Assembly: GCA_032249135.1 (NCBI GenBank)
Contig: JAVVGL010000004.1
Coordinates: forward strand, 1 to 64,000
Direction of reading: 5' to 3'
Source: Candidatus Calescibacterium sp.
Lineage (GTDB): Bacteria; Calescibacteriota; Calescibacteriia; Calescibacteriales; Calescibacteriaceae
DNA length: 64,000 nucleotides
Made by a program: the position numbers and the translations under genes. This document shows, one piece after another, positions 1-64,000 of the stretch (its first letter is position 1; the number at the start of each line of letters is the position of its first letter). Under the pieces are notes generated by a model. The model was not told the origin of the DNA. It made no database searches and saw nothing but the letters and a program-made list of their open reading frames with translations.

Positions 1-2
1 GG

Positions 3-1325
3 AGCTACTTGAGAAATTATGAAAAGCAAATAGAGGAGAACATAGAAAAAATAAAGCTTGATGATATAGCAACCTTAGTGTATACATCTGGAACCACTGG
101 TGTTCCAAAGGGAGTTATTCAAACACACCTTAATCATCTCTCTATGGTTGAGATGCTTTATGATATTGGAGATATCAGAGATGATGATGTATGTTTGTTA
201 TTCCTCCCTCTTGCTCATTCTTTTGCAAAAGCGGTTGAGTATTCACATCCGAGATTTGGTATAAAAATAGCTTTTGCTGAAAGTATAGATAAAGTTATAG
301 ATAATCTTGCAGAGGTGAGACCTACGGTATTCCCATCAGTTCCACGAGTTTTTGAAAAAGTTTATGCAAAAGTTAGAGCTAATGCTGAGGCAAGTCCTAT
401 AAAAAAGAAAATTTTTGATTGGGCAATCTCGGTCGGTAAAAAATATGGTGATTACAAGATAAAAGGTCAAAAGCCACCTTTGGGGCTTTCTATAAAACAT
501 AAAATAGCTCATAAGCTCGTTTTCTCAAAGATTCACGAAAGGGTTGGAGGAAGAATAAGATTCTTCATATCCGGTGGAGCTCCGTTGTCAAAGGAAATAG
601 CTGAGTTTTTCTGGGCTGCTGGACTTCTAATTCTTGAAGGATATGGTCTCACAGAAACTACTCCTGCTATATCTATAAATACAACTCGTGAATTCAAATT
701 CGGAACTGTTGGGAAACCCTTGAAATGGGTTGAAGTTAAGATTGCAGAAGATGGTGAGATATTGGCTCGCGGTCCAAACATAGCGAAAGGATATTGGAAA
801 AAACCAAAAGAAACAGAGGAGGTTTTCAAGCCAGATGGTTGGTTCCACACAGGTGATATCGGTATCATAGATGAAGATGGTTTTCTGAAAATAACAGATA
901 GGAAGAAAGACCTTATAAAGACTGCTGGTGGAAAGTATGTTGCTCCGCAACCTATTGAGAATGCTATAAAGGCTGGTTCTCCTCTTATAAGTCAAGCCGT
1001 TGTCATAGGAGATGCAAGACCGTACTGTGTAGCTCTGATTACTCTCAACAAAGATGAAGTTTTGAACTTTGCAAAAGCGAAAGGATTAGATACATCAAAA
1101 AGCTATGAAGAGATAATAAATGATCCAGTAATCGTTTCAGAAATACAGAAGGTTATTGACGGAGTGAATTCAAAACTTGCTTCTTTTGAGACGATAAAGA
1201 AATTCAGAATTATTCCTCAAGATTTTATGATTGAAGACGGTTCATTAACTCCAACTTTGAAGGTAAAAAGGAAAGTTATTATGGAAAGATATAAAGATAT
1301 TATAAATGAAATGTATTCTTCTTGA
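3..1325 (+). CDS. fadD: Long-chain fatty acid-CoA ligase (AMP-binding), 5'-truncated by window edge
   Basis: YTSGTTGVPKG AMP-binding motif, EGYGLTET, WFHTGDIG, DRKKDLIKTAGGKYVAP, LTPTLKVKR; frame open to the window start. Confidence 0.9.
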   Translation, partial: SYLRNYEKQIEENIEKIKLDDIATLVYTSGTTGVPKGVIQTHLNHLSMVEMLYDIGDIRDDDVCLLFLPLAHSFAKAVEYSHPRFGIKIAFAESIDKVIDNLAEVRPTVFPSVPRVFEKVYAKVRANAEASPIKKKIFDWAISVGKKYGDYKIKGQKPPLGLSIKHKIAHKLVFSKIHERVGGRIRFFISGGAPLSKEIAEFFWAAGLLILEGYGLTETTPAISINTTREFKFGTVGKPLKWVEVKIAEDGEILARGPNIAKGYWKKPKETEEVFKPDGWFHTGDIGIIDEDGFLKITDRKKDLIKTAGGKYVAPQPIENAIKAGSPLISQAVVIGDARPYCVALITLNKDEVLNFAKAKGLDTSKSYEEIINDPVIVSEIQKVIDGVNSKLASFETIKKFRIIPQDFMIEDGSLTPTLKVKRKVIMERYKDIINEMYSS

Positions 1326-1947
1326 AAAGAAAAATAGAGTTTTTTCCTTTTATTTTATTGTTTTAACTTCGGTTTTCTTCATTTTTTCTTTTCGGCGTTC
1401 TGCTTTTGCTCAGGAGATAAAGGAAGCTTTTGAGAGTTTGAGAAAATTTCAAAGTTGGCAAGTTGAGTTCTACGAGGAAATTGTTGAAAAGGGTAGTGTA
1501 ATAGAAAGAAGGGAAGGGAAAATTTATTTTGAAAAACCTCTGAAATTCAAAATATCTTATCAAGATGGAAATGAGGTTCTCTCAGATGGAACTTTCATTT
1601 ACTTTGTAAGAAAAGATAAAAATAAGGTTTATGTGAGAGAGCTTAAAGATGAAGTTTCTGAAAATCTTATTGTTGAAATTCTGAGAGGTTCGGATAGAGT
1701 TTTTGATTTTTTCTTTGTCAAAAAAATTGACGAGGGAGAGTACGAGCTTTATCCAAAAAAAGATGTTATAAAAAATGTAAGTAGAGTCATAGTACATCTT
1801 AACCCTATTGTGTTTCCAATAAAGAAAGTTGAGATATGGAGGGGAACTTTGGGTGTAAAGCTTGAAATCAAGAATGTTTCCTTCAAAAAAGAAAGCATAA
1901 GATTTTCCTTTGAAGGCTTGAATATAATAAGAGAACCTAAATATTAA
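1306..1947 (+). CDS. lolA: Outer-membrane lipoprotein carrier LolA-like protein
   Basis: Signal peptide ending AFA; GKIYFEKPLKFKISY and VLSDGTFIYF match the LolA pattern. Confidence 0.65.
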   Translation: MKCILLEKKNRVFSFYFIVLTSVFFIFSFRRSAFAQEIKEAFESLRKFQSWQVEFYEEIVEKGSVIERREGKIYFEKPLKFKISYQDGNEVLSDGTFIYFVRKDKNKVYVRELKDEVSENLIVEILRGSDRVFDFFFVKKIDEGEYELYPKKDVIKNVSRVIVHLNPIVFPIKKVEIWRGTLGVKLEIKNVSFKKESIRFSFEGLNIIREPKY

Positions 1948-1992
1948 GAGAACTAAATGACAATTTCTATTTACTTTTAGCTCAAAAAACTA

Positions 1993-2643
1993 CTATTCCT
2001 CTTCTTTTATATTTTCATCTTCTTTATTTTCCATGGTTTCCTTCCCTTTTATTTCTTCCTCTATTCTTTCTCCTCCATTCGTTATTCTCTTTTTGTTTTC
2101 TTGTTTTTCGTTTTTTGTTGACCAAGCTTGACCCTTTAATATAAACGAGACTTTTTCATCTTCTGAATTTTTCATATTTACTATTTCTGTTCTTACCAAA
2201 AAATCACCTCTTTTTTTTGAAAGTTTTTTTGAGAAATTATTTACATTTTGGAGCTCTTTTGCTTGACCTTTGATGAGGAAATTAATCTTTGTGTCTTCCG
2301 GGATTATTTCAAGTTCTTCTAAGCTTATGTTTTTTGATGAAACTTTTGATGTTCGCAAAAGCAGGGAGTAAATATCGGCTGTTTTATTTTTGCTCATTTC
2401 CCATGATGAGTAATTTTGTCTGAGTTTGTGCAAATTCTCTTTTAGTGTTTTCATGTCTCCCTCAACTTTTTTTGATTCCTCCTCTATTGATTTTTTTAAA
2501 GAATTTATTTGTGGCTCAAATTTCTTTTTTGCCGTTATTCTAACCGATGCAAATATAAGTAAAGATATTGCTAATATAGCCAGATTCAGTTTTATCAATC
2601 TTTTGCTTTGCCTATCTAAACTTATTTTTCTAATTTTTACCAT
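1993..2643 (-). CDS. Membrane-anchored coiled-coil protein, PilN-like
   Basis: N-terminal TM helix, coiled coil, then a ferredoxin-like segment (LIKGQAK...FILKGQ) typical of PilN. Confidence 0.35.
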   Translation of the reverse strand: MVKIRKISLDRQSKRLIKLNLAILAISLLIFASVRITAKKKFEPQINSLKKSIEEESKKVEGDMKTLKENLHKLRQNYSSWEMSKNKTADIYSLLLRTSKVSSKNISLEELEIIPEDTKINFLIKGQAKELQNVNNFSKKLSKKRGDFLVRTEIVNMKNSEDEKVSFILKGQAWSTKNEKQENKKRITNGGERIEEEIKGKETMENKEDENIKEEE

Positions 2644-2764
2644 TTAATTTTTAATTTTTATCATTCTAATTCTGCTGGTAGGTCAATTAATAACAGTAAA
2701 TAAATTATAGTGAAATTTTTTTGCTTTACTCTATAAGGAAAATAATTTTGATAACCTAGTCAGT

Positions 2765-3670
2765 ATGGAGGAGATAAGAAGGCTGAAATTAATGAGGTTC
2801 GCAGATTGGGTTTTTCTTGCCGTCTCCTTTATTTTTCTTATACTTGTTGCCTCTTTTATAATTGCTGTTGTCGCTGATATATTCGTTGAGGGTTTAGGGA
2901 GGTTGAACTTAAAATTTTTCTTTTCTTTCCCTTCCCGCAGACCAGAAGAGGCTGGGATTCTTTCCGCATGGGTTGGAACATTAGCTGTTGTATCAGTAGC
3001 TATTCCTTTTGCTTTGATTTTCGGAATTCTGACGGCTATATATCTTACAGAATATGCTCCCCGGAACATTCTCACAAAAATAATAGAGGTAAATATAAAT
3101 AATCTGTCGGCTGTTCCTGCTATAATATACGGACTTATGGCGGTGGGGTTGTTTGTGCAGATTATGGGGATGGGTGAAAGCATAATAGCTGGTGGAATCA
3201 CTCTCGGACTTCTTATGTTGCCTATTGTTATTGTTGCTTCAAGGGAAGCCATTCAAACTGTTCCTTCATCTATAAAAGAAGCCTCTTATTCTCTTGGAAG
3301 TACAAAATGGGAAACTATAAGGCATCATGTATTGCCATATTGCTTTGATGGTATAATAACAGGAGCTATTGTAGGTATAACAAGAATAATAGGAGAAGCT
3401 GCTCCCCTTATTACGGTTGGGGCTTTGACATTTATTGCTTTTTTACCTCCTTCTCCTATAAAACCGACTCCTCCTTTTATTTCTTTTGATTGGCTAAAAT
3501 CTCCTTTTACTGTTTTGCCTATTCAGATGTTTAACTGGGTTTCTCGTCCGCAAGCTGGATTTCACCAAAATGCTGCGGCAACAGGCGTTGTTCTCATAAT
3601 ACTTACTGGTATTTTGATTTCTGTTGCATCTATTATAAGGTATAGGTTCAGAAAAAAAATAAGATGGTAG
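2765..3670 (+). CDS. pstA: Phosphate ABC transporter permease PstA
   Basis: AIYLTEYA, NLSAVPAIIYGL, EASYSLGSTKWETI (EAA loop), RIIGEAAPL, FTVLPIQMFNW. Confidence 0.92.
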   Translation: MEEIRRLKLMRFADWVFLAVSFIFLILVASFIIAVVADIFVEGLGRLNLKFFFSFPSRRPEEAGILSAWVGTLAVVSVAIPFALIFGILTAIYLTEYAPRNILTKIIEVNINNLSAVPAIIYGLMAVGLFVQIMGMGESIIAGGITLGLLMLPIVIVASREAIQTVPSSIKEASYSLGSTKWETIRHHVLPYCFDGIITGAIVGITRIIGEAAPLITVGALTFIAFLPPSPIKPTPPFISFDWLKSPFTVLPIQMFNWVSRPQAGFHQNAAATGVVLIILTGILISVASIIRYRFRKKIRW

Positions 3671-3690
3671 CTGATTAATAAGGAAATTTT

Positions 3691-3734
3691 TCAATCAAGG
3701 ATAAAATCTTTCAATCAAGGATAAAATCTTTCAA
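3691..3734. repeat. 20-bp perfect tandem duplication covering the plsC stop codon
   Basis: tcaatcaaggataaaatctt x2 followed by tcaa. Confidence 0.9.
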
Positions 3735-4626
3735 GCATTTTTCCTAATATATTGTAAAGCTTTTGAGTTATTTCTTTCCTTGTTTTTGTTTTTGAATCTT
3801 GCATTTTCTCATCGTAAGATTTTCCTGTCCATTGTGATTCCATAATTAAATCATTTACATCGTGTATTTTTCTACCTATTACTACTTTTATTTCTCCGCT
3901 ACGAGGAATGATTGCACCCGGAGGATATACTTTGTGGGTTCCAATTATTGCGACAGGAACTATTGGGATTTTTAATCTTTCAACTATGAATCCAACTCCT
4001 TCCTCAAATGGTAGAAGCTTTCTGATATCTCTTTGTGGATCCCCTCTTGTTCCTTCTGGGAATATACATATAGCATCAGTGTTTTGTTTTTCATCTTTCA
4101 TCAGTGAAATTACTTTTATTATTGAGTCTATTTTTTTTGATTTTCTTATCACAGGATGTTTTTGGATTGCCATTCCCCATCCTATCACCGGAATTTTCAG
4201 TACTTCCTCTTTTGCCAAAAATTTTATCTTTTTATTTTCAAATGCGAGCATTATTGATGGTATATCAAGAAAACTTATATGATTTGCATAGATCAAAAAT
4301 TTTTTTGCTTTATCTTCTGAATCTTTATTTTTTGATTTTGATTCAATTCCCCGCTCTTTTTCTTTTTCTCTTTCTTTTTCTCTGCTTTCCTCTTCAAATT
4401 CTTCTATGATTTTCAGTTTTATTCCGAAGATTTTGAAAAGGAGCTTAAACCAAATTTTTGTGTGTTTTTCTGATAAATCCTCCATCTTTCTGTTCCTTAT
4501 TATGAAGGGTATAACTATTATTGTAAAAAAAAATGGTATTGATAATAAGATGAAAATCGCAGATCTCCAAAATCTATCTATATAGTAAGCGAGATATTTA
4601 AAAAGCTTTTGTATTGCGACTTTCAT
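3715..4626 (-). CDS. plsC: 1-acyl-sn-glycerol-3-phosphate acyltransferase (lysophospholipid acyltransferase family)
   Basis: NHISFLD (HX4D), FLAKEE, IFPEGTR, IPIVPVAI motifs; charged E/K insertion before motif I. Confidence 0.85.
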   Translation of the reverse strand: MKVAIQKLFKYLAYYIDRFWRSAIFILLSIPFFFTIIVIPFIIRNRKMEDLSEKHTKIWFKLLFKIFGIKLKIIEEFEEESREKEREKEKERGIESKSKNKDSEDKAKKFLIYANHISFLDIPSIMLAFENKKIKFLAKEEVLKIPVIGWGMAIQKHPVIRKSKKIDSIIKVISLMKDEKQNTDAICIFPEGTRGDPQRDIRKLLPFEEGVGFIVERLKIPIVPVAIIGTHKVYPPGAIIPRSGEIKVVIGRKIHDVNDLIMESQWTGKSYDEKMQDSKTKTRKEITQKLYNILGKMLERFYP

Positions 4627-4709
4627 TTATGATTTACTTTTCTATTGTTGCCACTTTTTTTATTTTCTCTGTTTTTTCTTTGATATTTCTTTTCTCTAAT
4701 CTTTTTCAT

Positions 4710-7700
4710 TCAGAAAGAAAAGTATGGGAAGCTTTGCGGGTCTATGTTGTTTTTTTTCAGGAATGACTCATATTTTTCTCTTTTATCTTTGTATATGATG
4801 GAGTCAATATTGATTTTATCTAATATTTGTATTGCGTTCAGAGCTGAAATAATTTTTTCAAAGTTAGATTTTGCGTTTTCAAAATTCTCATAGGACAACT
4901 TTTCTGCTTCTCCTATTTCCCCTTCGTAAAATTTTATTCTTGAAAGGCATATTCTGAATTTTGCATCGTTTTGTGAGTCCGGGAAAATTTCTTGGGATTT
5001 TAACAAGCTTCCCTTTGCTTCTTTTATTTTCCCTTCACCTAAAAAGCAGAGAGCTTTAAGTATTTCGTATTTTGATTTTTTCTGTTTTGAATCGGTTAGA
5101 TTATAAATTTCATCTATTATTTTCTTTGCTTCTTCAAATTCTCTGATATATATTTTTATCTCTGCGAGCATTTCTTTTGCTTCTCTCACTCCATACTCAT
5201 CTCCGATTTTTTGGAAAATTTGGACACTTTGCTCAACAAAATTTTTAGCTTTTTCTGTTCTTCCTGATTCTAAAAAGATTTGTCCTAAATTTGCCAGTGC
5301 TATTGCTTCTCCTCTCACATCTAAAATTGCCCGAGCTAATTCAAGGTATTCTCTCATTAAAGTTGCTGCGGTATCTAATTCTCCGTTTGAGTAAAGAGCT
5401 ACTCCATAATTTAAAATTGCTATTCCTCTTTTCTTGAGGTTTCCTAATTTTGGAGATATTTCGTAGAATATCCCGAAGAATTTTTTTGCATTTTTGAAAT
5501 CTCCTGTTTCAATATAAAATCTGCCGATTGCGTTTACTATATCTGAAAAAGCTTCTATATCTTTTTCTTTTATTTCATCTTTGATATGGTTGAGAAGTTC
5601 TGAAATATAGGGAGTTGCGTTTTCTGGTTCTGCTTTATCTATGTAAAGGTTACATAAAAATGCGAGTGTTCTCAAATATTCTATGTGATACTTTGTTTTC
5701 TCCTCTCTTTCTTCTTGAATTGAACTTATTGCAGATTTTAGCTTCTCCAATATCTCTTTGTAGATTTTTTCTGCTTCTCTGAATTCTCCTTTTATTTGTC
5801 TGCAATCTCCTATCCATCTTTTTGTTATGAGTTTTTTTAATTCATCTTTTGCGAAATGCTCTGATAGTTCAAAAATTTCTTTGGCTTTATCAAACTGCCC
5901 TATGTGATAGAGTGTCTCTCCATAGTTTTTGAGACAGTCAAATATTTCTTCGGAGATTTGGTCAGCTTTTTCTTTTTTTATTTTGTTTATGAGATTTGCT
6001 GCTTTTTCATACTGTTCAATTGCTCCTTTTAGGTTGATTTTTTCTAATAAAATGTCCCCCGCTTTTTTATACATAAGGAGAGCTTCATCAAACATTTCTG
6101 CTTTTTCTGCTTGGTCAGCTGCTATGAGAACACAAGTTATATCAGAGCCACTTATTTCTTTTGCTGAATTGAAAAGCTTCATATGAATTTCGTATCTTTT
6201 TGATTTCAGAAGAGTTTCATAAGCTACCTCTTTTATGAGGTTTTGCTTGAAGAATATAAAATCTCCCTCTTCATCTATGATGTCTTTTTCTTCAAGATAA
6301 TTTATTGCGGTTTGGAAAACCTCTGGGGCAAAGATTCTTTTTACTACTGGTTTGTAAATGGTGTTGAGGCAAGAAAGAGTAAATAATACTTGTTTTGTTT
6401 GTGGAGGCAGTCTATCTATTCGTGAGAGTATGACTTGTCGGATTCCTATTGCTTTTGGAAGAGAAAATGAGCTTTTTAAGAAAACTTTGCCATCTTGTTC
6501 TTCAAAAGCGTTATTTTCCCTCATAAGTTCTAATATTTCTCTTATGAAAAACGGATTACCATCTGTTTTTTCCCATATTAATTTTGCTACTGAATTATCT
6601 ACGCTTTTTCCGAGCATTTTTGAGATAAACTTTTCTGTCTCGTATATATCAAATCTTTCAAGAGTTATTATGTGCCAGTTTTTCAGCTTAGTTTCATCTA
6701 TTGATCCTTTTTCAAATCCTATAACTACCGAGAAATTAATATTATTTGAGTTTTGAGAGATTTTGAATATTATTTCCTGACTTGGGGTATCTGCTTTATC
6801 AAAGTTATCTATAATAAGAATTTTGCCATGTATTAGTTCAGATAGCAACTTTAATGTTGTGTTGAGAACTTCCTCATCAAGTTTTTCGGGAGAAAGATAT
6901 TTTAGAGGAGAGTTCAGGAAAGCTACTCCAAGTATATATCCTAATATATGGTGAGATACTACATATTTTTCTGCCAGCTCAATTATTGCATCTTTGTCTT
7001 GGTCTTTTATTTTAGATGAAAGTATATCTTTTATTATGCTATATGGGGTTTCCTTTGATACAAGCTTTACTTGAACCACATCATCTCTTGAAGATGAGAA
7101 GAAATCTATGAACATGGATACACCTATTCCTGCTTCTCCTGTTATTGCAATAAATTTTGGATGAGATTTGAGAATTTCCTTTATTTTTTCAAGTTCTTTT
7201 TCTCTTCCTATAAATTCGGTCTTTTGTTTTTTTATTCCTTGGAGTAAAAATACTTTTATATCTTTTGTTTTACCTTTTAGTTTTATATCAACTTCTTTAT
7301 AGTCAAATTCAGCTTTTGTGATGAGGTATGTGTTTTCATCAACAAGAATTTCCCATGGTTTTGATTCTTCTTCAAGACGTTTTGCGATATTCACTGTATC
7401 GCCCATAGCTGTGTAATCTTTTGAGCTTTCTGAAATTGAACCAACAACTGCCTCTCCTGTTGCTATACCGCAGTGCAAAGATATATCTTTGTAGTTTTGT
7501 TTTATGAAATTCATCATTTCCAGAGCACACATTACAGCTCTTTTTGAATCATCTCCATGAGCCACTGGTGCTCCGAACAAAGCCATCACTTCATCTCCTA
7601 TGAATTTATCAACATGCCCTCCATATTTTTTTACAATATCTGCCAGTTTCCTCAAAACATCTCCAATAAAGAACTGCAACTCCTCTGGGTCAAGTTTTTC

Positions 7701-8096
7701 AGAGAGTGAAGTAAATCCCGATATATCTGCAAACAGTACAGATATTGGTCTTCTTTCTGTTTCTGTTTGTTTTTCTTCTGATGGTAATACTTCTTCTATG
7801 ATTTGTTTTTTACCATCTCCCTTTTCTTCCAACAATAATTTTTTCTTTTCTTCTTCTGCTGGAGGTTTTTCTATGATTTCTTTTTGTCGTTGTTTTTCTT
7901 GTTTTTGTTCCTGTGTTTCTATTATTTCTTCTTTTTGTGGCTTTGCTTGAAGTTGAGTTCCACATTCACCGCAGAATTTGAAGTTTGGAGGGTTTTCAAA
8001 TCCGCAGTTTGGACATATGTTTTTCAGCTTGCTCCCGCATTCTCCACAGAATTTGAAATTCTGAGGATTTTCAAAACCACAACTCGGACATTTCAT
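4710..8096 (-). CDS. Double zinc-ribbon + class III adenylate/guanylate cyclase + AAA/STAND-like ATPase + TPR protein
   Basis: CPSC..FCGECG x2; VLFADISGFT, DKFIGDEVMA, GDTVNIAKRL; FIGREKEL, GEAGIGVS, TDGNPFFIREI; C-terminal TPR-like helices. Confidence 0.88.
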   Translation of the reverse strand: MKCPSCGFENPQNFKFCGECGSKLKNICPNCGFENPPNFKFCGECGTQLQAKPQKEEIIETQEQKQEKQRQKEIIEKPPAEEEKKKLLLEEKGDGKKQIIEEVLPSEEKQTETERRPISVLFADISGFTSLSEKLDPEELQFFIGDVLRKLADIVKKYGGHVDKFIGDEVMALFGAPVAHGDDSKRAVMCALEMMNFIKQNYKDISLHCGIATGEAVVGSISESSKDYTAMGDTVNIAKRLEEESKPWEILVDENTYLITKAEFDYKEVDIKLKGKTKDIKVFLLQGIKKQKTEFIGREKELEKIKEILKSHPKFIAITGEAGIGVSMFIDFFSSSRDDVVQVKLVSKETPYSIIKDILSSKIKDQDKDAIIELAEKYVVSHHILGYILGVAFLNSPLKYLSPEKLDEEVLNTTLKLLSELIHGKILIIDNFDKADTPSQEIIFKISQNSNNINFSVVIGFEKGSIDETKLKNWHIITLERFDIYETEKFISKMLGKSVDNSVAKLIWEKTDGNPFFIREILELMRENNAFEEQDGKVFLKSSFSLPKAIGIRQVILSRIDRLPPQTKQVLFTLSCLNTIYKPVVKRIFAPEVFQTAINYLEEKDIIDEEGDFIFFKQNLIKEVAYETLLKSKRYEIHMKLFNSAKEISGSDITCVLIAADQAEKAEMFDEALLMYKKAGDILLEKINLKGAIEQYEKAANLINKIKKEKADQISEEIFDCLKNYGETLYHIGQFDKAKEIFELSEHFAKDELKKLITKRWIGDCRQIKGEFREAEKIYKEILEKLKSAISSIQEEREEKTKYHIEYLRTLAFLCNLYIDKAEPENATPYISELLNHIKDEIKEKDIEAFSDIVNAIGRFYIETGDFKNAKKFFGIFYEISPKLGNLKKRGIAILNYGVALYSNGELDTAATLMREYLELARAILDVRGEAIALANLGQIFLESGRTEKAKNFVEQSVQIFQKIGDEYGVREAKEMLAEIKIYIREFEEAKKIIDEIYNLTDSKQKKSKYEILKALCFLGEGKIKEAKGSLLKSQEIFPDSQNDAKFRICLSRIKFYEGEIGEAEKLSYENFENAKSNFEKIISALNAIQILDKINIDSIIYKDKREKYESFLKKNNIDPQSFPYFSF

Positions 8097-8161
8097 ACCT
8101 TATAGAAATTTTAGTAGTTTTTTACTTTCAGAATTTAGTTGTAAAAAATAAATGAACTATA

Positions 8162-8857
8162 TTAGGAGACAAATCTGATTTTTTTGGGTTCTTGAATTTG
8201 CATAACTTCTCCTGCTGGTTTCATAACAATTAGACCAGATCTTAAAGCATATATATCAGCACCTTTGCCAAATCTTATACCAGCAATAGCACCTATCAAT
8301 TTATACCCTTTATATTCTTCAAGGAAAAAGAAGAATTTTCTCATGTCTTCTAAGAGCTCATCCACATCTCGTGAAGAAACTTTTGTTTTAGCAGACACCA
8401 ACAGAATTACTTTCTCTTTTTTGTTGTTTTTATTTGATTTCACACAGACCAAATATAAATCATATTCAGCTTTCTCACCGTCTCGTGAAACTTTTGCTTC
8501 CGGATATACTCCAACTACCTTAAATCCTTTTCCCTCCATAAACTTTATAGCTGAGGGTTCAATCATGCCTTCAACGAATTCTCCCCAGCTACCTGTTAGA
8601 CGACTAATTTCAGTTTTCAATTTTCTTATCTCCTCGGAAGTTTTTGCAACCTCTTCGGAAGTTTTATCAACTCTCTCGGAGGTTTTGGCGATAATTTCCC
8701 TTAACTCTCTAAATCCTCTTTCGTTTTCTTCGGATATTTCTTTTATTCTTTTTGATACTTTTTCCCCTTCCTCAATTAGTTTCTGAAGTGCTTTTTCTAT
8801 TATATCTATTCTGGTTAGCCTATTTCTTTTTCTTTTTGCGACCGCTTCTTTCTTCAT
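8162..8857 (-). CDS. Coiled-coil + PD-(D/E)XK-like domain protein (DUF3782-like)
   Basis: KTSE heptad repeats, LTGSWGEFVE, AEYDL, VSAKTKV, YKGYKLIGAIAG, YALRSGLIV pattern. Confidence 0.6.
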   Translation of the reverse strand: MKKEAVAKRKRNRLTRIDIIEKALQKLIEEGEKVSKRIKEISEENERGFRELREIIAKTSERVDKTSEEVAKTSEEIRKLKTEISRLTGSWGEFVEGMIEPSAIKFMEGKGFKVVGVYPEAKVSRDGEKAEYDLYLVCVKSNKNNKKEKVILLVSAKTKVSSRDVDELLEDMRKFFFFLEEYKGYKLIGAIAGIRFGKGADIYALRSGLIVMKPAGEVMQIQEPKKIRFVS

Positions 8858-8920
8858 AAGAAAATTTTAATGCTTCAAGTAGTGTTTCAAGACAAGATAG
8901 AACTTTTTTGGAAGGAGGTA

Positions 8921-8975
8921 AAAGAAAGAAAAAAGAGGGGGATGGTACTGATTGGATTAACTAAACCATCCCCCT
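8921..8975 (-). terminator. Rho-independent terminator of the PKD lipoprotein gene
   Basis: 11-bp perfect stem agggggatggt/accatccccct followed on the minus strand by a T-rich tail. Confidence 0.8.
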
Positions 8976-8984
8976 ACATTAGCT

Positions 8985-10811
8985 TTATGGGCTTGGTCTT
9001 ACCTTAAACTTTCTCTCAGAGTAAACCGAAGAGGGATGATTTTCAATTGTGTTTATTATGCTCTCGCAGTATGGTAGATTACTGAAAAAGCCATTATAAT
9101 AACAATTCGTCCACCACCATATACCTGCTACGTCTGATCTTACAGCATATATTTTAACTGTGTAATCAACGGTAATTCCATCAGGATAAAAGCCCATAGG
9201 AGAATTTCTAATGTCATTTGGAGATATTTGAAGAGAATCATCAGGATCATTTATAATGTAGTTTTCTGAGGAGTATATGCCTATACGATAAGGAGGAGCG
9301 ATAGGTCCTACGAGTATTCTTGTGGAGCCGTCAGCGTAATCTTTTCTTATTACAGCAATAAGATCATAATAGCTGAAATCATATGCGAGTATATCAGTTA
9401 ATATTATGACTTGAACATCGTCTAAGGTCATATCAATATCGTATGTCTTGTTATTCGGGTCTTGATTTGTATTATCTTTGAACTTCACAGAAAAGATTGG
9501 TTTTAAAGGATAAACTATAACTGTTTGTTCTTCCGTACTTATTCCTTCTTTGTCATCTTTTGCTATTACGGTCACTGTGAATACACCTTGTGAGGTATAT
9601 GTGTGCGATTTTCTGTAGAGTTTTTTGCCTCCTATTTCTCCTATTTTATCAGCATCTCCAAGAATTTCTACTTGCCCATCTCCCCAATCTACCTTGACCT
9701 CGGCTACTTGTCCGTCAATATCCGCTACACCTACATATAAGGTAATAGAAAAAGGAGCCTCTCCTGCTGTTGACGAGAGACTAATATCAAGTTCCGGTGG
9801 TCTATTGGTAGGTGTAATTACATATCTTACTTTTACAGTTATTGATGCTGTATTTGAAAGGGGTTGGGGTGCAGAGTCTTGAACTATTAACCTTATCGTA
9901 TAATCTCCCTCTGCGGAGTACTGATGGATTCCTAAACATTCACCAAGAATCTGGTCAATTGATCCATCTCCCCAGTCTATTAAGCCATAAAAGGGAGGAT
10001 TATGATCTATACATAATGCTCTGATACGAACATTTTCGCCTGGCATAAACTCATTAGTTACTATCTCTGAATATGAGGGGGAGTAGATAACTTTATATGC
10101 TTTGAGGTTGGAGATTATAGGTTTGTCGTTTGTAGTTATTTGTATTTCAGCTTCTGCGGAGCCATTTTTGTCCATAGCAGAAACTCTGACTCTGAAAGTT
10201 CCAATTGCTTTGAACTCGTGTGAGACGTAGACTTTATCTTCTTTGAGTTTTTGAGTGAGGTCTTCTGAGGAGCCATCGCCATAGTCTATCATGAGCTTTT
10301 TGATTGAACCACGAGCAGGGATAGCAGTTATTGTAAATGATACATTCAGTGGAGCTTCACCATATGTTTTGTCTGCGGTAATGGAAACGAACGGTTTCCC
10401 AGTTGGAGGCATTTTTTCTAAGTCTGTAATTATTTGTATTTCAGCTTCGGATGAGCCATTTTGGTCCATAGCAGAAACTCTGACTCTGAAAGTTCCAATT
10501 GCTTTGAACTCGTGTGAGACGTAGACTTTATCTTCTTTGAGTTTTTGAGTGAGGTCTTCTGAGGAGCCATCGCCATAGTCTATCATGAGCTTTTTGATTG
10601 AACCACGAGCAGGGATAGCAGTTATTGTAAATGATACATTCAGTGGAGCTTCACCATATGTTTTGTCTGCGGTAATGGAAACGAACGGTTTCCCAGTTGG
10701 AGGCATTTTTTCTAAGTTTGTACATCCTGCCATTAAGATAATACTCGCAAAGAACAGGAGAGTTGCCGTAAAAGTTTTGTTAAGTTTTATTTTTGGTTTG
10801 TTTTCATTCAT
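8985..10811 (-). CDS. Surface lipoprotein with four PKD-like domains
   Basis: Lipobox MAGC; repeated GEAPLNVSF..IDYGDGS..SHEF / IDWGDGS..HQY / VDWGDGQ..SHTY PKD signatures; AGGAGGTG RBS. Confidence 0.82.
   Translation of the reverse strand: MNENKPKIKLNKTFTATLLFFASIILMAGCTNLEKMPPTGKPFVSITADKTYGEAPLNVSFTITAIPARGSIKKLMIDYGDGSSEDLTQKLKEDKVYVSHEFKAIGTFRVRVSAMDQNGSSEAEIQIITDLEKMPPTGKPFVSITADKTYGEAPLNVSFTITAIPARGSIKKLMIDYGDGSSEDLTQKLKEDKVYVSHEFKAIGTFRVRVSAMDKNGSAEAEIQITTNDKPIISNLKAYKVIYSPSYSEIVTNEFMPGENVRIRALCIDHNPPFYGLIDWGDGSIDQILGECLGIHQYSAEGDYTIRLIVQDSAPQPLSNTASITVKVRYVITPTNRPPELDISLSSTAGEAPFSITLYVGVADIDGQVAEVKVDWGDGQVEILGDADKIGEIGGKKLYRKSHTYTSQGVFTVTVIAKDDKEGISTEEQTVIVYPLKPIFSVKFKDNTNQDPNNKTYDIDMTLDDVQVIILTDILAYDFSYYDLIAVIRKDYADGSTRILVGPIAPPYRIGIYSSENYIINDPDDSLQISPNDIRNSPMGFYPDGITVDYTVKIYAVRSDVAGIWWWTNCYYNGFFSNLPYCESIINTIENHPSSVYSERKFKVRPSP
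10131..10718. repeat. 294-bp in-frame tandem duplication (one PKD domain)
   Basis: 10131-10424 vs 10425-10718; about 6 mismatches, 10170-10423 identical to 10464-10717. Confidence 0.95.
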
Positions 10812-10915
10812 TTTTTATCACCTCCTTTTTTGTTTGGTAGAGGGTTTATTTATATAACCCCGTTTATATAACCCCCTACCATTTTTTTCAGCTTTTAAAT
10901 TTAAGCTTAAAAAAA
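10770..10915 (-). repeat. 146-bp direct repeat copy 1 (-10 box, hairpin leader, RBS, first 14 codons)
   Basis: Identical to 13308-13453. Confidence 0.95.
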
Positions 10916-10931
10916 TTTTTTTGTTTTGCAA
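10904..10931 (-). promoter_or_regulatory. Putative sigma70 promoter TTGCAA-N16-TAAGCT
   Basis: Consensus-like hexamers just upstream of the conserved leader; equivalent element at 13442-13470. Confidence 0.45.
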
Positions 10932-10969
10932 GAAAATTTGATTTGAAGTAAATTTGTTTACTGTTGCAG

Positions 10970-11015
10970 AAAAAAAATAAAGAGAAGGGAGCGGAGAAAG
11001 AAAATCCGCCCCCTC
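10970..11015 (-). terminator. Rho-independent terminator of the 774-aa lipoprotein gene
   Basis: Minus strand gagggggcgga-loop-tccgctcccttc followed by T-rich tail. Confidence 0.75.
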
Positions 11016-11024
11016 AAACCTTAA

Positions 11025-13349
11025 TCACCATATTACTGGTGGTACCGGTCCAACGCTGCACTGGTCAGCAAGAGAATCAATTAGGTTCCCGGATGAATCA
11101 AAAGCTTGAACTTTTACCCATACATCAGGGCTAAGAGACCTGAATTTGCACTGCTTTCCTGTTGTAGCTACACATTTGAGGTCAGATATATCTTCTGAAA
11201 CCGTGATTATATCATTATTCCAATCAACTGATGTGATTGTAAGTATTTTTCTTGTGTTGTTGTATGGGTCAACGACCTGGATTTTATCTTCTATGGTAAG
11301 ACCAGTAGAGTCAGAAACATTTATTCTCTTCGCTGCGGCATCCTCTACTTGCAAAGTTCTGTTATTAGGTGCTTGGAGAGAGGTTACTGGATCTGGAAAT
11401 ATATAGCCATTTTTGAAGTTAGTATCTCCGAGGAGCTGACCTACAATATTTTTAGAAAACCATACTTCATAGAAGTCAGTATTTGGTATAGGTACTATTG
11501 CTGTAACAGATAGTGGTGGGGGTGAAAAGACAAAATCAGTCACCGACGCATTGGAGATAATTACTCGTTCGCCCGCCCATAGTTTTTTGGCTTCTGATTT
11601 TGTAAGTACTAACTTTTTGTCTCCATCTGCATTGTCTGAAAGGTTAGCAATTGAAGAGCTCAGAGCTTCTAAGTAAACTCGGATTCTGAGAACGAAGGGA
11701 TTAGCTAATGGGTCGAAGACTTCTGAGATTTTTACTGCATCAAAGTTTCGTGAAGATATTGTAGCTGTTGCAGAAGTTAACATTTCGGAAAATTGAATTT
11801 GGACTGTTCTTTCGCCAGCGCCATAATTTGTTCCTCCCGCTATAATCTGGCACTGTGTAATTTTTGGAGATGTGTTGTCTTGAATTATGAATGGGTTTTC
11901 GATTGTTTCTGGATTGCAGATTTCCTCGTCATTCAGATTAACAGGAACTACTGCTAAATAATATTTTTCTCCAAATGAAGTATTGAACTGTGGAATAAGG
12001 TCGAGATTTAACAGAGTTCCCCATTTGTTTGCTGTTGGAATAAACTGAGTTTGGACAGCTGGTGGTGGTAACTCTTGCCATATACCTGAACCTTTGAGTT
12101 TATCTGATACTTTGAGGTACTTTATCTTGTAGTCTTTGATTCCAGATACAACTGGTGGATCCCATATTAAAGTTACAAGGTTGTTAGTTGTCGTTTGGAA
12201 TCCGTTAAAGCTTTCTTCAGCGGGATAGTAATATACAGCACGAGTTCTATTAGCTATTACATCAAAATCAAATGTAACAGCGGTTACTGAACCTGGGAGA
12301 TACGGGTTTATTTTTGGGCATGCAAGTCCCCGAGGAGCGGTTGGATCGTATGCTATGAAGGAGAAAGTGAAGATTCCAGATAGAGTTTCTCCTTTCTTTC
12401 CGAAAGCGTTGTTCACTTGGAGTTGGCAGTTCCCAAGAATTCTTCCTGCTGGTTCTATTTCTACCTCGGTTCCGGAGATTTTTGCGCTGATGTTTATATT
12501 ATTTGGTCCGCATATTAAAGCAGCATCAATTCCTGTTATCTCTTTTGAGAATATAAGTTTTATCTTATCGTCAGGGGAGATGTATTGGCCGACTGCGACC
12601 GATGAATATATTATTTCAAGAGGTTTTAAGGTTAGAACAATTTTGCCTTTTGCTTTGATCTGGCTAACATCTACAAAAACTTGGCTTACATTATAATCTT
12701 CTTCTGCTCCTTGTGGTGGGAAAGCTACAAGCTGGATAAAGTCAATAGCAGGAATTACACTTGTGATTTTTACAGGGGTTGTCTGGCTTGTCACAGATGC
12801 TACCGCTTCGTTTTGACTTACCCCAAGATATAGTGCTATCTGAGGGGATGGTAAAGCTAAAACACGGGAACCAGCAACAGGCTTATTATCTTTATCTACA
12901 ACTTCAACTTCTATTTCTGCCGGTGGATAAAGGACTACATCTTGTCTCTTTACTCTTTTTTGAACTGCTACATCATTGTTTGTTCCAATTAATATTTCAG
13001 CAAAAGAAACGGATACTCTTGATTTCACAAAACCACCTTTTTGTACCTCGTATGTTATAACCGCATCTTGAGGGAGCTCTCCAAGTCCAACCGAGAACCT
13101 ATATAATCCGTCCTTTTCTGACTTTATCTTATCTCCTGTTGGAAGTATTGTTATTTCTGCATCTGCTATTGGATTACCTGCATAATCTTTTACATATCCG
13201 TAAACAGATACTGTATCTTTGGAGACCTGAAAGAATATTTTCTTTTCTTCTCGTTTGCAGCTTGTGGAAGCAAGGATAAAGCCTGCAAGGAACAAAAGAG
13301 TTGCAGCAAAAGTTTTGTTAAGTTTTATTTTTGGTTTGTTTTCATTCAT
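11025..13349 (-). CDS. Large beta-rich surface lipoprotein (carboxypeptidase-regulatory-like, Ig/FN3-like domains)
   Basis: Lipobox STSC; VYGYVKDYAGNPIADAEITI..DGLYRF (CarboxypepD_reg-like); LIWDPP..YKIKY..YYLAVVPV (FN3-like). Confidence 0.7.
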   Translation of the reverse strand: MNENKPKIKLNKTFAATLLFLAGFILASTSCKREEKKIFFQVSKDTVSVYGYVKDYAGNPIADAEITILPTGDKIKSEKDGLYRFSVGLGELPQDAVITYEVQKGGFVKSRVSVSFAEILIGTNNDVAVQKRVKRQDVVLYPPAEIEVEVVDKDNKPVAGSRVLALPSPQIALYLGVSQNEAVASVTSQTTPVKITSVIPAIDFIQLVAFPPQGAEEDYNVSQVFVDVSQIKAKGKIVLTLKPLEIIYSSVAVGQYISPDDKIKLIFSKEITGIDAALICGPNNINISAKISGTEVEIEPAGRILGNCQLQVNNAFGKKGETLSGIFTFSFIAYDPTAPRGLACPKINPYLPGSVTAVTFDFDVIANRTRAVYYYPAEESFNGFQTTTNNLVTLIWDPPVVSGIKDYKIKYLKVSDKLKGSGIWQELPPPAVQTQFIPTANKWGTLLNLDLIPQFNTSFGEKYYLAVVPVNLNDEEICNPETIENPFIIQDNTSPKITQCQIIAGGTNYGAGERTVQIQFSEMLTSATATISSRNFDAVKISEVFDPLANPFVLRIRVYLEALSSSIANLSDNADGDKKLVLTKSEAKKLWAGERVIISNASVTDFVFSPPPLSVTAIVPIPNTDFYEVWFSKNIVGQLLGDTNFKNGYIFPDPVTSLQAPNNRTLQVEDAAAKRINVSDSTGLTIEDKIQVVDPYNNTRKILTITSVDWNNDIITVSEDISDLKCVATTGKQCKFRSLSPDVWVKVQAFDSSGNLIDSLADQCSVGPVPPVIW

Positions 13350-13453
13350 TTTTTATCACCTCCTTTTTTGTTTGGTAGAGGGTTTATTTATATAACCCCG
13401 TTTATATAACCCCCTACCATTTTTTTCAGCTTTTAAATTTAAGCTTAAAAAAA
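13308..13453 (-). repeat. 146-bp direct repeat copy 2
   Basis: Identical to 10770-10915, offset 2538 bp. Confidence 0.95.
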
Positions 13454-13470
13454 AAGTTTTGTTTTTTCAA
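13442..13470 (-). promoter_or_regulatory. Putative sigma70 promoter TTGAAA-N17-TAAGCT
   Basis: Consensus-like hexamers with a homopolymeric T tract in the spacer. Confidence 0.5.
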
Positions 13471-13502
13471 GAAGATTTTGCAGAAAAGGAAATAAAGAAA
13501 AT

Positions 13503-15422
13503 TCATCTTGCTTTATCAATTTCATCAAGGGCTTGCGGATTTTCCAAAGATGAAATGTCTCCCAAAGGTTTTCCTAAAAATTTATTTCTTATCAGCCTTC
13601 TCATTATTTTTGCATTTCTTGTTTTTGGCAAAGCGCTCACAAATTTCACATCTTTTGGAGTTATTGGCTTCCCTAACCTTTCTGCCACAACTCTTTTGAT
13701 TTCTTCTCTTATTTCATCAGACGGCTCAACTCCTGGTTTCAGAACAGCAAAGACAACAGGTACCTCACCTTTTATCTCATCTGGAACGCCTATTGCTGCA
13801 CACTCCAGGACTTTTCCTGTTTCAAGAACAACGGTTTCTATTTCTGCCGGTCCAACTCTTTTTCCTGCTATTTTCAGAGTATCGTCGCTTCTTCCATGAA
13901 GGAACCAGAATCCATCTTCATCTTGTGAAGCAAAATCTCCGTGAAACCAGACTCCCTTAAATCTTGACCAGTAAGCCTCCTTATATCTTTCAGGGGATTT
14001 CCAAAGACCTCTTGTCATTCCAGGCCATGGTTTTTTGCATACAAGTTCTCCTACTTTTCCTCTTTCAACGGGTTTTCCATCTTCATCAAAAATGTCTATA
14101 TCCATCCCAAGAGCAGGTCCGGTAAGACTCATAGGTTTTATTTCATCTATTGGATGAGGAGAAAGAAAGCAAGCTGCAACTTCTGTTCCGCCTGAAAGGT
14201 TTATGATAGGTATTTTTCTTTTTCCTACTTTTTCAAATACCCACATATATGGAGCGTAGTTCATAGGCTCTCCTGTTGAACCTACAAATCTCAGGGAATC
14301 TAATGGTTTTTTGATAACATCTTCATCTTTGAACTTCATCAAAGATCTTACGAATGTTGGTGAGAGTCCAAGAGCTGTTATTTTGTGTCGTGAAATCATG
14401 TCAAATACCCTTGAGGGTTGAGGGAAATCAGGGGCTCCATCGTATAAAAACACTGCTGCGCCGTTTGCAAGAGCTCCGACGAATTCCCATGGTCCCATTA
14501 TCCACCCTATATCCGTTATCCAGAATAGAATTTCTCCTGGTTTCATATCCATCTGGAAAGCTCCTTCTTCGGCTATTTTCACTAAAAATCCGCCGTGAAC
14601 ATGGACAGCTCCTTTTGGTTTTCCTGTTGTTCCTGATGTGTAGATTATCATAAATGGATGTTCTGCTTCTGTTTCTTCTGGTTCTACACCTTTTTCGGTT
14701 ATTATTTCTTCTGCGTATATATCTCCTTTTGATTTTGGAATTTTTTCGTCTGTGTATCTGAAAATTATTTTGTGCTCACAAATATCTTTTGCAGCTTCGT
14801 CTGCGACTTCTTTCATATTCACAAATTTTCCTCTTCTTTTCGTTCCATCTGCTGTTATAAGTACTTTTGCTTCTGAATCTTCTAATCTAACTCTTACGGC
14901 TTCTGGACCATATCCTGAAAACATCGGGACAACTATTGCACCTATATAAGCTATTGCAAGATAAGATGCTAATGCTTCTGGGGTCATGGGCATAAATAGA
15001 CCAACTCTGTCTCCTTTTTTTACTCCGAGTTTTTTCAGACCAGCTCCTATTTTTGCTACGAGTTCTGCAAGTTCTCCGTATGTTAAAGTCTTTGTCTTAC
15101 CTTCTTCATTTTCCCATATTACGGCTTTTGAATTTTTGTTCCAGCGCAGACAGTTTTCTGCGAGGTTTATTTTCCCATCGTAGAACCATTTTGCCCATTC
15201 TATTCCCTGAGATATATCAAGAACTTTTGTATATTTTTTCTGCCATTTTAAACCTAAAAACTCTTCAACTTCCTTCCAGAATCTTTCAATATCTTCGCAC
15301 GATTTTTTTCGCAGGTCCCATATATCTTTTGCTCCGAACTTGTGCATGAACTCTGCAACTTTACTTTTGAGGTAATCTCCGTATGGTTTCCATATTACTG
15401 GGAGTTTTTCCTCCATATTCAA
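13503..15422 (-). CDS. acs: Acetate-CoA ligase / acyl-CoA synthetase
   Basis: YTSGTTGKPKG, WITDIGWIMG, GRSDDTLKIAGKRVGPAEIE, LPKTRNAKIMRR, GDISSLENP. Confidence 0.85.
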   Translation of the reverse strand: MNMEEKLPVIWKPYGDYLKSKVAEFMHKFGAKDIWDLRKKSCEDIERFWKEVEEFLGLKWQKKYTKVLDISQGIEWAKWFYDGKINLAENCLRWNKNSKAVIWENEEGKTKTLTYGELAELVAKIGAGLKKLGVKKGDRVGLFMPMTPEALASYLAIAYIGAIVVPMFSGYGPEAVRVRLEDSEAKVLITADGTKRRGKFVNMKEVADEAAKDICEHKIIFRYTDEKIPKSKGDIYAEEIITEKGVEPEETEAEHPFMIIYTSGTTGKPKGAVHVHGGFLVKIAEEGAFQMDMKPGEILFWITDIGWIMGPWEFVGALANGAAVFLYDGAPDFPQPSRVFDMISRHKITALGLSPTFVRSLMKFKDEDVIKKPLDSLRFVGSTGEPMNYAPYMWVFEKVGKRKIPIINLSGGTEVAACFLSPHPIDEIKPMSLTGPALGMDIDIFDEDGKPVERGKVGELVCKKPWPGMTRGLWKSPERYKEAYWSRFKGVWFHGDFASQDEDGFWFLHGRSDDTLKIAGKRVGPAEIETVVLETGKVLECAAIGVPDEIKGEVPVVFAVLKPGVEPSDEIREEIKRVVAERLGKPITPKDVKFVSALPKTRNAKIMRRLIRNKFLGKPLGDISSLENPQALDEIDKAR

Positions 15423-15503
15423 GATTTTAATTTTAAGTTTTTATGAATTTCATTTTTTAAATTGAATGTTTGTTCAAAAATCTAATTTCCCTTTCAATTC
15501 AAT

Positions 15504-16976
15504 TTACCATGGTTCCCTTTGAATTTTTATTTCTTCTGCTGTTGATGATAAAGACTCAACTTCAAGGACTCTGTTATTTCCTGTATCAGCTATAAGGATT
15601 GAGCCCATCATTATTCGCAGACATTCTGGATAGCTCAATTCCGTGTTTTGTAAAATCATAGTTGATAATCTTTTTTCACATAAAACCCTTATAGAGTTAT
15701 TGAAAAAATCTGAAATGAAAATTGTATCTCTGTACTCTTCTAATGAGTTTGGAGAGAACAAAAGCGAATTTTCTGCTGGACCATCTTTATGACCTTCTCC
15801 TTTGCCCCCTACTAATTTGTTTATTACTTTTTCTCCTGAACTTAAATCTAACTCTTTTATTGATGAATCATAAGAATCTACAAAAATTATTTTTCCGTCT
15901 TTTACTGTCAAATCTGATATAAGGGATGAATCATTCCCTAATTCAATAATATCTTTTTTTATCTCGTTTTCATTCAGTTTTACTTTGTATATTTTATTTG
16001 TCAAAGAAGCCACAAGTAAAATATTTTTGCCCAAAGTCCTTATTGATTTTGGAAAAGGAATAGATATTTTCCCAACCAATTTTCTTTCCTCCAAGTTGAA
16101 AATTTTTACATCATTATCGCCGAAGTCGCATACTGCTAGCAAAATTAATTCTTCGTTGTCTGAAATGAAATCCAGCCCCTCTGGGAATTTTATTTCTGTG
16201 TTATAGTATTCTTTTCTTATTACATCAGCGAGTTCAAAGAATCTCCAAGTTAGAACTATTATTTCTCTTTTTCCAGAGTTTGATATCGCTATGAGTTTAG
16301 GTTTTTTCAAGCACGCTATTTTTGTAGGAAAACAAAAATCAACTTCTCCTATTTCTTTTGCACGCTCAACATATTTCCTATGAGCTAATAGTTTGTATAG
16401 CCCCTCGTCGTAATCAAAACCGAAAATCTCTGATTTTGGTTTTTCTTTTTGTTCCTTTCCTTTTTGTTCCTTTGATTCACTTATATAAAAATCTTCATTT
16501 CTTTTTTCTATCTCTTGAATTTTTTTGAGGATTTGGTTGAAAATTTCTTCGTATCCTTCTATTTTTTCTGGTTTGATTGAGTTTTGTGTTTTATTTTCCA
16601 GTGTGGTTTCCAGTATAATTGAAGGAAATTTTTTTACATCAAAAATTCCAACCACTTCTTTCTCATTATCCACGCAAACTGGGAAGTCAAATCCGAATTT
16701 TGATATTATTGTTTCTGCAAGCTTTCTATCTATTTTTTCGTCTTTTGCGGGGACTATAAATAAAATCACATTTTTTATTCCGAAAAAATATCCGATATTC
16801 TCAATGTGATTTTTTGTGAGGGGGTGTCTTGGAGTTATTATAACTACAAAGAAATCTGATTTAAACTTTTTCAGATTGTCAAAGTTGAACCATTCTGAAT
16901 TTGCCGGAAGTTTCAAAAGTAGTTTCTTGATTTTATTTTTTACAATCTCTTTTTCGTCATTAGTCATAAAGCTCAT
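15504..16976 (-). CDS. Thioredoxin-like + NHL-repeat beta-propeller protein
   Basis: FDFPVCVDNEKEV..FDVKKFPSII redoxin-like segment; FCFPTKIA, GHKDGPAENSLLFSPNSL, IADTGNNRV NHL repeats. Confidence 0.6.
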   Translation of the reverse strand: MSFMTNDEKEIVKNKIKKLLLKLPANSEWFNFDNLKKFKSDFFVVIITPRHPLTKNHIENIGYFFGIKNVILFIVPAKDEKIDRKLAETIISKFGFDFPVCVDNEKEVVGIFDVKKFPSIILETTLENKTQNSIKPEKIEGYEEIFNQILKKIQEIEKRNEDFYISESKEQKGKEQKEKPKSEIFGFDYDEGLYKLLAHRKYVERAKEIGEVDFCFPTKIACLKKPKLIAISNSGKREIIVLTWRFFELADVIRKEYYNTEIKFPEGLDFISDNEELILLAVCDFGDNDVKIFNLEERKLVGKISIPFPKSIRTLGKNILLVASLTNKIYKVKLNENEIKKDIIELGNDSSLISDLTVKDGKIIFVDSYDSSIKELDLSSGEKVINKLVGGKGEGHKDGPAENSLLFSPNSLEEYRDTIFISDFFNNSIRVLCEKRLSTMILQNTELSYPECLRIMMGSILIADTGNNRVLEVESLSSTAEEIKIQREPW

Positions 16977-17074
16977 ATATTTTCCCTTTCTTTTGTGTTT
17001 TCCATATTTTCATTCTTCCGATCCAAACAAATAAAAAATTTAGTCATTTTATTTTTTTGTGTTAATTTGAAGTT

Positions 17075-17644
17075 ATGAGGATTATTCTTATAGACAACTA
17101 CGACTCTTTTGTTTATAATCTTTATCAATATTTGTGTGAGCTTGGGGCAGAAGTTGATGTGTTCAGAAATGATGAGGTCCCAAAAGATTTATCAAAATAT
17201 AATGGTATTGTTATCTCACCAGGTCCCGGCAGACCAGAAAATTCAGGCAGATGTCCTGAAGTTGTTGAAAAATATGCTGGCAAAAAACCAATTTTAGGAA
17301 TATGTCTTGGTCATCAGATAATAGGTTATGTATTTGGAGCGAAGATAAGAAATGCGAAAACTATAATGCACGGAAAAGTATCAAAGATAAATCACGACGG
17401 GAAAGGAGTTTTTCAAGGTGTAAGTAATCCAACTTATGCTACCCGGTATCATTCTCTTGTCATAGACAATTTACCTGAGGGATTTATTGTATCTGCAACA
17501 TCAGAGGAAGATGGTGAGATTATGGCAATAAGACATATCAGCTTACCAATAGAGGGAGTTCAATTCCATCCCGAATCTGTTATGACATACGAAGGAAAGA
17601 AAATGTTAGCTAATTTTTTGGAGATGGGAAAAAAGGTAGTATAG
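17075..17644 (+). CDS. trpG: Anthranilate/aminodeoxychorismate synthase glutamine amidotransferase component II
   Basis: IDNYDSF, SPGPG, GICLGHQ, RYHSL, GVQFHPES. Confidence 0.92.
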   Translation: MRIILIDNYDSFVYNLYQYLCELGAEVDVFRNDEVPKDLSKYNGIVISPGPGRPENSGRCPEVVEKYAGKKPILGICLGHQIIGYVFGAKIRNAKTIMHGKVSKINHDGKGVFQGVSNPTYATRYHSLVIDNLPEGFIVSATSEEDGEIMAIRHISLPIEGVQFHPESVMTYEGKKMLANFLEMGKKVV

Positions 17645-18562
17645 TATTGCCATTCGTGTAGCCACTCCGTTTCTTACCTGCTCAAATATGGCTGAATTTT
17701 CGGAGTATGCAACTTCTGAATTTATTTCTACTCCAATATTCATCGGTCCAGGATGCATAATTACAACATCTTTGTTTTTTTCCTTCAGTTTTGTCATTAC
17801 ATTTTCGTCAAGTCCCCATATTTCGTTGTATTCTCGGTCAGAAGGGAAATAGAAGTTTCCGTGTCTTTCTTTTTGTAGTCTCAGAGCCATTACGAAATCC
17901 GACTTGAAAAATTCATCATCAAATTGTGTTTTTATTTTTATGTTGCCATTCCCAAGCTTTTCTATTCCTTTCGGTAAAGTTGTGTGGGAAGAAACCAAAA
18001 TTACATTCATTCCTATTTTTGAGAAAAGTTTTATTCCGCTTCTTGCAACTCTGCTATGGAGTATATCTCCGACTATTGATATTGTAGCTCCTTTTAAATC
18101 ATCAACTTTTCTTAATTTTTTTCTGGTTAGCATGGTAAATAGGTCAAGGAGAGCTTGGGTTGGATGTTCATTTTTCCCGTCTCCCGCATTAATTGTGGGA
18201 ATTCCTGAGATTTTTGCCACTATGTGGGGGAAACCTTCTGCTCTGTGTCTTATCACAAGAAAATCAACTCCGAGGGCTGTAATAGTTTTTATTGTATCAA
18301 GTAAAGATTCTCCTTTTTCAACTGATGACCCTTTTTCGGAAAGATTTACTGTATCTGCCGAAAGAGTTTTCGCTGCTATTTCAAATGAAACCCTTGTTCT
18401 TGTTGAAGGCTCAAAAAAAATGAGACCCACCGATTTCCCCCTTAATGTCGGAACCTTCTTTATATCTCTTGATAGAATTTCAAGCATAGAAAAAGATAAC
18501 TCAATTATGTTTTCAACATCTTTTTTTTCAAGGTCATCAATAGATAGAAGATGTTTTGACAT
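17606..18562 (-). CDS. pyrB: Aspartate carbamoyltransferase catalytic subunit
   Basis: FFEPSTRTRVSF, KGESLLDT, NAGDGKNEHPTQALLD, GDILHSRVARS, RLQKER, MHPGP. Confidence 0.96.
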   Translation of the reverse strand: MSKHLLSIDDLEKKDVENIIELSFSMLEILSRDIKKVPTLRGKSVGLIFFEPSTRTRVSFEIAAKTLSADTVNLSEKGSSVEKGESLLDTIKTITALGVDFLVIRHRAEGFPHIVAKISGIPTINAGDGKNEHPTQALLDLFTMLTRKKLRKVDDLKGATISIVGDILHSRVARSGIKLFSKIGMNVILVSSHTTLPKGIEKLGNGNIKIKTQFDDEFFKSDFVMALRLQKERHGNFYFPSDREYNEIWGLDENVMTKLKEKNKDVVIMHPGPMNIGVEINSEVAYSENSAIFEQVRNGVATRMAILYYLFSHLQKIS

Positions 18563-18719
18563 TTCAAATCAATATATACATTATTAACCTAAATTGCAGA
18601 TTGGAGAATTTTGAAAAAAATCTAAAAAAATTTTGCAGAGATTATTGCTGTTGAATCTTTATCAGTTGATGAATATAACTCTTTCTAAATTGAATCCAAA
18701 AGAAGTACCCATTAATTTT

Positions 18720-21023
18720 CTATTCTTCTTTTTTCTGTTGTGTTGAGGGCAGTCCCACATATATTAGTTTTTTGTCGTGTCTTTTGACTATTCCCATTTC
18801 TTCCATTTCTTCTACGATTCTTGCGGCTCTGTTAAAACCTATCCCGAGTTTTCTTTGTAAAAGTGAGATAGAGACTTGTCCATAGCTTTTAGCAATTTCT
18901 ATAGCTTCTTTAAATTTGGGATCTTTGTCTTCAAACTCTGCTGAAATTAAAATTTCTTCCTCCTCATCTTTAGATACAATTTCAATATACTCTGGTTCTC
19001 TTTGTGCTTTGAGATGCTCTACAACTCTGATTATTTCATCATCTGATGTGTAGGCGGCGTGTCCTCTTTGAGGAGTTATTCCAGGCATAGAGAAGAGAAA
19101 ATCTCCTTGTCCAAGTAGTGTTTCTGCTCCGTTTGTATCTAAAATAACTCGTGAGTTTACTTTATCAGAAACTCTTAAAGCTATTCTTGCTGGCAAATTT
19201 GATTTTATTATCCCAGTTACAACATCTGTTGAAGGTCTTTGTGTGGTAAGTATAAGGTGTATTCCAGCGGCTCTTGCCATCTGAGATAGTCTCATAACAT
19301 ATTCTTCAACTTTCTTTGCTGATGTTACCATAAGGTCTGCGAACTCATCTATTACAACTATTATTCTTGGAATTTTCTCTCCTGTTTTCTCTATAAAGTC
19401 ATCAAGATTTTTTGACTTTACTTTCTTCATCGCTTGATATCTTCTCATCATTTCTTCTACTGCCCATCTTAAAACATCTATTGCTCCTTTTGAGGTCGTT
19501 ACAACATCTGTTACAAGATTTGGAATACCGCTGTAAAGAGAAAACTCAAGCATTTTGGGATCAACAAGGATAAATTTCAAATCATCAGGCGGAAATCTCA
19601 TAAGCAAGCTAACGATTATTGTGTTCAATAATACACTTTTCCCGGACCCAGTTGTTCCGGCTACAAGTAGGTGCGGGAGTTTGTGCAAATCTATAACAAA
19701 TGGTCTTCCATATATATCTTTTCCTAGTGTCAGAGGAATTTTCATTTTTTTCGCTTCTGGTGCGTCAAAAACTTCTTTTAACCTCACAATATTTCTTTTT
19801 TTTCTTGGGACCTCAAAACCTACTGCTCCGCTTATTGGGACGGGTGCAACTATTCTTATCCCGGGTAGTCTCATAGCTATTGCTATATCATCGCCGAGAG
19901 AAACTATTTTTGTAGCTCTTATACCACTTTCTGGTATGAACTCAAAGAAATTCACGACAGGTCCTGACATCATAGATATTATTCTTCCCTTTATGCCAAA
20001 TGAGTTAAGGACATCTATTAATTCCCTTGCAACTTTTGTTAGAACTTCTGGTGGATCATATTCTACTGATTCAGGTTCATCAAGTAAAGATGGGGGTGGG
20101 AGTTGAAAACTATCTTTTTTCCCTTCCACGATCTCTGTCTCTTCTCTGTTTTCCGTTTCATCTTCTTCCGATTGAATTTCATTTTTTTGTGTTTGTTGTC
20201 TTATTTGATTTTTCTCTTTTTTTCTTTCATATCCTTCGGAATAATTATCTTTGTAGTATTCTCCTATTTTATTTTTTTCATCTAATCTTATGATTTGGGT
20301 TGTGTGTGATGTTTCATCTAAAAGTATTGTTCTGCTTTCTCTTTCACTTTTTATTTTCTTCTCATCTGCTTTTTGATTTTCATCATAATATTCGTTTTGA
20401 TAATCTTTTCCTTCATTTTGATGATCTTTTTCGTTCCATTTTTGTGTTTTGGTGATTGATCTTGGGCTTGTAGTAGTGCCTTCTGCTTTGTTCCTTATTT
20501 TTTGTATTTGTCTTGAAAAGTATGGAAAAAATGTGACTATTGATATTGCAAAGATTGCAGACGATAATATTGAAATAGATAGATTTTCGCTTATTCCTAA
20601 TTTTTTTATGAGTTCAGATATATAAATGCCTATTATACCTCCGAATTGATTATTCATGGTTGAGGCTATGCCTGCCAGCAGAACTGCTACTGATATAACG
20701 CTAAAAATTGGTAGAGGGTTTTTTATTTTCTCAAGAGCAAAAAGGGAATTAAACAACATGAGACCGAAGATCAGAAATACAAAAGGATACCCGAGAGAAA
20801 GGAACAATCCTCCGATTAATTTTTTTATTATGATTTGCGGGAAATTATTATGACCTAAAATGAAGGGTGATGATGGTACATCAGATACTATAAAGTAAGC
20901 TAATATTGTGGCACACAATACAACATTTAGTATTGATAATGCTTTCCATATCTTCATAAAACAAATTTTACAAAACCAATGAACCGAGCTATTATGGAAC
21001 AATAAAGTTTTCAAATGCTTCAT
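18720..21023 (-). CDS. ftsK: DNA translocase FtsK (start may be 20957)
   Basis: N-terminal TMs, PHLLVAGTTGSGKS, DPKMLE, IDEFADLM, ARAAGIHLILTTQRPS, gamma domain SISLLQRKLGIGFNRAARI. Confidence 0.96.
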   Translation of the reverse strand: MKHLKTLLFHNSSVHWFCKICFMKIWKALSILNVVLCATILAYFIVSDVPSSPFILGHNNFPQIIIKKLIGGLFLSLGYPFVFLIFGLMLFNSLFALEKIKNPLPIFSVISVAVLLAGIASTMNNQFGGIIGIYISELIKKLGISENLSISILSSAIFAISIVTFFPYFSRQIQKIRNKAEGTTTSPRSITKTQKWNEKDHQNEGKDYQNEYYDENQKADEKKIKSERESRTILLDETSHTTQIIRLDEKNKIGEYYKDNYSEGYERKKEKNQIRQQTQKNEIQSEEDETENREETEIVEGKKDSFQLPPPSLLDEPESVEYDPPEVLTKVARELIDVLNSFGIKGRIISMMSGPVVNFFEFIPESGIRATKIVSLGDDIAIAMRLPGIRIVAPVPISGAVGFEVPRKKRNIVRLKEVFDAPEAKKMKIPLTLGKDIYGRPFVIDLHKLPHLLVAGTTGSGKSVLLNTIIVSLLMRFPPDDLKFILVDPKMLEFSLYSGIPNLVTDVVTTSKGAIDVLRWAVEEMMRRYQAMKKVKSKNLDDFIEKTGEKIPRIIVVIDEFADLMVTSAKKVEEYVMRLSQMARAAGIHLILTTQRPSTDVVTGIIKSNLPARIALRVSDKVNSRVILDTNGAETLLGQGDFLFSMPGITPQRGHAAYTSDDEIIRVVEHLKAQREPEYIEIVSKDEEEEILISAEFEDKDPKFKEAIEIAKSYGQVSISLLQRKLGIGFNRAARIVEEMEEMGIVKRHDKKLIYVGLPSTQQKKEE

Positions 21024-21204
21024 GAAGTATCTAACTTTTTTGCGGAGCTTTCCACAATCATTTTTGATAAAAAGGTCAGGAATTTGTGAGGTCGGGGGAT
21101 TTTAGTTTAGCGAGACTTAAAATTTTGCAGATTTTTGAAAATTCCCTAAATAGCAACTTAGGTTAAAAGTAAGAAAAAAAGAGAAAAAGGAGGAAATAAA
21201 CAAG

Positions 21205-22149
21205 ATGAAAACGAAAATAACAGTTGTAGGAGCAGGAATGGTAGGAGGAACATTGGCTCAGAGGCTTGCGGAAAAAAACTTTGCAGAAATAGCTTTAATA
21301 GATATAATTGGAGACCTCGCTCGTGGTAAAGCTCTTGATATAGCCCAAAGTGCACCAATAATGGGGTACGACATAAACATTCAAGGTGGAGATTCATGGG
21401 AATTAGCACAGAACTCAGATATAGTCATAGTAACTGCGGGAGTTCCAAGAAAACCGGGAATGTCAAGGGAGGAGCTTTTAGAAATAAACTTCAAAATAGT
21501 AAAAGATACATCAGAGAAAATAAAAAAGTTCTGTCCAAATTCAATAGTAATAGTTGTCTCAAATCCACTTGATGCCATGACATATACAGCGTACAAAATA
21601 ACAGGATTTCCAAAAAACAGGATTATGGGAATGGCAGGTGTTTTAGATACTGCAAGATTCAGAGCTTTTCTTGGTATGGAGTTGGGGGTATCACCAAAAG
21701 ATATAAATGCTTTTGTTCTCGGGAGCCACGGAGACACTATGGTACCAGTCTTGAGCTACACACAAGTCGGAGGTGTCCCAGTGGAGAAATTGCTACCAAA
21801 AGAAAAACTTGAAAAAATAATAGAAAGAACAAGAAATGCAGGAGCAGAAATCGTATCTTTACTTAAAACTGGGTCAGCATACTATGCACCATCTGCCGCT
21901 GTTCTTGAAATGGTGGAGGCGATAGTTTTTGATAGAAAAAGGATTCTTCCATGTTGTGTTTTATGCGAGGGAGAGTATGGAATTAATGGTATATTCGTTG
22001 GTGTTCCCGTAATACTTGGAAAAAACGGAGTAGAGAAAATAGTTGAATTTGAACTCAAAGAAGAAGAATTGAAAGCGCTCAAAAGATCAGCAGAAGTGGT
22101 TAAATCCCTCCAAGAGGAAGTAGATAAATTAATCGCAAGGAAAGAGTAA
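21205..22149 (+). CDS. mdh: Malate dehydrogenase (LDH-like)
   Basis: GAGMVG, TAGVPRKPGMSR, SNPLDAM, LDTARF, LGSHGD, LLKTGSAYYAPS; AGGAGG RBS. Confidence 0.95.
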   Translation: MKTKITVVGAGMVGGTLAQRLAEKNFAEIALIDIIGDLARGKALDIAQSAPIMGYDINIQGGDSWELAQNSDIVIVTAGVPRKPGMSREELLEINFKIVKDTSEKIKKFCPNSIVIVVSNPLDAMTYTAYKITGFPKNRIMGMAGVLDTARFRAFLGMELGVSPKDINAFVLGSHGDTMVPVLSYTQVGGVPVEKLLPKEKLEKIIERTRNAGAEIVSLLKTGSAYYAPSAAVLEMVEAIVFDRKRILPCCVLCEGEYGINGIFVGVPVILGKNGVEKIVEFELKEEELKALKRSAEVVKSLQEEVDKLIARKE

Positions 22150-22186
22150 GTTACAATCCAAAAAAAGCTAAATTTTTATTTTCATT

Positions 22187-23008
22187 TCACTTCATATTTT
22201 CAAGAATATTTTTTGCTGTTTTAGCTTCTGGACTGTTCGGGAATTTTAAAATTACAGCTTGCAACATAAGTCGGGCATTCTTTGTATCTCCCAACCTCAT
22301 GAAAGCTTGACCTAATCTAAGATATGTTCTCGGTAAAATATCTGAATCTTTCCCTATCTTATCTTCGTCATTTACTATTCTCATCCACTCTGCAACTGAA
22401 CCTTTGTAATCACCTTTTCTGAAAAGGGCATCCCCGAGAGTAAAGCGAAGCTCATAAGAATCATATCCCGAAGATACCAACGAGTTGATAATATTTATGG
22501 CATCATCAATTTTGCCATTCACTATGAGTTCTTTTGCATTATCTAATTTTGCCTTCGCTTCTTTTTCCTCCAACTTCTTATTATTACTACCTAATTTCTC
22601 ATCTTTTTCCTTCTTTTCCTTACCTTCAAATCTTGATTCAAGCATACTTAACTTGACTTCAATCAAGCTTAACCTCCTTTCAAGTTGCGAGAGATCTAAC
22701 CTGAGCTTTTCTAAATCAGACAATACACCAGATTGTTTTGCTGTCCTTTCATCAACAGTAGAAATTTTAGCCTCCATATCAGCAAGAATTTTCCTTATCT
22801 TTTCCAATTCTTTCCTCGTATTTTCAACATATTCTTCGGTTTTCACCTGACGAGCCTCAATATTATCAATCCTTGTATTTACTTTCTGAAGCGTATAGCA
22901 AGATGGGGAAAAAACTGAAATAAAAGCTAACAATAAAACAAGTTTGAAAAGATAAGGATGGATAGCGATAAAGCCATTTTCTTTCTCCCGTCGCATTACA
23001 GATAACAT
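22187..23008 (-). CDS. Cell division coordinator CpoB/YbgF-like lipoprotein
   Basis: Lipobox SPSC, long coiled coil, TPRs ending VILKFPNSPEAKTA. Confidence 0.7.
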   Translation of the reverse strand: MLSVMRREKENGFIAIHPYLFKLVLLLAFISVFSPSCYTLQKVNTRIDNIEARQVKTEEYVENTRKELEKIRKILADMEAKISTVDERTAKQSGVLSDLEKLRLDLSQLERRLSLIEVKLSMLESRFEGKEKKEKDEKLGSNNKKLEEKEAKAKLDNAKELIVNGKIDDAINIINSLVSSGYDSYELRFTLGDALFRKGDYKGSVAEWMRIVNDEDKIGKDSDILPRTYLRLGQAFMRLGDTKNARLMLQAVILKFPNSPEAKTAKNILENMK

Positions 23009-23128
23009 TTAAAAAAAATAAAAAATCAAAACAAGAAAATCTAAATTAAAAACTTTATTAGCTCAAAAATAAGTAAAGCAAAAAATAAGGAACTTTAAGA
23101 TAAAAATTTTAAAATAAATTTTATTGGG

Positions 23129-24328
23129 ATGTTTGAGAGTGAGTTTATAGTTTTTGAAAACTTCCCCCGTCTCAAAAGACTTCCCGCCTACATACTTTCT
23201 GCAATAAACCAGAAAAAACAAGAACTCAGAAGAAAAGGAGTAGATGTAATAGATCTTGGAATGGGAAATCCAAATATCCCAGCACCTCCACAAGTTGTAA
23301 ATAAAATAAAGGAAGCAGTTGAGGATCCAAGAAACCACAGATACTCAATTACATACGGTCTTCCGAAACTCAGAGAAGAAATAGCAAAAAGATACAAAAA
23401 TGTATGGAATGTAGAACTTGATCCAGAAAGCGAAGTAGTATCTGTAAACGGGACAAAAATGGGATTTTTCCAGCTTATGCTCGCAATTTTGTCTCAGGGA
23501 GATACAGTTCTTGTTCCAGAACCAGCATATCCTGCCCATCTTTATGCTCCAATAATAGCAGGAGCAGATGTCAGAACATTTCCGATGAATGGAGATTTTT
23601 TTGGGAACCTTGAAAAAGTTCTGAAAACAACTTATCCGAAACCAAAAGCAATCGTAATTTCGTTTCCTAACAACCCAACTACAAAGTGCGTAGATTTGGA
23701 ATTTTTCAGAAAAATAGTGGATTTTGCAATCTCTGAGGGAATATGGCTCATTCACGATTTTGCATACGCAGATATTGTTTTTGATGGATACGAAGCTCCC
23801 TCAATATTACAAATAAAAGAAGCAAAAAAAATAGCAATAGAGTTTTACTCAATGTCAAAAGGATTTTGTATGGCTGGATTCAGAATAGGTTTTGCACTCG
23901 GAAATCCAACACTTATTTCTGCGCTATCAAAAATAAAAAGCTGGATGGAATACGGAGTATTTCAACCTATACAAATTTCAGCGATAATAGCTATGAGAGA
24001 GGCAGCAGATTATCCTAAAAAAGTAGCTCAAATATATCAGAAAAGAAGAGATGTAGTAGTAAGCTGGCTAAGAAAAATTGGGTGGGAAATTGAAGCACCG
24101 CAAGGTTCCATGTTCGTTTGGGCAAAAATCCCTCAAGATTTCCAAAAACTTGGATCAATAAAATTCTCCGAACTTCTTCTTGAAAAAGCAGAGGTCGCAG
24201 TAGCACCGGGAGTAGCCTTCGGTCAATCAGGTGAAGGTTACATAAGAATAGCTCTCGTTGAAAATGAAAACAGAATAAAACAGGCTATGAGAAACATAAG
24301 GAGATTTATGGAAAATGGTAAAATATAG
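23129..24328 (+). CDS. Class I/II PLP aminotransferase (AlaC / LL-DAP aminotransferase-like)
   Basis: RLPAY, DLGMGNP, FPNNPT, HDFAYAD, SMSKGFCMAGFRIG, GEGYIRIALVENENRIKQA. Confidence 0.88.
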   Translation: MFESEFIVFENFPRLKRLPAYILSAINQKKQELRRKGVDVIDLGMGNPNIPAPPQVVNKIKEAVEDPRNHRYSITYGLPKLREEIAKRYKNVWNVELDPESEVVSVNGTKMGFFQLMLAILSQGDTVLVPEPAYPAHLYAPIIAGADVRTFPMNGDFFGNLEKVLKTTYPKPKAIVISFPNNPTTKCVDLEFFRKIVDFAISEGIWLIHDFAYADIVFDGYEAPSILQIKEAKKIAIEFYSMSKGFCMAGFRIGFALGNPTLISALSKIKSWMEYGVFQPIQISAIIAMREAADYPKKVAQIYQKRRDVVVSWLRKIGWEIEAPQGSMFVWAKIPQDFQKLGSIKFSELLLEKAEVAVAPGVAFGQSGEGYIRIALVENENRIKQAMRNIRRFMENGKI

Positions 24329-24395
24329 AAAGAAAACCAAGAAAATAGTAGAAAGGGAAAAATAAAAACAAAGTAAGAATCCCTACTTTTACAAG

Positions 24396-25586
24396 ATGGA
24401 AAATTTCGGAGAAAAAGGAAGTTTGAGCGAAAAAGAAAATTCAAAAGAAAAAGAAGATTTGAAAGAAAAGGAGAACTCGAAAGAGAAAGAGAATTTGCGA
24501 GTAAATTTAAAAAGAATTCTTGAAGAGGCTCTGAAATCAGCAGAAAATTCTGAATGGATTTTCTTAATTCAAGATAAAGTAGCAGAAAAAGAACTGCAAA
24601 AGCTAAATGAAAATTTAAAAAAAATCAAAGGAGAGATATTTTGGATAGGTATAGGAGGTTCATCGTCCGGACCCCGAGCTATATTCAAGTTAAGCGAAAT
24701 TGATGTGAAATTTTTTGAATCACCAGAAGATAAATTTGATCTGCAAGAGAAAATTAAAAAGAGCAAAAATTACACGCTTTACATCGTATCAAAATCTGGT
24801 GAAACTTTTGAGACAATATCTTTAATGAAAACAGCTGAAAAATTGATCAGAAATCAAAATCAGAAAAAAAAGAGAAACTTTGATATTTTAGTTATCACAA
24901 CGCACAATGAGAATACCCCTCTTTATAAATTTGCTCAAAAAAATCAAGCCAAAATAATTCATTTTCCTGAAAAACTATCGGGAAGGTTTTCAACTTTCTT
25001 CATATCATATCCTTTACTAAAACTTACAAAAGAAAATATACTCAAAAAAGTAAAAAGAGGAATAGAAAAAGTAAGAAAAAATATTTTTGACGAAAATTCC
25101 CTACACTTCAAATTAACTGAATTTCTTTTAGAGAATATAGAAAAAAGAAAAAATCAGAATTTGTTTTTATGTTTTTATTCAAGAAAACTTTTTGAGCTAG
25201 GAGAAATAACTTCACAACTTATAGGAGAAAGTCTCGGTAAAGATGGAAAAGGGATAACTCCTATGCCAATTCTTGGTCCACATTTTCAGCATTCAATAGC
25301 TCAACTTATTCTGGCAAATCCAAATCAAAAATGTGCAATTTTCATTCTACCAAAAAACAAAGCAAAATACAAAGAAAATTTAAAGGAAGCAGAAGCTACA
25401 TTCAAAGTTTTCTTCGCCAAAATTCCAGTTATGAAAATTGAAATAGAAGAAACACCAGAAGATATTTCCTACTTTCTTTTTTCATTTAAGATATCAATAG
25501 CTCTTGCAGGAAAAATTATGGGAATAAATCCTTTTGACCAACCCGAAGTAAAGAAAATAAGAGATATTCTACTTGGAAAAAATTGA
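24396..25586 (+). CDS. pgi: Glucose-6-phosphate isomerase-like protein (divergent)
   Basis: GIGGS, SKSGETFET, GRFS, QLIGESLGK, QHS, INPFDQP. Confidence 0.75.
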   Translation: MENFGEKGSLSEKENSKEKEDLKEKENSKEKENLRVNLKRILEEALKSAENSEWIFLIQDKVAEKELQKLNENLKKIKGEIFWIGIGGSSSGPRAIFKLSEIDVKFFESPEDKFDLQEKIKKSKNYTLYIVSKSGETFETISLMKTAEKLIRNQNQKKKRNFDILVITTHNENTPLYKFAQKNQAKIIHFPEKLSGRFSTFFISYPLLKLTKENILKKVKRGIEKVRKNIFDENSLHFKLTEFLLENIEKRKNQNLFLCFYSRKLFELGEITSQLIGESLGKDGKGITPMPILGPHFQHSIAQLILANPNQKCAIFILPKNKAKYKENLKEAEATFKVFFAKIPVMKIEIEETPEDISYFLFSFKISIALAGKIMGINPFDQPEVKKIRDILLGKN

Positions 25587-25788
25587 GCCGGCGAAAATTA
25601 ATTAAAAACAAAATATTTAAGCGAAAAACCTATAAAAACGCAAAAACAGTGCATTTTTAACTAATTAGATACCGAAAACAATTAGGAGAAAGAAAAATAA
25701 ACTGAAAGAATAATGATAAAAAAAATAATAAAAAATAAACTGAATTATTAGCTTAAAAATAAAACAAAAAATTAGGAGGTGGAAACTA

Positions 25789-26640
25789 ATGATAGGAATA
25801 ATAGGAGGTACAGGACTTTACAAAATAGAAGGATTGAAGGTAAAGGAAGAGGTAGAAGTCGAAACACCGTTCGGGAAGCCATCAGACAAAATAGTCATAG
25901 GAGAGCTTGAAGGGAAAAAAGTTGCTTTTCTTCCAAGACACGGGAGAAATCATACTATTCCTCCGCATAAAATAAATTTCAGAGCAAATATATTTGCACT
26001 AAAAAAATTGGGAGTCCAAAGAATAGTGAGTGTATCAGCAGTAGGTAGCATGAAAGAACATATAAGACCCGGAGATGCGGTAATAGTCTCACAATTTTTA
26101 GATATGACAGTTTCAAGACCAAGAACTTTTTTTGAAGATGGGATAGTAGCTCATGTTGGATTCGCTGAACCGGTATGTCCAGAAATTTTTGAAGCACTTG
26201 CAGAATCAGCAAAAGAGGCAGGAGTAGTTACACACAAAGGTGGAACATATATATGCATAGAAGGACCGCAATTTTCAACAAAAGCAGCAAGTTTGCTGTG
26301 GAGAAAATTTGATGTAGATGTTATAGGAATGACGAACTTGCCCGAAGCATATCTTGCAAGAGAAGCCGAAATATGTTATGGTACTTTGGCTTTCCCAACA
26401 GATTATGACTGCTGGTACGAAGGAGAGGAAGAAGTTACAGCTCAAATGGTTGTGGAAAATCTGAAAAAAAACATAGAAAAAGCAAAAAAGATTTTGAAGA
26501 TATTCCTGAGAAAAATAAAAGATGAAAGAAATTGCCCATGCAAAGATGCTCTCAAATTCGCAATCGTCACAGAAAAAGATAAAATCCCAGAAGAAACAAA
26601 GAAAAAACTTGAACCAATAATAGGGAAATACCTGAAATAA
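25789..26640 (+). CDS. mtnP: S-methyl-5'-thioadenosine phosphorylase
   Basis: GIIGGTG, TPFGKPS, PRHG, SAVGSM, EGPQFST, GMT, TDYDCW. Confidence 0.93.
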
Positions 26641-26694
26641 AAAGATTGAAATGAAAGATATAGAAAACTAAAACAAAAGGGGAGAGAATCAGAA

Positions 26695-27483
26695 ATGAAG
26701 ATTGCGATTTGTGGTATTTTGGGAAAGATGGGGAAGGAAATTGTGAATGTTGCTTATGAGAAGAGAGTTAAAATATGTGCAGGAATTGAAAGAAAAGAAT
26801 TTGAAGGAAAAAGCTCAAAAGAATTCTTCCCTTTTATTCCTTATGATTTCCCAATAATATCAAGCGAAGAAGCTCTAAAAAAAATTCACGAAAGAGAAAA
26901 AATAGATGTGATAATAGACTTTTCACACAGAGGAGTTATAATTCCGTATCTCAAGTTTGTATATGAAAACAAAATGGATATAGGTTTTGTTATAGGTACA
27001 ACTGGTTTTTCAGATGAGGAGATAGATTTCATAAAAAAGTGTTCCGAAAGTATTCCCATATTCTTTTCTTACAATATGAGCAGAGGAATAAACTTACTTT
27101 TGAAAAAAATACTACCTGAAATAAAAAAGAGTTTGCCAGATTTTGATGTAGAAATTGTTGAAATACATCACAAGATGAAAAAAGATGCTCCATCTGGCAC
27201 AGCGTTGAAGCTCGCAGAAGTTCTCGGAGGACAAAAAATTTTTGGAAGAAGCGGCATAGTTGGTCCAAGACCAGAAAATGAACTTGGTATATTTGCGGTA
27301 AGAGGAGGAGATGTCGTAGGAGACCACATAATATTTTTTTTAGGAGATGGGGAAAGAATTGAGATAGTTCATAGGGCATCATCAAGGCGAGTCTTTGCGG
27401 TCGGAGCAATCAAAGCAGCAGAAATAGTCTTTGAAAGAAAAGAAAAAGGACAAAAAGGTCTGATAACCTCATTCTTTGAATAA
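26695..27483 (+). CDS. dapB: 4-hydroxy-tetrahydrodipicolinate reductase
   Basis: GKMG, IDFS, GTTGF, EIHHKMKKDAPSGTA, RGGDVVGDH. Confidence 0.95.
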   Translation: MKIAICGILGKMGKEIVNVAYEKRVKICAGIERKEFEGKSSKEFFPFIPYDFPIISSEEALKKIHEREKIDVIIDFSHRGVIIPYLKFVYENKMDIGFVIGTTGFSDEEIDFIKKCSESIPIFFSYNMSRGINLLLKKILPEIKKSLPDFDVEIVEIHHKMKKDAPSGTALKLAEVLGGQKIFGRSGIVGPRPENELGIFAVRGGDVVGDHIIFFLGDGERIEIVHRASSRRVFAVGAIKAAEIVFERKEKGQKGLITSFFE

Positions 27484-27587
27484 AATCAATTTTTGAGTGA
27501 GTAAAAACACAAATTCAAAAACTCAAATAAGTAAAATCATTTCCTGAACTTCAAACGAGATTTCAAACCGAAATTATAGTAGAGAGA

Positions 27588-28499
27588 ATGAAAAAGCACA
27601 AACATATAAATCAAAAATACAAAAAGGAACTGAAAAGGTTTGACCTGATTCTGAAAGAAATTTTTTCAAAAGCAGTAGTGAAAATTTTTTGGTTAGCAAC
27701 CGGTCAAAAAATATACGGGAAAGCAAGAGTTTTACCAACTGAAATAAGATTTGTAAAATCTTTTTACTCTGATATCTTGCTTGAAATCGCAGAAAAAATA
27801 ATACACATAGAAATTCAGGTTCAGCAAGATAAAACCTTACCTGAAAGAATGCTTGACTATTTTTATGCTATAAGAAAAAAATATGGTAAAACTCCAACAC
27901 AAATAGTTTTATTCGTAGGCAAGGGAAATCCTCCACTAAGCAAGTTTGAACTACAAGATGAATTTGGAGCACAAAGTTTATCTTTCAATTTCATAGTGTT
28001 AGATATGAAGAAAATTGATCCGGACGAGTTTATAAAAAGTGATAAGCCAGAGGAGGTTTTAGTCGGAGTTTTAGCAGGGAAATTCAAAGATAAGCCTGAA
28101 ATAATAAAAAAGGTTAAAAAAAGAATTGTAGAAATTGTGAAAGATGAGAAAGAAATTGCTAAATATATAGATAGCATAAGCTTTTTAGCTAGTTTATTTG
28201 ATGTTGAAATAGAGGTAAAACCTATGCCAATTGAAGTAGACATAAGGAAAACCTTCCTTTATAAATGGGGAGAGCGGAAAGGTTTTGAGAGGGGGTTAAA
28301 AGAAGCAATTTCGGGCATTATCCAAGCAAAATTTGGTAGTCAAAAAGTAAAACTAATCAAAAACATTTTAGATAAGATAGACGACATAGATTACCTAAAA
28401 AAGATAAAAAAGGAAGCAATAAGAGCAAAAACCTGGGAGGATTTCATAAAGGTTCTAAAAAACCCAAATTCAAAAAACAAAAATTCAAAAGGTAAGTAG
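27588..28499 (+). CDS. Rpn-like PD-(D/E)XK nuclease (putative transposase family)
   Basis: FDLILKEIF, SDILL, HIEIQ, LPERMLDY, QIVLFVGK; C-terminal G.ERGLKE..KFG helical domain. Confidence 0.75.
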   Translation: MKKHKHINQKYKKELKRFDLILKEIFSKAVVKIFWLATGQKIYGKARVLPTEIRFVKSFYSDILLEIAEKIIHIEIQVQQDKTLPERMLDYFYAIRKKYGKTPTQIVLFVGKGNPPLSKFELQDEFGAQSLSFNFIVLDMKKIDPDEFIKSDKPEEVLVGVLAGKFKDKPEIIKKVKKRIVEIVKDEKEIAKYIDSISFLASLFDVEIEVKPMPIEVDIRKTFLYKWGERKGFERGLKEAISGIIQAKFGSQKVKLIKNILDKIDDIDYLKKIKKEAIRAKTWEDFIKVLKNPNSKNKNSKGK

Positions 28500-28595
28500 T
28501 AGTAGTAGAAAGTAATATAAGGTGCAACTCCTCCTGAAACAAGATTCATATCAATAGATAAAAGCAAGCTGGAATTTCAGAATGAAAAAGCAAGA

Positions 28596-30672
28596 TCAAC
28601 TTTTCCTTTTCTTCTTCTTTCTGAACCGATAATAAATAATTAGCATAGAAGCAGGGATGAGAAATCTTGAAAGAACACTACCTGCTGAACACCCGTAAGA
28701 TTTAACATTTTCTTTGTTTGTTGCAATTGCGGAGCCGAAATCACAATCTTGACTTGCAGAACACATATTCAAATACGGAGCTTTTGCTAATGCACAAACA
28801 TCTGATACAGAACCCCCATAACTTACAGTAGGAGAAATAGATTTAACCGTAGGAGATTGGGAAATTACAACTGGTGATAGTGAAGAAACATTACCAACAT
28901 TTGATAATACAGAATAAGTTGTATTTTTGGAAAAACATACATTACCATTAGCATCCATCTTCACTACATAAAAGTCATAACTACCCGCTCCAAAACTCCG
29001 AGTCCAACCCGCGACAACATATCTCCCATCTGAGCTCTGGATTATTGAAGTGGCTCCATCATCATTACTCCCACCGATAGTTTTAGACCACATAACATTT
29101 CCTAAACTATCTAACTTCACTACATGAATGTCACCATAACTTGCCCCAGCGACAACATATCCTCCATCTGAACTCTGGATTATTGATCCACCTACATCCA
29201 AAGACCACCCACCGATAGTTTTAGTCCATATAACATTTCCTGATGAATCTAACTTCACTACATAAAAATCAGCAAAACCTGCTCCAAAACTATTAGTATA
29301 ACCAGCAACAATATATCCTCCATCTGAGCTCTGAGTGATTGAAAATGCGTAATCATCTTTACTCCCGCCGATAGTTTTAGTCCATACAACATTCCCAGAT
29401 GAATCCAACTTCACTACATATATATCCCAATCTTCTGATATATCCCCATCAAATAAATCCCAATCATCTTCTATATACTTCTATATATATATCATCCCAA
29501 TCATCCGATATATCACTATCATCTTCCCTAAAACTGTGTGTATAACCAACGACAACATATCCCCCATCACTACTACGGATTATTGAACTGGCCACATCAT
29601 CTTTACTTCCACCGATAGTTTTAGTCCATACAACATTCCCTGATGAATCCAACTTTACTATATACATATCAGAACCACCTGCTCCAAAACTTTGTGTATA
29701 ACCGGCAACAACATATCCCCCATCTGAACTTTGAATGATTGAAATGGCCGCATCAGTCAAACTCCCACCGATAGTTTTAGTCCATACAACATTTCCTGAT
29801 GAATCCAACTTCACTACATATATATCCTCATAACCTGCTCTAAAACTTTCAGTCCAACCAGCGATAACATAGCCTCCATCACTACTCTGCACAATTGAAT
29901 TTGCTCCTTCTCCTTTACTCCCACCGATAGTTTTAGTCCATAAAACATTCCCAGAACTATCTAACTTCACTGCATAGAAATCCCAACCACCAGCTCCAAA
30001 ACTATCAGTTTGACCAGCGACCACATAACCTCCATCTGAACTCTGAATGATTGAACTGGCTATATCCCACCTTCTTCCACCGATAGTTTTAGAGAAAGTA
30101 CAAACATTTCCTTCGTCTATCTGTCCGTTGCAGTTATTATCTTTTCCATCACATATTTCTGTTTTTGCTGGGTTAATATTTGGGTCATTGTCTTTGCAAT
30201 CCCCTGGTGTCGCTGACAAAACATATCCAGCAGGTTTTGAACAGGAAACTTTCGTTGTACCATCCGTATATCCATCTTCATCAAAATCTTTGTAAAACAC
30301 AAGCAATAACCCTTCATCTGTTTGCCCGTTGCAGTTATTATCTTTGCCATCGCATATCTCTGTTTTCCCTGGATTTATATTTGGGTCATTGTCGTTGCAA
30401 TCCCCAGCCGTTGCAGATGAAACATATTCATCCGACGGCTTTAAACAGGAAACTTTTGTTGTTCCATCTGTATATCCATCTCCGTCGGCATCCTTATACC
30501 ACACCGGACATTTTTCTGATTTTGATATTTCTTCATTTGATATCTCTTTATTTGATATTCCTTCCCCACCCGATGATTTTTTGCCACATCCTACATTCAA
30601 TAAAAGCAAAATACTAAATAAAAAAACACCACACTTTTTCTCTCTCAATTTATCTATTATTTTCCATCCCAT
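28596..30672 (-). pseudogene. Surface lipoprotein (two MopE-type putative metal-binding repeats + 7-blade beta-propeller + Cys-containing C-terminal anchor), split by a frameshift
   Basis: ORFs 29464-30714 and 28596-29414 join in frame if one copy of the 10-bp duplication at 29468-29487 is removed; lipobox NVGC; DCNDNDPNINPGKTEICDGKDNNCNG x2; WTKTIGG..QSSDGGYVVAG..VVKLDSSGN repeats of about 156 bp. Confidence 0.85.
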
Positions 30673-30841
30673 CTTTTCTATCCTCCCCTTTCCCTTAATT
30701 CTTTCCCCAAACAAAAACCGAAGATAAAAAATATAGTAATTTCAAAAAAATTTTTTGCAAAGAAATGAGTTCCTATTTTTTCACTATAAGGAACATAAAT
30801 TGATGAATAACCTATTCTGCTCATCCTTGATTCAAAAACAA

Positions 30842-32950
30842 TCAGAATTTAAGTCCTAAAAGATGAGAGAAGGCTATTATTGTGCTTGCGACTGTCCAAC
30901 CAGTTGCACTCGTCAAATTGTAATTACCCTTACCTCCGAAACCGTAATCCCACCATGTTTGCTGTATAACCTCTGGTATAATCCCCGGAACAGAGCCGTT
31001 ATTTTTATAATTTGTTGGAACAACTTCTGAAACAGCATAAATCATGATTTGAGAGAATTTTTTGAGCTCGTCTTGAAAATCAGGCTCAAAAGATGAAAAC
31101 TCTGAAACCAAAGAAGGAAAAAAGAAAAGATAAACATCTACATGAATATTTTCAACACTAACTGACGATAAACCTTGTGTTTTCAGACCAATCTTGTAAA
31201 AAAGCTGATTTGGATTGAAAGGAACATTCCAAAGATAAAACCACCAAAGAGCAGCAAAAAGAGATCTTCTCGCACAGGTAAAATACTTTTCTTGATTTAC
31301 TTTTTTCCATACAAGATAGCAAGAAATAAACGCCCACATCGCTGCTTCTTTATCTTCGCTGTTAGCATCAATAGTTGATCCGTAGAACTCAAATTTTTCA
31401 GCAAGGTTTGAGATGAAATCGGCAGATAAAATAGCTGATTGAAGAAAATCAGAATTTCCGGAAATCTCATAAGCTTTTATGAACACAGGTGCGGCAAAAA
31501 GTGTCCCGGCAGGAGATGAATCAAACTCCTCGCCTGAAAACTTGTAAGCTCTCGCAAAAGAACCATCTTTCCTTTGAAGCTTCATCATATTTTCTGCTCC
31601 CTTTATGAAAGTGTCCTTTACTTTGAGAGCAAAATCATAGTCTTGGGGTAAAATTTCGGTTTCATACAAATATGCAAGGTAAAGAGCGAGTAAAGATTCA
31701 AAATTTCTTCTTGAAAAGAAAGCATCTTTGAAGAAAACAGGTCTGAACTCACATTTAGAATTTGAAGTTGTATCAAAGCAGTCTATGAAAAATCCATTTT
31801 CCATACCATGTTCTATCCAAGATAAAATAACTTTTTTTCCTTTGTCAATAAGCTCGCCGTCTTTAAGGTATTTCCCCAAAAGTATTGAGTTAGATGCGTT
31901 CATAAGAGCCATACCTGTAAAGCTCGCTTCAATCCAAGGCAAAAATACATCTCCTGTTTCTGTGCGAACGAAAGAAAAAAATCCTTTTATTTTTTCTCCG
32001 TCATAAAAGTATCTTCTGAAAAATGAGGATAAAACACTGAGCTGATAATCAAAATTCAAGTTTGGTAATTTTCCAGAAATAACTCCATTTTTCTCATATA
32101 ATTTATACACAACTTTCCAGAGCGCCAAAACTGCATCCGCAAAGTTTTTCTCTTCAAGCTCAATTATGAAAATGTCAAAAGATTTTTTAGATGAAAAATT
32201 GTAAAGAGCTTTTTTTGGAGGTAGCTCGTAAAATGAGTCAGTAGAAAATTTTCTCCTGTAAAATACTGGATACTCTTCAAAAGGGAAAGTGAAAATTATT
32301 TTTTGAGAATCATAATCAAAGCCAATTCCAAAAATATCTGTATCTACCAGAATTTCCTGGGATTCCGAATCTATTTGATTTTGTTCTGTAAAATCATATT
32401 GAGCAGGAAGTTTCAGGAGAGCTACCAATTTTTGTTTCTTCTCATCGTATGCAACTGATATAGGAACTGGTAATCTATCTTCCCTGAAAATCCATTTTTT
32501 TGACTTCAAAAGAGAATAAACTTTATTTTGAGAAAAATTGTTTCCTTTTATAAAAACTCCTGGAACAAAGAAGGTTGTAGAATCAGGAGAAAAAGCAGTA
32601 TCAAATTCAATCTTGATGCGAGATTTCGTATTTTTTATGGGGTCAACCTCTATTCTGGCATGATATAAATTCAGTTTCCCAACTTTCAAACCCAAATCTT
32701 GAACATCTTTTTGTTCCAAAGTTATTTTATATGAAAAGTTAAACTGTGTCTCCTTTTCAAATGATATGCTTATTTTTCTCAAAGTTTCAACTTGTTCCTT
32801 TATTCTTTTGCACCCGGAGGAGAAAACGGAAAAAAGCAAAACTAAAAAGAAAATTAGAACTGGCAGTAAATATATGAGAGCAAAACTAAAAAGGCTTACG
32901 CTTACATTTTTCTTTTCTCCTCCACAGACCCTCCTTGAACAATAGCTCAT
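30842..32950 (-). CDS. Hypothetical lipoprotein, possible (alpha/alpha)6-barrel glycoside hydrolase-like
   Basis: Lipobox SSGC; LQRKDGSF, AYEISGNSDFLQSA, GSTIDANSEDKEAA helical-barrel-type motifs. Confidence 0.5.
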   Translation of the reverse strand: MSYCSRRVCGGEKKNVSVSLFSFALIYLLPVLIFFLVLLFSVFSSGCKRIKEQVETLRKISISFEKETQFNFSYKITLEQKDVQDLGLKVGKLNLYHARIEVDPIKNTKSRIKIEFDTAFSPDSTTFFVPGVFIKGNNFSQNKVYSLLKSKKWIFREDRLPVPISVAYDEKKQKLVALLKLPAQYDFTEQNQIDSESQEILVDTDIFGIGFDYDSQKIIFTFPFEEYPVFYRRKFSTDSFYELPPKKALYNFSSKKSFDIFIIELEEKNFADAVLALWKVVYKLYEKNGVISGKLPNLNFDYQLSVLSSFFRRYFYDGEKIKGFFSFVRTETGDVFLPWIEASFTGMALMNASNSILLGKYLKDGELIDKGKKVILSWIEHGMENGFFIDCFDTTSNSKCEFRPVFFKDAFFSRRNFESLLALYLAYLYETEILPQDYDFALKVKDTFIKGAENMMKLQRKDGSFARAYKFSGEEFDSSPAGTLFAAPVFIKAYEISGNSDFLQSAILSADFISNLAEKFEFYGSTIDANSEDKEAAMWAFISCYLVWKKVNQEKYFTCARRSLFAALWWFYLWNVPFNPNQLFYKIGLKTQGLSSVSVENIHVDVYLFFFPSLVSEFSSFEPDFQDELKKFSQIMIYAVSEVVPTNYKNNGSVPGIIPEVIQQTWWDYGFGGKGNYNLTSATGWTVASTIIAFSHLLGLKF

Positions 32951-33015
32951 AAAATAAAAAGTAAGGAAACACTATAAGAAACTTCTATTTATGAAATTTT
33001 GAAAATTCATGAAGT

Positions 33016-33085
33016 TCAGAGTATATGATTAAGGAAAGTTTTTCTTATATCAACTTGTATTGGCATGGGTTTAACCTTTATCTCA
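33016..33085 (-). pseudogene. Remnant copy of the Rpn internal-start segment (MPIQVDIRKTFLNHIL*)
   Basis: About 50 bp near-identical to 33358-33408, beginning at the stop codon of the adjacent Rpn gene. Confidence 0.75.
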
Positions 33086-33987
33086 TTTATGGTTTCTGAA
33101 AACCTTGATAAAATCGTCCCAGGTTTTTACATCTATTATTTTTCTCTTTATTTTTTTGAGGCGATTTAAATCATTTACTTTTTCTAAAAGAGTTTTTGCC
33201 TCTTTTATCTTTGATTTACCAAATTTAAGTTGAACACCCAGTAAAATTGCCTCTTTCAAGCCCTCCTGTTTTCCTTTTTTAATTCCTCTCTCCTCCCCCT
33301 CCTTCAATCCTTCCCGTTTTCCCTCCTTCAATCCTTCCTCTTTCCCCCACTTATAAAGAAAGGTTTTTCTTATATCAACCTGTATTGGCATGGGTTTTAC
33401 CTTTATTTCAATATCAAATAATCCTGCTAAAAAACTTATGCTATCTATATATTTTATGATTTCTTCTTCGTTTTTCAAAATTTCTACAATTCTTTTTTTG
33501 ACCTTTCTTATTATCTTGGGTTTATCTTTGAATTTCCCAGCCAAAATTCCCAAAATAACTTCTGCGGGTTTTTCGCTTTTTATAAAAACATCAGGATCTA
33601 TTTTCTTCATATCAAGTTAGCTTTGGGGTTTTGTACTCTGATGGAGGAGGATTTCCTTTACCAACGAATAAAACAATTTGCGTAGGTTCTTTTTTGTATT
33701 TTTCTACTATCGCGTAGTAGTAGCGAAACATCCTGCGTGGCAAATTTTTATCTTGTTGAGCTTGGATTTCAACTTGGATTATTTTACCATCAGCTTCAAC
33801 TAAAATGTCAGGACGAAAAGTTTTTACCAAACTTATCTCTGCCGATATAACTTTTACTTTTTTACCTATTTTCCTACCAATAGCTAAGTAATAAATTTTT
33901 TCTATTGCTTCTGAGAAAATCTCTTTTAAAATTGGGTCAAACCTTTTTAGCTCCTTTTTTATATCTTTCCTTTTCCTTTTCTTCCAT
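33083..33987 (-). pseudogene. Rpn-like nuclease paralog with two lesions
   Basis: Homology to 27588-28499 throughout (KELKRFDPILKEIF, RPDIL, QVEIQ, QIVLFVGKGNPP, MKKIDPD, PMPIQVDIRKTFLYKWG); +1 in A6 run at 33955-33960; frameshifting deletion near 33612. Confidence 0.85.
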
Positions 33988-34260
33988 TTTCCTTCTTTTT
34001 ATTTTCTTTTTTTCTCTTTTTGTTTTCTTCCTATCTTCCTATTTTTTTATTTTTCATACTAACTTGCTTTCTCATTTCTGTTTTAAATTAGAATTTTACT
34101 TATTTGCAGACCAGATTAAAGAGAATTCCGGCTATATCCTATTTAGGAGAGATTTGCTTGTACGGAAGGTTGATAGATTAACCATATTTGACTAAATATT
34201 TATCCTCTCGTAATTAACTGATCTTGTAATTGGCTGTTCTTTCAAAAAAATAAAAAATTT

Positions 34261-35595
34261 TCAGAAGTAGAGTCGCAAAGAGAACTCAACTGAATATATA
34301 AATTGTCTTAAATTTGCTGATGCTGGATTTATCTTATTTACAAAAGCTGCCGCCGCTCTGCCGGGAATAAAAAATATGTTAGCAAAGTCAAACCTTAAAT
34401 TATCTGCAATAGCGTATCTGAAAACCCCATCTATTTCGGCACCAATAAAATTTGATTTCAAAGAATTCTCACCAGAAAGAGTCAATCCTACACCACCTAT
34501 TGGAATAAAAGAAAGATGGGAAAAAAGAGAAAATTCACCCCAGACATCAAAAACAAAAAATCCAGGTCTCATAAGCCTAAATTGAGAAAATTTTTCTCCC
34601 ATATTAAGATCAAGATTATCTGATTTGAATATTATCTCGTCCTCCGTAAGGAGCAATGTTCGGCTCATTGATTTTCCCGAATAAATAAACCCGAAGTTCT
34701 GTCCCTCCCTGTAAGTGGGATTATCTGGACTTAAAACCATAATATCTGAACCGAATTTTATTTCACCCTTTTTTATAATTGAAGCCTGCAAAGCTCCTGC
34801 AAGATGATTTTCGTTCTTCAAATCAAAAGCCGATTTCGTAAATACCCCCGATTGACCGGCAACACCACCTATGAAAGAAAAATCATCAGTCTCATACCTA
34901 TAACCTAAAATCAAAGTAGAAACAAAAGAAAATTTTCTTATAATTGAATTATCAATTAAGTTGTAAATTCCCCCGAAAAACCCTTCACCAACAAATGGAA
35001 TTCCGTCTTTTGGTACAAATCCACCGGAAGCATACGCAATTGAGAAAACAAATGTATCATTCACAAAGTTGTTTGAGAAAAGCTCAATTCCTTCATAGGT
35101 TTGCTCAGGAACCTGCCCCAAAAATATCTGGAAATTTTTTGATTCAAACCTTGCTCCTCCTATCCAGTTCCTCAAAAATATTTCAAGTGGATCCGCAAAG
35201 TATTGGTATCCAACTTTAACTCTGCTTTCTCCTATTTTTACATCAGAGTAAATTTGCCTTGCAAAAATGAAAAGTTGTCTCCCTACTCCTGCATCAGGTC
35301 TTGCAAAAGTAAAGTTTCTGCTCCACAAATTGAACCCCCACAGAGTTTCAATTGCAAATTTATTTTCTCCTATGAAGAAAGATATCTTTGGTTCAGCGTA
35401 TGTTCCAAGAACGCCGGCAGTTTGTCCCCATGGTTCATAAAAAGCGGGAGATTTATCAAAATCGCTATCTGTTTTGAAAATAAAGAAGTTCTGAAAATAC
35501 CCTGAAAAATCAACTTTTTTCTCATTTCCACCATCCTCAGCCCACGCCTCTCCAAAAAACAAAAACAAAAAAACAAAAAATACAACAAAAAACAT
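34261..35595 (-). CDS. Outer-membrane beta-barrel protein (alginate-export-like)
   Basis: Signal peptide AWA, aromatic amphipathic strands, GAEIDG, C-terminal F (SLRLYF). Confidence 0.55.
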   Translation of the reverse strand: MFFVVFFVFLFLFFGEAWAEDGGNEKKVDFSGYFQNFFIFKTDSDFDKSPAFYEPWGQTAGVLGTYAEPKISFFIGENKFAIETLWGFNLWSRNFTFARPDAGVGRQLFIFARQIYSDVKIGESRVKVGYQYFADPLEIFLRNWIGGARFESKNFQIFLGQVPEQTYEGIELFSNNFVNDTFVFSIAYASGGFVPKDGIPFVGEGFFGGIYNLIDNSIIRKFSFVSTLILGYRYETDDFSFIGGVAGQSGVFTKSAFDLKNENHLAGALQASIIKKGEIKFGSDIMVLSPDNPTYREGQNFGFIYSGKSMSRTLLLTEDEIIFKSDNLDLNMGEKFSQFRLMRPGFFVFDVWGEFSLFSHLSFIPIGGVGLTLSGENSLKSNFIGAEIDGVFRYAIADNLRFDFANIFFIPGRAAAAFVNKINPASANLRQFIYSVEFSLRLYF

Positions 35596-35601
35596 ATCTT
35601 A

Positions 35602-38304
35602 TCACCTCCTTTTTCTTGAAACTATAACATCTTCTTTTACAAAGTAATCCCAATCATCAGAAATTTTTCCTTCTATTGGTGGTCTTATCACTATCTTGTG
35701 AATAAATCCCGGCTCATCAACTTCGTGATACCAGTACAACCTGAAATTCTTGTGATCATACATAATATAACCATCTGAAACCCACACAAAAAATCCATTT
35801 GGATAATATATGTAATACGGAATAAATATTTCTGTTGGCTCATCTGTTTCTTTACTTTCAAGTTCAAGAGTAAATTCTCCAACAGGATTTGGAATTCCTT
35901 TTTCAGGGTCAAAATAATGTAGCTCTGAGAAAAACTGCAAAGATTTCAGTTTCCCTGCAAGGAAGTTTGGATGAGGTCTTGCATAAGCTTCATACCCTCG
36001 CGGAACAAGATAAGTTCCATCATTAAGCTTGACAATATACGGGTCATCATCACAGCTTCTGGCTTTTTTAGAAACCGGTTTGCATTCCTCTGGCTTTCGT
36101 CTTTCAACAATTGAGAAATTTTCAGCATTCCAACCTTCACCTCTCCAATCATCGTTTTCCCAAGACCAACACCAAATTATTCTACCTATACCTATATCTT
36201 CAAGGGCTTCATATTCGTCGTTTATGATGTATTTTGGTATTATGTAATTTTCTGAACGAGCATTTTCAACTGCTTTCTTCCAAATTGACTCGCCCGAACC
36301 AATATTAGAAGCGGGTTGAGTGCTCAAAGTAAAGTAAGTTCCAAACTCTCCCAAAACAACAGGGATATTTCCCATATTCTTTCTCGCAGAAGAAATATGA
36401 GTCAAGATTGAAGTCAAATACTCTTTCTTTTTTTTCCTTTTTTCTTCAACTTTAAAAACTCTGTAAGGCATATTGAAGCCTGGGAAAGGATAAACATCTG
36501 GATACCAGTGGGGAGCATAAACAACCTGCGGGAGTTCAGGTCTTGAATACGGAACATTATAAACCGTTTCACCTTCTCCACCGCCAGTAATGAAAAGGAG
36601 TAACCATTCAATACCTGCTATCGTTGGTTCAACGAAAATTATAGCGTTCGGGTCATTTTGTAAAATAGCTCGTCCCATCCTCTCGTGGAAAGGCATTATG
36701 TAGTTTCTATCAAAACCATAGTTTAGTCCCAAAATAGCTAAAAGATTTGCTTTATCAAATCCCCACAATTTCATCTCTTGCTCTCTCGTTTCAGGTGTGA
36801 CATCTGGTAAAAGTCCTATACCTATGAGTATATCAACAAGGTCTTCCGCAAATTTTCTATCTGCAAAAATAGTGTCAATTAAATTAATAATTCCTTCTTT
36901 TGAACCTGTCTGAAAGTAAGCGGCGATGATGGTCATCAAAAGGAAAAACCCGCTTGGTTCGTTCATAATATCGTATCCTATGACATTTGGCATATCTGCA
37001 ACAGCTTTCGCAACCTCACCCCACATCCTCCCATAAGCAGATTGCAAATACTCCTGAATATTAACCATCTCATTTCCTTTCTTTACCTTCAAATCAGGAA
37101 ACACATCTTTTCCTGCAAACAAAGCAGCCCAAGCTCTCTGAACATCAAGGGAAAGACCCGCATTCAAACCCCAATTAGTAAAAGGTAACATATCTGTTGT
37201 TTGTTTTATTATATCTTCTCTTGACAGATTATTTATATCTACCCCCGGAATTTCAAGATAGCTTTTTACTTGATCTTTCAGACCAGAAAGAGTATTAGCT
37301 ATATTCTTATCAAATTTTGAAACAACATTTACTATTTTTTGCCAGTTTTCATCTTTTTCTATAAATTTTCTCAACATAAGAGTGATTCTTGGATATCCCC
37401 AGAGTTCTCCGCCGACATTTTCCTTTCTCTCATAAAGTATTTCTTGGACAGCCCATTTTGGCCACATATTACCTCTGACGGCATTATTATAAGGAGTATC
37501 TTCATCTTTACCTTTACATTTATTTTTGCCTTTTTGAGGCAATAAAGCACCAACTAATCCTGCGATATCAAATGATATCGGACTTTGACCTCCGCCACCT
37601 AAACCACCACCTGCAAAAGCGAGAAGGGTTCTCAGAGTTTGAACTATTGGTGATTCTGTATCATTAAAGCGTGCGATGAAAAATCTTGAAAAAATTGCAT
37701 CTGTATGTGAGTCCAAAAGAACATAGATATCGTGCTCCCACGCTTTCTCAACAATCTTTCTTATGTAATCTATGTAGTCATAGTTTATCTCATCTGGAGA
37801 ATTTGGCATAACACCTTCTATTGATATAAGAAGCCTTATTGTATTGAACCCAAGATTTTTTATCTGCCTGAAAAACTCGTCTGCCTTGTCAAGAGGGAAA
37901 GGTTTTCCAACATAATTTGGAGTTCCTTCAACCTTGAATTTGCAAGGGTCTTCATTCACAGGGAATTTATTGCTTCCCGAAACATTTACTCCATGTATGA
38001 AAACATATCTTCCTTTTTCGTCTTTCATATATGGTAGCCAATCTTTGCAGAAATCTTTCCAACCTTCTGTCGGTGGAGGACAATGCGGACGACCATCAGG
38101 TCCTACACAACAGACAGAAACTCTCCTTATATTTTTCCCTTCTTTACTAACGCTTTTCCCTTCCTTATCAACATAATCTTTTTTCCCGCAAAAAACAAAT
38201 CCGAGTAGAACCAAAGAAGTAAAAACCGCAGATAAGCCGATTAAACCTAATTCCTTTCTAATCATATATTTGATAGTAATAGTTCTATTTTCTGTCTTTT
38301 TCAT
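35602..38304 (-). CDS. Glycoside hydrolase family 5 (endoglycoceramidase/steryl-glucosidase-like) lipoprotein
   Basis: DEKGRYVFIHGVN, GFNTIRL, VLLDSH, GYDIMNEP (acid/base), YAPHWY, VVLGEFG (nucleophile), ARPHP. Confidence 0.8.
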   Translation of the reverse strand: MKKTENRTITIKYMIRKELGLIGLSAVFTSLVLLGFVFCGKKDYVDKEGKSVSKEGKNIRRVSVCCVGPDGRPHCPPPTEGWKDFCKDWLPYMKDEKGRYVFIHGVNVSGSNKFPVNEDPCKFKVEGTPNYVGKPFPLDKADEFFRQIKNLGFNTIRLLISIEGVMPNSPDEINYDYIDYIRKIVEKAWEHDIYVLLDSHTDAIFSRFFIARFNDTESPIVQTLRTLLAFAGGGLGGGGQSPISFDIAGLVGALLPQKGKNKCKGKDEDTPYNNAVRGNMWPKWAVQEILYERKENVGGELWGYPRITLMLRKFIEKDENWQKIVNVVSKFDKNIANTLSGLKDQVKSYLEIPGVDINNLSREDIIKQTTDMLPFTNWGLNAGLSLDVQRAWAALFAGKDVFPDLKVKKGNEMVNIQEYLQSAYGRMWGEVAKAVADMPNVIGYDIMNEPSGFFLLMTIIAAYFQTGSKEGIINLIDTIFADRKFAEDLVDILIGIGLLPDVTPETREQEMKLWGFDKANLLAILGLNYGFDRNYIMPFHERMGRAILQNDPNAIIFVEPTIAGIEWLLLFITGGGEGETVYNVPYSRPELPQVVYAPHWYPDVYPFPGFNMPYRVFKVEEKRKKKKEYLTSILTHISSARKNMGNIPVVLGEFGTYFTLSTQPASNIGSGESIWKKAVENARSENYIIPKYIINDEYEALEDIGIGRIIWCWSWENDDWRGEGWNAENFSIVERRKPEECKPVSKKARSCDDDPYIVKLNDGTYLVPRGYEAYARPHPNFLAGKLKSLQFFSELHYFDPEKGIPNPVGEFTLELESKETDEPTEIFIPYYIYYPNGFFVWVSDGYIMYDHKNFRLYWYHEVDEPGFIHKIVIRPPIEGKISDDWDYFVKEDVIVSRKRR

Positions 38305-38408
38305 TTGTGTTAAGGTTTATTTTAACAAGTGGAAAATTTTTTTCGCATAAACAGAAAAATTTGATGGTAAATCAAACGAAATTTTGTTGTTAATTTTTTT
38401 GTTAATTT

Positions 38409-39128
38409 TTAGTGTGGGATGAAGTTTATAAGGATGCCTGAAATTAACACTCCTATAAAAAAAAGTATGAAGTCAGATGTGGAGTTAAAAACCGGGATGA
38501 AATCGTGTATAGCGACATAAGTTAGTATCCCAGCAGATACTGGCGCAAAAACAACAGCTATCCCTTCAATACTAATACCCATTATAGCCAAAATAAATCC
38601 AAAAAGATTTGATATAGATATAATTGATATAAATTTCATAGATTTTTTTAGGTTGTGCCCAGAATAAATCAGAGAGAGGATAAATCCATCAAGGAATTTG
38701 TGAACAGCAATCAGCAATATTACTACAAGATAGCTTTTAGATGAAAGTAAAAACCCACCAAGGAAAAATCCATCTATAAGGTAGTGCATCCCAAGTCCAA
38801 CGGATATTTTATAAGAGAATGGTTCATCACATTCCCAACAAGCCAAACTTTCTCTTGATATATGTTCTTTTTTCAAGAAATTTATCTTGTCAAGAAAAAT
38901 AGAAACTATAACTCCGCCGAGGATGAGCGGAGGTATAAGTTCTGAATTTGCGATATGTATTGATTCAGGAAGGACACGCAGAAAAACAGCCGAAAGAATA
39001 ATTCCTGACCCTATGGAGAAAAAGTAGGATTTTCTCATAGACGAGAATTTGAGGAATAAAAAAGACGAGATCAAAGGCAATAAGAATAAAACGGAAATTC
39101 CTCCAAATATTTGTATGAAACTCCACAT
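38409..39128 (-). CDS. ZIP family metal transporter
   Basis: GIILSAVFLRVLPES, GMHYLIDG, AVHKFLDG, SAGILTYVAIHDFIP. Confidence 0.8.
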   Translation of the reverse strand: MWSFIQIFGGISVLFLLPLISSFLFLKFSSMRKSYFFSIGSGIILSAVFLRVLPESIHIANSELIPPLILGGVIVSIFLDKINFLKKEHISRESLACWECDEPFSYKISVGLGMHYLIDGFFLGGFLLSSKSYLVVILLIAVHKFLDGFILSLIYSGHNLKKSMKFISIISISNLFGFILAIMGISIEGIAVVFAPVSAGILTYVAIHDFIPVFNSTSDFILFFIGVLISGILINFIPH

Positions 39129-39186
39129 AATAGTAAAATTCTAATCAGCTAACCAAAAAACATTAGAAGATTTTCATATTAATACC

Positions 39187-40056
39187 TTATTTTGTTTCAC
39201 TCCCCATGTGGGCTCCGAGGGGTTCAATATGAATTGAGCAATTCTCAACCTTCACTCCTATTTTCTCCAACTCCAAAGTTATTTTTTCTTCTATTGAGTG
39301 AGCTATCTTATGTGCTTCGGAGATCGGAGTTTGACCATCAACTTGCAAAATTAGCTCTAAACGCAAAGTATTATTTGAAGATAAAGAAGCTTTAATATCT
39401 CGGGTAGAAACACGGCTTTCAGACAAGATACTTTCTATCTTCTGTAAAACATTCCGAGGTGGAGCCCAATCAACTAAGAATTTCTCAGCCCTCCAAATAG
39501 TTAATATACCATTCAAGAGCAAAACAGAAGCAATAAAAAGTGCAAAAGCAGAATTTATGAAACTTATGTAATTTATGGAAACAAATGTTGATATGAAAAC
39601 AAAGAGTGTCTGAATAAGATCTGTTGTCTCGTGTAAAAGTTCAGCTCTTATTGCTTCGGATTTCAGCTTACGAGAAATCAAAAACAAGCTCAAAACCACA
39701 AAAATCATAAGAACAAAAGAAAAAAATGATGTCATCAGAGATGATTTTTGAGGAATCTGATTGAACTTGAAAATTATATATGTTCCACTCACACCGCTTA
39801 TGAATATCTGAAATATTCCTATTATGAGCGAGCCAAAAGAATCATATTTTATGTGTCCCCAGTGATGGGTTATATCTCTGCCGGATCGGGAAAGATTCCA
39901 GAAGAAAATGGATAAAGATAGGGTAAAGATATTTTTGAGTGAATCTACCCCATCGGAAAATAGAGCAAGATTTTTCCCAGTTATTCCCCATATGATTTTA
40001 AGAGCTACTACAAAAGAGTAAAAAACAAGTATGATAAAAAGATAAAACAAATACAT
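39187..40056 (-). CDS. Cation diffusion facilitator family transporter
   Basis: ALFSDGVDS, HHWGHIK, HETTD, EAHKIAHSIE, IHIEP. Confidence 0.85.
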   Translation of the reverse strand: MYLFYLFIILVFYSFVVALKIIWGITGKNLALFSDGVDSLKNIFTLSLSIFFWNLSRSGRDITHHWGHIKYDSFGSLIIGIFQIFISGVSGTYIIFKFNQIPQKSSLMTSFFSFVLMIFVVLSLFLISRKLKSEAIRAELLHETTDLIQTLFVFISTFVSINYISFINSAFALFIASVLLLNGILTIWRAEKFLVDWAPPRNVLQKIESILSESRVSTRDIKASLSSNNTLRLELILQVDGQTPISEAHKIAHSIEEKITLELEKIGVKVENCSIHIEPLGAHMGSETK

Positions 40057-40077
40057 AAATCAGAAAATAATAATCAT

Positions 40078-40098
40078 AAAATGCTTTGTCGCAATCAT
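40078..40098. repeat. Dispersed repeat aaaatgctttgtcgcaatcat
   Basis: Exact 21-bp reverse complement of 62502-62522; related copies at 60801-60813 and 21047-21061. Confidence 0.85.
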
Positions 40099-40158
40099 TG
40101 GCAAGAAAATTGAACGATACATATTAAATCCACAAATTAAAATTAAAATTTTTTAATT

Positions 40159-40575
40159 ATGAAAAAAGGGAATAAGAGGATAGTTCCGAAGACAAAAGAA
40201 GAGGCGATAAGTGAAGCAAAAAGGTTCTTGAGGAACGCAAAGGAAATTTTAGCAAAAACAGAGATAGAGTACGGCAGGATCTATAAAGATCCAAAAGCTA
40301 CACGTGAAGCTGCTGGAATAGCTTATTTGGCAGCATTACTTGCAATAGATGGATACCTTATATCAAAAGGAGTTCCACGGGATAAGCTCCCAACCTCCAT
40401 AGAAGGTTATATGGATGCCGTAAGAAAAATTCCAAAAAATGGAAAACTTATGGCAAACCTCATAACTGCTTATCAGAACTTGCATATTTTAGCTTATTAT
40501 CGTGGCGGAGTAGGTGTTGAGATGATAAAAGAGGGTATCAAAAGTGTTGAAGAAATTATAAAGATTTTGGAGTAA
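40159..40575 (+). CDS. DUF5618-like (HEPN-related helical) protein
   Basis: EAKRFLRNAKEIL..YKDPK..AAGIAYLAALLAID..YQNLHILAYY pattern. Confidence 0.6.
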   Translation: MKKGNKRIVPKTKEEAISEAKRFLRNAKEILAKTEIEYGRIYKDPKATREAAGIAYLAALLAIDGYLISKGVPRDKLPTSIEGYMDAVRKIPKNGKLMANLITAYQNLHILAYYRGGVGVEMIKEGIKSVEEIIKILE

Positions 40576-40593
40576 AGGAGGTTTTTAGGTTTT

Positions 40594-41397
40594 GTGGGCA
40601 AGTTAATATGTGCAGTTGATATAGGAAATTCAAACATAACCGTAGGAATATATAAAAAAAACCAGAAACCTCAAATAATAAACTCTTTCAGACTTTCATC
40701 TGATATGATGAAAACAGAAGATGAGTATGCAGTTTTGATTTTAGATATTTTGAAACTTTTCCAAATACCAAAAGATGATATAGAAGGCTTTTGTATCTCA
40801 TCAGTTGTCCCTCCTCTTCAGGGAACATTTGAGAACCTTGTAAAAAAGTATTTTTCTCATTCAAAGCTTGTCGTGGTTGGACCGGGCGTGAAAACAGGAA
40901 TCCATGTAATATATAATCCTCCTACTGATGTTGGTGCAGATAGGGTCGCTAATGCTGTTGGAGCCTGGGAAAAATATGCAAAAAACATGAAACCAAAAAA
41001 ACCAATTGTTGTTGTTGATTTTGGAACTGCGATAACTTTTGATTGTATAAGCCAAAAGGGTGAATATATCGGTGGAGCAATATTTCCTGGAATATATCTT
41101 GCGGTTGAGTCGTTATTCAAAAAAACAGCAAAACTCCCCAGCATACTTGTCAAAAAACCTGACGAAGTTATAGGAAAAAGTACATCTCATAGTATCCAAT
41201 CGGGTATTGTTTACGGATACGCCTCTATGGTAGATGGTATGATAGAGAAAATATCACAAGAGATGGGAAATGAAGTTTTTTCAATAGCTACCGGAGGTTA
41301 TTCTCGCCTTATTGCATCTTTATGTAAAAAAATATCTTGCGTTGATGAAACAATAACTCTTGATGGTCTTTTCTTCATATATATGAAGAATGTTTAA
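40594..41397 (+). CDS. coaX: Type III pantothenate kinase
   Basis: DIGNSN, ISSVVP, VGADRVAN, VDFGTAITFD, GGAIFPG, IATGG. Confidence 0.94.
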   Translation: MGKLICAVDIGNSNITVGIYKKNQKPQIINSFRLSSDMMKTEDEYAVLILDILKLFQIPKDDIEGFCISSVVPPLQGTFENLVKKYFSHSKLVVVGPGVKTGIHVIYNPPTDVGADRVANAVGAWEKYAKNMKPKKPIVVVDFGTAITFDCISQKGEYIGGAIFPGIYLAVESLFKKTAKLPSILVKKPDEVIGKSTSHSIQSGIVYGYASMVDGMIEKISQEMGNEVFSIATGGYSRLIASLCKKISCVDETITLDGLFFIYMKNV

Positions 41398-41486
41398 GTA
41401 TATGAAAAATGTTCATATCCGCACCGATAAAATTTTCACCGTAAATACATTCTGAGTTTTTACCTTCTAACATCCTTGTTTTTTTC

Positions 41487-42602
41487 TTATTTAAAATCTG
41501 GTTTTGAGGTTTGTGGAGAGGATGGAGGTAGGACTGGTAATTTCAGAGCATCCTCTGGGATTTCTCCTTCAAGCGATTTCAGGAATGCAACTATTTTCTT
41601 TACTTCATCATCCGTGAGTTTTCTACCAAGCTGTATTTCAGCCATTATTTTTACGGCTTCCTCAAGAGACCACACCGATCCATCGTGAAAATACGGATAT
41701 GTTCTCGTAACATTTCTCAAAGAAGGAACTTTGAAAACATATTTATCTCCTTCGTTTTTAGTTATGGCATATCTACCCACATCTATCTGCTTTTTGTCTT
41801 TATACTTTATGACTTCGTAGTATGGTTTTACAAGTCCGAACTTTTGGAACATGTCTCCACCTATACCTTTTCCTCTGTGGCATGTTATACAACCGACTTC
41901 TATAAAAGTTTTCAGACCTTCTTTCTCCTCTTTTGTAAGAGCATTCAGATCACCTTGGAGGAATTTATCAAACCTTGATGGAGTAAGAAGCGTTCTCTCA
42001 AAAGCTGCTATTGCTTTTGCAATATTCTCGTATGTTACAGGGTCTTTTTCCTCTGGAAAAGCTTTCTTGAAAAGTTCAACATATTCTGGAATAGATTTTA
42101 TTCTATCAACAACAAATCCTTCATGAGGTGATGCCATCTCTTTTGGGTTCAATACCGGACCTTTTGCTTGTTCCTCTAAATCTTTTGCTCTACCATCCCA
42201 AAGTTGAGCTGTATGTAGTGCAGCGTTAAACACGGTTGGAGCGTTTCTCGGACCAATCTGCCACTTGTGTCCAATAGATGTTGGTAAATTATCTACTCCA
42301 TATGAAGCAAGGTTGTGGCATGAGTTGCATGAGATAAATCCACTTTTTGATAGCCTTGGTTCAAAGTAAAGCATTTTTCCAAGTTTTACTTTCTCCGGCG
42401 TTACACGGTTTTGAGGATTATCTATAACTTTTTCTGTGATTGGAGCGAAAAAAGTTTTTGCTCTTTCAAGTAAAGCTCTGTCTTCATCTTCTTGTGAATA
42501 AAGTTTTGGAGAGAAAAATACAAAAATTACCGAAGCAAAGAGAATAACCCCTAATCCACCACTTACTAATTTTGCTATTTTTTCCCTCTTTTTTTCCGCC
42601 AT
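41487..42602 (-). CDS. Di-heme cytochrome c peroxidase
   Basis: Two CxxCH motifs (CNSCH, CITCH), RNAPTVFNA, WDGRA, FKVPSLRNV, PYFHDGS. Confidence 0.93.
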   Translation of the reverse strand: MAEKKREKIAKLVSGGLGVILFASVIFVFFSPKLYSQEDEDRALLERAKTFFAPITEKVIDNPQNRVTPEKVKLGKMLYFEPRLSKSGFISCNSCHNLASYGVDNLPTSIGHKWQIGPRNAPTVFNAALHTAQLWDGRAKDLEEQAKGPVLNPKEMASPHEGFVVDRIKSIPEYVELFKKAFPEEKDPVTYENIAKAIAAFERTLLTPSRFDKFLQGDLNALTKEEKEGLKTFIEVGCITCHRGKGIGGDMFQKFGLVKPYYEVIKYKDKKQIDVGRYAITKNEGDKYVFKVPSLRNVTRTYPYFHDGSVWSLEEAVKIMAEIQLGRKLTDDEVKKIVAFLKSLEGEIPEDALKLPVLPPSSPQTSKPDFK

Positions 42603-42932
42603 ACCATTTTACCTCCTTTTACATCAGTTTAATTTTTCCAAAAATAAATTTATGTCCAATTTTTTTATTTTCGTATTAATTGCAAAATTTTTTTATAAGA
42701 AAGAAATTATCATTTAAATTAGGATTACCACCACGAATTTTCAATTTTTATCTTCAATTTCAAACTTTCACTTTTTTTGTTATTTTTAGTTAAAATTTAT
42801 ATTAACGAGAGATAAATTGTAAATCCGACGGGGTAAAAATTCGGGGGAAAGAAAGGTTAATTTCATTTCTTCTATTTTTTATAATCTGTCAAAAACGAGG
42901 GAGAAAATTTTAGGAAAGGAGGTAAATTACAA

Positions 42933-43988
42933 ATGAAAATCATAGTATGGAAAAAGGGAATAAGAGGCAGGATTTCATTATCTTTTCTCTTCTTTTCTCT
43001 TTCTTTTGCATATTTTTATATTTCCAATTTATTTGCTCAGCAGATTGTATTAAAGTGTGCAACAATTGCTCCTGAAAATTCCCCTTGGGCTGAGCTTGCG
43101 AAGAAGGCTTCAACTGAATTGCAAGAAAAAACAGGTGGTTTAGTGAAAATGGAATGGTATTTCTCTTCAATTGCAGGAGATGAACCAGATATAGCAAAAA
43201 AGTTAAAGGAGGGAAAATTAGATTGTGCAGGTCTTACGGGAAACGGAATTTCTTATCTTGTCCCACCCATAAGGATTTTAGAGCTCCCTTTTTTCCTGAA
43301 AAATGTAAAAGAAGTTGATTTTATAAAACAAAGATCTATGAAGCTTTTTCAAAATATTGCGAACGACTATAATGTGAAGTTAATTTGGATATCGGATTTG
43401 GGTTTTGTCTATATATTTTCAAAACAACCTCTCAAAAAATTAGATGATATAAAAGGTAAAACTGTGTGGGTATGGAAAGGAGACTATCTTGCAGAATTTA
43501 TAGGTAAATTTTTGCAAAGTGAATTTCAGATAAAATCATTTTCTATACCAATTCAAGATGTAAAATCTCAACTTGACCAAATTCAAATATTATACAATAC
43601 TCCTTATGCTCTGAATGTGTTTGGGTGGGATAGTGGAGTAAAATATATTTTATCGCAACCTCTTAATTTTTCTTTTACAAGTCTTATAGTATCAAAAAAC
43701 TCTATGGATAAAATACCTCCTGATTACCAGAATATAGTTGAGGAAGTTTTGCGAAAATATCTTGATATTCTAACCAAAATGAATAGAGAAAGCGATAATA
43801 AAGCCATTGATATACTTAAAAAGAAAGGAGTTGAGATGACGGATTTCTCACAGGATGAGGTAAAAAAAGCAGAAGATATTTTTAGGGAGAAGGTTTGGTT
43901 AGCTTTAAAAGATAAGCTTTATCCATCTTGGCTTCTCGCTCAGCTCCTCACAGAACTTTCAGCATTCAGAGTTGGTGGAAGTAAATAG
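42933..43988 (+). CDS. dctP: TRAP transporter substrate-binding protein DctP
   Basis: Signal peptide; ATIAPENSPW, AGDEPD, LELPF, PLKKLDDIKG. Confidence 0.75.
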   Translation: MKIIVWKKGIRGRISLSFLFFSLSFAYFYISNLFAQQIVLKCATIAPENSPWAELAKKASTELQEKTGGLVKMEWYFSSIAGDEPDIAKKLKEGKLDCAGLTGNGISYLVPPIRILELPFFLKNVKEVDFIKQRSMKLFQNIANDYNVKLIWISDLGFVYIFSKQPLKKLDDIKGKTVWVWKGDYLAEFIGKFLQSEFQIKSFSIPIQDVKSQLDQIQILYNTPYALNVFGWDSGVKYILSQPLNFSFTSLIVSKNSMDKIPPDYQNIVEEVLRKYLDILTKMNRESDNKAIDILKKKGVEMTDFSQDEVKKAEDIFREKVWLALKDKLYPSWLLAQLLTELSAFRVGGSK

Positions 43989-44018
43989 CAATAATGATCA
44001 AGTAAAAACGAAAAGTTT

Positions 44019-44741
44019 CTACTCTTTCTTGATAATTTTCATATTTTCTGTTATGAGTGTTTTTATTAATTCATTTGCGGTTTTTTCTTTCGTGTCTTTC
44101 AATTCATAGTCATTTTTTTTCTCTTTTGCTTTTGAGTCTAAAATTGTTTCGGTATATTCTTTTTTTATTACCTCTTTTAAAGATACTATATCTGTAAAGA
44201 AGCTCTTTTTGAGTTTCTCTTCTAATACCTTTATCCTTCTCATCTGGTCTTGTATTTCATTCAAAGTGAAACCAAATCTTATAAGGATTTCTGCTTTCTT
44301 AATTTCATCTTCTCTCACAAGGTTTTCCCATTGACCATTTATTATTTTCCTTGCTATCTCATCGCTTATTCCTATTGTTTCCTCAAATTTTTTTCTCACA
44401 GCTAAGACTATTGAATATGTGATTGTTTTCTTTTCACTCATAAGGCAATCTGATTCGTATCCCAAAGCTAAATATATTATACATTCAGAAAAGGCATCAA
44501 GGTTTGAAATCACTTTATCTCCGAAAATCAAGACAGGTTCTATTTTTTTTAGCTCAGGACTATCTGAAAAAGCGAAAGCCCCCGTTCCAATTACAAAATA
44601 ATTATTATTATTAATTTGGCTATTAATTTGATATGTAATTACTTGTGCGATGAAGGTAAAAATTAGTGTAAGGATTTTTGATTTTCTGAGCATCCTTTTG
44701 AAGTATTTTATAATTTTTCTTGTGAAGTTCTGGAAGCTCAT
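44019..44741 (-). CDS. Hypothetical secreted protein (true start probably later, e.g. 44693)
   Basis: 240-aa ORF with typical composition; lies next to the SurA-like cluster; 5' end overlaps yidD. Confidence 0.45.
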   Translation of the reverse strand: MSFQNFTRKIIKYFKRMLRKSKILTLIFTFIAQVITYQINSQINNNNYFVIGTGAFAFSDSPELKKIEPVLIFGDKVISNLDAFSECIIYLALGYESDCLMSEKKTITYSIVLAVRKKFEETIGISDEIARKIINGQWENLVREDEIKKAEILIRFGFTLNEIQDQMRRIKVLEEKLKKSFFTDIVSLKEVIKKEYTETILDSKAKEKKNDYELKDTKEKTANELIKTLITENMKIIKKE

Positions 44742-44895
44742 ACCACATCCTCCATCTTGCAGATTTTATCCTTCTTGTTCAGAATATGCTCTTGAATGTG
44801 TGAAAAAATATAAATTCCCAATATCTTTGGTGAAGATAGCAAAAAGGCTTATCATGTGTAATCCATTCTCAAAAGGAGGGGTAGATCTTCCGTGA
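44650..44895 (+). CDS. yidD: Membrane protein insertion efficiency factor YidD
   Basis: SCRFYPSCSEYA..KRLIMCNPFSKGGVDLP. Confidence 0.9.
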   Translation: MKVKISVRIFDFLSILLKYFIIFLVKFWKLIPHPPSCRFYPSCSEYALECVKKYKFPISLVKIAKRLIMCNPFSKGGVDLP

Positions 44896-45113
44896 ATTTA
44901 TTTAAGAATCTTCTCTCTCTTTTTATATTAGGTACTGCAACTTTATTTTATATTCTCAAAAGGCTATTTTTTGTCTTGTTCCCTCCTTTGTATGTTGTAT
45001 TAAGATTGATGGAGGACAAAAGAAAAAGGGAATATTTCAGGAAATATAAAACTGAACGAGTTGAGATAATATCATTAGATAAGTTAAAAAGGGAGGTGTC
45101 AATATGGGATTAA
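44892..45113 (+). CDS. Small membrane protein
   Basis: GTGA overlap with the yidD stop and overlap with the next start; hydrophobic N-half. Confidence 0.5.
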   Translation: MNLFKNLLSLFILGTATLFYILKRLFFVLFPPLYVVLRLMEDKRKREYFRKYKTERVEIISLDKLKREVSIWD

Positions 45114-46033
45114 GGAGTTTTTTTATCTTTGTGTCTTTTTGTTTTTTAGGTTATTGTTGTGGCTTTGTTTCGTGCAATAAGGTAAAAAAAACGGAGATAG
45201 AAGAAAAACCGCGCGGAGAAACTCTCGTGAGAATAGGAAATACAGAGGTTACTGTGGAAGAGTTCAGGGCATTTATATCTTCTTTGCCCGATCTGAGGAG
45301 AGCTGAGCTTATAAGGAGTCCTGAGAAGATGACCCAAGCTGTTGTAGAGTTTATTGAGGCTGTTGCTACATATGAGTATGCAAAATCGAAGGGATACTTT
45401 GATAGACCAGAAATAAAGATAAGATGGATTTATAACTCGGCTGAATTGGTAAGGTCATATATTTTCAGCGAAGAAGTTGCTCCTTATATTAAGGTTGAGT
45501 TCCAAGATGTTCAAGATTTTTACAATAATAATAAGCAGATGTTCTGGCATCCCGATGTCATACGTCTTATGAAAATAGAGTCTTCGGATAAAAAGGAAAT
45601 AGACGAGATAAGAAGCAAGATAAAAGATGTGAAAGACTTTATAAATATTGCTCAAACAAGACATCTTCCAGCAGACTTTGATTACGGATATTTAGATGCA
45701 GATCTTATACGTAAGAGATTTCCAGAACATGCTGATATTATTCTGAAAATGAAACCCGGTGAGATATCTCGTCCGATGAAGTTTGGTGAAAAATATGTTA
45801 TTTTTGCAGTCGTAGATAAAGTTGATGAGGGATATTGGGAGTTTGAAAAAGTTATAGATCAAGTTTTTAGAGCAGTCAGAGAAAAGAAGATAAAGGATAG
45901 AATAAGCAATTTAACAAAAGACTTTATTATGTCAAAAGATGTATTTGTAAATTTTGACTCAATTGAGAAGAATTTCGGTGTAAAACTTTCTCGTGAAAAA
46001 TTCGAGGAAATGTTTATGCAAAAATATAAATAA
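45104..46033 (+). CDS. PpiC/parvulin-type peptidylprolyl isomerase lipoprotein
   Basis: Lipobox-like VSC, LVRIGNTEVT, DYGYL, MKPGEISRP, WEFEKV; GGAGGT RBS. Confidence 0.7.
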   Translation: MGLRSFFIFVSFCFLGYCCGFVSCNKVKKTEIEEKPRGETLVRIGNTEVTVEEFRAFISSLPDLRRAELIRSPEKMTQAVVEFIEAVATYEYAKSKGYFDRPEIKIRWIYNSAELVRSYIFSEEVAPYIKVEFQDVQDFYNNNKQMFWHPDVIRLMKIESSDKKEIDEIRSKIKDVKDFINIAQTRHLPADFDYGYLDADLIRKRFPEHADIILKMKPGEISRPMKFGEKYVIFAVVDKVDEGYWEFEKVIDQVFRAVREKKIKDRISNLTKDFIMSKDVFVNFDSIEKNFGVKLSREKFEEMFMQKYK

Positions 46034-46072
46034 GAAAATATATAAAAAAAGAAAAGATACGACGTGTAAGCT

Positions 46073-46861
46073 ATGGTTTTTGTTGGGATTTTTTTGACTT
46101 TTATAAGTATTTCGTCTTATCATGGAGGAGAATCTTATTCTGATGAGATTTTGGCTTATGTTGAGAGGAGACCTATAACTCGTAGTCTTGTTTTATCATT
46201 TATGAGAACTTTCGGAGAAAAAAATTTTGACTCTGCTCTCGAAACAATAATAGATTTATTCGTTGTTCTTGAATATGCATCAAGACAAAACATAAAAATA
46301 CCGCAAGAGCAAATAGATAGCATAATAGAAAAGCTACATATGAAAGATATATCATCTGTTGAAAAAGAACTTCAAAGAAATGGCATGACTTTACAAGAAT
46401 ATAGAGATTTCATAAGAGCTAAAAGAATTTCAGATGAGATTTTCTTCCAACTTGTCGGTTCAAACTTCATAACAAATAAAGAATTACAGAAATTTTTCAT
46501 CAAAAACAAAGAGAAAATAGGGAAAGATTTTGAAAAAAGATTTGTTTTTTTCCTTGAAACCAGTGATAATGATTATAATTATGATATTTCAAGATTTAAA
46601 AGGTTAGGATGGGTAAGGAGAGGTGAGTTAAGTAAAATTTATGATGAAGCCATATTTTCAAAGCAGGTAACAGGTTTTTGCGAAATTTTTGAAGGAAACG
46701 GAAGAAAGATAGTTTTTTTTGTAAAAGAGATAAAAAATCCAGAATTTTCTGAAGTAAAAGATGACCCAAATTTCAGAGATTATTACATAAAAGAAAAATA
46801 TAAGGAGGTGTTTAGGACGTGGGTAGACGTCCAAAAGCAGAAAATATTTATAAAAAAGTAG
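46073..46861 (+). CDS. SurA N-terminal domain protein
   Basis: DEILAYVERRPIT, ELQRNGMTLQEYR, LGWVRRGEL; upstream of pdxA as in surA-pdxA operons. Confidence 0.65.
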   Translation: MVFVGIFLTFISISSYHGGESYSDEILAYVERRPITRSLVLSFMRTFGEKNFDSALETIIDLFVVLEYASRQNIKIPQEQIDSIIEKLHMKDISSVEKELQRNGMTLQEYRDFIRAKRISDEIFFQLVGSNFITNKELQKFFIKNKEKIGKDFEKRFVFFLETSDNDYNYDISRFKRLGWVRRGELSKIYDEAIFSKQVTGFCEIFEGNGRKIVFFVKEIKNPEFSEVKDDPNFRDYYIKEKYKEVFRTWVDVQKQKIFIKK

Positions 46862-48054
46862 AAGTTGAAGAGAAGAAGAGAGGAAGGAGAGGAAGGATAC
46901 CTCGCATCAAAGTTTCTGAACCATCTGATAGCGCAAAGGGTAAAGTCGTAATTGGAATAACTATGGGCGATCCTACCGGTATAGGTCCTGAGATCGTAAT
47001 TAAGGCTCTTTTAGATAGATCAATAAGGGAAAAGGTTTTTCCTGTCGTTTTCGGAGATAAAGGTGTTTTGGCAAGGGTTGCTCAAGATATAGGAATAACT
47101 GATGTGAGGTTCAGGGAGATAGCATCAATTGATAGTGTAAGAAATGCAGAAATAGGGAAGAGGGAAATTTTGGTCAAGAGTATATCAAACCTTAAAATGA
47201 CCAAGCTAAGATACGGTAGACCTGATAGAAACTGTGGGAGGGCTATGGTCAATTATGTCAAAGAAGCTGTAGATGCTGCTATGGCAGGATATATTGATGC
47301 AATAGTTACCGCTCCTATAAACAAGGAGGCAATAAATGAAGCTGGTTTCAGATATGGTGGACATACAGATATGATAGCTGATTTCACAGGTACAAAAGAA
47401 TTCACTATGATGTTCATATCAAAGCATTTTAAGGTATCATTAGTGACCATTCATGTACCACTCAAAGATGTGTCTATGAGGATAACTCCACAAAGAATAT
47501 ATAAGGTTGGATTGCTGACATGGAAGACTCTGAGACAATATTTTGGGCTGAAAAATCCGAAAATAGGAGTTTGCGGTCTGAATCCACACGCTGGCGAAGG
47601 TGGGATATTCGGTGATGAAGAAAAAGATCTTATATATCCCGGAATAGTTTCCATGAGAAGTAAGGGGATAGATGCAGAAGGACCTTTATCACCTGATTCT
47701 GCCTTTTGGCGTGCTTACAATAAAGAATTTGATGCTATAATAGCTATGTATCATGATCAGGGACTCATTCCGGTCAAGCTTATTGATTTTGATAATGCAG
47801 TTAATGTGACGATAGGTATACCTATAATAAGAACCTCGCCGGGGCATGGGACAGCTTATAATATTGCAGGTCAGGGCAAAGCAAATCCGGAGCCGTTGAA
47901 GTCTGCAATTGAACTTGCATATCAGATGTTCCTTACTAAAAAACAAATTGAGGCTCAGAAAAAGTTTCCAGAAAAGGAGGAATTGGAAATAGAAGAGGAG
48001 ATAAAAAGGTATAGAGTTACAGAACAGGAGATTGAAGAATATGTTTATCTTTGA
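46819..48054 (+). CDS. pdxA: 4-hydroxythreonine-4-phosphate dehydrogenase
   Basis: TMGDPTGIGPE, TAPINKE, GHTD, LNPHAGE, MYHDQG, RTSPGHGTA; AAGGAGGT RBS before GTG. Confidence 0.93.
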   Translation: MGRRPKAENIYKKVEVEEKKRGRRGRIPRIKVSEPSDSAKGKVVIGITMGDPTGIGPEIVIKALLDRSIREKVFPVVFGDKGVLARVAQDIGITDVRFREIASIDSVRNAEIGKREILVKSISNLKMTKLRYGRPDRNCGRAMVNYVKEAVDAAMAGYIDAIVTAPINKEAINEAGFRYGGHTDMIADFTGTKEFTMMFISKHFKVSLVTIHVPLKDVSMRITPQRIYKVGLLTWKTLRQYFGLKNPKIGVCGLNPHAGEGGIFGDEEKDLIYPGIVSMRSKGIDAEGPLSPDSAFWRAYNKEFDAIIAMYHDQGLIPVKLIDFDNAVNVTIGIPIIRTSPGHGTAYNIAGQGKANPEPLKSAIELAYQMFLTKKQIEAQKKFPEKEELEIEEEIKRYRVTEQEIEEYVYL

Positions 48055-48283
48055 AAAAATTTTGTTATCGCTGTATTTTCTGTTATCTGGTTTGTTTTGT
48101 TTTCAAAGATTTTTTGTCTGTCCATATTGTTCTGTCTCTTCGGGAGGGGAGACTAATTATAATTACATCAAAAGCCTCATGTATGGCCCGGGGATACTTT
48201 TTTTATCACTTATTTTTGCCGGCATCTTGGTATTTTTAACATTCTTTTACTATGTAAGAAATGATAGAAAACACAAGAATTGA
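48032..48283 (+). CDS. Small membrane protein with CPYC motif
   Basis: Two hydrophobic segments flanking CPYC, basic tail. Confidence 0.4.
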   Translation: MKNMFIFEKILLSLYFLLSGLFCFQRFFVCPYCSVSSGGETNYNYIKSLMYGPGILFLSLIFAGILVFLTFFYYVRNDRKHKN

Positions 48284-48372
48284 AATTAGTAAAAATTAAT
48301 CTCAGGAAAAATTACCATACGAGCTGGAAACATTAGAAAAATTTTGCAGTTTTTTTAAACTATTTATTTAGT

Positions 48373-50169
48373 ATGAGCAGAAAGTCTATGTTCTTTCTTA
48401 TAGCTTCAAGAACTCTTATGAAATTATCTATACTTTCTGTGATTGGTGCCTTTCTTCATATTAATTTATTCTATGTTGTTCTTTTGCTCATCTTTTTTGT
48501 TCTTGAATTAGGGTTTCTCATCGTAAGGAAGGTAATGAGTCGGAGAGATTTTTCTTTTTTGATTTTGACTACTTCTCTTATTTCTTTTTTATTCTTCGCT
48601 CTTGCGGAAAAGATATATTTGGTTTTGTTTTTTGTCATCGTTGACTTGATTTGTCTTCTTTCTATTTTTTACAAATATTTTCTTGCTTTTGGAATGTTTT
48701 TCATATTTAGTTTTCTCATCTTCAATTTTTCTGGTTTCATAGTTACTAATTCGTTAAAATCTATTGATGTTCGGAAATTTTTGCATTATGAGAACATAAA
48801 TTTTGCAAAAGGAAGGAAAGAGGGGGTTGAGCTTGATAAAATTATCTTTCGCAATGGTGAATACATAAAAACTATGTTTTCTGATGGAGAAGAAATAACA
48901 TTATTTGTTAGGGCTTTGCCATATAAAAAAGAATATGTCCTATTACTTGCAACCTTAATTTTTCCGCTGATCTCTTTACCCATAATCTCTGGATTAGGAA
49001 AAATTAAAAATAAAAAATTAATAAGGTCAAAAGATAAATCCGAAAACTCCAAGGAATCCGATGACTCCAAGGAATCTGATTTGAATGTCCCGCAAGACCA
49101 TATAGGTAGTGAAGATAAAATATATTTTCTTTCCCTTCTTGAAGAAGAATTGAATTCATTTGAAAAAAAGATATCAGAGGATAAATCTGAAATAATATCT
49201 TTGGAGGAATTTCTACAATATTTTGAAAACGAAACATTAAAGCTTGTTCCTGATTTAGGTTTGAAAGATAAAATAATATCTGTGGTGGAAAGGATGAAAG
49301 AAGTTTTATTTTTGAAGAGAGACCTTTCTCAGTTTCAGGTTGAAATTAGTGAATTGAAAAAGATTGCATCAGATGTTCTTGAAAAACTCAAATCTTCTCA
49401 TAGGTCGGTCTTAAATTTTAAGCTCAAATTGGAAAATTTTGAAAGATATATCACTTTGCTTTTCAGGTCGTTGGAATATTCTTTCCATGAGATATTTTCT
49501 CCTCTTGGTGGTATAGAGAATGAGATTGGGAAGATAAAAATTCTACTATCTTCTGATGATCGGGAAGGAGGTAAGATTTTTAAATCATATGATATTTTTG
49601 TAGAAATTGTTGGTGAGTTTGAAAAAACATTAGACAGTTTCCTGAGAGATATTCTTTCTTCTCTTGAGAATATAAAAGTTCTTGCTTTCAATTCTCAGGT
49701 TTTAACATATAAGGTAATAGATAAGGCGAGAGCTTTTGAACCGCTGGCTTCTGCGGTTGAGGAACTCATTCTTGTTAGGATGGAAGAAGTATATAAAGGG
49801 TTAAAAGAAAGCTATGAGAAATTAAAACATTCTATTGGAAGGATAAAAGATGTAAAACTTGGTTTGGATATTTCTGTTGTAAATGAACTTGAAAAAGATG
49901 TAATTTCCTTCAAAAGTGAGGTGGAAAGTAAAATTTCCAGTGTTCGTTCTCTAATTTCTTCTAATATTGAAATATCGCGGAAAACATCAGAGGTTCTTGA
50001 CAAGCTTTCAGATTATATTTTACAGAATATAAATTTTTTCTCCGAATTTATATCTAAGTTAGATCAAGGATTGAGTGCAATAAGTTCTATCTCGGAGGGC
50101 ACTGATGAAGCAGAAAAATTCTTATCTTATGTTGATAAATTGTTAGACGAGCTTAAAGCCATAAAATAG
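48373..50169 (+). CDS. Membrane protein with degenerate methyl-accepting-chemotaxis-like coiled coil
   Basis: Several N-terminal TMs; NIKVLAFNS..ARAFEPLASAVEEL resembles the MCP hairpin tip. Confidence 0.45.
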   Translation: MSRKSMFFLIASRTLMKLSILSVIGAFLHINLFYVVLLLIFFVLELGFLIVRKVMSRRDFSFLILTTSLISFLFFALAEKIYLVLFFVIVDLICLLSIFYKYFLAFGMFFIFSFLIFNFSGFIVTNSLKSIDVRKFLHYENINFAKGRKEGVELDKIIFRNGEYIKTMFSDGEEITLFVRALPYKKEYVLLLATLIFPLISLPIISGLGKIKNKKLIRSKDKSENSKESDDSKESDLNVPQDHIGSEDKIYFLSLLEEELNSFEKKISEDKSEIISLEEFLQYFENETLKLVPDLGLKDKIISVVERMKEVLFLKRDLSQFQVEISELKKIASDVLEKLKSSHRSVLNFKLKLENFERYITLLFRSLEYSFHEIFSPLGGIENEIGKIKILLSSDDREGGKIFKSYDIFVEIVGEFEKTLDSFLRDILSSLENIKVLAFNSQVLTYKVIDKARAFEPLASAVEELILVRMEEVYKGLKESYEKLKHSIGRIKDVKLGLDISVVNELEKDVISFKSEVESKISSVRSLISSNIEISRKTSEVLDKLSDYILQNINFFSEFISKLDQGLSAISSISEGTDEAEKFLSYVDKLLDELKAIK

Positions 50170-50222
50170 AAAATGATAAAATAAAAAAAGAAAAAATAGA
50201 GAATAAAAAAGAAAAATTTAAG

Positions 50223-51851
50223 ATGCTGTTGAATGAAAAAACATCAAAATTCGTAAATGTAGTGAAAGATTTTATAAGCAGGAACTATATTCGGTTATCT
50301 ATTGTTCTTTTATTTTCCATCTTTTGGATTTACTTTTTTCTGATTTTTGATAATATTCTCAAATTCCCTGAATTTATTTTCATGAACCTTATTTTTGTTG
50401 TATTATTTATTTTCCTACCACAAAATGTCTTTGTATTGTTGGCATTGGAGCTATTTTTGATCGGATTTTCAGTTTTTAGGGAGTCTTCTCACGCTATTAT
50501 TTCTGCTCTCCAACCAGAGTTCTTATTTGCCTTAATTTTCATTTCTGTTTTTTCTGTTTTGTTTTCTTTTCTAATTTTCTCCTTCTTCAAATACTACGAT
50601 GTTGGTTTCAGGAAAGATAAGGAAAAGATAACCGAAGACAAAAGAATTTATGAAGAAGTTAAAGTTTCTGATGAGATAAATTTAGAAGCTCTGAAAAGGA
50701 AAGTAGATATTTTGTTTGAAGAGATTGAGTCAGAAATAAAATCAAAGTATGATGCTATTTTAAAGAGGAAAGAGGAAATTATTAGGGTTTTCAGTGAGGG
50801 TAAATCTAAATTGCAGGAATACTACTCTCTCTTGATGAAAATTTACTCGGGGTTCTTAAATGAGACAAGGAGGGTTCAGATACTGGGAAATTTAGTTTCC
50901 GATTTTGTGAAGGATCTCAATTCATCAGCATCTTATATGATTGGCTTTTCTACGGAGTTGAGTAGATTCATTGGTGGTCTTTCATCTTTTAAATTTAGCG
51001 GAACTACTACCACTTTTTTTGATGCATCAAGGACTACCGACCATATTATTGATACTTTCGGAGAGAAAATTTCATCTTTGATTCAATCAATTTCGGCTGT
51101 AAATTTGTACAATCTTTGGGAGAATATATATGGTATAAGGGAGCATTTTTATGTTTTGAGGAAATTAATGCAAGATTTTCTACGAATTCCTCATATATGC
51201 TATGGTATTTCTATTAAGATCTCTCAAGTTGCAGCTTCTTCTGGTGATAGCGATGTCAGGAGGAGGTTATCTGCGATAGTTCAAGATATAGATGGTTTCT
51301 CTTTTAGGATTTCAGTTAATATAGCTCATATCTCCAAAAGAATAAATGATTTTGACAGTAAAATTTCTTCTCTATCAGATGCTTTTGATATTGGATTGCG
51401 TAGTTTCTCTGAGGTTTTGTTCTCTTTATCTGATATAAGATCAAGATATTTCAAAGGGATAAAGAGTAGAATGAAAGTTTTTATGGAGCAATACGAAAAA
51501 ATCTCAGATGTTAAAAATGTTATGCTGGAATTGGATAAAGATTTAGAGGCTCTTTATTCAGATCTCTCTTATGTTGTTATGACCACAGAGGACTTGATAA
51601 AGAAAACCTCATCGTTTATTTCTTCTCCTGAATTTGTCTCATTTTTAAAAGATTTAGAAGATAATATCCAAAATTCATCTCTCCTGCTTTCAAATATGGA
51701 TCAACTTATAGGGGGAATTCTTTCTCGTCTTGAAGCTCTTAACTCATTGGGCGTTCCTGAAAACGTGATGTACACTTATGTCCTCAAAAGTGTTCCTAGA
51801 TCCGAGATTATAAAAAAACTTTTAGCTGAAATTTCATCTTGGCATTATTGA
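50223..51851 (+). CDS. Membrane protein with long coiled coil (very degenerate MCP-like)
   Basis: Four N-terminal TMs and heptad-rich cytoplasmic region; same architecture as the upstream gene. Confidence 0.4.
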   Translation: MLLNEKTSKFVNVVKDFISRNYIRLSIVLLFSIFWIYFFLIFDNILKFPEFIFMNLIFVVLFIFLPQNVFVLLALELFLIGFSVFRESSHAIISALQPEFLFALIFISVFSVLFSFLIFSFFKYYDVGFRKDKEKITEDKRIYEEVKVSDEINLEALKRKVDILFEEIESEIKSKYDAILKRKEEIIRVFSEGKSKLQEYYSLLMKIYSGFLNETRRVQILGNLVSDFVKDLNSSASYMIGFSTELSRFIGGLSSFKFSGTTTTFFDASRTTDHIIDTFGEKISSLIQSISAVNLYNLWENIYGIREHFYVLRKLMQDFLRIPHICYGISIKISQVAASSGDSDVRRRLSAIVQDIDGFSFRISVNIAHISKRINDFDSKISSLSDAFDIGLRSFSEVLFSLSDIRSRYFKGIKSRMKVFMEQYEKISDVKNVMLELDKDLEALYSDLSYVVMTTEDLIKKTSSFISSPEFVSFLKDLEDNIQNSSLLLSNMDQLIGGILSRLEALNSLGVPENVMYTYVLKSVPRSEIIKKLLAEISSWHY

Positions 51852-51854
51852 TAT

Positions 51855-52529
51855 TTGATGTTAAAAGACATTATTGAGAAAGAAGGATTTTTGCTTTATG
51901 TTGTGACCGATGATAAATTCTTGCCATCGGGCTGTGGTAGGAAAGATATATCTTATGTGAGGGATATTGTAAGAAGATGTGCTGATGGCGGAGTTAAAAT
52001 TTTTCAGTATAGAGCGAAAACTATAGAACCTGTTTTTCAGTTAAAGCAAGCTCTTGCGGCGAAAGAAGAATGTGAAAAAAATGATATAATTTTCTTTGTA
52101 AATGATAGAGTAGATTTAGCATATATCATTGGAGCAAAAGGAGTTCATGTCGGACAAGAGGATATTCCGCCTCAAATTATAAAAGAGCGGTTTAATAATC
52201 TTATGATAGGTTTTTCAACTCATAACATCTATCAAGTGAGATCAGCTCCATTTAGTTTCGTTGATTATATAAGTTTCGGACCTGTTTTTAGGACGGAGAC
52301 AAAAAAAAGTAAATATCCCCCTACAGATGTAAATAACTTGCGAAAAGCCGTAAAACTTTCTCCAGTTCCTGTTGTTGCGATAGGTGGAATAAATTCAGAT
52401 AACATCGTTTATGTAGTAAAAGCTGGATGTAAAATTGCAGCATCTATATCATATATTCTTGAGAATCCAAAGGAAATTACATCAAGGTGTAGAGAAATTA
52501 TAAAGAAGGCAAAGCAAACCTTATCTTGA
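51855..52529 (+). CDS. thiE: Thiamine-phosphate synthase
   Basis: LYVVTD, QYRAK, VNDRVD, GVHVGQED, GPVFRTETK, VAIGGI. Confidence 0.93.
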   Translation: MMLKDIIEKEGFLLYVVTDDKFLPSGCGRKDISYVRDIVRRCADGGVKIFQYRAKTIEPVFQLKQALAAKEECEKNDIIFFVNDRVDLAYIIGAKGVHVGQEDIPPQIIKERFNNLMIGFSTHNIYQVRSAPFSFVDYISFGPVFRTETKKSKYPPTDVNNLRKAVKLSPVPVVAIGGINSDNIVYVVKAGCKIAASISYILENPKEITSRCREIIKKAKQTLS

Positions 52530-52553
52530 TTGAAGAAAGATTATATCAAAAAG

Positions 52554-53054
52554 CTATCTTATCAGTATTATTTTCCTCAATTTTTCCTCTTCTATAACGA
52601 AAGGGAAGATAATAATGCAAAATAGAGTAGAGGAGACTACCTTCATAAGGATTAAAAGAATAGTTTTTGGATTTTCTATTATCAAATTCACCGATATAAT
52701 AGTTGATGATAGTAATGTGAGGATAGCCGTTAGTATTACTACTGTTGGAAAGTTTCCTTTGAACATATCTGGCATATAAGAAGCTATAAATCCTGTGAGT
52801 ATATATAATGTGCCGACCAAGGGATTTCCGCCAAATATTACTCTCAGCAAAGCTATTGCGTATGATATAAAAATAACACTGTAAGATTTTTTCTCATCCG
52901 CTGATATCCAGTAAGCAGCCATAATAGAGAATAAATCTGGAAAGAACGCAAGATAGCCGAAATAAACATATGGTATGAAAAGTAAAAATAAGAGAGCAGA
53001 TATAAAAATTAATTTTTTTATGCTTATATCACTTTTTCGTTTCAGAGTTTTCAT
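52554..53054 (-). CDS. mreD: Rod shape-determining protein MreD-like
   Basis: 166-aa polytopic membrane protein with PDL motif directly after mreC. Confidence 0.55.
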   Translation of the reverse strand: MKTLKRKSDISIKKLIFISALLFLLFIPYVYFGYLAFFPDLFSIMAAYWISADEKKSYSVIFISYAIALLRVIFGGNPLVGTLYILTGFIASYMPDMFKGNFPTVVILTAILTLLSSTIISVNLIIENPKTILLILMKVVSSTLFCIIIFPFVIEEEKLRKIILIR

Positions 53055-53760
53055 CTCTTTTTATTTCTTCTTCCACAGCTATTACAGAAACATATAGTAT
53101 ATCTGATATGTCTGTAAGGATTTGAATTGCATCATCTTTTACTGTTCCTATTTTTATTCCGGCAGGTGCGCTAAATTTTGAACCAGATGTTACAGCTTCA
53201 TCTCCTTCTATCATCTCTATTGGTCCCAAGGATGCAAATATCTTCATCTTACCATCCTCACTTCCCCTGAGTATAGCTCTCATTTTTGATTTTGGAAAAA
53301 TTGCTTCAACATAGAACGATGGAGAAAAAACCGTCAAGACTTTACTTGAATTTTCAAAAACCTCCACTACTCTCCCTATAAGTTTTCCTTCTTTCATCAC
53401 AAGAGAATATTTTTTTATCCCATTCTCTTTCCCTCCATATATAAAAATCTCTTTCGGAAAATTGTCAGGTGGTATTGAGATAACTTTCGTTATTATTATT
53501 TTGTTTTTTTCTTCAAGATATGATGCTGAACTGAATTCTCTTTCCATTAATTCATTCGATTTTTTTGTAATATCTTCAAGGACTATTTTTGATATCTCTT
53601 TTTCCCTTTGATATTCCTTACCGCAAATATCTTGTTGGGAAAGATATATTTTTTGGAGCTTTTCAAATCCCGGAAGCTTTACATATAATATGTTGAACTT
53701 TTCTATTATAAAAAGAGTTGAAATTAAAACTATAACAAGTAATATTTTGGGGAGGAGCAT
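53029..53760 (-). CDS. mreC: Rod shape-determining protein MreC
   Basis: GGKENGIKK, GKLIGRVVEV..SSKVL, GDEAVTSG, PAGIKIGTV; follows mreB. Confidence 0.85.
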   Translation of the reverse strand: MLLPKILLVIVLISTLFIIEKFNILYVKLPGFEKLQKIYLSQQDICGKEYQREKEISKIVLEDITKKSNELMEREFSSASYLEEKNKIIITKVISIPPDNFPKEIFIYGGKENGIKKYSLVMKEGKLIGRVVEVFENSSKVLTVFSPSFYVEAIFPKSKMRAILRGSEDGKMKIFASLGPIEMIEGDEAVTSGSKFSAPAGIKIGTVKDDAIQILTDISDILYVSVIAVEEEIKRDENSETKK

Positions 53761-53769
53761 CGTAAAATA

Positions 53770-54816
53770 TCATGACACATTCACTCTTGTGAGAAGTTCT
53801 ATATCTTCCAAAACTTTTGCGCAACCTTTGGTAACTGCAAGTAGAGGTTCTGGTGCAACTATGGCTTTAACCCCTGTTTCCTTTTCAATAAGTATGTCAA
53901 GCCCCCTTAAAAGTGCTCCTCCTCCTGCAAGGTATATTCCTCTTTCATATATATCGGCAGATAGTTCTGGGGGTGTTTTTTCAAGTGTATTTTTTATAGC
54001 TGAAATTATCGCATATACTTGTTCCCGACATGCATTTACTATATCTCTTTGGGTTATCCATGCTTTTTTTGGGATGCCATTTGATACATCTCTGCCATAT
54101 ACTTCCATACCTTTTTCTGGCTCTAACTCAATTGCAGCTCCTATTTCTATCTTGAGTTGTTCTGCTGTTCTTTCTCCTATGTGTATCCCATGCGTTCTTC
54201 TGACATAGTGTATTATAGCTTCGTCAAACTCATCCCCTGCTATTTTTAGAGAAGTTGAACAAACGATCCCAGCCATAGATATAACTGCAACTTCTGTTGT
54301 CCCTCCTCCTATGTCTACTATCATGTTCCCCCCAGGTTGATCTACTTTCAGTCCTGCCCCGATTGCAGCAGCCATGGGTTCGTATACGAGATACACTTCC
54401 CCTGCACCTGCAAGTTCAGCCGCCTCTATAACTGCTCTCTTTTCAACCGGTGTTATTATAGAAGGAACTCCAATTACGACTCTGGGTTTGAGAAATTTAT
54501 TCCCACCCTCTAATGCTTTTCTTATAAAATATGAGAGCATAGCCTCTGCGACATCAAAATCTGCGATAACTCCATCTCTTAAAGGTCTGATGACTTTTAT
54601 GTCTTCTGGTGTTCTTCCCACCATTTTTTTTGCCTCGTTGCCGACTGCTATTACCTTTTTTATTCCACCTTTCAACTCCATTATAGCGACAACAGAGGGT
54701 TCATTTATAATCAAACCCTTTTTAGAGTGCCAGACAAGTGTGTTAGCCGTTCCCAAATCTATTGCAAGATCCCCTGGGTATCCGAAGATTTTTCTCAGGA
54801 AATTTTTTATAGACAT
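53770..54816 (-). CDS. mreB: Rod shape-determining protein MreB
   Basis: AIDLGTANT, RPLRDGVIADF, EPMAAAIGAG, DIGGGTTE, TPPELSADI; start reset to ATG 54816 because the ORF-track extension runs through tRNAs. Confidence 0.96.
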   Translation of the reverse strand: MSIKNFLRKIFGYPGDLAIDLGTANTLVWHSKKGLIINEPSVVAIMELKGGIKKVIAVGNEAKKMVGRTPEDIKVIRPLRDGVIADFDVAEAMLSYFIRKALEGGNKFLKPRVVIGVPSIITPVEKRAVIEAAELAGAGEVYLVYEPMAAAIGAGLKVDQPGGNMIVDIGGGTTEVAVISMAGIVCSTSLKIAGDEFDEAIIHYVRRTHGIHIGERTAEQLKIEIGAAIELEPEKGMEVYGRDVSNGIPKKAWITQRDIVNACREQVYAIISAIKNTLEKTPPELSADIYERGIYLAGGGALLRGLDILIEKETGVKAIVAPEPLLAVTKGCAKVLEDIELLTRVNVS

Positions 54817-54827
54817 ATTATTTTGGG

Positions 54828-54899
54828 AGCCCATGAGGGGACTCGAACCCCTGCCCTCCTCCTTACCAAGGAGGCGCTCTACCTCTGAGCTACATGGGC
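54828..54899 (-). tRNA. tRNA-Thr(GGT)
   Basis: GCCCATGTAGCTCAG..CCTCC-TT GGT AA-GGAGG..GGTTCGAGTCC..CATGGGCT cloverleaf; followed by CCC, not CCA. Confidence 0.95.
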
Positions 54900-54906
54900 A
54901 AATAAG

Positions 54907-54983
54907 TGGAGCAGGCGACGGGACTCGAACCCGCAACCCCCAGCTTGGAAGGCTGGTGCTCTAGCCGGTTGAGCTACGCCTGC
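54907..54983 (-). tRNA. tRNA-Gly(TCC)
   Basis: GCAGGCGTAGCTCAA..CCAGC-CT TCC AA-GCTGG..GGTTCGAGTCC..CGCCTGCTCCA cloverleaf with encoded CCA. Confidence 0.96.
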
Positions 54984-55079
54984 TCACATATAGAGCTAAT
55001 TTTACTTATTGAGAAATTTAAATTTAATATCTCCGAAAATTTTGTTCTTATTTGTCAAATTTTTCTCCCTATATCCTAT

Positions 55080-55937
55080 TTACCCGAGTACCCTCCATAA
55101 TTTCCCATCTTTCTTTTTTCTTTTCATCATGTATAATCTTTCATCTGCCTTTTTGATGATTTCTTCTGGTTCTTTGCCGTCTTCCGGAAATTCCGATATC
55201 CCAAACGAAAAATCAAAACTTATTTTTTCTTTTATCCTATGAGCTATTTTTTCTGCAACATCTCCGCTTGCCCCTTTTACCAGTATAACAAACTCATCCC
55301 CCCCATATCTTGCGGCAATATCAGTTTGCCTTATGCTACTTTTTATTGATGCAGCTAGTTCTTTTAACGCTTTGTCTCCTTCTATATGACCTTTTGAATC
55401 ATTTATTTTTTTCAAGTCATCTACATCTATGAATATCAAAGAAAATTTTTCATCGTTGACGATTAGATTTTTAATTTCATTCTCAAAAAATCTTCGGTTA
55501 TATAGATGAGTGAGAGGATCTAAAATGGCTTCTATTTTTTGTTTTTTCCTTCTAATATGTTCTGCATAACTCCTTGATTCAAGGCGCATCTCAACTCGTC
55601 CCAAAGTTATAAGATCTCCTGGAAGAATTTTAGCCAAAACTATCTTTTTTCCATTTACGAAAGTTCCATTTGTTGAGTTCAAATCTTTTATTGTAAGTGC
55701 CCCTTCTTCTTTCATTTCAATAAATGCGTGTTTACGAGACACGCTCTTTTCTGGAATTACCATATCAACATCTCTTGACCTCCCTATTATTCCTGGTAGT
55801 TTCAGTTCTATTTCTCTTCCAGCAATTTCTGGTGGGCTTTCTATCACAAAAACAAAAATTCTATCTTCCCTCAAAATCCTTTTTCTTGCTTGCGTTATAT
55901 CAGTCGGATCTGTCAGGTCATCCCTTAACCTATTCAT
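55080..55937 (-). CDS. FHA-domain diguanylate cyclase
   Basis: IGRS..VSRKHA..DLNSTNGT (FHA); DPLTHLYNRR, RQTD I-site, RYGGDEF. Confidence 0.92.
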   Translation of the reverse strand: MNRLRDDLTDPTDITQARKRILREDRIFVFVIESPPEIAGREIELKLPGIIGRSRDVDMVIPEKSVSRKHAFIEMKEEGALTIKDLNSTNGTFVNGKKIVLAKILPGDLITLGRVEMRLESRSYAEHIRRKKQKIEAILDPLTHLYNRRFFENEIKNLIVNDEKFSLIFIDVDDLKKINDSKGHIEGDKALKELAASIKSSIRQTDIAARYGGDEFVILVKGASGDVAEKIAHRIKEKISFDFSFGISEFPEDGKEPEEIIKKADERLYMMKRKKKDGKLWRVLG

Positions 55938-55997
55938 ATATTCTTAATTTTAAATTTTTGATCTATCTATATTATTCTTAATTTACTCTTTTGTCTT

Positions 55998-57182
55998 TTG
56001 GGAATACAAAATTTGAAGCTGAAACTTTTAAATTTTTTTTTGATGAAAGACGGTAATAAACAAGATGATCAGGCTTTACTTAGTTTTAACTTAAAGATTT
56101 TTGTTGCGGGTCATAGAGGACTTGTCGGCTCTCATATACTTGATGCCCTAAAACAGAGGGGGTACAAAAATTTCGTTTTGAGGACAAAAAGCGAGCTTGA
56201 TCTGAGGCGTCAGGCTGATACTGAGGATTTTTTTTCAAGCGAAAAACCAGATTGGGTTTTTCTTGCTGCTGCAAAGGTCGGAGGTATCCTTGCAAACTCA
56301 ACCTATAAAGCTGAATTCATATACGATAACCTTGCAATCGCTCTAAATGTTATACATTCTGCTTTCAAATTCGGAGTAAAAAAACTCCTGAATTTAGGCT
56401 CATCTTGTATATATCCTAAATTCTCCCCTCAACCTATGAAAGAAGAATATTTGCTTTTGGGATATCTTGAGCCAACAAATGAACCTTATGCTATCGCAAA
56501 AATATCTGCTATAAAGCTTGTCAGATACTACAACGAAAGATACGGGACAAATTTCTTTTCTGTTATGCCAACTAATTTATACGGTCCTCGTGATAACTTC
56601 AATCTTGAAACTTCTCATGTTATTCCAGCTCTTATAAGAAAATTTCATCTCGCAAAACTTCTACAAAAAGATGATTTTGAAGGTATAATAAAAGATATAA
56701 GAAAAACTCCTCTGGGTTTTGGACTTGATGAAAAAATAAATTTTGAAGATCAGAACTCAATAGAAAAAGCTCTTTCATTTTGTGGGATAGAAAAACATAA
56801 AGTTACACTTTGGGGAAGCGGGGAGGTTTTCAGAGAGTTTTTATATGTAGAAGACCTTGCATCATGTTGTGTGTTTCTTATGGAAAATGTAAATGCAGAA
56901 GATATAAGGAAACTAAACCAAGACTATTTTGTGAATGTCGGGACAGGGGAAGATTTGAAAATAAAAGAGCTTGCTCAAATCGTAAAAGACACGGTTGGAT
57001 TTCAAGGAGAAATATCTTGGGATAGATCAAAGCCAGACGGAACTCCAAGAAAATTGCTTGATGTATCTTTGATAAAAAAACTCGGATGGGAACCGCGCAT
57101 TAGCCTAAAAGATGGAATAAAAAAAACATACTCTTGGTACTTGGAATATGTTTATGGAAATGCTGAATATGGTAGAAAATAA
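55998..57182 (+). CDS. fcl: GDP-L-fucose synthase (start probably 56043)
   Basis: GHRGLVGS, AAAKVGGI, LGSSCIYP, YAIAK, PTNLYGP, SHVIPALIRK, KPDGTPRK. Confidence 0.94.
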   Translation: MGIQNLKLKLLNFFLMKDGNKQDDQALLSFNLKIFVAGHRGLVGSHILDALKQRGYKNFVLRTKSELDLRRQADTEDFFSSEKPDWVFLAAAKVGGILANSTYKAEFIYDNLAIALNVIHSAFKFGVKKLLNLGSSCIYPKFSPQPMKEEYLLLGYLEPTNEPYAIAKISAIKLVRYYNERYGTNFFSVMPTNLYGPRDNFNLETSHVIPALIRKFHLAKLLQKDDFEGIIKDIRKTPLGFGLDEKINFEDQNSIEKALSFCGIEKHKVTLWGSGEVFREFLYVEDLASCCVFLMENVNAEDIRKLNQDYFVNVGTGEDLKIKELAQIVKDTVGFQGEISWDRSKPDGTPRKLLDVSLIKKLGWEPRISLKDGIKKTYSWYLEYVYGNAEYGRK

Positions 57183-57266
57183 TGGTAAAAGATAAACGAT
57201 TTTTTGCTTTTTGTTAGGGGAGAACTTAACCAATAAAAAAGAAATTAACCAAATAAAGAATATATC

Positions 57267-57689
57267 ATGAGTGAAGAGAAAATTATTTTTTCCGAGAGCG
57301 TAAAAGGGAAAGAAGGGGAGTGGATTGAGGAAGAATTTTGTTCAAAAGACCTTGAAAAATTTCTCGCCGCAATAGGTGAAGAAAATAAATTACAAGATTA
57401 TATAAAAAACGGATGGATTTTCCCAACATTCTTTACTATTTTCAGAAAAGGAAGACCAGACCCGCAAATTTCAGGATATAAAACTTTTTTACACGCAGAG
57501 CAAGAATACGAAATTTTCTCTTTTCCCAAATTAGGTGGAAAAGTAAGATACAGAACAAAAATCAAAGATATATACAAAAAAGTAAGTAAGAGGACAGGGA
57601 AAGATATGGTCTTCGTTGTTTTTGAAACCGAATTTTATTCTAACGAAAATCTTATTTGCATAGGTAGATCAACTCTGGTTTTTTTGTGA
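57267..57689 (+). CDS. MaoC/hot-dog fold dehydratase-like protein
   Basis: FLAAIGEEN, FPTF, LHAEQEY, MVFVVFETEF. Confidence 0.7.
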   Translation: MSEEKIIFSESVKGKEGEWIEEEFCSKDLEKFLAAIGEENKLQDYIKNGWIFPTFFTIFRKGRPDPQISGYKTFLHAEQEYEIFSFPKLGGKVRYRTKIKDIYKKVSKRTGKDMVFVVFETEFYSNENLICIGRSTLVFL

Positions 57690-57710
57690 AGTTATGTAGG
57701 GGGTGTTTGT

Positions 57711-59374
57711 GTGCTTTTGACCAAAACTTATTCTTTCAGAAATTTCAGAGAGAAATTTGATAAAGTTAATCCAACTATTTTGTTAGTGTTCCTTTTTATT
57801 ATTACCTTTCTCCCAAATATTATTGTATATAACCGAACACATGCCGCGGGAGATATAGCAGAATACATTAATAATCCCTTGAGAATCATATATGGAGAAT
57901 TACCTTATAGAGATTTTTGGTTGATATTTCCTCCCGGTGAGGTTTTTTGCCTGCCTTTATATATAAGGTATTTGGATTGAATGTTAATATCTTGCTTGCT
58001 TTGACAGTTTTCCTCAACTCCTTTATTAGTGTTTCTTCTTTTCTTGTAGCAAGGCAAATATTCAAGGACAATTTCTTTTCTTCAGTAGCTACTATTTTAG
58101 TTATCTTCAACGGTTTAAGACATTACGGAGGTTTTATTTATATACACGTGTATTTTTTATTTCTTCTTATATCTGCTTTCTTCCTTTTGAGATACCTAAA
58201 AGATGAAAAACTTACAAATCTGTTTTTAACAGGAGTATTTTTGGGTTTAGCTTCTTTTTTTAAGTTGTATGAGGTTGGGGCAGCTTCTCTTTCGTTCCTT
58301 TTATTGGTTCTTATTTGGGCAAAACTTAAAAAAAAGAAAATCAAATCCATCGCTACCATGCTTTTCGTCCTTTTTGGTGGATCATTTTTATTTCCTGTTA
58401 TTACCTCTATTATTTTGATAGATATTTGGAAAGAAATGTTAAGATGGGTATTGATAGAGTCTGTATTACATGGTACATCTATGAATTTGCCATACTTTAC
58501 TGATTCTCGTTGGTACTTAGATAGAATTTTAGAGGATTTCAACAGTATCAAAGGAGGGAATTACTACAAGATTAGGTTATTTCATGATATAGTCGGTCTT
58601 ATATACACTACAACATCATATCTTTTGCCTTTTATTATTTTAGCTACATCTATTTTTTATCTGATATATGGAAGATATCTGAAAAATGAAAGGTACATTA
58701 TAGTGCTTTTTTTACTTTGGGGATTTTTTACTTTTCCAAAATCTTTTGGTCGTTCTGATATGAGCCATTTGGTAATATCCATTAATCCATTATTTTTCCT
58801 CGTAGTCTTCTTTTTGTGGAAAAGTATGCAAGATTTCAATAAAAATTTATTCAATAAAGTTCTCAGGTCAGCATATGCTATAATAACTCTTTTACTATTG
58901 CTTTCGGTTCCACATTTTTTTATTTATATCGCATTTCAGCTGAAAACTTATCGTCATCCGGTTGAGGCAAAGTATGGAACTCTGCTTTTCAAAGATCATT
59001 CAGATGCGAAAAATGTAAATGCTGTTATCAAATATATTGATCAAAATACGAACGAAGGAGATTATATTTTTGTTACCCCATGGTTTGCTCCCCCTCTTTA
59101 TGCCCTAACTAACAGAAGAAATCCTACCTATTATGATTCGCTAATTGATCCTATTGTCCTGCCATCAGAGGAAAAGCAGTTAAAAATTTGCGATGATCTT
59201 CTACGAAAGAATACTAAACTTGTGATTCATTATCCTGATTTCGGATATAGTGCAGGACATTTTATGAGCTCTTGTCCAATGTTGCAGAAATGTATAGAGG
59301 ATAACTTTGATTTAGTAGTAAAATACGGAAATTACTGGATATATAAGAGGAGGGAAATAAGAAACATGGAATAA
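57711..59374 (+). pseudogene. GT-C superfamily (ArnT/PMT-like) membrane glycosyltransferase, frameshifted
   Basis: GELPYRDFWLIFPPG in ORF 57711-57980 continues into ORF 57947-59374 if T6 at 57943-57948 is T7; many TMs; NTNEGDYIFV..YALTNRRNP C-terminal motif. Confidence 0.75.
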
Positions 59375-59502
59375 GAGTTAAAGATATATGCAACAGGGCG
59401 AAAAATTATAGTAGTTTGTTTGTCCCTTTTGCGTTTTTTCTCGTCTAATTTTAAATTTCTGCTTTAAAAAATTTTTTCTTTTTGGAAACAAAATTCTGAC
59501 TT

Positions 59503-60801
59503 ATGGTGGTTTTTGCCTTTTTGTTTTTTGCTATAAATCTTACATTAGATGAGGCAGTAAAAATAGCTGTTGAAAATAATCTTTCAGTCTCTTCTCAAAG
59601 ATACTCTCTCAAAGATGTTGAATATACTGCAAAAGCTGCCTGGTCTTATGTGCTTCCAAGATTAGTTGTTGATTCGTCTTACAGAAGAAACCTTGAACTA
59701 CCGGAAGCTCAAATAGGTATGCAAAAAGTAAAAGTAGGAAAGCCAGATCAAACCCAAATTACTCTGTCTTTGGTTCAATCTCTACCTATTGATGGTTCTG
59801 TTTGGTACCTCAAAGAAGCTCAAAAGTATTCTTACGATTCTCAATCATACTCGTTTTTGGCTTTCAAGAACGAAATAATTTTCAGAGTTGTAAATCTTTA
59901 CATTACAATTTCTAAACTTTTGCTCTCTCAAAATATAGCAAAGGAAAATTTAGAGAGGATGAAAAAGCATTATGAGGTCGCTCAAAACCTTTTTTCTGCT
60001 GGACTTATTCCCGAAGTTGATCTCACAAGAATAGAAACATCTTTGTATGAAGCTCAACTTCAACTTAAAAATATAGAAATTCAGCTCCACCAGAACCTGC
60101 AAAATTTTCTTCTGATTTTGGGCAAAGATGATATAGATCCTATTCCTTCTCAATCTATTGATGAACTCATTTTTATTTTTGATCCTTTCGGATTTTTTGA
60201 CTCAATAACCCAAGAAAAGATAGATATAGAAAATTCTCCTGATATATCATCTATAAGATTTAGGGTTTTGCAATTGGATAGACTTTCAAAAGCTCAAAGA
60301 GGACAACTCTTCCCGCAAATATCTTTTGGTTTTTCTCTCATAAACTCTTTCGGTTCTTTTATTGAACAAAGGAATATACCCGTTTTATCTGTTGGAGCAA
60401 ATTTGACTTTTGATTTTGGTGGAACTTACCACAACTACCTTGCAGTAAAGCAAAGAAAAATATCAGTTGAGTTTCAACTTGAAGATTTGAAAAGACAAAA
60501 AATCAAAAGCTTGGAAATGGTTATTAAAGAATATGAACTTGTAAAAAGCAGACTTGAACTCGCTCAAAGCAGACTTGCATCAGCTGAAAAATCCTTGAAA
60601 TCAGCAGAGGAACTTTTCAGATATGGAAAACTAACTTCTGTTGACCTTATGGATTATGAGTTCCAATACGAAAACGCAAAATTTGACATCATATCAGCAA
60701 AAGCTGATTTATTACTCCTTATGTGGAGAACTATTTACTTGACAGGACAGCTAGAGCAGTTTTTCATATCAAAAAATCATGTTGGCAAAAAGTCTAACTA
60801 G
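59503..60801 (+). CDS. TolC family outer-membrane efflux protein
   Basis: LTLDEAVKIAVENN, LPRL, FSAGLI..DL, LFPQIS, FRYGKLTSVDL. Confidence 0.85.
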   Translation: MVVFAFLFFAINLTLDEAVKIAVENNLSVSSQRYSLKDVEYTAKAAWSYVLPRLVVDSSYRRNLELPEAQIGMQKVKVGKPDQTQITLSLVQSLPIDGSVWYLKEAQKYSYDSQSYSFLAFKNEIIFRVVNLYITISKLLLSQNIAKENLERMKKHYEVAQNLFSAGLIPEVDLTRIETSLYEAQLQLKNIEIQLHQNLQNFLLILGKDDIDPIPSQSIDELIFIFDPFGFFDSITQEKIDIENSPDISSIRFRVLQLDRLSKAQRGQLFPQISFGFSLINSFGSFIEQRNIPVLSVGANLTFDFGGTYHNYLAVKQRKISVEFQLEDLKRQKIKSLEMVIKEYELVKSRLELAQSRLASAEKSLKSAEELFRYGKLTSVDLMDYEFQYENAKFDIISAKADLLLLMWRTIYLTGQLEQFFISKNHVGKKSN

Positions 60802-60814
60802 CTTTGCCGCAATG

Positions 60815-61060
60815 AGAACGACCCCATTTTCAGGGCGGCCCTGCAAAGCCATCAGGACCTAACCTCATCGCTACCCCCTCCCACTTCCCTTGCACCATCA
60901 CAGGGCGCAAGGGAGAGAAGTCCCTCATACAGAACCTCCCAAGGAGAGGTATAGCGAAGGCTACCCTCAGAACTCGCCAGAATTTCTGTCCGCTTTCCGG
61001 ACCCCTCACAGGTTCCTTCCTCAGGTTCCCCTGCTTTTGGGTCTCTGGCTCACTCTGAGA
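60815..61060 (-). ncRNA. Candidate omegaRNA/reRNA overlapping the 3' end of tnpB
   Basis: Abrupt GC-rich segment with nested hairpins (tcccttgcgcc/ggtgcaaggga; gtccg-gaaag-cggac; ggtcctg/cagggcc); TnpB RNAs usually overlap the gene end. Confidence 0.45.
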
Positions 61061-62413
61061 GCTTTTATTTGTTTCCATCAAAAATTTTTCCAAAAATTTC
61101 TCCAAAAATTTCTTCTCCTTCTTCAACCTCCTCAAATCCCTCTTTATTCCATTTGCTTTGTATTTGTTTTTTTCTTGATTCAACTTATTTCTCAATTCCT
61201 CCTCCATTTTCCCTAATCTCCATAATGCATATTGAATGTAAATCTGGCTTTTGAGAAGCTTTTTGTAGTTCTCTGGTATTTCTTCCTGAAAACCTAACGC
61301 TTTCCTACCTATAACATATGCTCCTGCTATATCTTTATCTATAAAATACTGCGGACAATATTTCATCATACCTATAACTGATGTGAAAGCTGGATTTACC
61401 TTCACTACCTCTATTCCTTCCTGAATTGCTAAGCTCTCTATCTTTTTCAGTATTCTCCTATAAGAGAAAAATTGTAGGATTTTTCTGAGCTTTGCTTTAC
61501 CATCCCCTCTCTTTCCTTTTGGGAGCTTTCCAATATCCTCAATTGCTATTGCTTTATTTTTTTCTTTTGCAAATTTTATAACCTCGTGAGCTATCAACCA
61601 CTCCTCATATTCTTTCCTATTTCTGCTTTTGTATTTCAAAAGATAAGAAAGATAGATTGATTTGTAGCTTTGCAAATTACCATCAGGAGAAACTTCTGCA
61701 AGAGCAAGATGGAAAGGTCTTGCATTCACATCTATTCCTATTACTCCCTTTGATTTCGTAATTGTTTGAGGGGGAACATCAAGAGAAAATCTGACAAATC
61801 CGTATATTTGACCATCTTTGAGTTTTAGCTCAACAGTGTAAGGGAATTGCTCTCCCGATAAGATTTTTGCCAAAAACAAAGCCCACTTATCTGATTTCCC
61901 ACTCAAATCTCTCTTTACCCTTGCTAATATAAATTTCCTGTTCTTCAAAGCTATTCTTAACAGAAGATTGTTTTTACCATTTTCAGCAGGGATAAATCTG
62001 AGATTAAGGTTTCCTTTGTGAGTTTTGTGCTTTGCGCCTATGCTTAACAAAGTTCCCTGCCTTTTTTCTTTCCATTTTCTCTTAAGCTCCTTCAATCTTT
62101 TTCCTTGAAGATAATTCTTTTTGAGCTTTTCAAATAGAGTTCTACCACCGAATATAAGCTTTTTTGGATTCTGTCCTCTTGCTTTGCAACTTTGAAAAAT
62201 CTCTCTTGCTTTCTCAACTGCACAATTTACATAATGAGAGTTGAGTTCTGGGAATTTCTGTCTTGTTATTGTGTAAGCTTGCAAAGTGGTAAAACCCTCA
62301 AGAAGTCTCTTGTATGAAAATCTTACAGCAGAAGAGAAACTTCTCATAAGTTTCAGGATTTGTTCTTTCTCTTCCCTATTTACAACGAGTTTGAAACTTG
62401 TAGTTATGAACAT
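60830..62413 (-). CDS. tnpB: IS200/IS605 accessory TnpB-related RuvC nuclease (527 aa, no zinc finger)
   Basis: MRSFSSAVRFSYKRL, LIFGGR, GNLNLR; RuvC-I GIDVN, RuvC-II AIEDI, VNPAFTS, RuvC-III DKDIAGAYVIGRK. Confidence 0.88.
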   Translation of the reverse strand: MFITTSFKLVVNREEKEQILKLMRSFSSAVRFSYKRLLEGFTTLQAYTITRQKFPELNSHYVNCAVEKAREIFQSCKARGQNPKKLIFGGRTLFEKLKKNYLQGKRLKELKRKWKEKRQGTLLSIGAKHKTHKGNLNLRFIPAENGKNNLLLRIALKNRKFILARVKRDLSGKSDKWALFLAKILSGEQFPYTVELKLKDGQIYGFVRFSLDVPPQTITKSKGVIGIDVNARPFHLALAEVSPDGNLQSYKSIYLSYLLKYKSRNRKEYEEWLIAHEVIKFAKEKNKAIAIEDIGKLPKGKRGDGKAKLRKILQFFSYRRILKKIESLAIQEGIEVVKVNPAFTSVIGMMKYCPQYFIDKDIAGAYVIGRKALGFQEEIPENYKKLLKSQIYIQYALWRLGKMEEELRNKLNQEKNKYKANGIKRDLRRLKKEKKFLEKFLEKFLMETNKSSQSEPETQKQGNLRKEPVRGPESGQKFWRVLRVAFAIPLLGRFCMRDFSPLRPVMVQGKWEGVAMRLGPDGFAGPP

Positions 62414-62501
62414 ATAAATTAAACAAATTGTAATAATTGATTTTGGCTTAAAGCGGAATTTTGTAAAATTTTTGAATTTAGGGAAGAAATTATAATTTCA
62501 G

Positions 62502-62522
62502 ATGATTGCGACAAAGCATTTT
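62502..62522. repeat. Dispersed repeat atgattgcgacaaagcatttt
   Basis: Exact reverse complement of 40078-40098. Confidence 0.85.
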
Positions 62523-62567
62523 TAAATCATAAAATGTGTAAAATCCCTTTTTATGATTGGAGTTTTG

Positions 62568-64000
62568 ATGATAAATAGAGTTCATTTTGTTTTACTTCCT
62601 TTTCTTATCATTTCTTTCGGTCAGCTTACTTCCTGCTCTTCCTCTGCTCCTTCTAAATTAAGTGAAAATTACAAAGTTGTTCAGAGGTTAAATCTTATAA
62701 GAGTTGGAACTTCAAACATCAAATGGGAGCTTTACCTTGGTACAGGCGGGTACCAAAAATTAGAAGAGAAAGTTTTGAGTTCTTTTGAGTTTTCTCCCTC
62801 TGGTATTGAATCTGGTATTGAAAATCAGTTTGTTTCAGCTAAATTAGAGAAAAAAGACGATTTCGCTGTTATTTATGTGAGATCAAAGCTTTACGACTTT
62901 GATTTCAAGCAGGATATTTTACCTTTTATAGAACTTGAATTTCTATGTGGTGATAAAGAAAGATTTTTCGGTTTCGGCTCGTGGGCAGATTATGCCGACG
63001 CAACAGGAAGGAAAAGACTGATATACACACAAGAACAGCATGTTGGAGGAGAAATGACAGATGATGGAAAAATAGTAAATCAGCCATGGCCTTTTGGTGA
63101 ATTACTAACTTATTTTCCTGTTCCATTTTTTGTTTCTTCTCAAAACTATGCATTTTTTGTCACAGGATTTGACCCTATCGTTTTTTCCATATGTGAAGAT
63201 GGGAAAGTATGGAAAGTCAAGGTTTTCAATAATTCCGCCACATTTTTTGTTTTTGGCTGGAAAGAAAAACCCCTTGAAGCAATTAAAAAATTTACCGGAA
63301 TTGTAGGCAGACAAAAAACTCCACCAATATGGGCTTTTGGAAACTGGATAGATGCGATAGGAGGTCAGAAAAAAGTAGAAAATACAGCTCTTTTTTTGAG
63401 AGAAAATAAAATTCCTTCTTCTGCTATATGGACGGAAGATTGGGCAGGTGGTTTCAGGAGAACAGAAGATATATACACAATAGAAGGTTGGGATACAGAA
63501 CCATCTTATGAGCTTTATCCAGATATAAAATCTTTATCATCAAAACTTCACTCATTAGGATTTAGATTTTTGGGGTATTTCCACCATTTTGTCGGAAAAA
63601 ATAAAAAAGCCTTTTCATACTTTCAGGAAAACGAACTTTTGCTAAAAGCAAAAGATGGAAAAACAAGATTTGTTTTCTTTATACCAGAAGCTCAAGATGT
63701 TGGTTTGCTTGACCTTGAAAACCCAAAAACTTGGGAAGCTATGAAATCTATAATGAAAAGTGTGGCAAGTTTGGGCTTTTCCGGATGGATGGCTGACTTT
63801 GGAGAATGGGTAACTCCTGATATGATTTCATTTTCAGGTAAAACAGGTTGGCAACTTCATAACCTTTATCCGTATCTTTGGGCAAAACTCAACAGAGAAT
63901 TTTGGGAAGAGTTTTCTCAATCTGATTTTGTCTTCTTTTCAAGGTCTGGATTTACTGGTTCTTGGGTGTTTTCTCCTGTTGTTTGGCAAGGAGATCAGAA
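62568..64000 (+). CDS. Glycoside hydrolase family 31 lipoprotein (YihQ-like), 3'-truncated by window edge; absent from ORF track
   Basis: Manual translation: lipobox LTSC, TYFPVPFFVSS, PPIWAFG, WTEDWAG, GWMADFGEW (nucleophile), HNLYPYLW, FFSRSG, WQGDQ. Confidence 0.88.
   Translation, partial: MINRVHFVLLPFLIISFGQLTSCSSSAPSKLSENYKVVQRLNLIRVGTSNIKWELYLGTGGYQKLEEKVLSSFEFSPSGIESGIENQFVSAKLEKKDDFAVIYVRSKLYDFDFKQDILPFIELEFLCGDKERFFGFGSWADYADATGRKRLIYTQEQHVGGEMTDDGKIVNQPWPFGELLTYFPVPFFVSSQNYAFFVTGFDPIVFSICEDGKVWKVKVFNNSATFFVFGWKEKPLEAIKKFTGIVGRQKTPPIWAFGNWIDAIGGQKKVENTALFLRENKIPSSAIWTEDWAGGFRRTEDIYTIEGWDTEPSYELYPDIKSLSSKLHSLGFRFLGYFHHFVGKNKKAFSYFQENELLLKAKDGKTRFVFFIPEAQDVGLLDLENPKTWEAMKSIMKSVASLGFSGWMADFGEWVTPDMISFSGKTGWQLHNLYPYLWAKLNREFWEEFSQSDFVFFSRSGFTGSWVFSPVVWQGDQ

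Follow-up and report, generated by a model that had tools for sequence, protein, structure and literature searches.

We propose that positions 60800 to 62518 of the window, by which we mean the whole 64,000-nucleotide stretch of Candidatus Calescibacterium DNA that was analysed, constitute a non-autonomous insertion sequence of IS5-family type that carries a tnpB-omegaRNA module of IS607-type lineage, a reading to which we give a probability of about 80%. The initial annotation had described a solo TnpB gene enclosed by inverted repeats and had offered two origins for it, namely TnpB captured and carried as cargo by a non-autonomous element whose ends are terminal inverted repeats (TIRs), or an insertion into a MITE-like repeat. 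The first of these is supported by TIRs conserved at the ends of the copies, by a DDE element with the same TIR and by 9-bp target duplications, and it is the sharing of TIRs with a transposase-encoding element, together with the fixed 9-bp length of the duplication at other copies, that places the element among non-autonomous members of the IS5 family.

The element, about 1.72 kb long, is delimited both by homology to the remaining copies in the genome, which spans 60800 to 62518, and by the joins of empty alleles. With tnpB on the minus strand, it reads in the orientation of that gene 5'-T/GCTTTGTCGCAAT ... ATTGCGGCAAAGC/T-3'. It is bounded by a pair of 13-nt inverted repeats, gctttgccgcaat at 60801-60813 (right-end TIR, minus strand) and attgcgacaaagc at 62505-62517 (left-end TIR, minus strand, some 95 nt upstream of the tnpB start codon), which are complementary at 12 of 13 positions. 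At the window copy alone this pair does not exceed chance, as a stretch of 1.9 kb has 39 inverted pairs of at least 12 nt and the 13-nt pair is absent from the 25 longest of them. We judge the repeats to be real because they recur at the junctions of the copies: all five left-end junctions in the genome begin (W)TGCYTTGYCRCAATCATCT, five of the six right-end junctions terminate in TTGCGRCAAARC, the exception (C1) being a degenerate fragment, and the same conservation is seen across metagenome copies. The 13-nt repeats are the true ends of the element, and the bracketing of the gene that was first noticed in the window is borne out by this recurrence. The right repeat does begin, as had been observed, at the last base of the tolC stop codon, its first base being the G of the TAG at 60799-60801 (plus strand), a codon composed of one flanking base and two element bases. 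Alignment of the genomic copies and of empty tolC-GH31 alleles, which the initial annotation had put forward as a check, places the junctions at the outer edge of the TIRs and not inside them, and neither ends of IS605/IS607 type nor any second set of ends was found between the TIRs. The genome (G000) contains ten matches to the element, with at least four left ends and at least four right ends, mostly at contig ends, and contig C37 holds a 165-bp deletion derivative in which both ends are present.

Target duplications are found at other copies of the family. Among 47 unique pairs of left and right flanks from 80 metagenome loci, 16 have perfect duplications (9/9) and two more match at 8/9, in the register N9-T/GC...GC/T-N9, so that a clean duplication is seen in only 16-18 of the 47 pairs. 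Chimeric assembly of metagenome reads could account for part of the mismatching flanks. Contigs C21 and C14 of the genome are linked through one of the duplicated pairs, which is contiguous in L109. The window copy has no duplication, in agreement with the initial annotation, and its absence is explained by the empty alleles. In one of these (G001) tolC is followed directly by GH31, and the empty site agrees with the element interval of 60800 to 62518; in contigs of runs X3 and X4, CATA connects position 60799 to position 62518. At the end of tolC the empty alleles have the sequence ...AAC TCA TAA, and the site is polymorphic, with empty and occupied alleles in the same communities. This polymorphism bears on whether the gene might be a domesticated, immobile TnpB that serves a host function such as regulation and retains its repeats as relics. 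Most TnpB clusters are indeed immobile (Altae-Tran 2023, PMC10691335), but we hold this reading to be extremely improbable here, as the element is multi-copy in its genome, is represented in metagenomes by over 100 clusters (90% identity), keeps an intact catalytic triad and has no fixed single-copy orthologous position, a good match being present in one of three other genomes of the genus and there at a different location.

The flanks of the non-autonomous element also carry a one-sided motif. Outside the left end lies TTAT (62529-62532, minus strand, in the window copy), followed by one nucleotide and then by the 9 nt that are normally duplicated (ATTTAAAAA, 62519-62527). A position matrix of 67 unique left-end flanks gives T in 59, T in 58, A in 50 and T in 46 at positions -15 to -12, and no mirror motif is present in 44 right-end flanks. 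TTAT is a frequent word in DNA of 33% GC, and the weight of the observation is carried by its fixed position. TnpB needs a short DNA motif, the TAM, beside its target, and TTAT stands where a TAM would, making it a putative TAM.

A search for a DDE transposase with matching TIRs, likewise suggested at the outset, recovered an IS5-family DDE element of 1049 bp (C24:2292-3340) that is bounded by the TIR of the tnpB element, the first 16 nt of the left end being identical to one of its ends, and that has a direct repeat of 9-10 bp in its flanks. Its ORF matches DDE_Tnp_1 (PF01609, E 2e-7) and the IS5 model NF033579 at 87.7 bits, below the cutoff of 140. This is the only DDE copy in the genome and it is a pseudogene, with at least two in-frame stops in the N-terminal part; an intact 326-aa relative from metagenomes (P0271, 91% identity, 141 member sequences) covers the whole IS5 profile. 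P0271 is known from metagenome sequences without genomic context. Partner elements are about 1.05 kb long with a DDE_Tnp_1 transposase of about 290-330 aa, and these transposases fall below the NCBIfam IS5 cutoffs (76-95 bits versus 140). IS903, of the same family, is about 1.06 kb long and has a 9-bp duplication. The window element resembles IS5-family elements of the ISAae1 and ISTth7 types in its TIRs and in a duplication of 9-10 bp, and differs from them in that it encodes no transposase. A DDE gene and tnpB were not seen within one element, only the 13-16-bp TIR being common to both, and a tblastn comparison of the C24 protein with the 80 metagenome loci, including 2.5-kb flanks, gave no match. 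In G001 the genome's own TIR pattern, at up to three mismatches, occurs 16 times forward and 16 times in reverse versus 12 and 19 for the control, with no recognisable partner and no match to DDE_Tnp_1.

The pairing of TnpB and IS5-like DDE elements through common TIRs recurs, with a different TIR, in a Hydrogenobacter genome (G041), which we regard as an independent replicate. There GAGGCTGTTCTAAAAAT, which differs from the TIR shared by the C24 and window elements, has 71 occurrences versus three for a control pattern, and it bounds related TnpB elements, an IS5-like DDE gene whose transposase is 34.7% identical to that of ISAae1, and miniature derivatives of the IS5-like element of 0.3-0.84 kb. 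Elements with this TIR have 10-bp duplications. Among TnpB-less DDE elements, 10 of 17 and 5 of 18 ends have GTCA beside the 10 nt that are duplicated; in the small sample of TnpB elements it is found at four of nine left ends and none of six right ends. We take the target motif, on these counts, to be a property of the DDE machinery. In the DDE elements of this genome GTCA is not strictly one-sided.

No TnpA or serine recombinase is adjacent to tnpB, as was reported initially, and we found no match to Y1_Tnp (PF01797) or Resolvase (PF00239) elsewhere in the genome, which is 87.5% complete. It could be argued that the locus is an ordinary solo TnpB of IS607 or IS200/IS605 type (IS1341-like) whose TnpA was lost in an incomplete assembly and whose repeats are incidental, since repeats are poorly assembled in this genome, the repeat of the window copy does not exceed chance and the nearest relatives without TIRs have a MerR-Resolvase TnpA directly upstream. 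We consider this very unlikely: elements of the IS605 and IS607 groups make no target duplications (2026 review, PMC13565253), whereas 16-18 of the 47 unique pairs have them, the TIR is conserved at the ends and held in common with a DDE element, and the same pairing is repeated in Hydrogenobacter. The window element accordingly falls outside the IS200/IS605 definition (no PF01797 in the genome; TIRs and 9-bp duplications) and outside that of IS607 (no PF00239 in the genome; TIRs and duplications), to which the relatives outside the TIR clade conform.

The cargo gene itself (60830-62413, minus strand) is an ORF of 527 aa. Both the intact RuvC D/E/D triad and the lack of a zinc finger that had been read from the window are confirmed: D228 (GIDVN), E292 (AIAIEDI) and D361 (IDKDIAGAY) are invariant in an alignment of seven full-length homologues (A2), cysteines occur only at 64, 76, 353 and 495 without any CxxC, and no CxxC zinc finger is present among 22 aligned homologues (A1). 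Profile matches are uneven, with TIGR01766 at 49.2 bits (cutoff 32), NF040570 guided_TnpB at 52 bits, below its cutoff of 100, and the Pfam TNB model matched below cutoff over its first 29 positions only, while a PDB profile search matched Cas12f1 and TnpB across the RuvC-II region. The AlphaFold2 model (pLDDT 78.4, pTM 0.63) has as its best Foldseek matches AsCas12f (E 1e-10, TM by target 0.52), Cas12k, ISFba1 TnpB and ISDra2 TnpB, and the modelled WED-REC-RuvC fold together with the triad identifies the protein as a member of the TnpB/Cas12 superfamily. The protein is under purifying selection. In 62 copies the proportions of variable sites at the three codon positions are 0.21/0.18/0.73 for codons 1-440 and 0.31/0.26/0.34, without third-position excess, for codons 452-527, so that protein-type constraint is confined to codons 1 to about 440 (61094-62413). 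The long C-terminus of the initial annotation stands as a statement about the ORF, which does run to 527 aa; codons 452-527, however, show no third-position excess and overlap a structured RNA gene, which leaves the tail without clear marks of a protein domain.

Most of this tail is predicted to be the omegaRNA (guide-RNA) gene. The predicted scaffold of about 260 nt (60800-61062, minus strand), recognised by composition, fold, covariation and the codon-position test, overlaps the last ~77 tnpB codons and the right-end TIR, and it has a GC content of 55-58% versus ~33% in its surroundings and a fold z-score of -6.3. Its consensus structure comprises 58 pairs, of which 18 are compensatory; with a pseudoknot included there are 65 pairs, 98.5% paired and 23 of them compensatory, a result equalled in none of 500 shuffles and to be compared with 43-58% paired in controls with a slid pairing register. 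The terminal hairpin (60837-60859, minus strand; GGUCCUG-AUGGCUUUG-CAGGGCC; helices 10 and 11 of the covariation analysis) presents in its loop (60844-60850) the 5' strand of the pseudoknot, which pairs with the right-end terminus, the last six nucleotides of the right TIR (60801-60806) forming the 3' strand. This helix 11 has seven pairs, five of them changed on both sides, and 99.1% of its cells are paired. Loop and terminus are complementary over 6-8 nt within a TIR family versus 3-5 nt across unrelated families. The predicted pseudoknot uses the terminal repeat as one of its strands and changes in step with it from lineage to lineage, and in position it corresponds to the pseudoknot that lies immediately 5' of the guide in the ISDra2 omegaRNA (PMC10097598).

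Other features of this end are less telling. An Rfam scan of 60500-62800 returned no relevant family, its sole match being a chance miRNA (E 0.51). The summed depth of contigs from four RNA libraries is 10-100 times higher on 60830-61089 than on the ORF body, a weak hint, as such depth cannot rank the parts of a gene, DNA may be present in the libraries, and in such contigs neither the depth step nor the thinly covered parts of the stretch can establish transcription, strand or RNA ends. A sigma-70 promoter scan gave four sites versus 4.9 expected, which is not above chance. Just inside the right TIR, the variant represented by the window copy has a terminator-like hairpin with a T-rich tract (60836-60821), at which transcription could end short of the flank. 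This copy has 12 extra nucleotides at its right end, which are not an insertion but belong to a long variant that is common among the copies and forms a CCCU-GAAA-AGGG hairpin. We also entertained the idea that TnpB targets its own left TIR, the right terminus being the complement of the left end, and dropped it: the spacer between scaffold and TIR varies from 0 to 17 nt among copies, and the complementarity of the two ends is explained by the pseudoknot.

The predicted structure also weighs on the second origin offered initially, in which a TnpB element would have inserted into an older MITE or insertion-sequence remnant and the outer repeats would be foreign to it. For tnpB and its omegaRNA to be captured, they must once have inserted into or recombined with an element with TIRs, and miniature TIR elements do exist (C37 in this genome, many in Hydrogenobacter). 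A recent nesting is nonetheless quite unlikely, as there are no second ends inside the TIRs and the left TIR lies close to the start codon, the repeated unit among the copies is the entire 1.7-kb element, and the right TIR supplies the final strand of the covarying pseudoknot. Furthermore, the 14 TIR-type proteins form one clade that contains two different TIR types, which argues for an old, integrated unit.

This clade emerged from the phylogenetic placement that had been proposed as a further check: in a quick IQ-TREE analysis the 14 TIR-type proteins are one branch (SH-aLRT 99), surrounded by relatives in which the gene for a MerR-Resolvase TnpA immediately precedes tnpB. Descent of the cargo tnpB-omegaRNA from an IS607-type, zinc-finger-less TnpB lineage is the best explanation that the sequences afford. 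IS607-family elements provide the closest protein relatives and share a 3' hairpin motif of the omegaRNA (GGTTAG...); their TnpA consists of MerR and Resolvase parts and the window element has no TnpA, and unlike IS607 elements, described as lacking TIRs and duplications (PMC13565253), it has TIRs and, in its family, target duplications. A search for inverted repeats in relatives of ~40% identity (Thermus, Caldanaerobacter and others), several of which are of IS607 type, found no convincing TIRs (scores 7-11). Loss of the zinc finger is documented for whole TnpB clades, including RIIIr-4, which lacks the C4 zinc finger and has His in place of the RuvC-III Asp (PMC10691335). The window protein is like RIIIr-4 in having no zinc finger, and distant A1 homologues carry the RuvC-III His, but the protein and its close relatives keep the Asp (D361).

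The initial annotation had presumed that the transposases that normally accompany TnpB use no terminal inverted repeats. That premise is out of date, since DDE-associated TnpBs with inverted terminal repeats, including solo copies moved in trans, were published by Altae-Tran et al. (2023, PNAS, PMC10691335) as branches DDE-1 to DDE-6, with transposases of the ISL2, IS630 and IS1031 types according to the 2026 review (PMC13565253). The window element resembles those described in PMC10691335 in that TnpB lies between the inverted terminal repeats of a DDE transposon, with the 3' end of tnpB at most 250 bp from the transposon end, and resembles their solo members in that its ends recur on an element that does encode a transposase, an arrangement that implies mobilisation in trans; it differs in that a DDE gene and tnpB were not found together in one element. 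The family may already be in the supplementary sets of that paper, and its 9-bp duplication, TTAT geometry, TIR-based pseudoknot and IS607 ancestry do not appear in the main text. ISDra2 TnpB, the reference for biochemistry and structure, is similar in fold (Foldseek 8exa and 8h1j, E about 1e-5), and its published account (PMC10097598) describes an omegaRNA that extends over the 3' end of tnpB, a pseudoknot formed with nucleotides just 5' of the guide, and a C-terminal tail that is disordered and dispensable. ISDra2 differs from the family of the window element in possessing a CxxC...CxxC zinc finger and a Y1 TnpA and in lacking both TIRs and a duplication, and its TAM, which is the TnpA target TTGAT, abuts the left end, whereas here the motif is separated from it by the nucleotides that become duplicated. 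Fanzor1 of eukaryotic DDE transposons is likewise an RNA-guided nuclease of TnpB type inside an element with TIRs and target duplications, whose TAM and targeting draw in part on the duplication or flank (PMC13565253), and differs in being eukaryotic and in the larger size of its proteins.

In the model that we favour, a sister insertion sequence with the same TIR would provide the DDE transposase that mobilises the element in trans, and this machinery would insert the left end downstream of TTAT, at a distance of about 10 nt. Expression of tnpB would proceed from the left end, and the last ~260 nt would yield the omegaRNA, whose final pseudoknot strand is the right-end repeat and which would run on into the flank to acquire its guide. 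By analogy with known TnpB biology (Nakagawa 2023, PMC10097598), the predicted guide at the window copy (60780-60799, minus strand) is antisense to the last tolC codons, and in the empty allele TTATG stands directly before its sequence. TnpB, if active as a nuclease, could then cleave empty alleles and spare the occupied one, because only in the former is the flank preceded by TTAT-N, and the element would be more readily retained or spread by homing.

Cas12 descends from TnpB. The role of TnpB that is best understood, cleavage of the empty donor site, was established with the scarless IS605 and IS607 transposons. How it serves cut-and-paste DDE transposons, which duplicate their target, has to our knowledge received very little study in prokaryotes. 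The category of DDE-associated TnpB was described in 2023, and the 2026 review (PMC13565253) treats the association as rare and discusses its possible benefit; the present family shows this rare arrangement in unusually clear detail, a clean natural case with many copies, empty and occupied alleles, a readable motif at the TAM position and a predicted guide-RNA pseudoknot that tracks the terminal repeat of the transposon. An IS5-type element apparently captured an IS607-lineage TnpB once, and the combination then spread across several thermophile phyla. We tentatively suggest, as a possibility somewhat short of probable, that in these hot-spring bacteria an IS5-type DDE system and TnpB-omegaRNA have become co-adapted through a common motif and a pseudoknot built from the TIR. 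The transposase would integrate at a fixed distance from TTAT (GTCA in the Aquificota family), largely in one orientation, and TnpB would use the same motif as its TAM, so that the guide of each insertion would match a TAM-adjacent empty allele despite the duplication; the omegaRNA, for its part, would have rebuilt its guide-proximal pseudoknot on whichever terminal repeat the transposase demands. Compact, zinc-finger-less TnpB proteins from thermophiles may interest tool developers and, if the co-adaptation holds true, the family would provide a natural thermostable nuclease without a zinc finger, its TAM being directly legible in the insertion sites, and a prokaryotic counterpart of the Fanzor1/DDE arrangement.

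We propose that the tnpB gene carried on the minus strand of the element at 60800-62518 travels as cargo of a non-autonomous element with terminal inverted repeats (TIRs), and our analysis supports the first of the two interpretations in the initial annotation and confirms its description of a solo TnpB enclosed by inverted repeats. The repeat pair, 60801-60813 against 62505-62517 with 12 of 13 positions complementary, is ordinary by itself, the 1.9-kb region holding 39 inverted pairs of at least 12 nt and this pair lying outside the 25 longest. Its support comes from recurrence. The genome holding the window (G000; 51 contigs, 87.5% complete) has ten matches to the element, mostly cut by contig ends, in which all five left-end junctions start (W)TGCYTTGYCRCAATCATCT and five of six right-end junctions end TTGCGRCAAARC, the exception being a degenerate fragment on contig C1 (203965-204029) with an interrupted right-end terminus. 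A 165-bp MITE-like derivative on contig C37 (4133-4310) has kept its two TIRs and the promoter region of the left end, but of the RNA just the last hairpin. A solo left-end terminus is also found in an AT-rich intergenic stretch of the window (40083-40098, plus strand), where the 13-nt TIR is exact, the following 3 nt match also, and no tnpB or DDE gene stands beside it within the 400 nt inspected.

With up to two mismatches the TIR 13-mer occurs 69 times in G000, against 36-52 times in shuffled sequence, and the exact and one-mismatch matches consist of the element ends and a small number of others. Two of the latter bracket a 1049-bp DDE partner element on contig C24 (2292-3340), flanked by a 9-10-bp direct repeat, whose ORF matches DDE_Tnp_1 (E 2e-7) and has as best NCBIfam match the IS5 model NF033579 (87.7 bits, under the cutoff of 140). 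At least two in-frame stops interrupt the N-terminal part of this copy; an intact metagenome relative (P0271; 326 aa, 141 member sequences) is 91% identical to it and covers the whole IS5 profile. Neither Y1_Tnp nor Resolvase was matched anywhere in the 51 contigs of this 87.5% complete genome.

A scan of genome collections found the TnpB family in hot-spring and other thermophiles, including Thermocrinis, Hydrogenobacter, Caldipriscus, Thermodesulfobacteriaceae, a Calescibacterium contig, Thermus, Caldanaerobacter and others. Those that are 45-50% identical carry another TIR, (CT)GAGGCTGTTCTAAAAAT, and 10-bp duplications, the latter in 8 of the 18 unique elements of this type with both flanks. 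In one Hydrogenobacter genome (G041) this TIR was counted 71 times (control: 3). It encloses TnpB elements of 1.64 kb, an IS5-like DDE gene (280-aa frame; NF033579, 76 bits; 34.7% identity to ISAae1) and 0.3-0.84-kb deletion derivatives of the DDE element. The DDE proteins of C24 and G041 are merely 25% identical to each other. The TIR thus changes from one lineage to the next, yet within each one a DDE insertion sequence has it in common with the TnpB element. A 50%-identical member (L145, 805-2435), whose TIR (TGCTTTGTC...) is related and whose pseudoknot loop matches, lies in a contig titled Aenigmatarchaeota MAG; its position in an archaeon-assigned contig suggests cross-domain transfer or mis-binning.

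The lack of a target duplication at the window copy, which had been noticed at the outset, is borne out, and empty alleles offer an explanation. In a second genome (G001) tolC, with a protein 95% identical, is followed directly by GH31 with no element between, and sequencing runs X3 and X4 each yield one contig (1121 and 1290 nt) in which 60799 is linked to 62518 through CATA. The empty allele, in tnpB orientation, reads CATTTTATG-ATTTAAAAA-T-TTATG-AGTTAGACT-T and the occupied allele CATTTTATG-ATTTAAAAA-T{element}T-AGTTAGACT, a comparison that makes the left junction that of an insertion at the first TTATG site and the right junction that of an insertion at the second, 14 nt further. The present flank AGTTAGACTTTTTGCC... 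has TTATG before it in the empty allele. Recombination between two tandem insertions would give these junctions, which match the expected product exactly, and adjacent deletion would be an alternative route; either would suffice to leave the copy without a duplication. Insertion removed the native tolC end (...TCA TAA), and a new TAG at 60799-60801 spans the junction, leaving TolC one residue shorter in the occupied allele.

Duplications are seen at other copies. A metagenome scan for the element returned 80 loci at 78-95% identity, and both ends could be located in 52 cases, giving 47 unique flank pairs once loci running off their contig or with an end not matching the pattern were left out. 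In the register N9-T/GC...GC/T-N9, with slashes at the element boundaries, the 9-bp duplication is perfect in 16 of the 47 pairs, and two more match at 8 of 9 positions; about five others match after a one-base shift, and the remainder are unmatched. Some mismatched pairs have one flank in common with another locus (e.g. L085 and L136), which we attribute to recombination between copies or chimeric assembly. Two TnpB elements of G041 (L225, L258, L259; C18:7403-9041 and C3:42480-44125) have swapped flanks reciprocally, one element's left flank matching the other's right flank, as expected from between-copy recombination causing rearrangement, or else from a mis-join. At loci L059, L069 and L074 an additional left-end-type TIR copy lies about 145 nt outside the element, upstream of its left end, perhaps as a relic of an earlier insertion.

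The left flanks also share a motif. At positions -15 to -12 from the TIR, 67 unique left flanks have T in 59, T in 58, A in 50 and T in 46, with exact TTAT in 39, while 44 unique right flanks show only the terminal T of the element and no mirror motif. In G041 the motif adjoining the duplicated 10 nt is GTCA (background 0.0014 per position), present at 10 of 17 R-type and 5 of 18 L-type ends of TnpB-less DDE elements, at 4 of 9 TnpB left ends and at 0 of 6 TnpB right ends. By these counts the DDE machinery picks the motif and tnpB faces it, and we infer that it serves as a putative target-adjacent motif of TnpB, like the TnpA target in IS605.

The tnpB ORF (60830-62413, minus strand) encodes 527 aa that match TIGR01766 (TnpB-related) above cutoff and also TIGR01765, and score under the cutoffs of NF040570 (guided_TnpB) and the Cas12f2 models. 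In Pfam, the match to the Cas12f1-like TNB model is limited to its first 29 positions, and DUF2192 matches at residues 354-443 (61085-61354; 30.5 bits, cutoff 21). The latter match, to a family labelled 'uncharacterized protein conserved in archaea', spans the RuvC-III helix and the coiled-coil region after it, so the archaeal family may derive from zinc-finger-less TnpBs. An AlphaFold2 model built with seven homologues as input has a mean pLDDT of 78.4 and low confidence only at residues 299-312, 450-474 and 519-527, and its best-scoring PDB structures in Foldseek are AsCas12f (E 1e-10), OsCas12f, Cas12k, ISFba1 TnpB, ISDra2 TnpB and Fanzor2. The catalytic D228, E292 and D361 do not vary in the seven full-length homologues; the four cysteines are scattered, with no CxxC motif. 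More distant homologues have His at the RuvC-III position, recalling the RIIIr-4 clade, described in Altae-Tran et al. 2023 (PMC10691335) as without a zinc finger, whereas the window protein retains Asp.

The long C-terminus remarked on in the initial annotation stands as an open frame, reaching 515 codons or more in 46 of the 62 full-length copies, but its variation is not of a coding type. By codon position, the fraction of variable sites across these 62 copies is 0.21/0.18/0.73 in codons 1-440 and 0.31/0.26/0.34 in codons 452-527, so the tail is for the most part an RNA gene that happens to be read in frame. ISDra2 TnpB offers a parallel, its C-terminal domain being disordered and dispensable.

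The region 60800-61050 has 55-58% GC against about 33% in its surroundings, and its minus strand folds with z = -6.3. Seventeen hand-picked 275-nt 3' regions (two own copies, G001, seven Aquificota-type, L145 and six metagenome copies) were aligned, giving a consensus structure of 58 pairs, 18 with compensatory changes. Every TIR family shows complementarity between the loop of its last hairpin and the closing 6-8 nt of its right-end TIR: GGCUUUG/CAAAGC in the window family, AGAGGUUG/CAACCUCU in G001, GAGGCUG/CAGCCUC in Aquificota and UGCCUUG/CAAGGCA in L145. This complementarity is 6-8 nt within a TIR family and 3-5 nt across unrelated families. Including the pseudoknot, the structure has 65 pairs, 98.5% paired, equalled in 0 of 500 shuffles and compared with 43-58% for slid controls; five of seven pairs of the pseudoknot helix are altered on both sides, although the 17 sequences represent just two to four independent TIR lineages, so that cell counts exaggerate how many events there were. 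The pseudoknot reported for the ISDra2 omegaRNA (nucleotides -5 to -3; PMC10097598) has the same position as the one predicted here. Contigs of four hot-spring RNA libraries have a summed depth on 60830-61089 of 10-100x the ORF body, no more than a weak hint in favour of the predicted omegaRNA, given that contig depth cannot rank gene parts and these libraries may contain DNA. Just inside the right-end TIR, a terminator-like hairpin (60821-60836, minus strand; GAAA-type loop, T-rich tail) occurs only in the 'long' right-end variant of the family, where it might limit read-through into the flank.

Relatives about 40-48% identical and without TIRs have a MerR-Resolvase (IS607-type) TnpA directly upstream. 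A quick IQ-TREE covered 37 proteins: G000, G001 and 35 near-full-length loci kept from the 80 after 45 had been set aside as fragmentary or redundant. In it the 14 TIR-type rows group as a single branch (SH-aLRT 99), placed among Aquificota rows of IS607 type. This is compatible with, and short of proving, a single capture of the TIR-type TnpBs, since the root is a midpoint only.

The element belongs to an already described kind, TnpB in a TIR/DDE transposon. The account in Altae-Tran et al. 2023 (PMC10691335) includes six DDE-associated TnpB branches, all with inverted terminal repeats and with the tnpB 3' end at most 250 bp from the transposon end, as well as solo TnpBs that are bounded by the same ends and "mobilized by transposases in trans". 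A 2026 review (PMC13565253) describes the association as rare and gives the DDE transposases found with TnpB as ISL2, IS630 and IS1031 types. Among the papers found on TnpB with TIR/DDE, zinc finger/IS1341 and TSD/IS5, none was more specific, and published supplementary sets could include the family. Within this kind, details that may be new are the duplication of 9 bp, the TTAT motif geometry, the use of the TIR in the pseudoknot and the IS607 ancestry.
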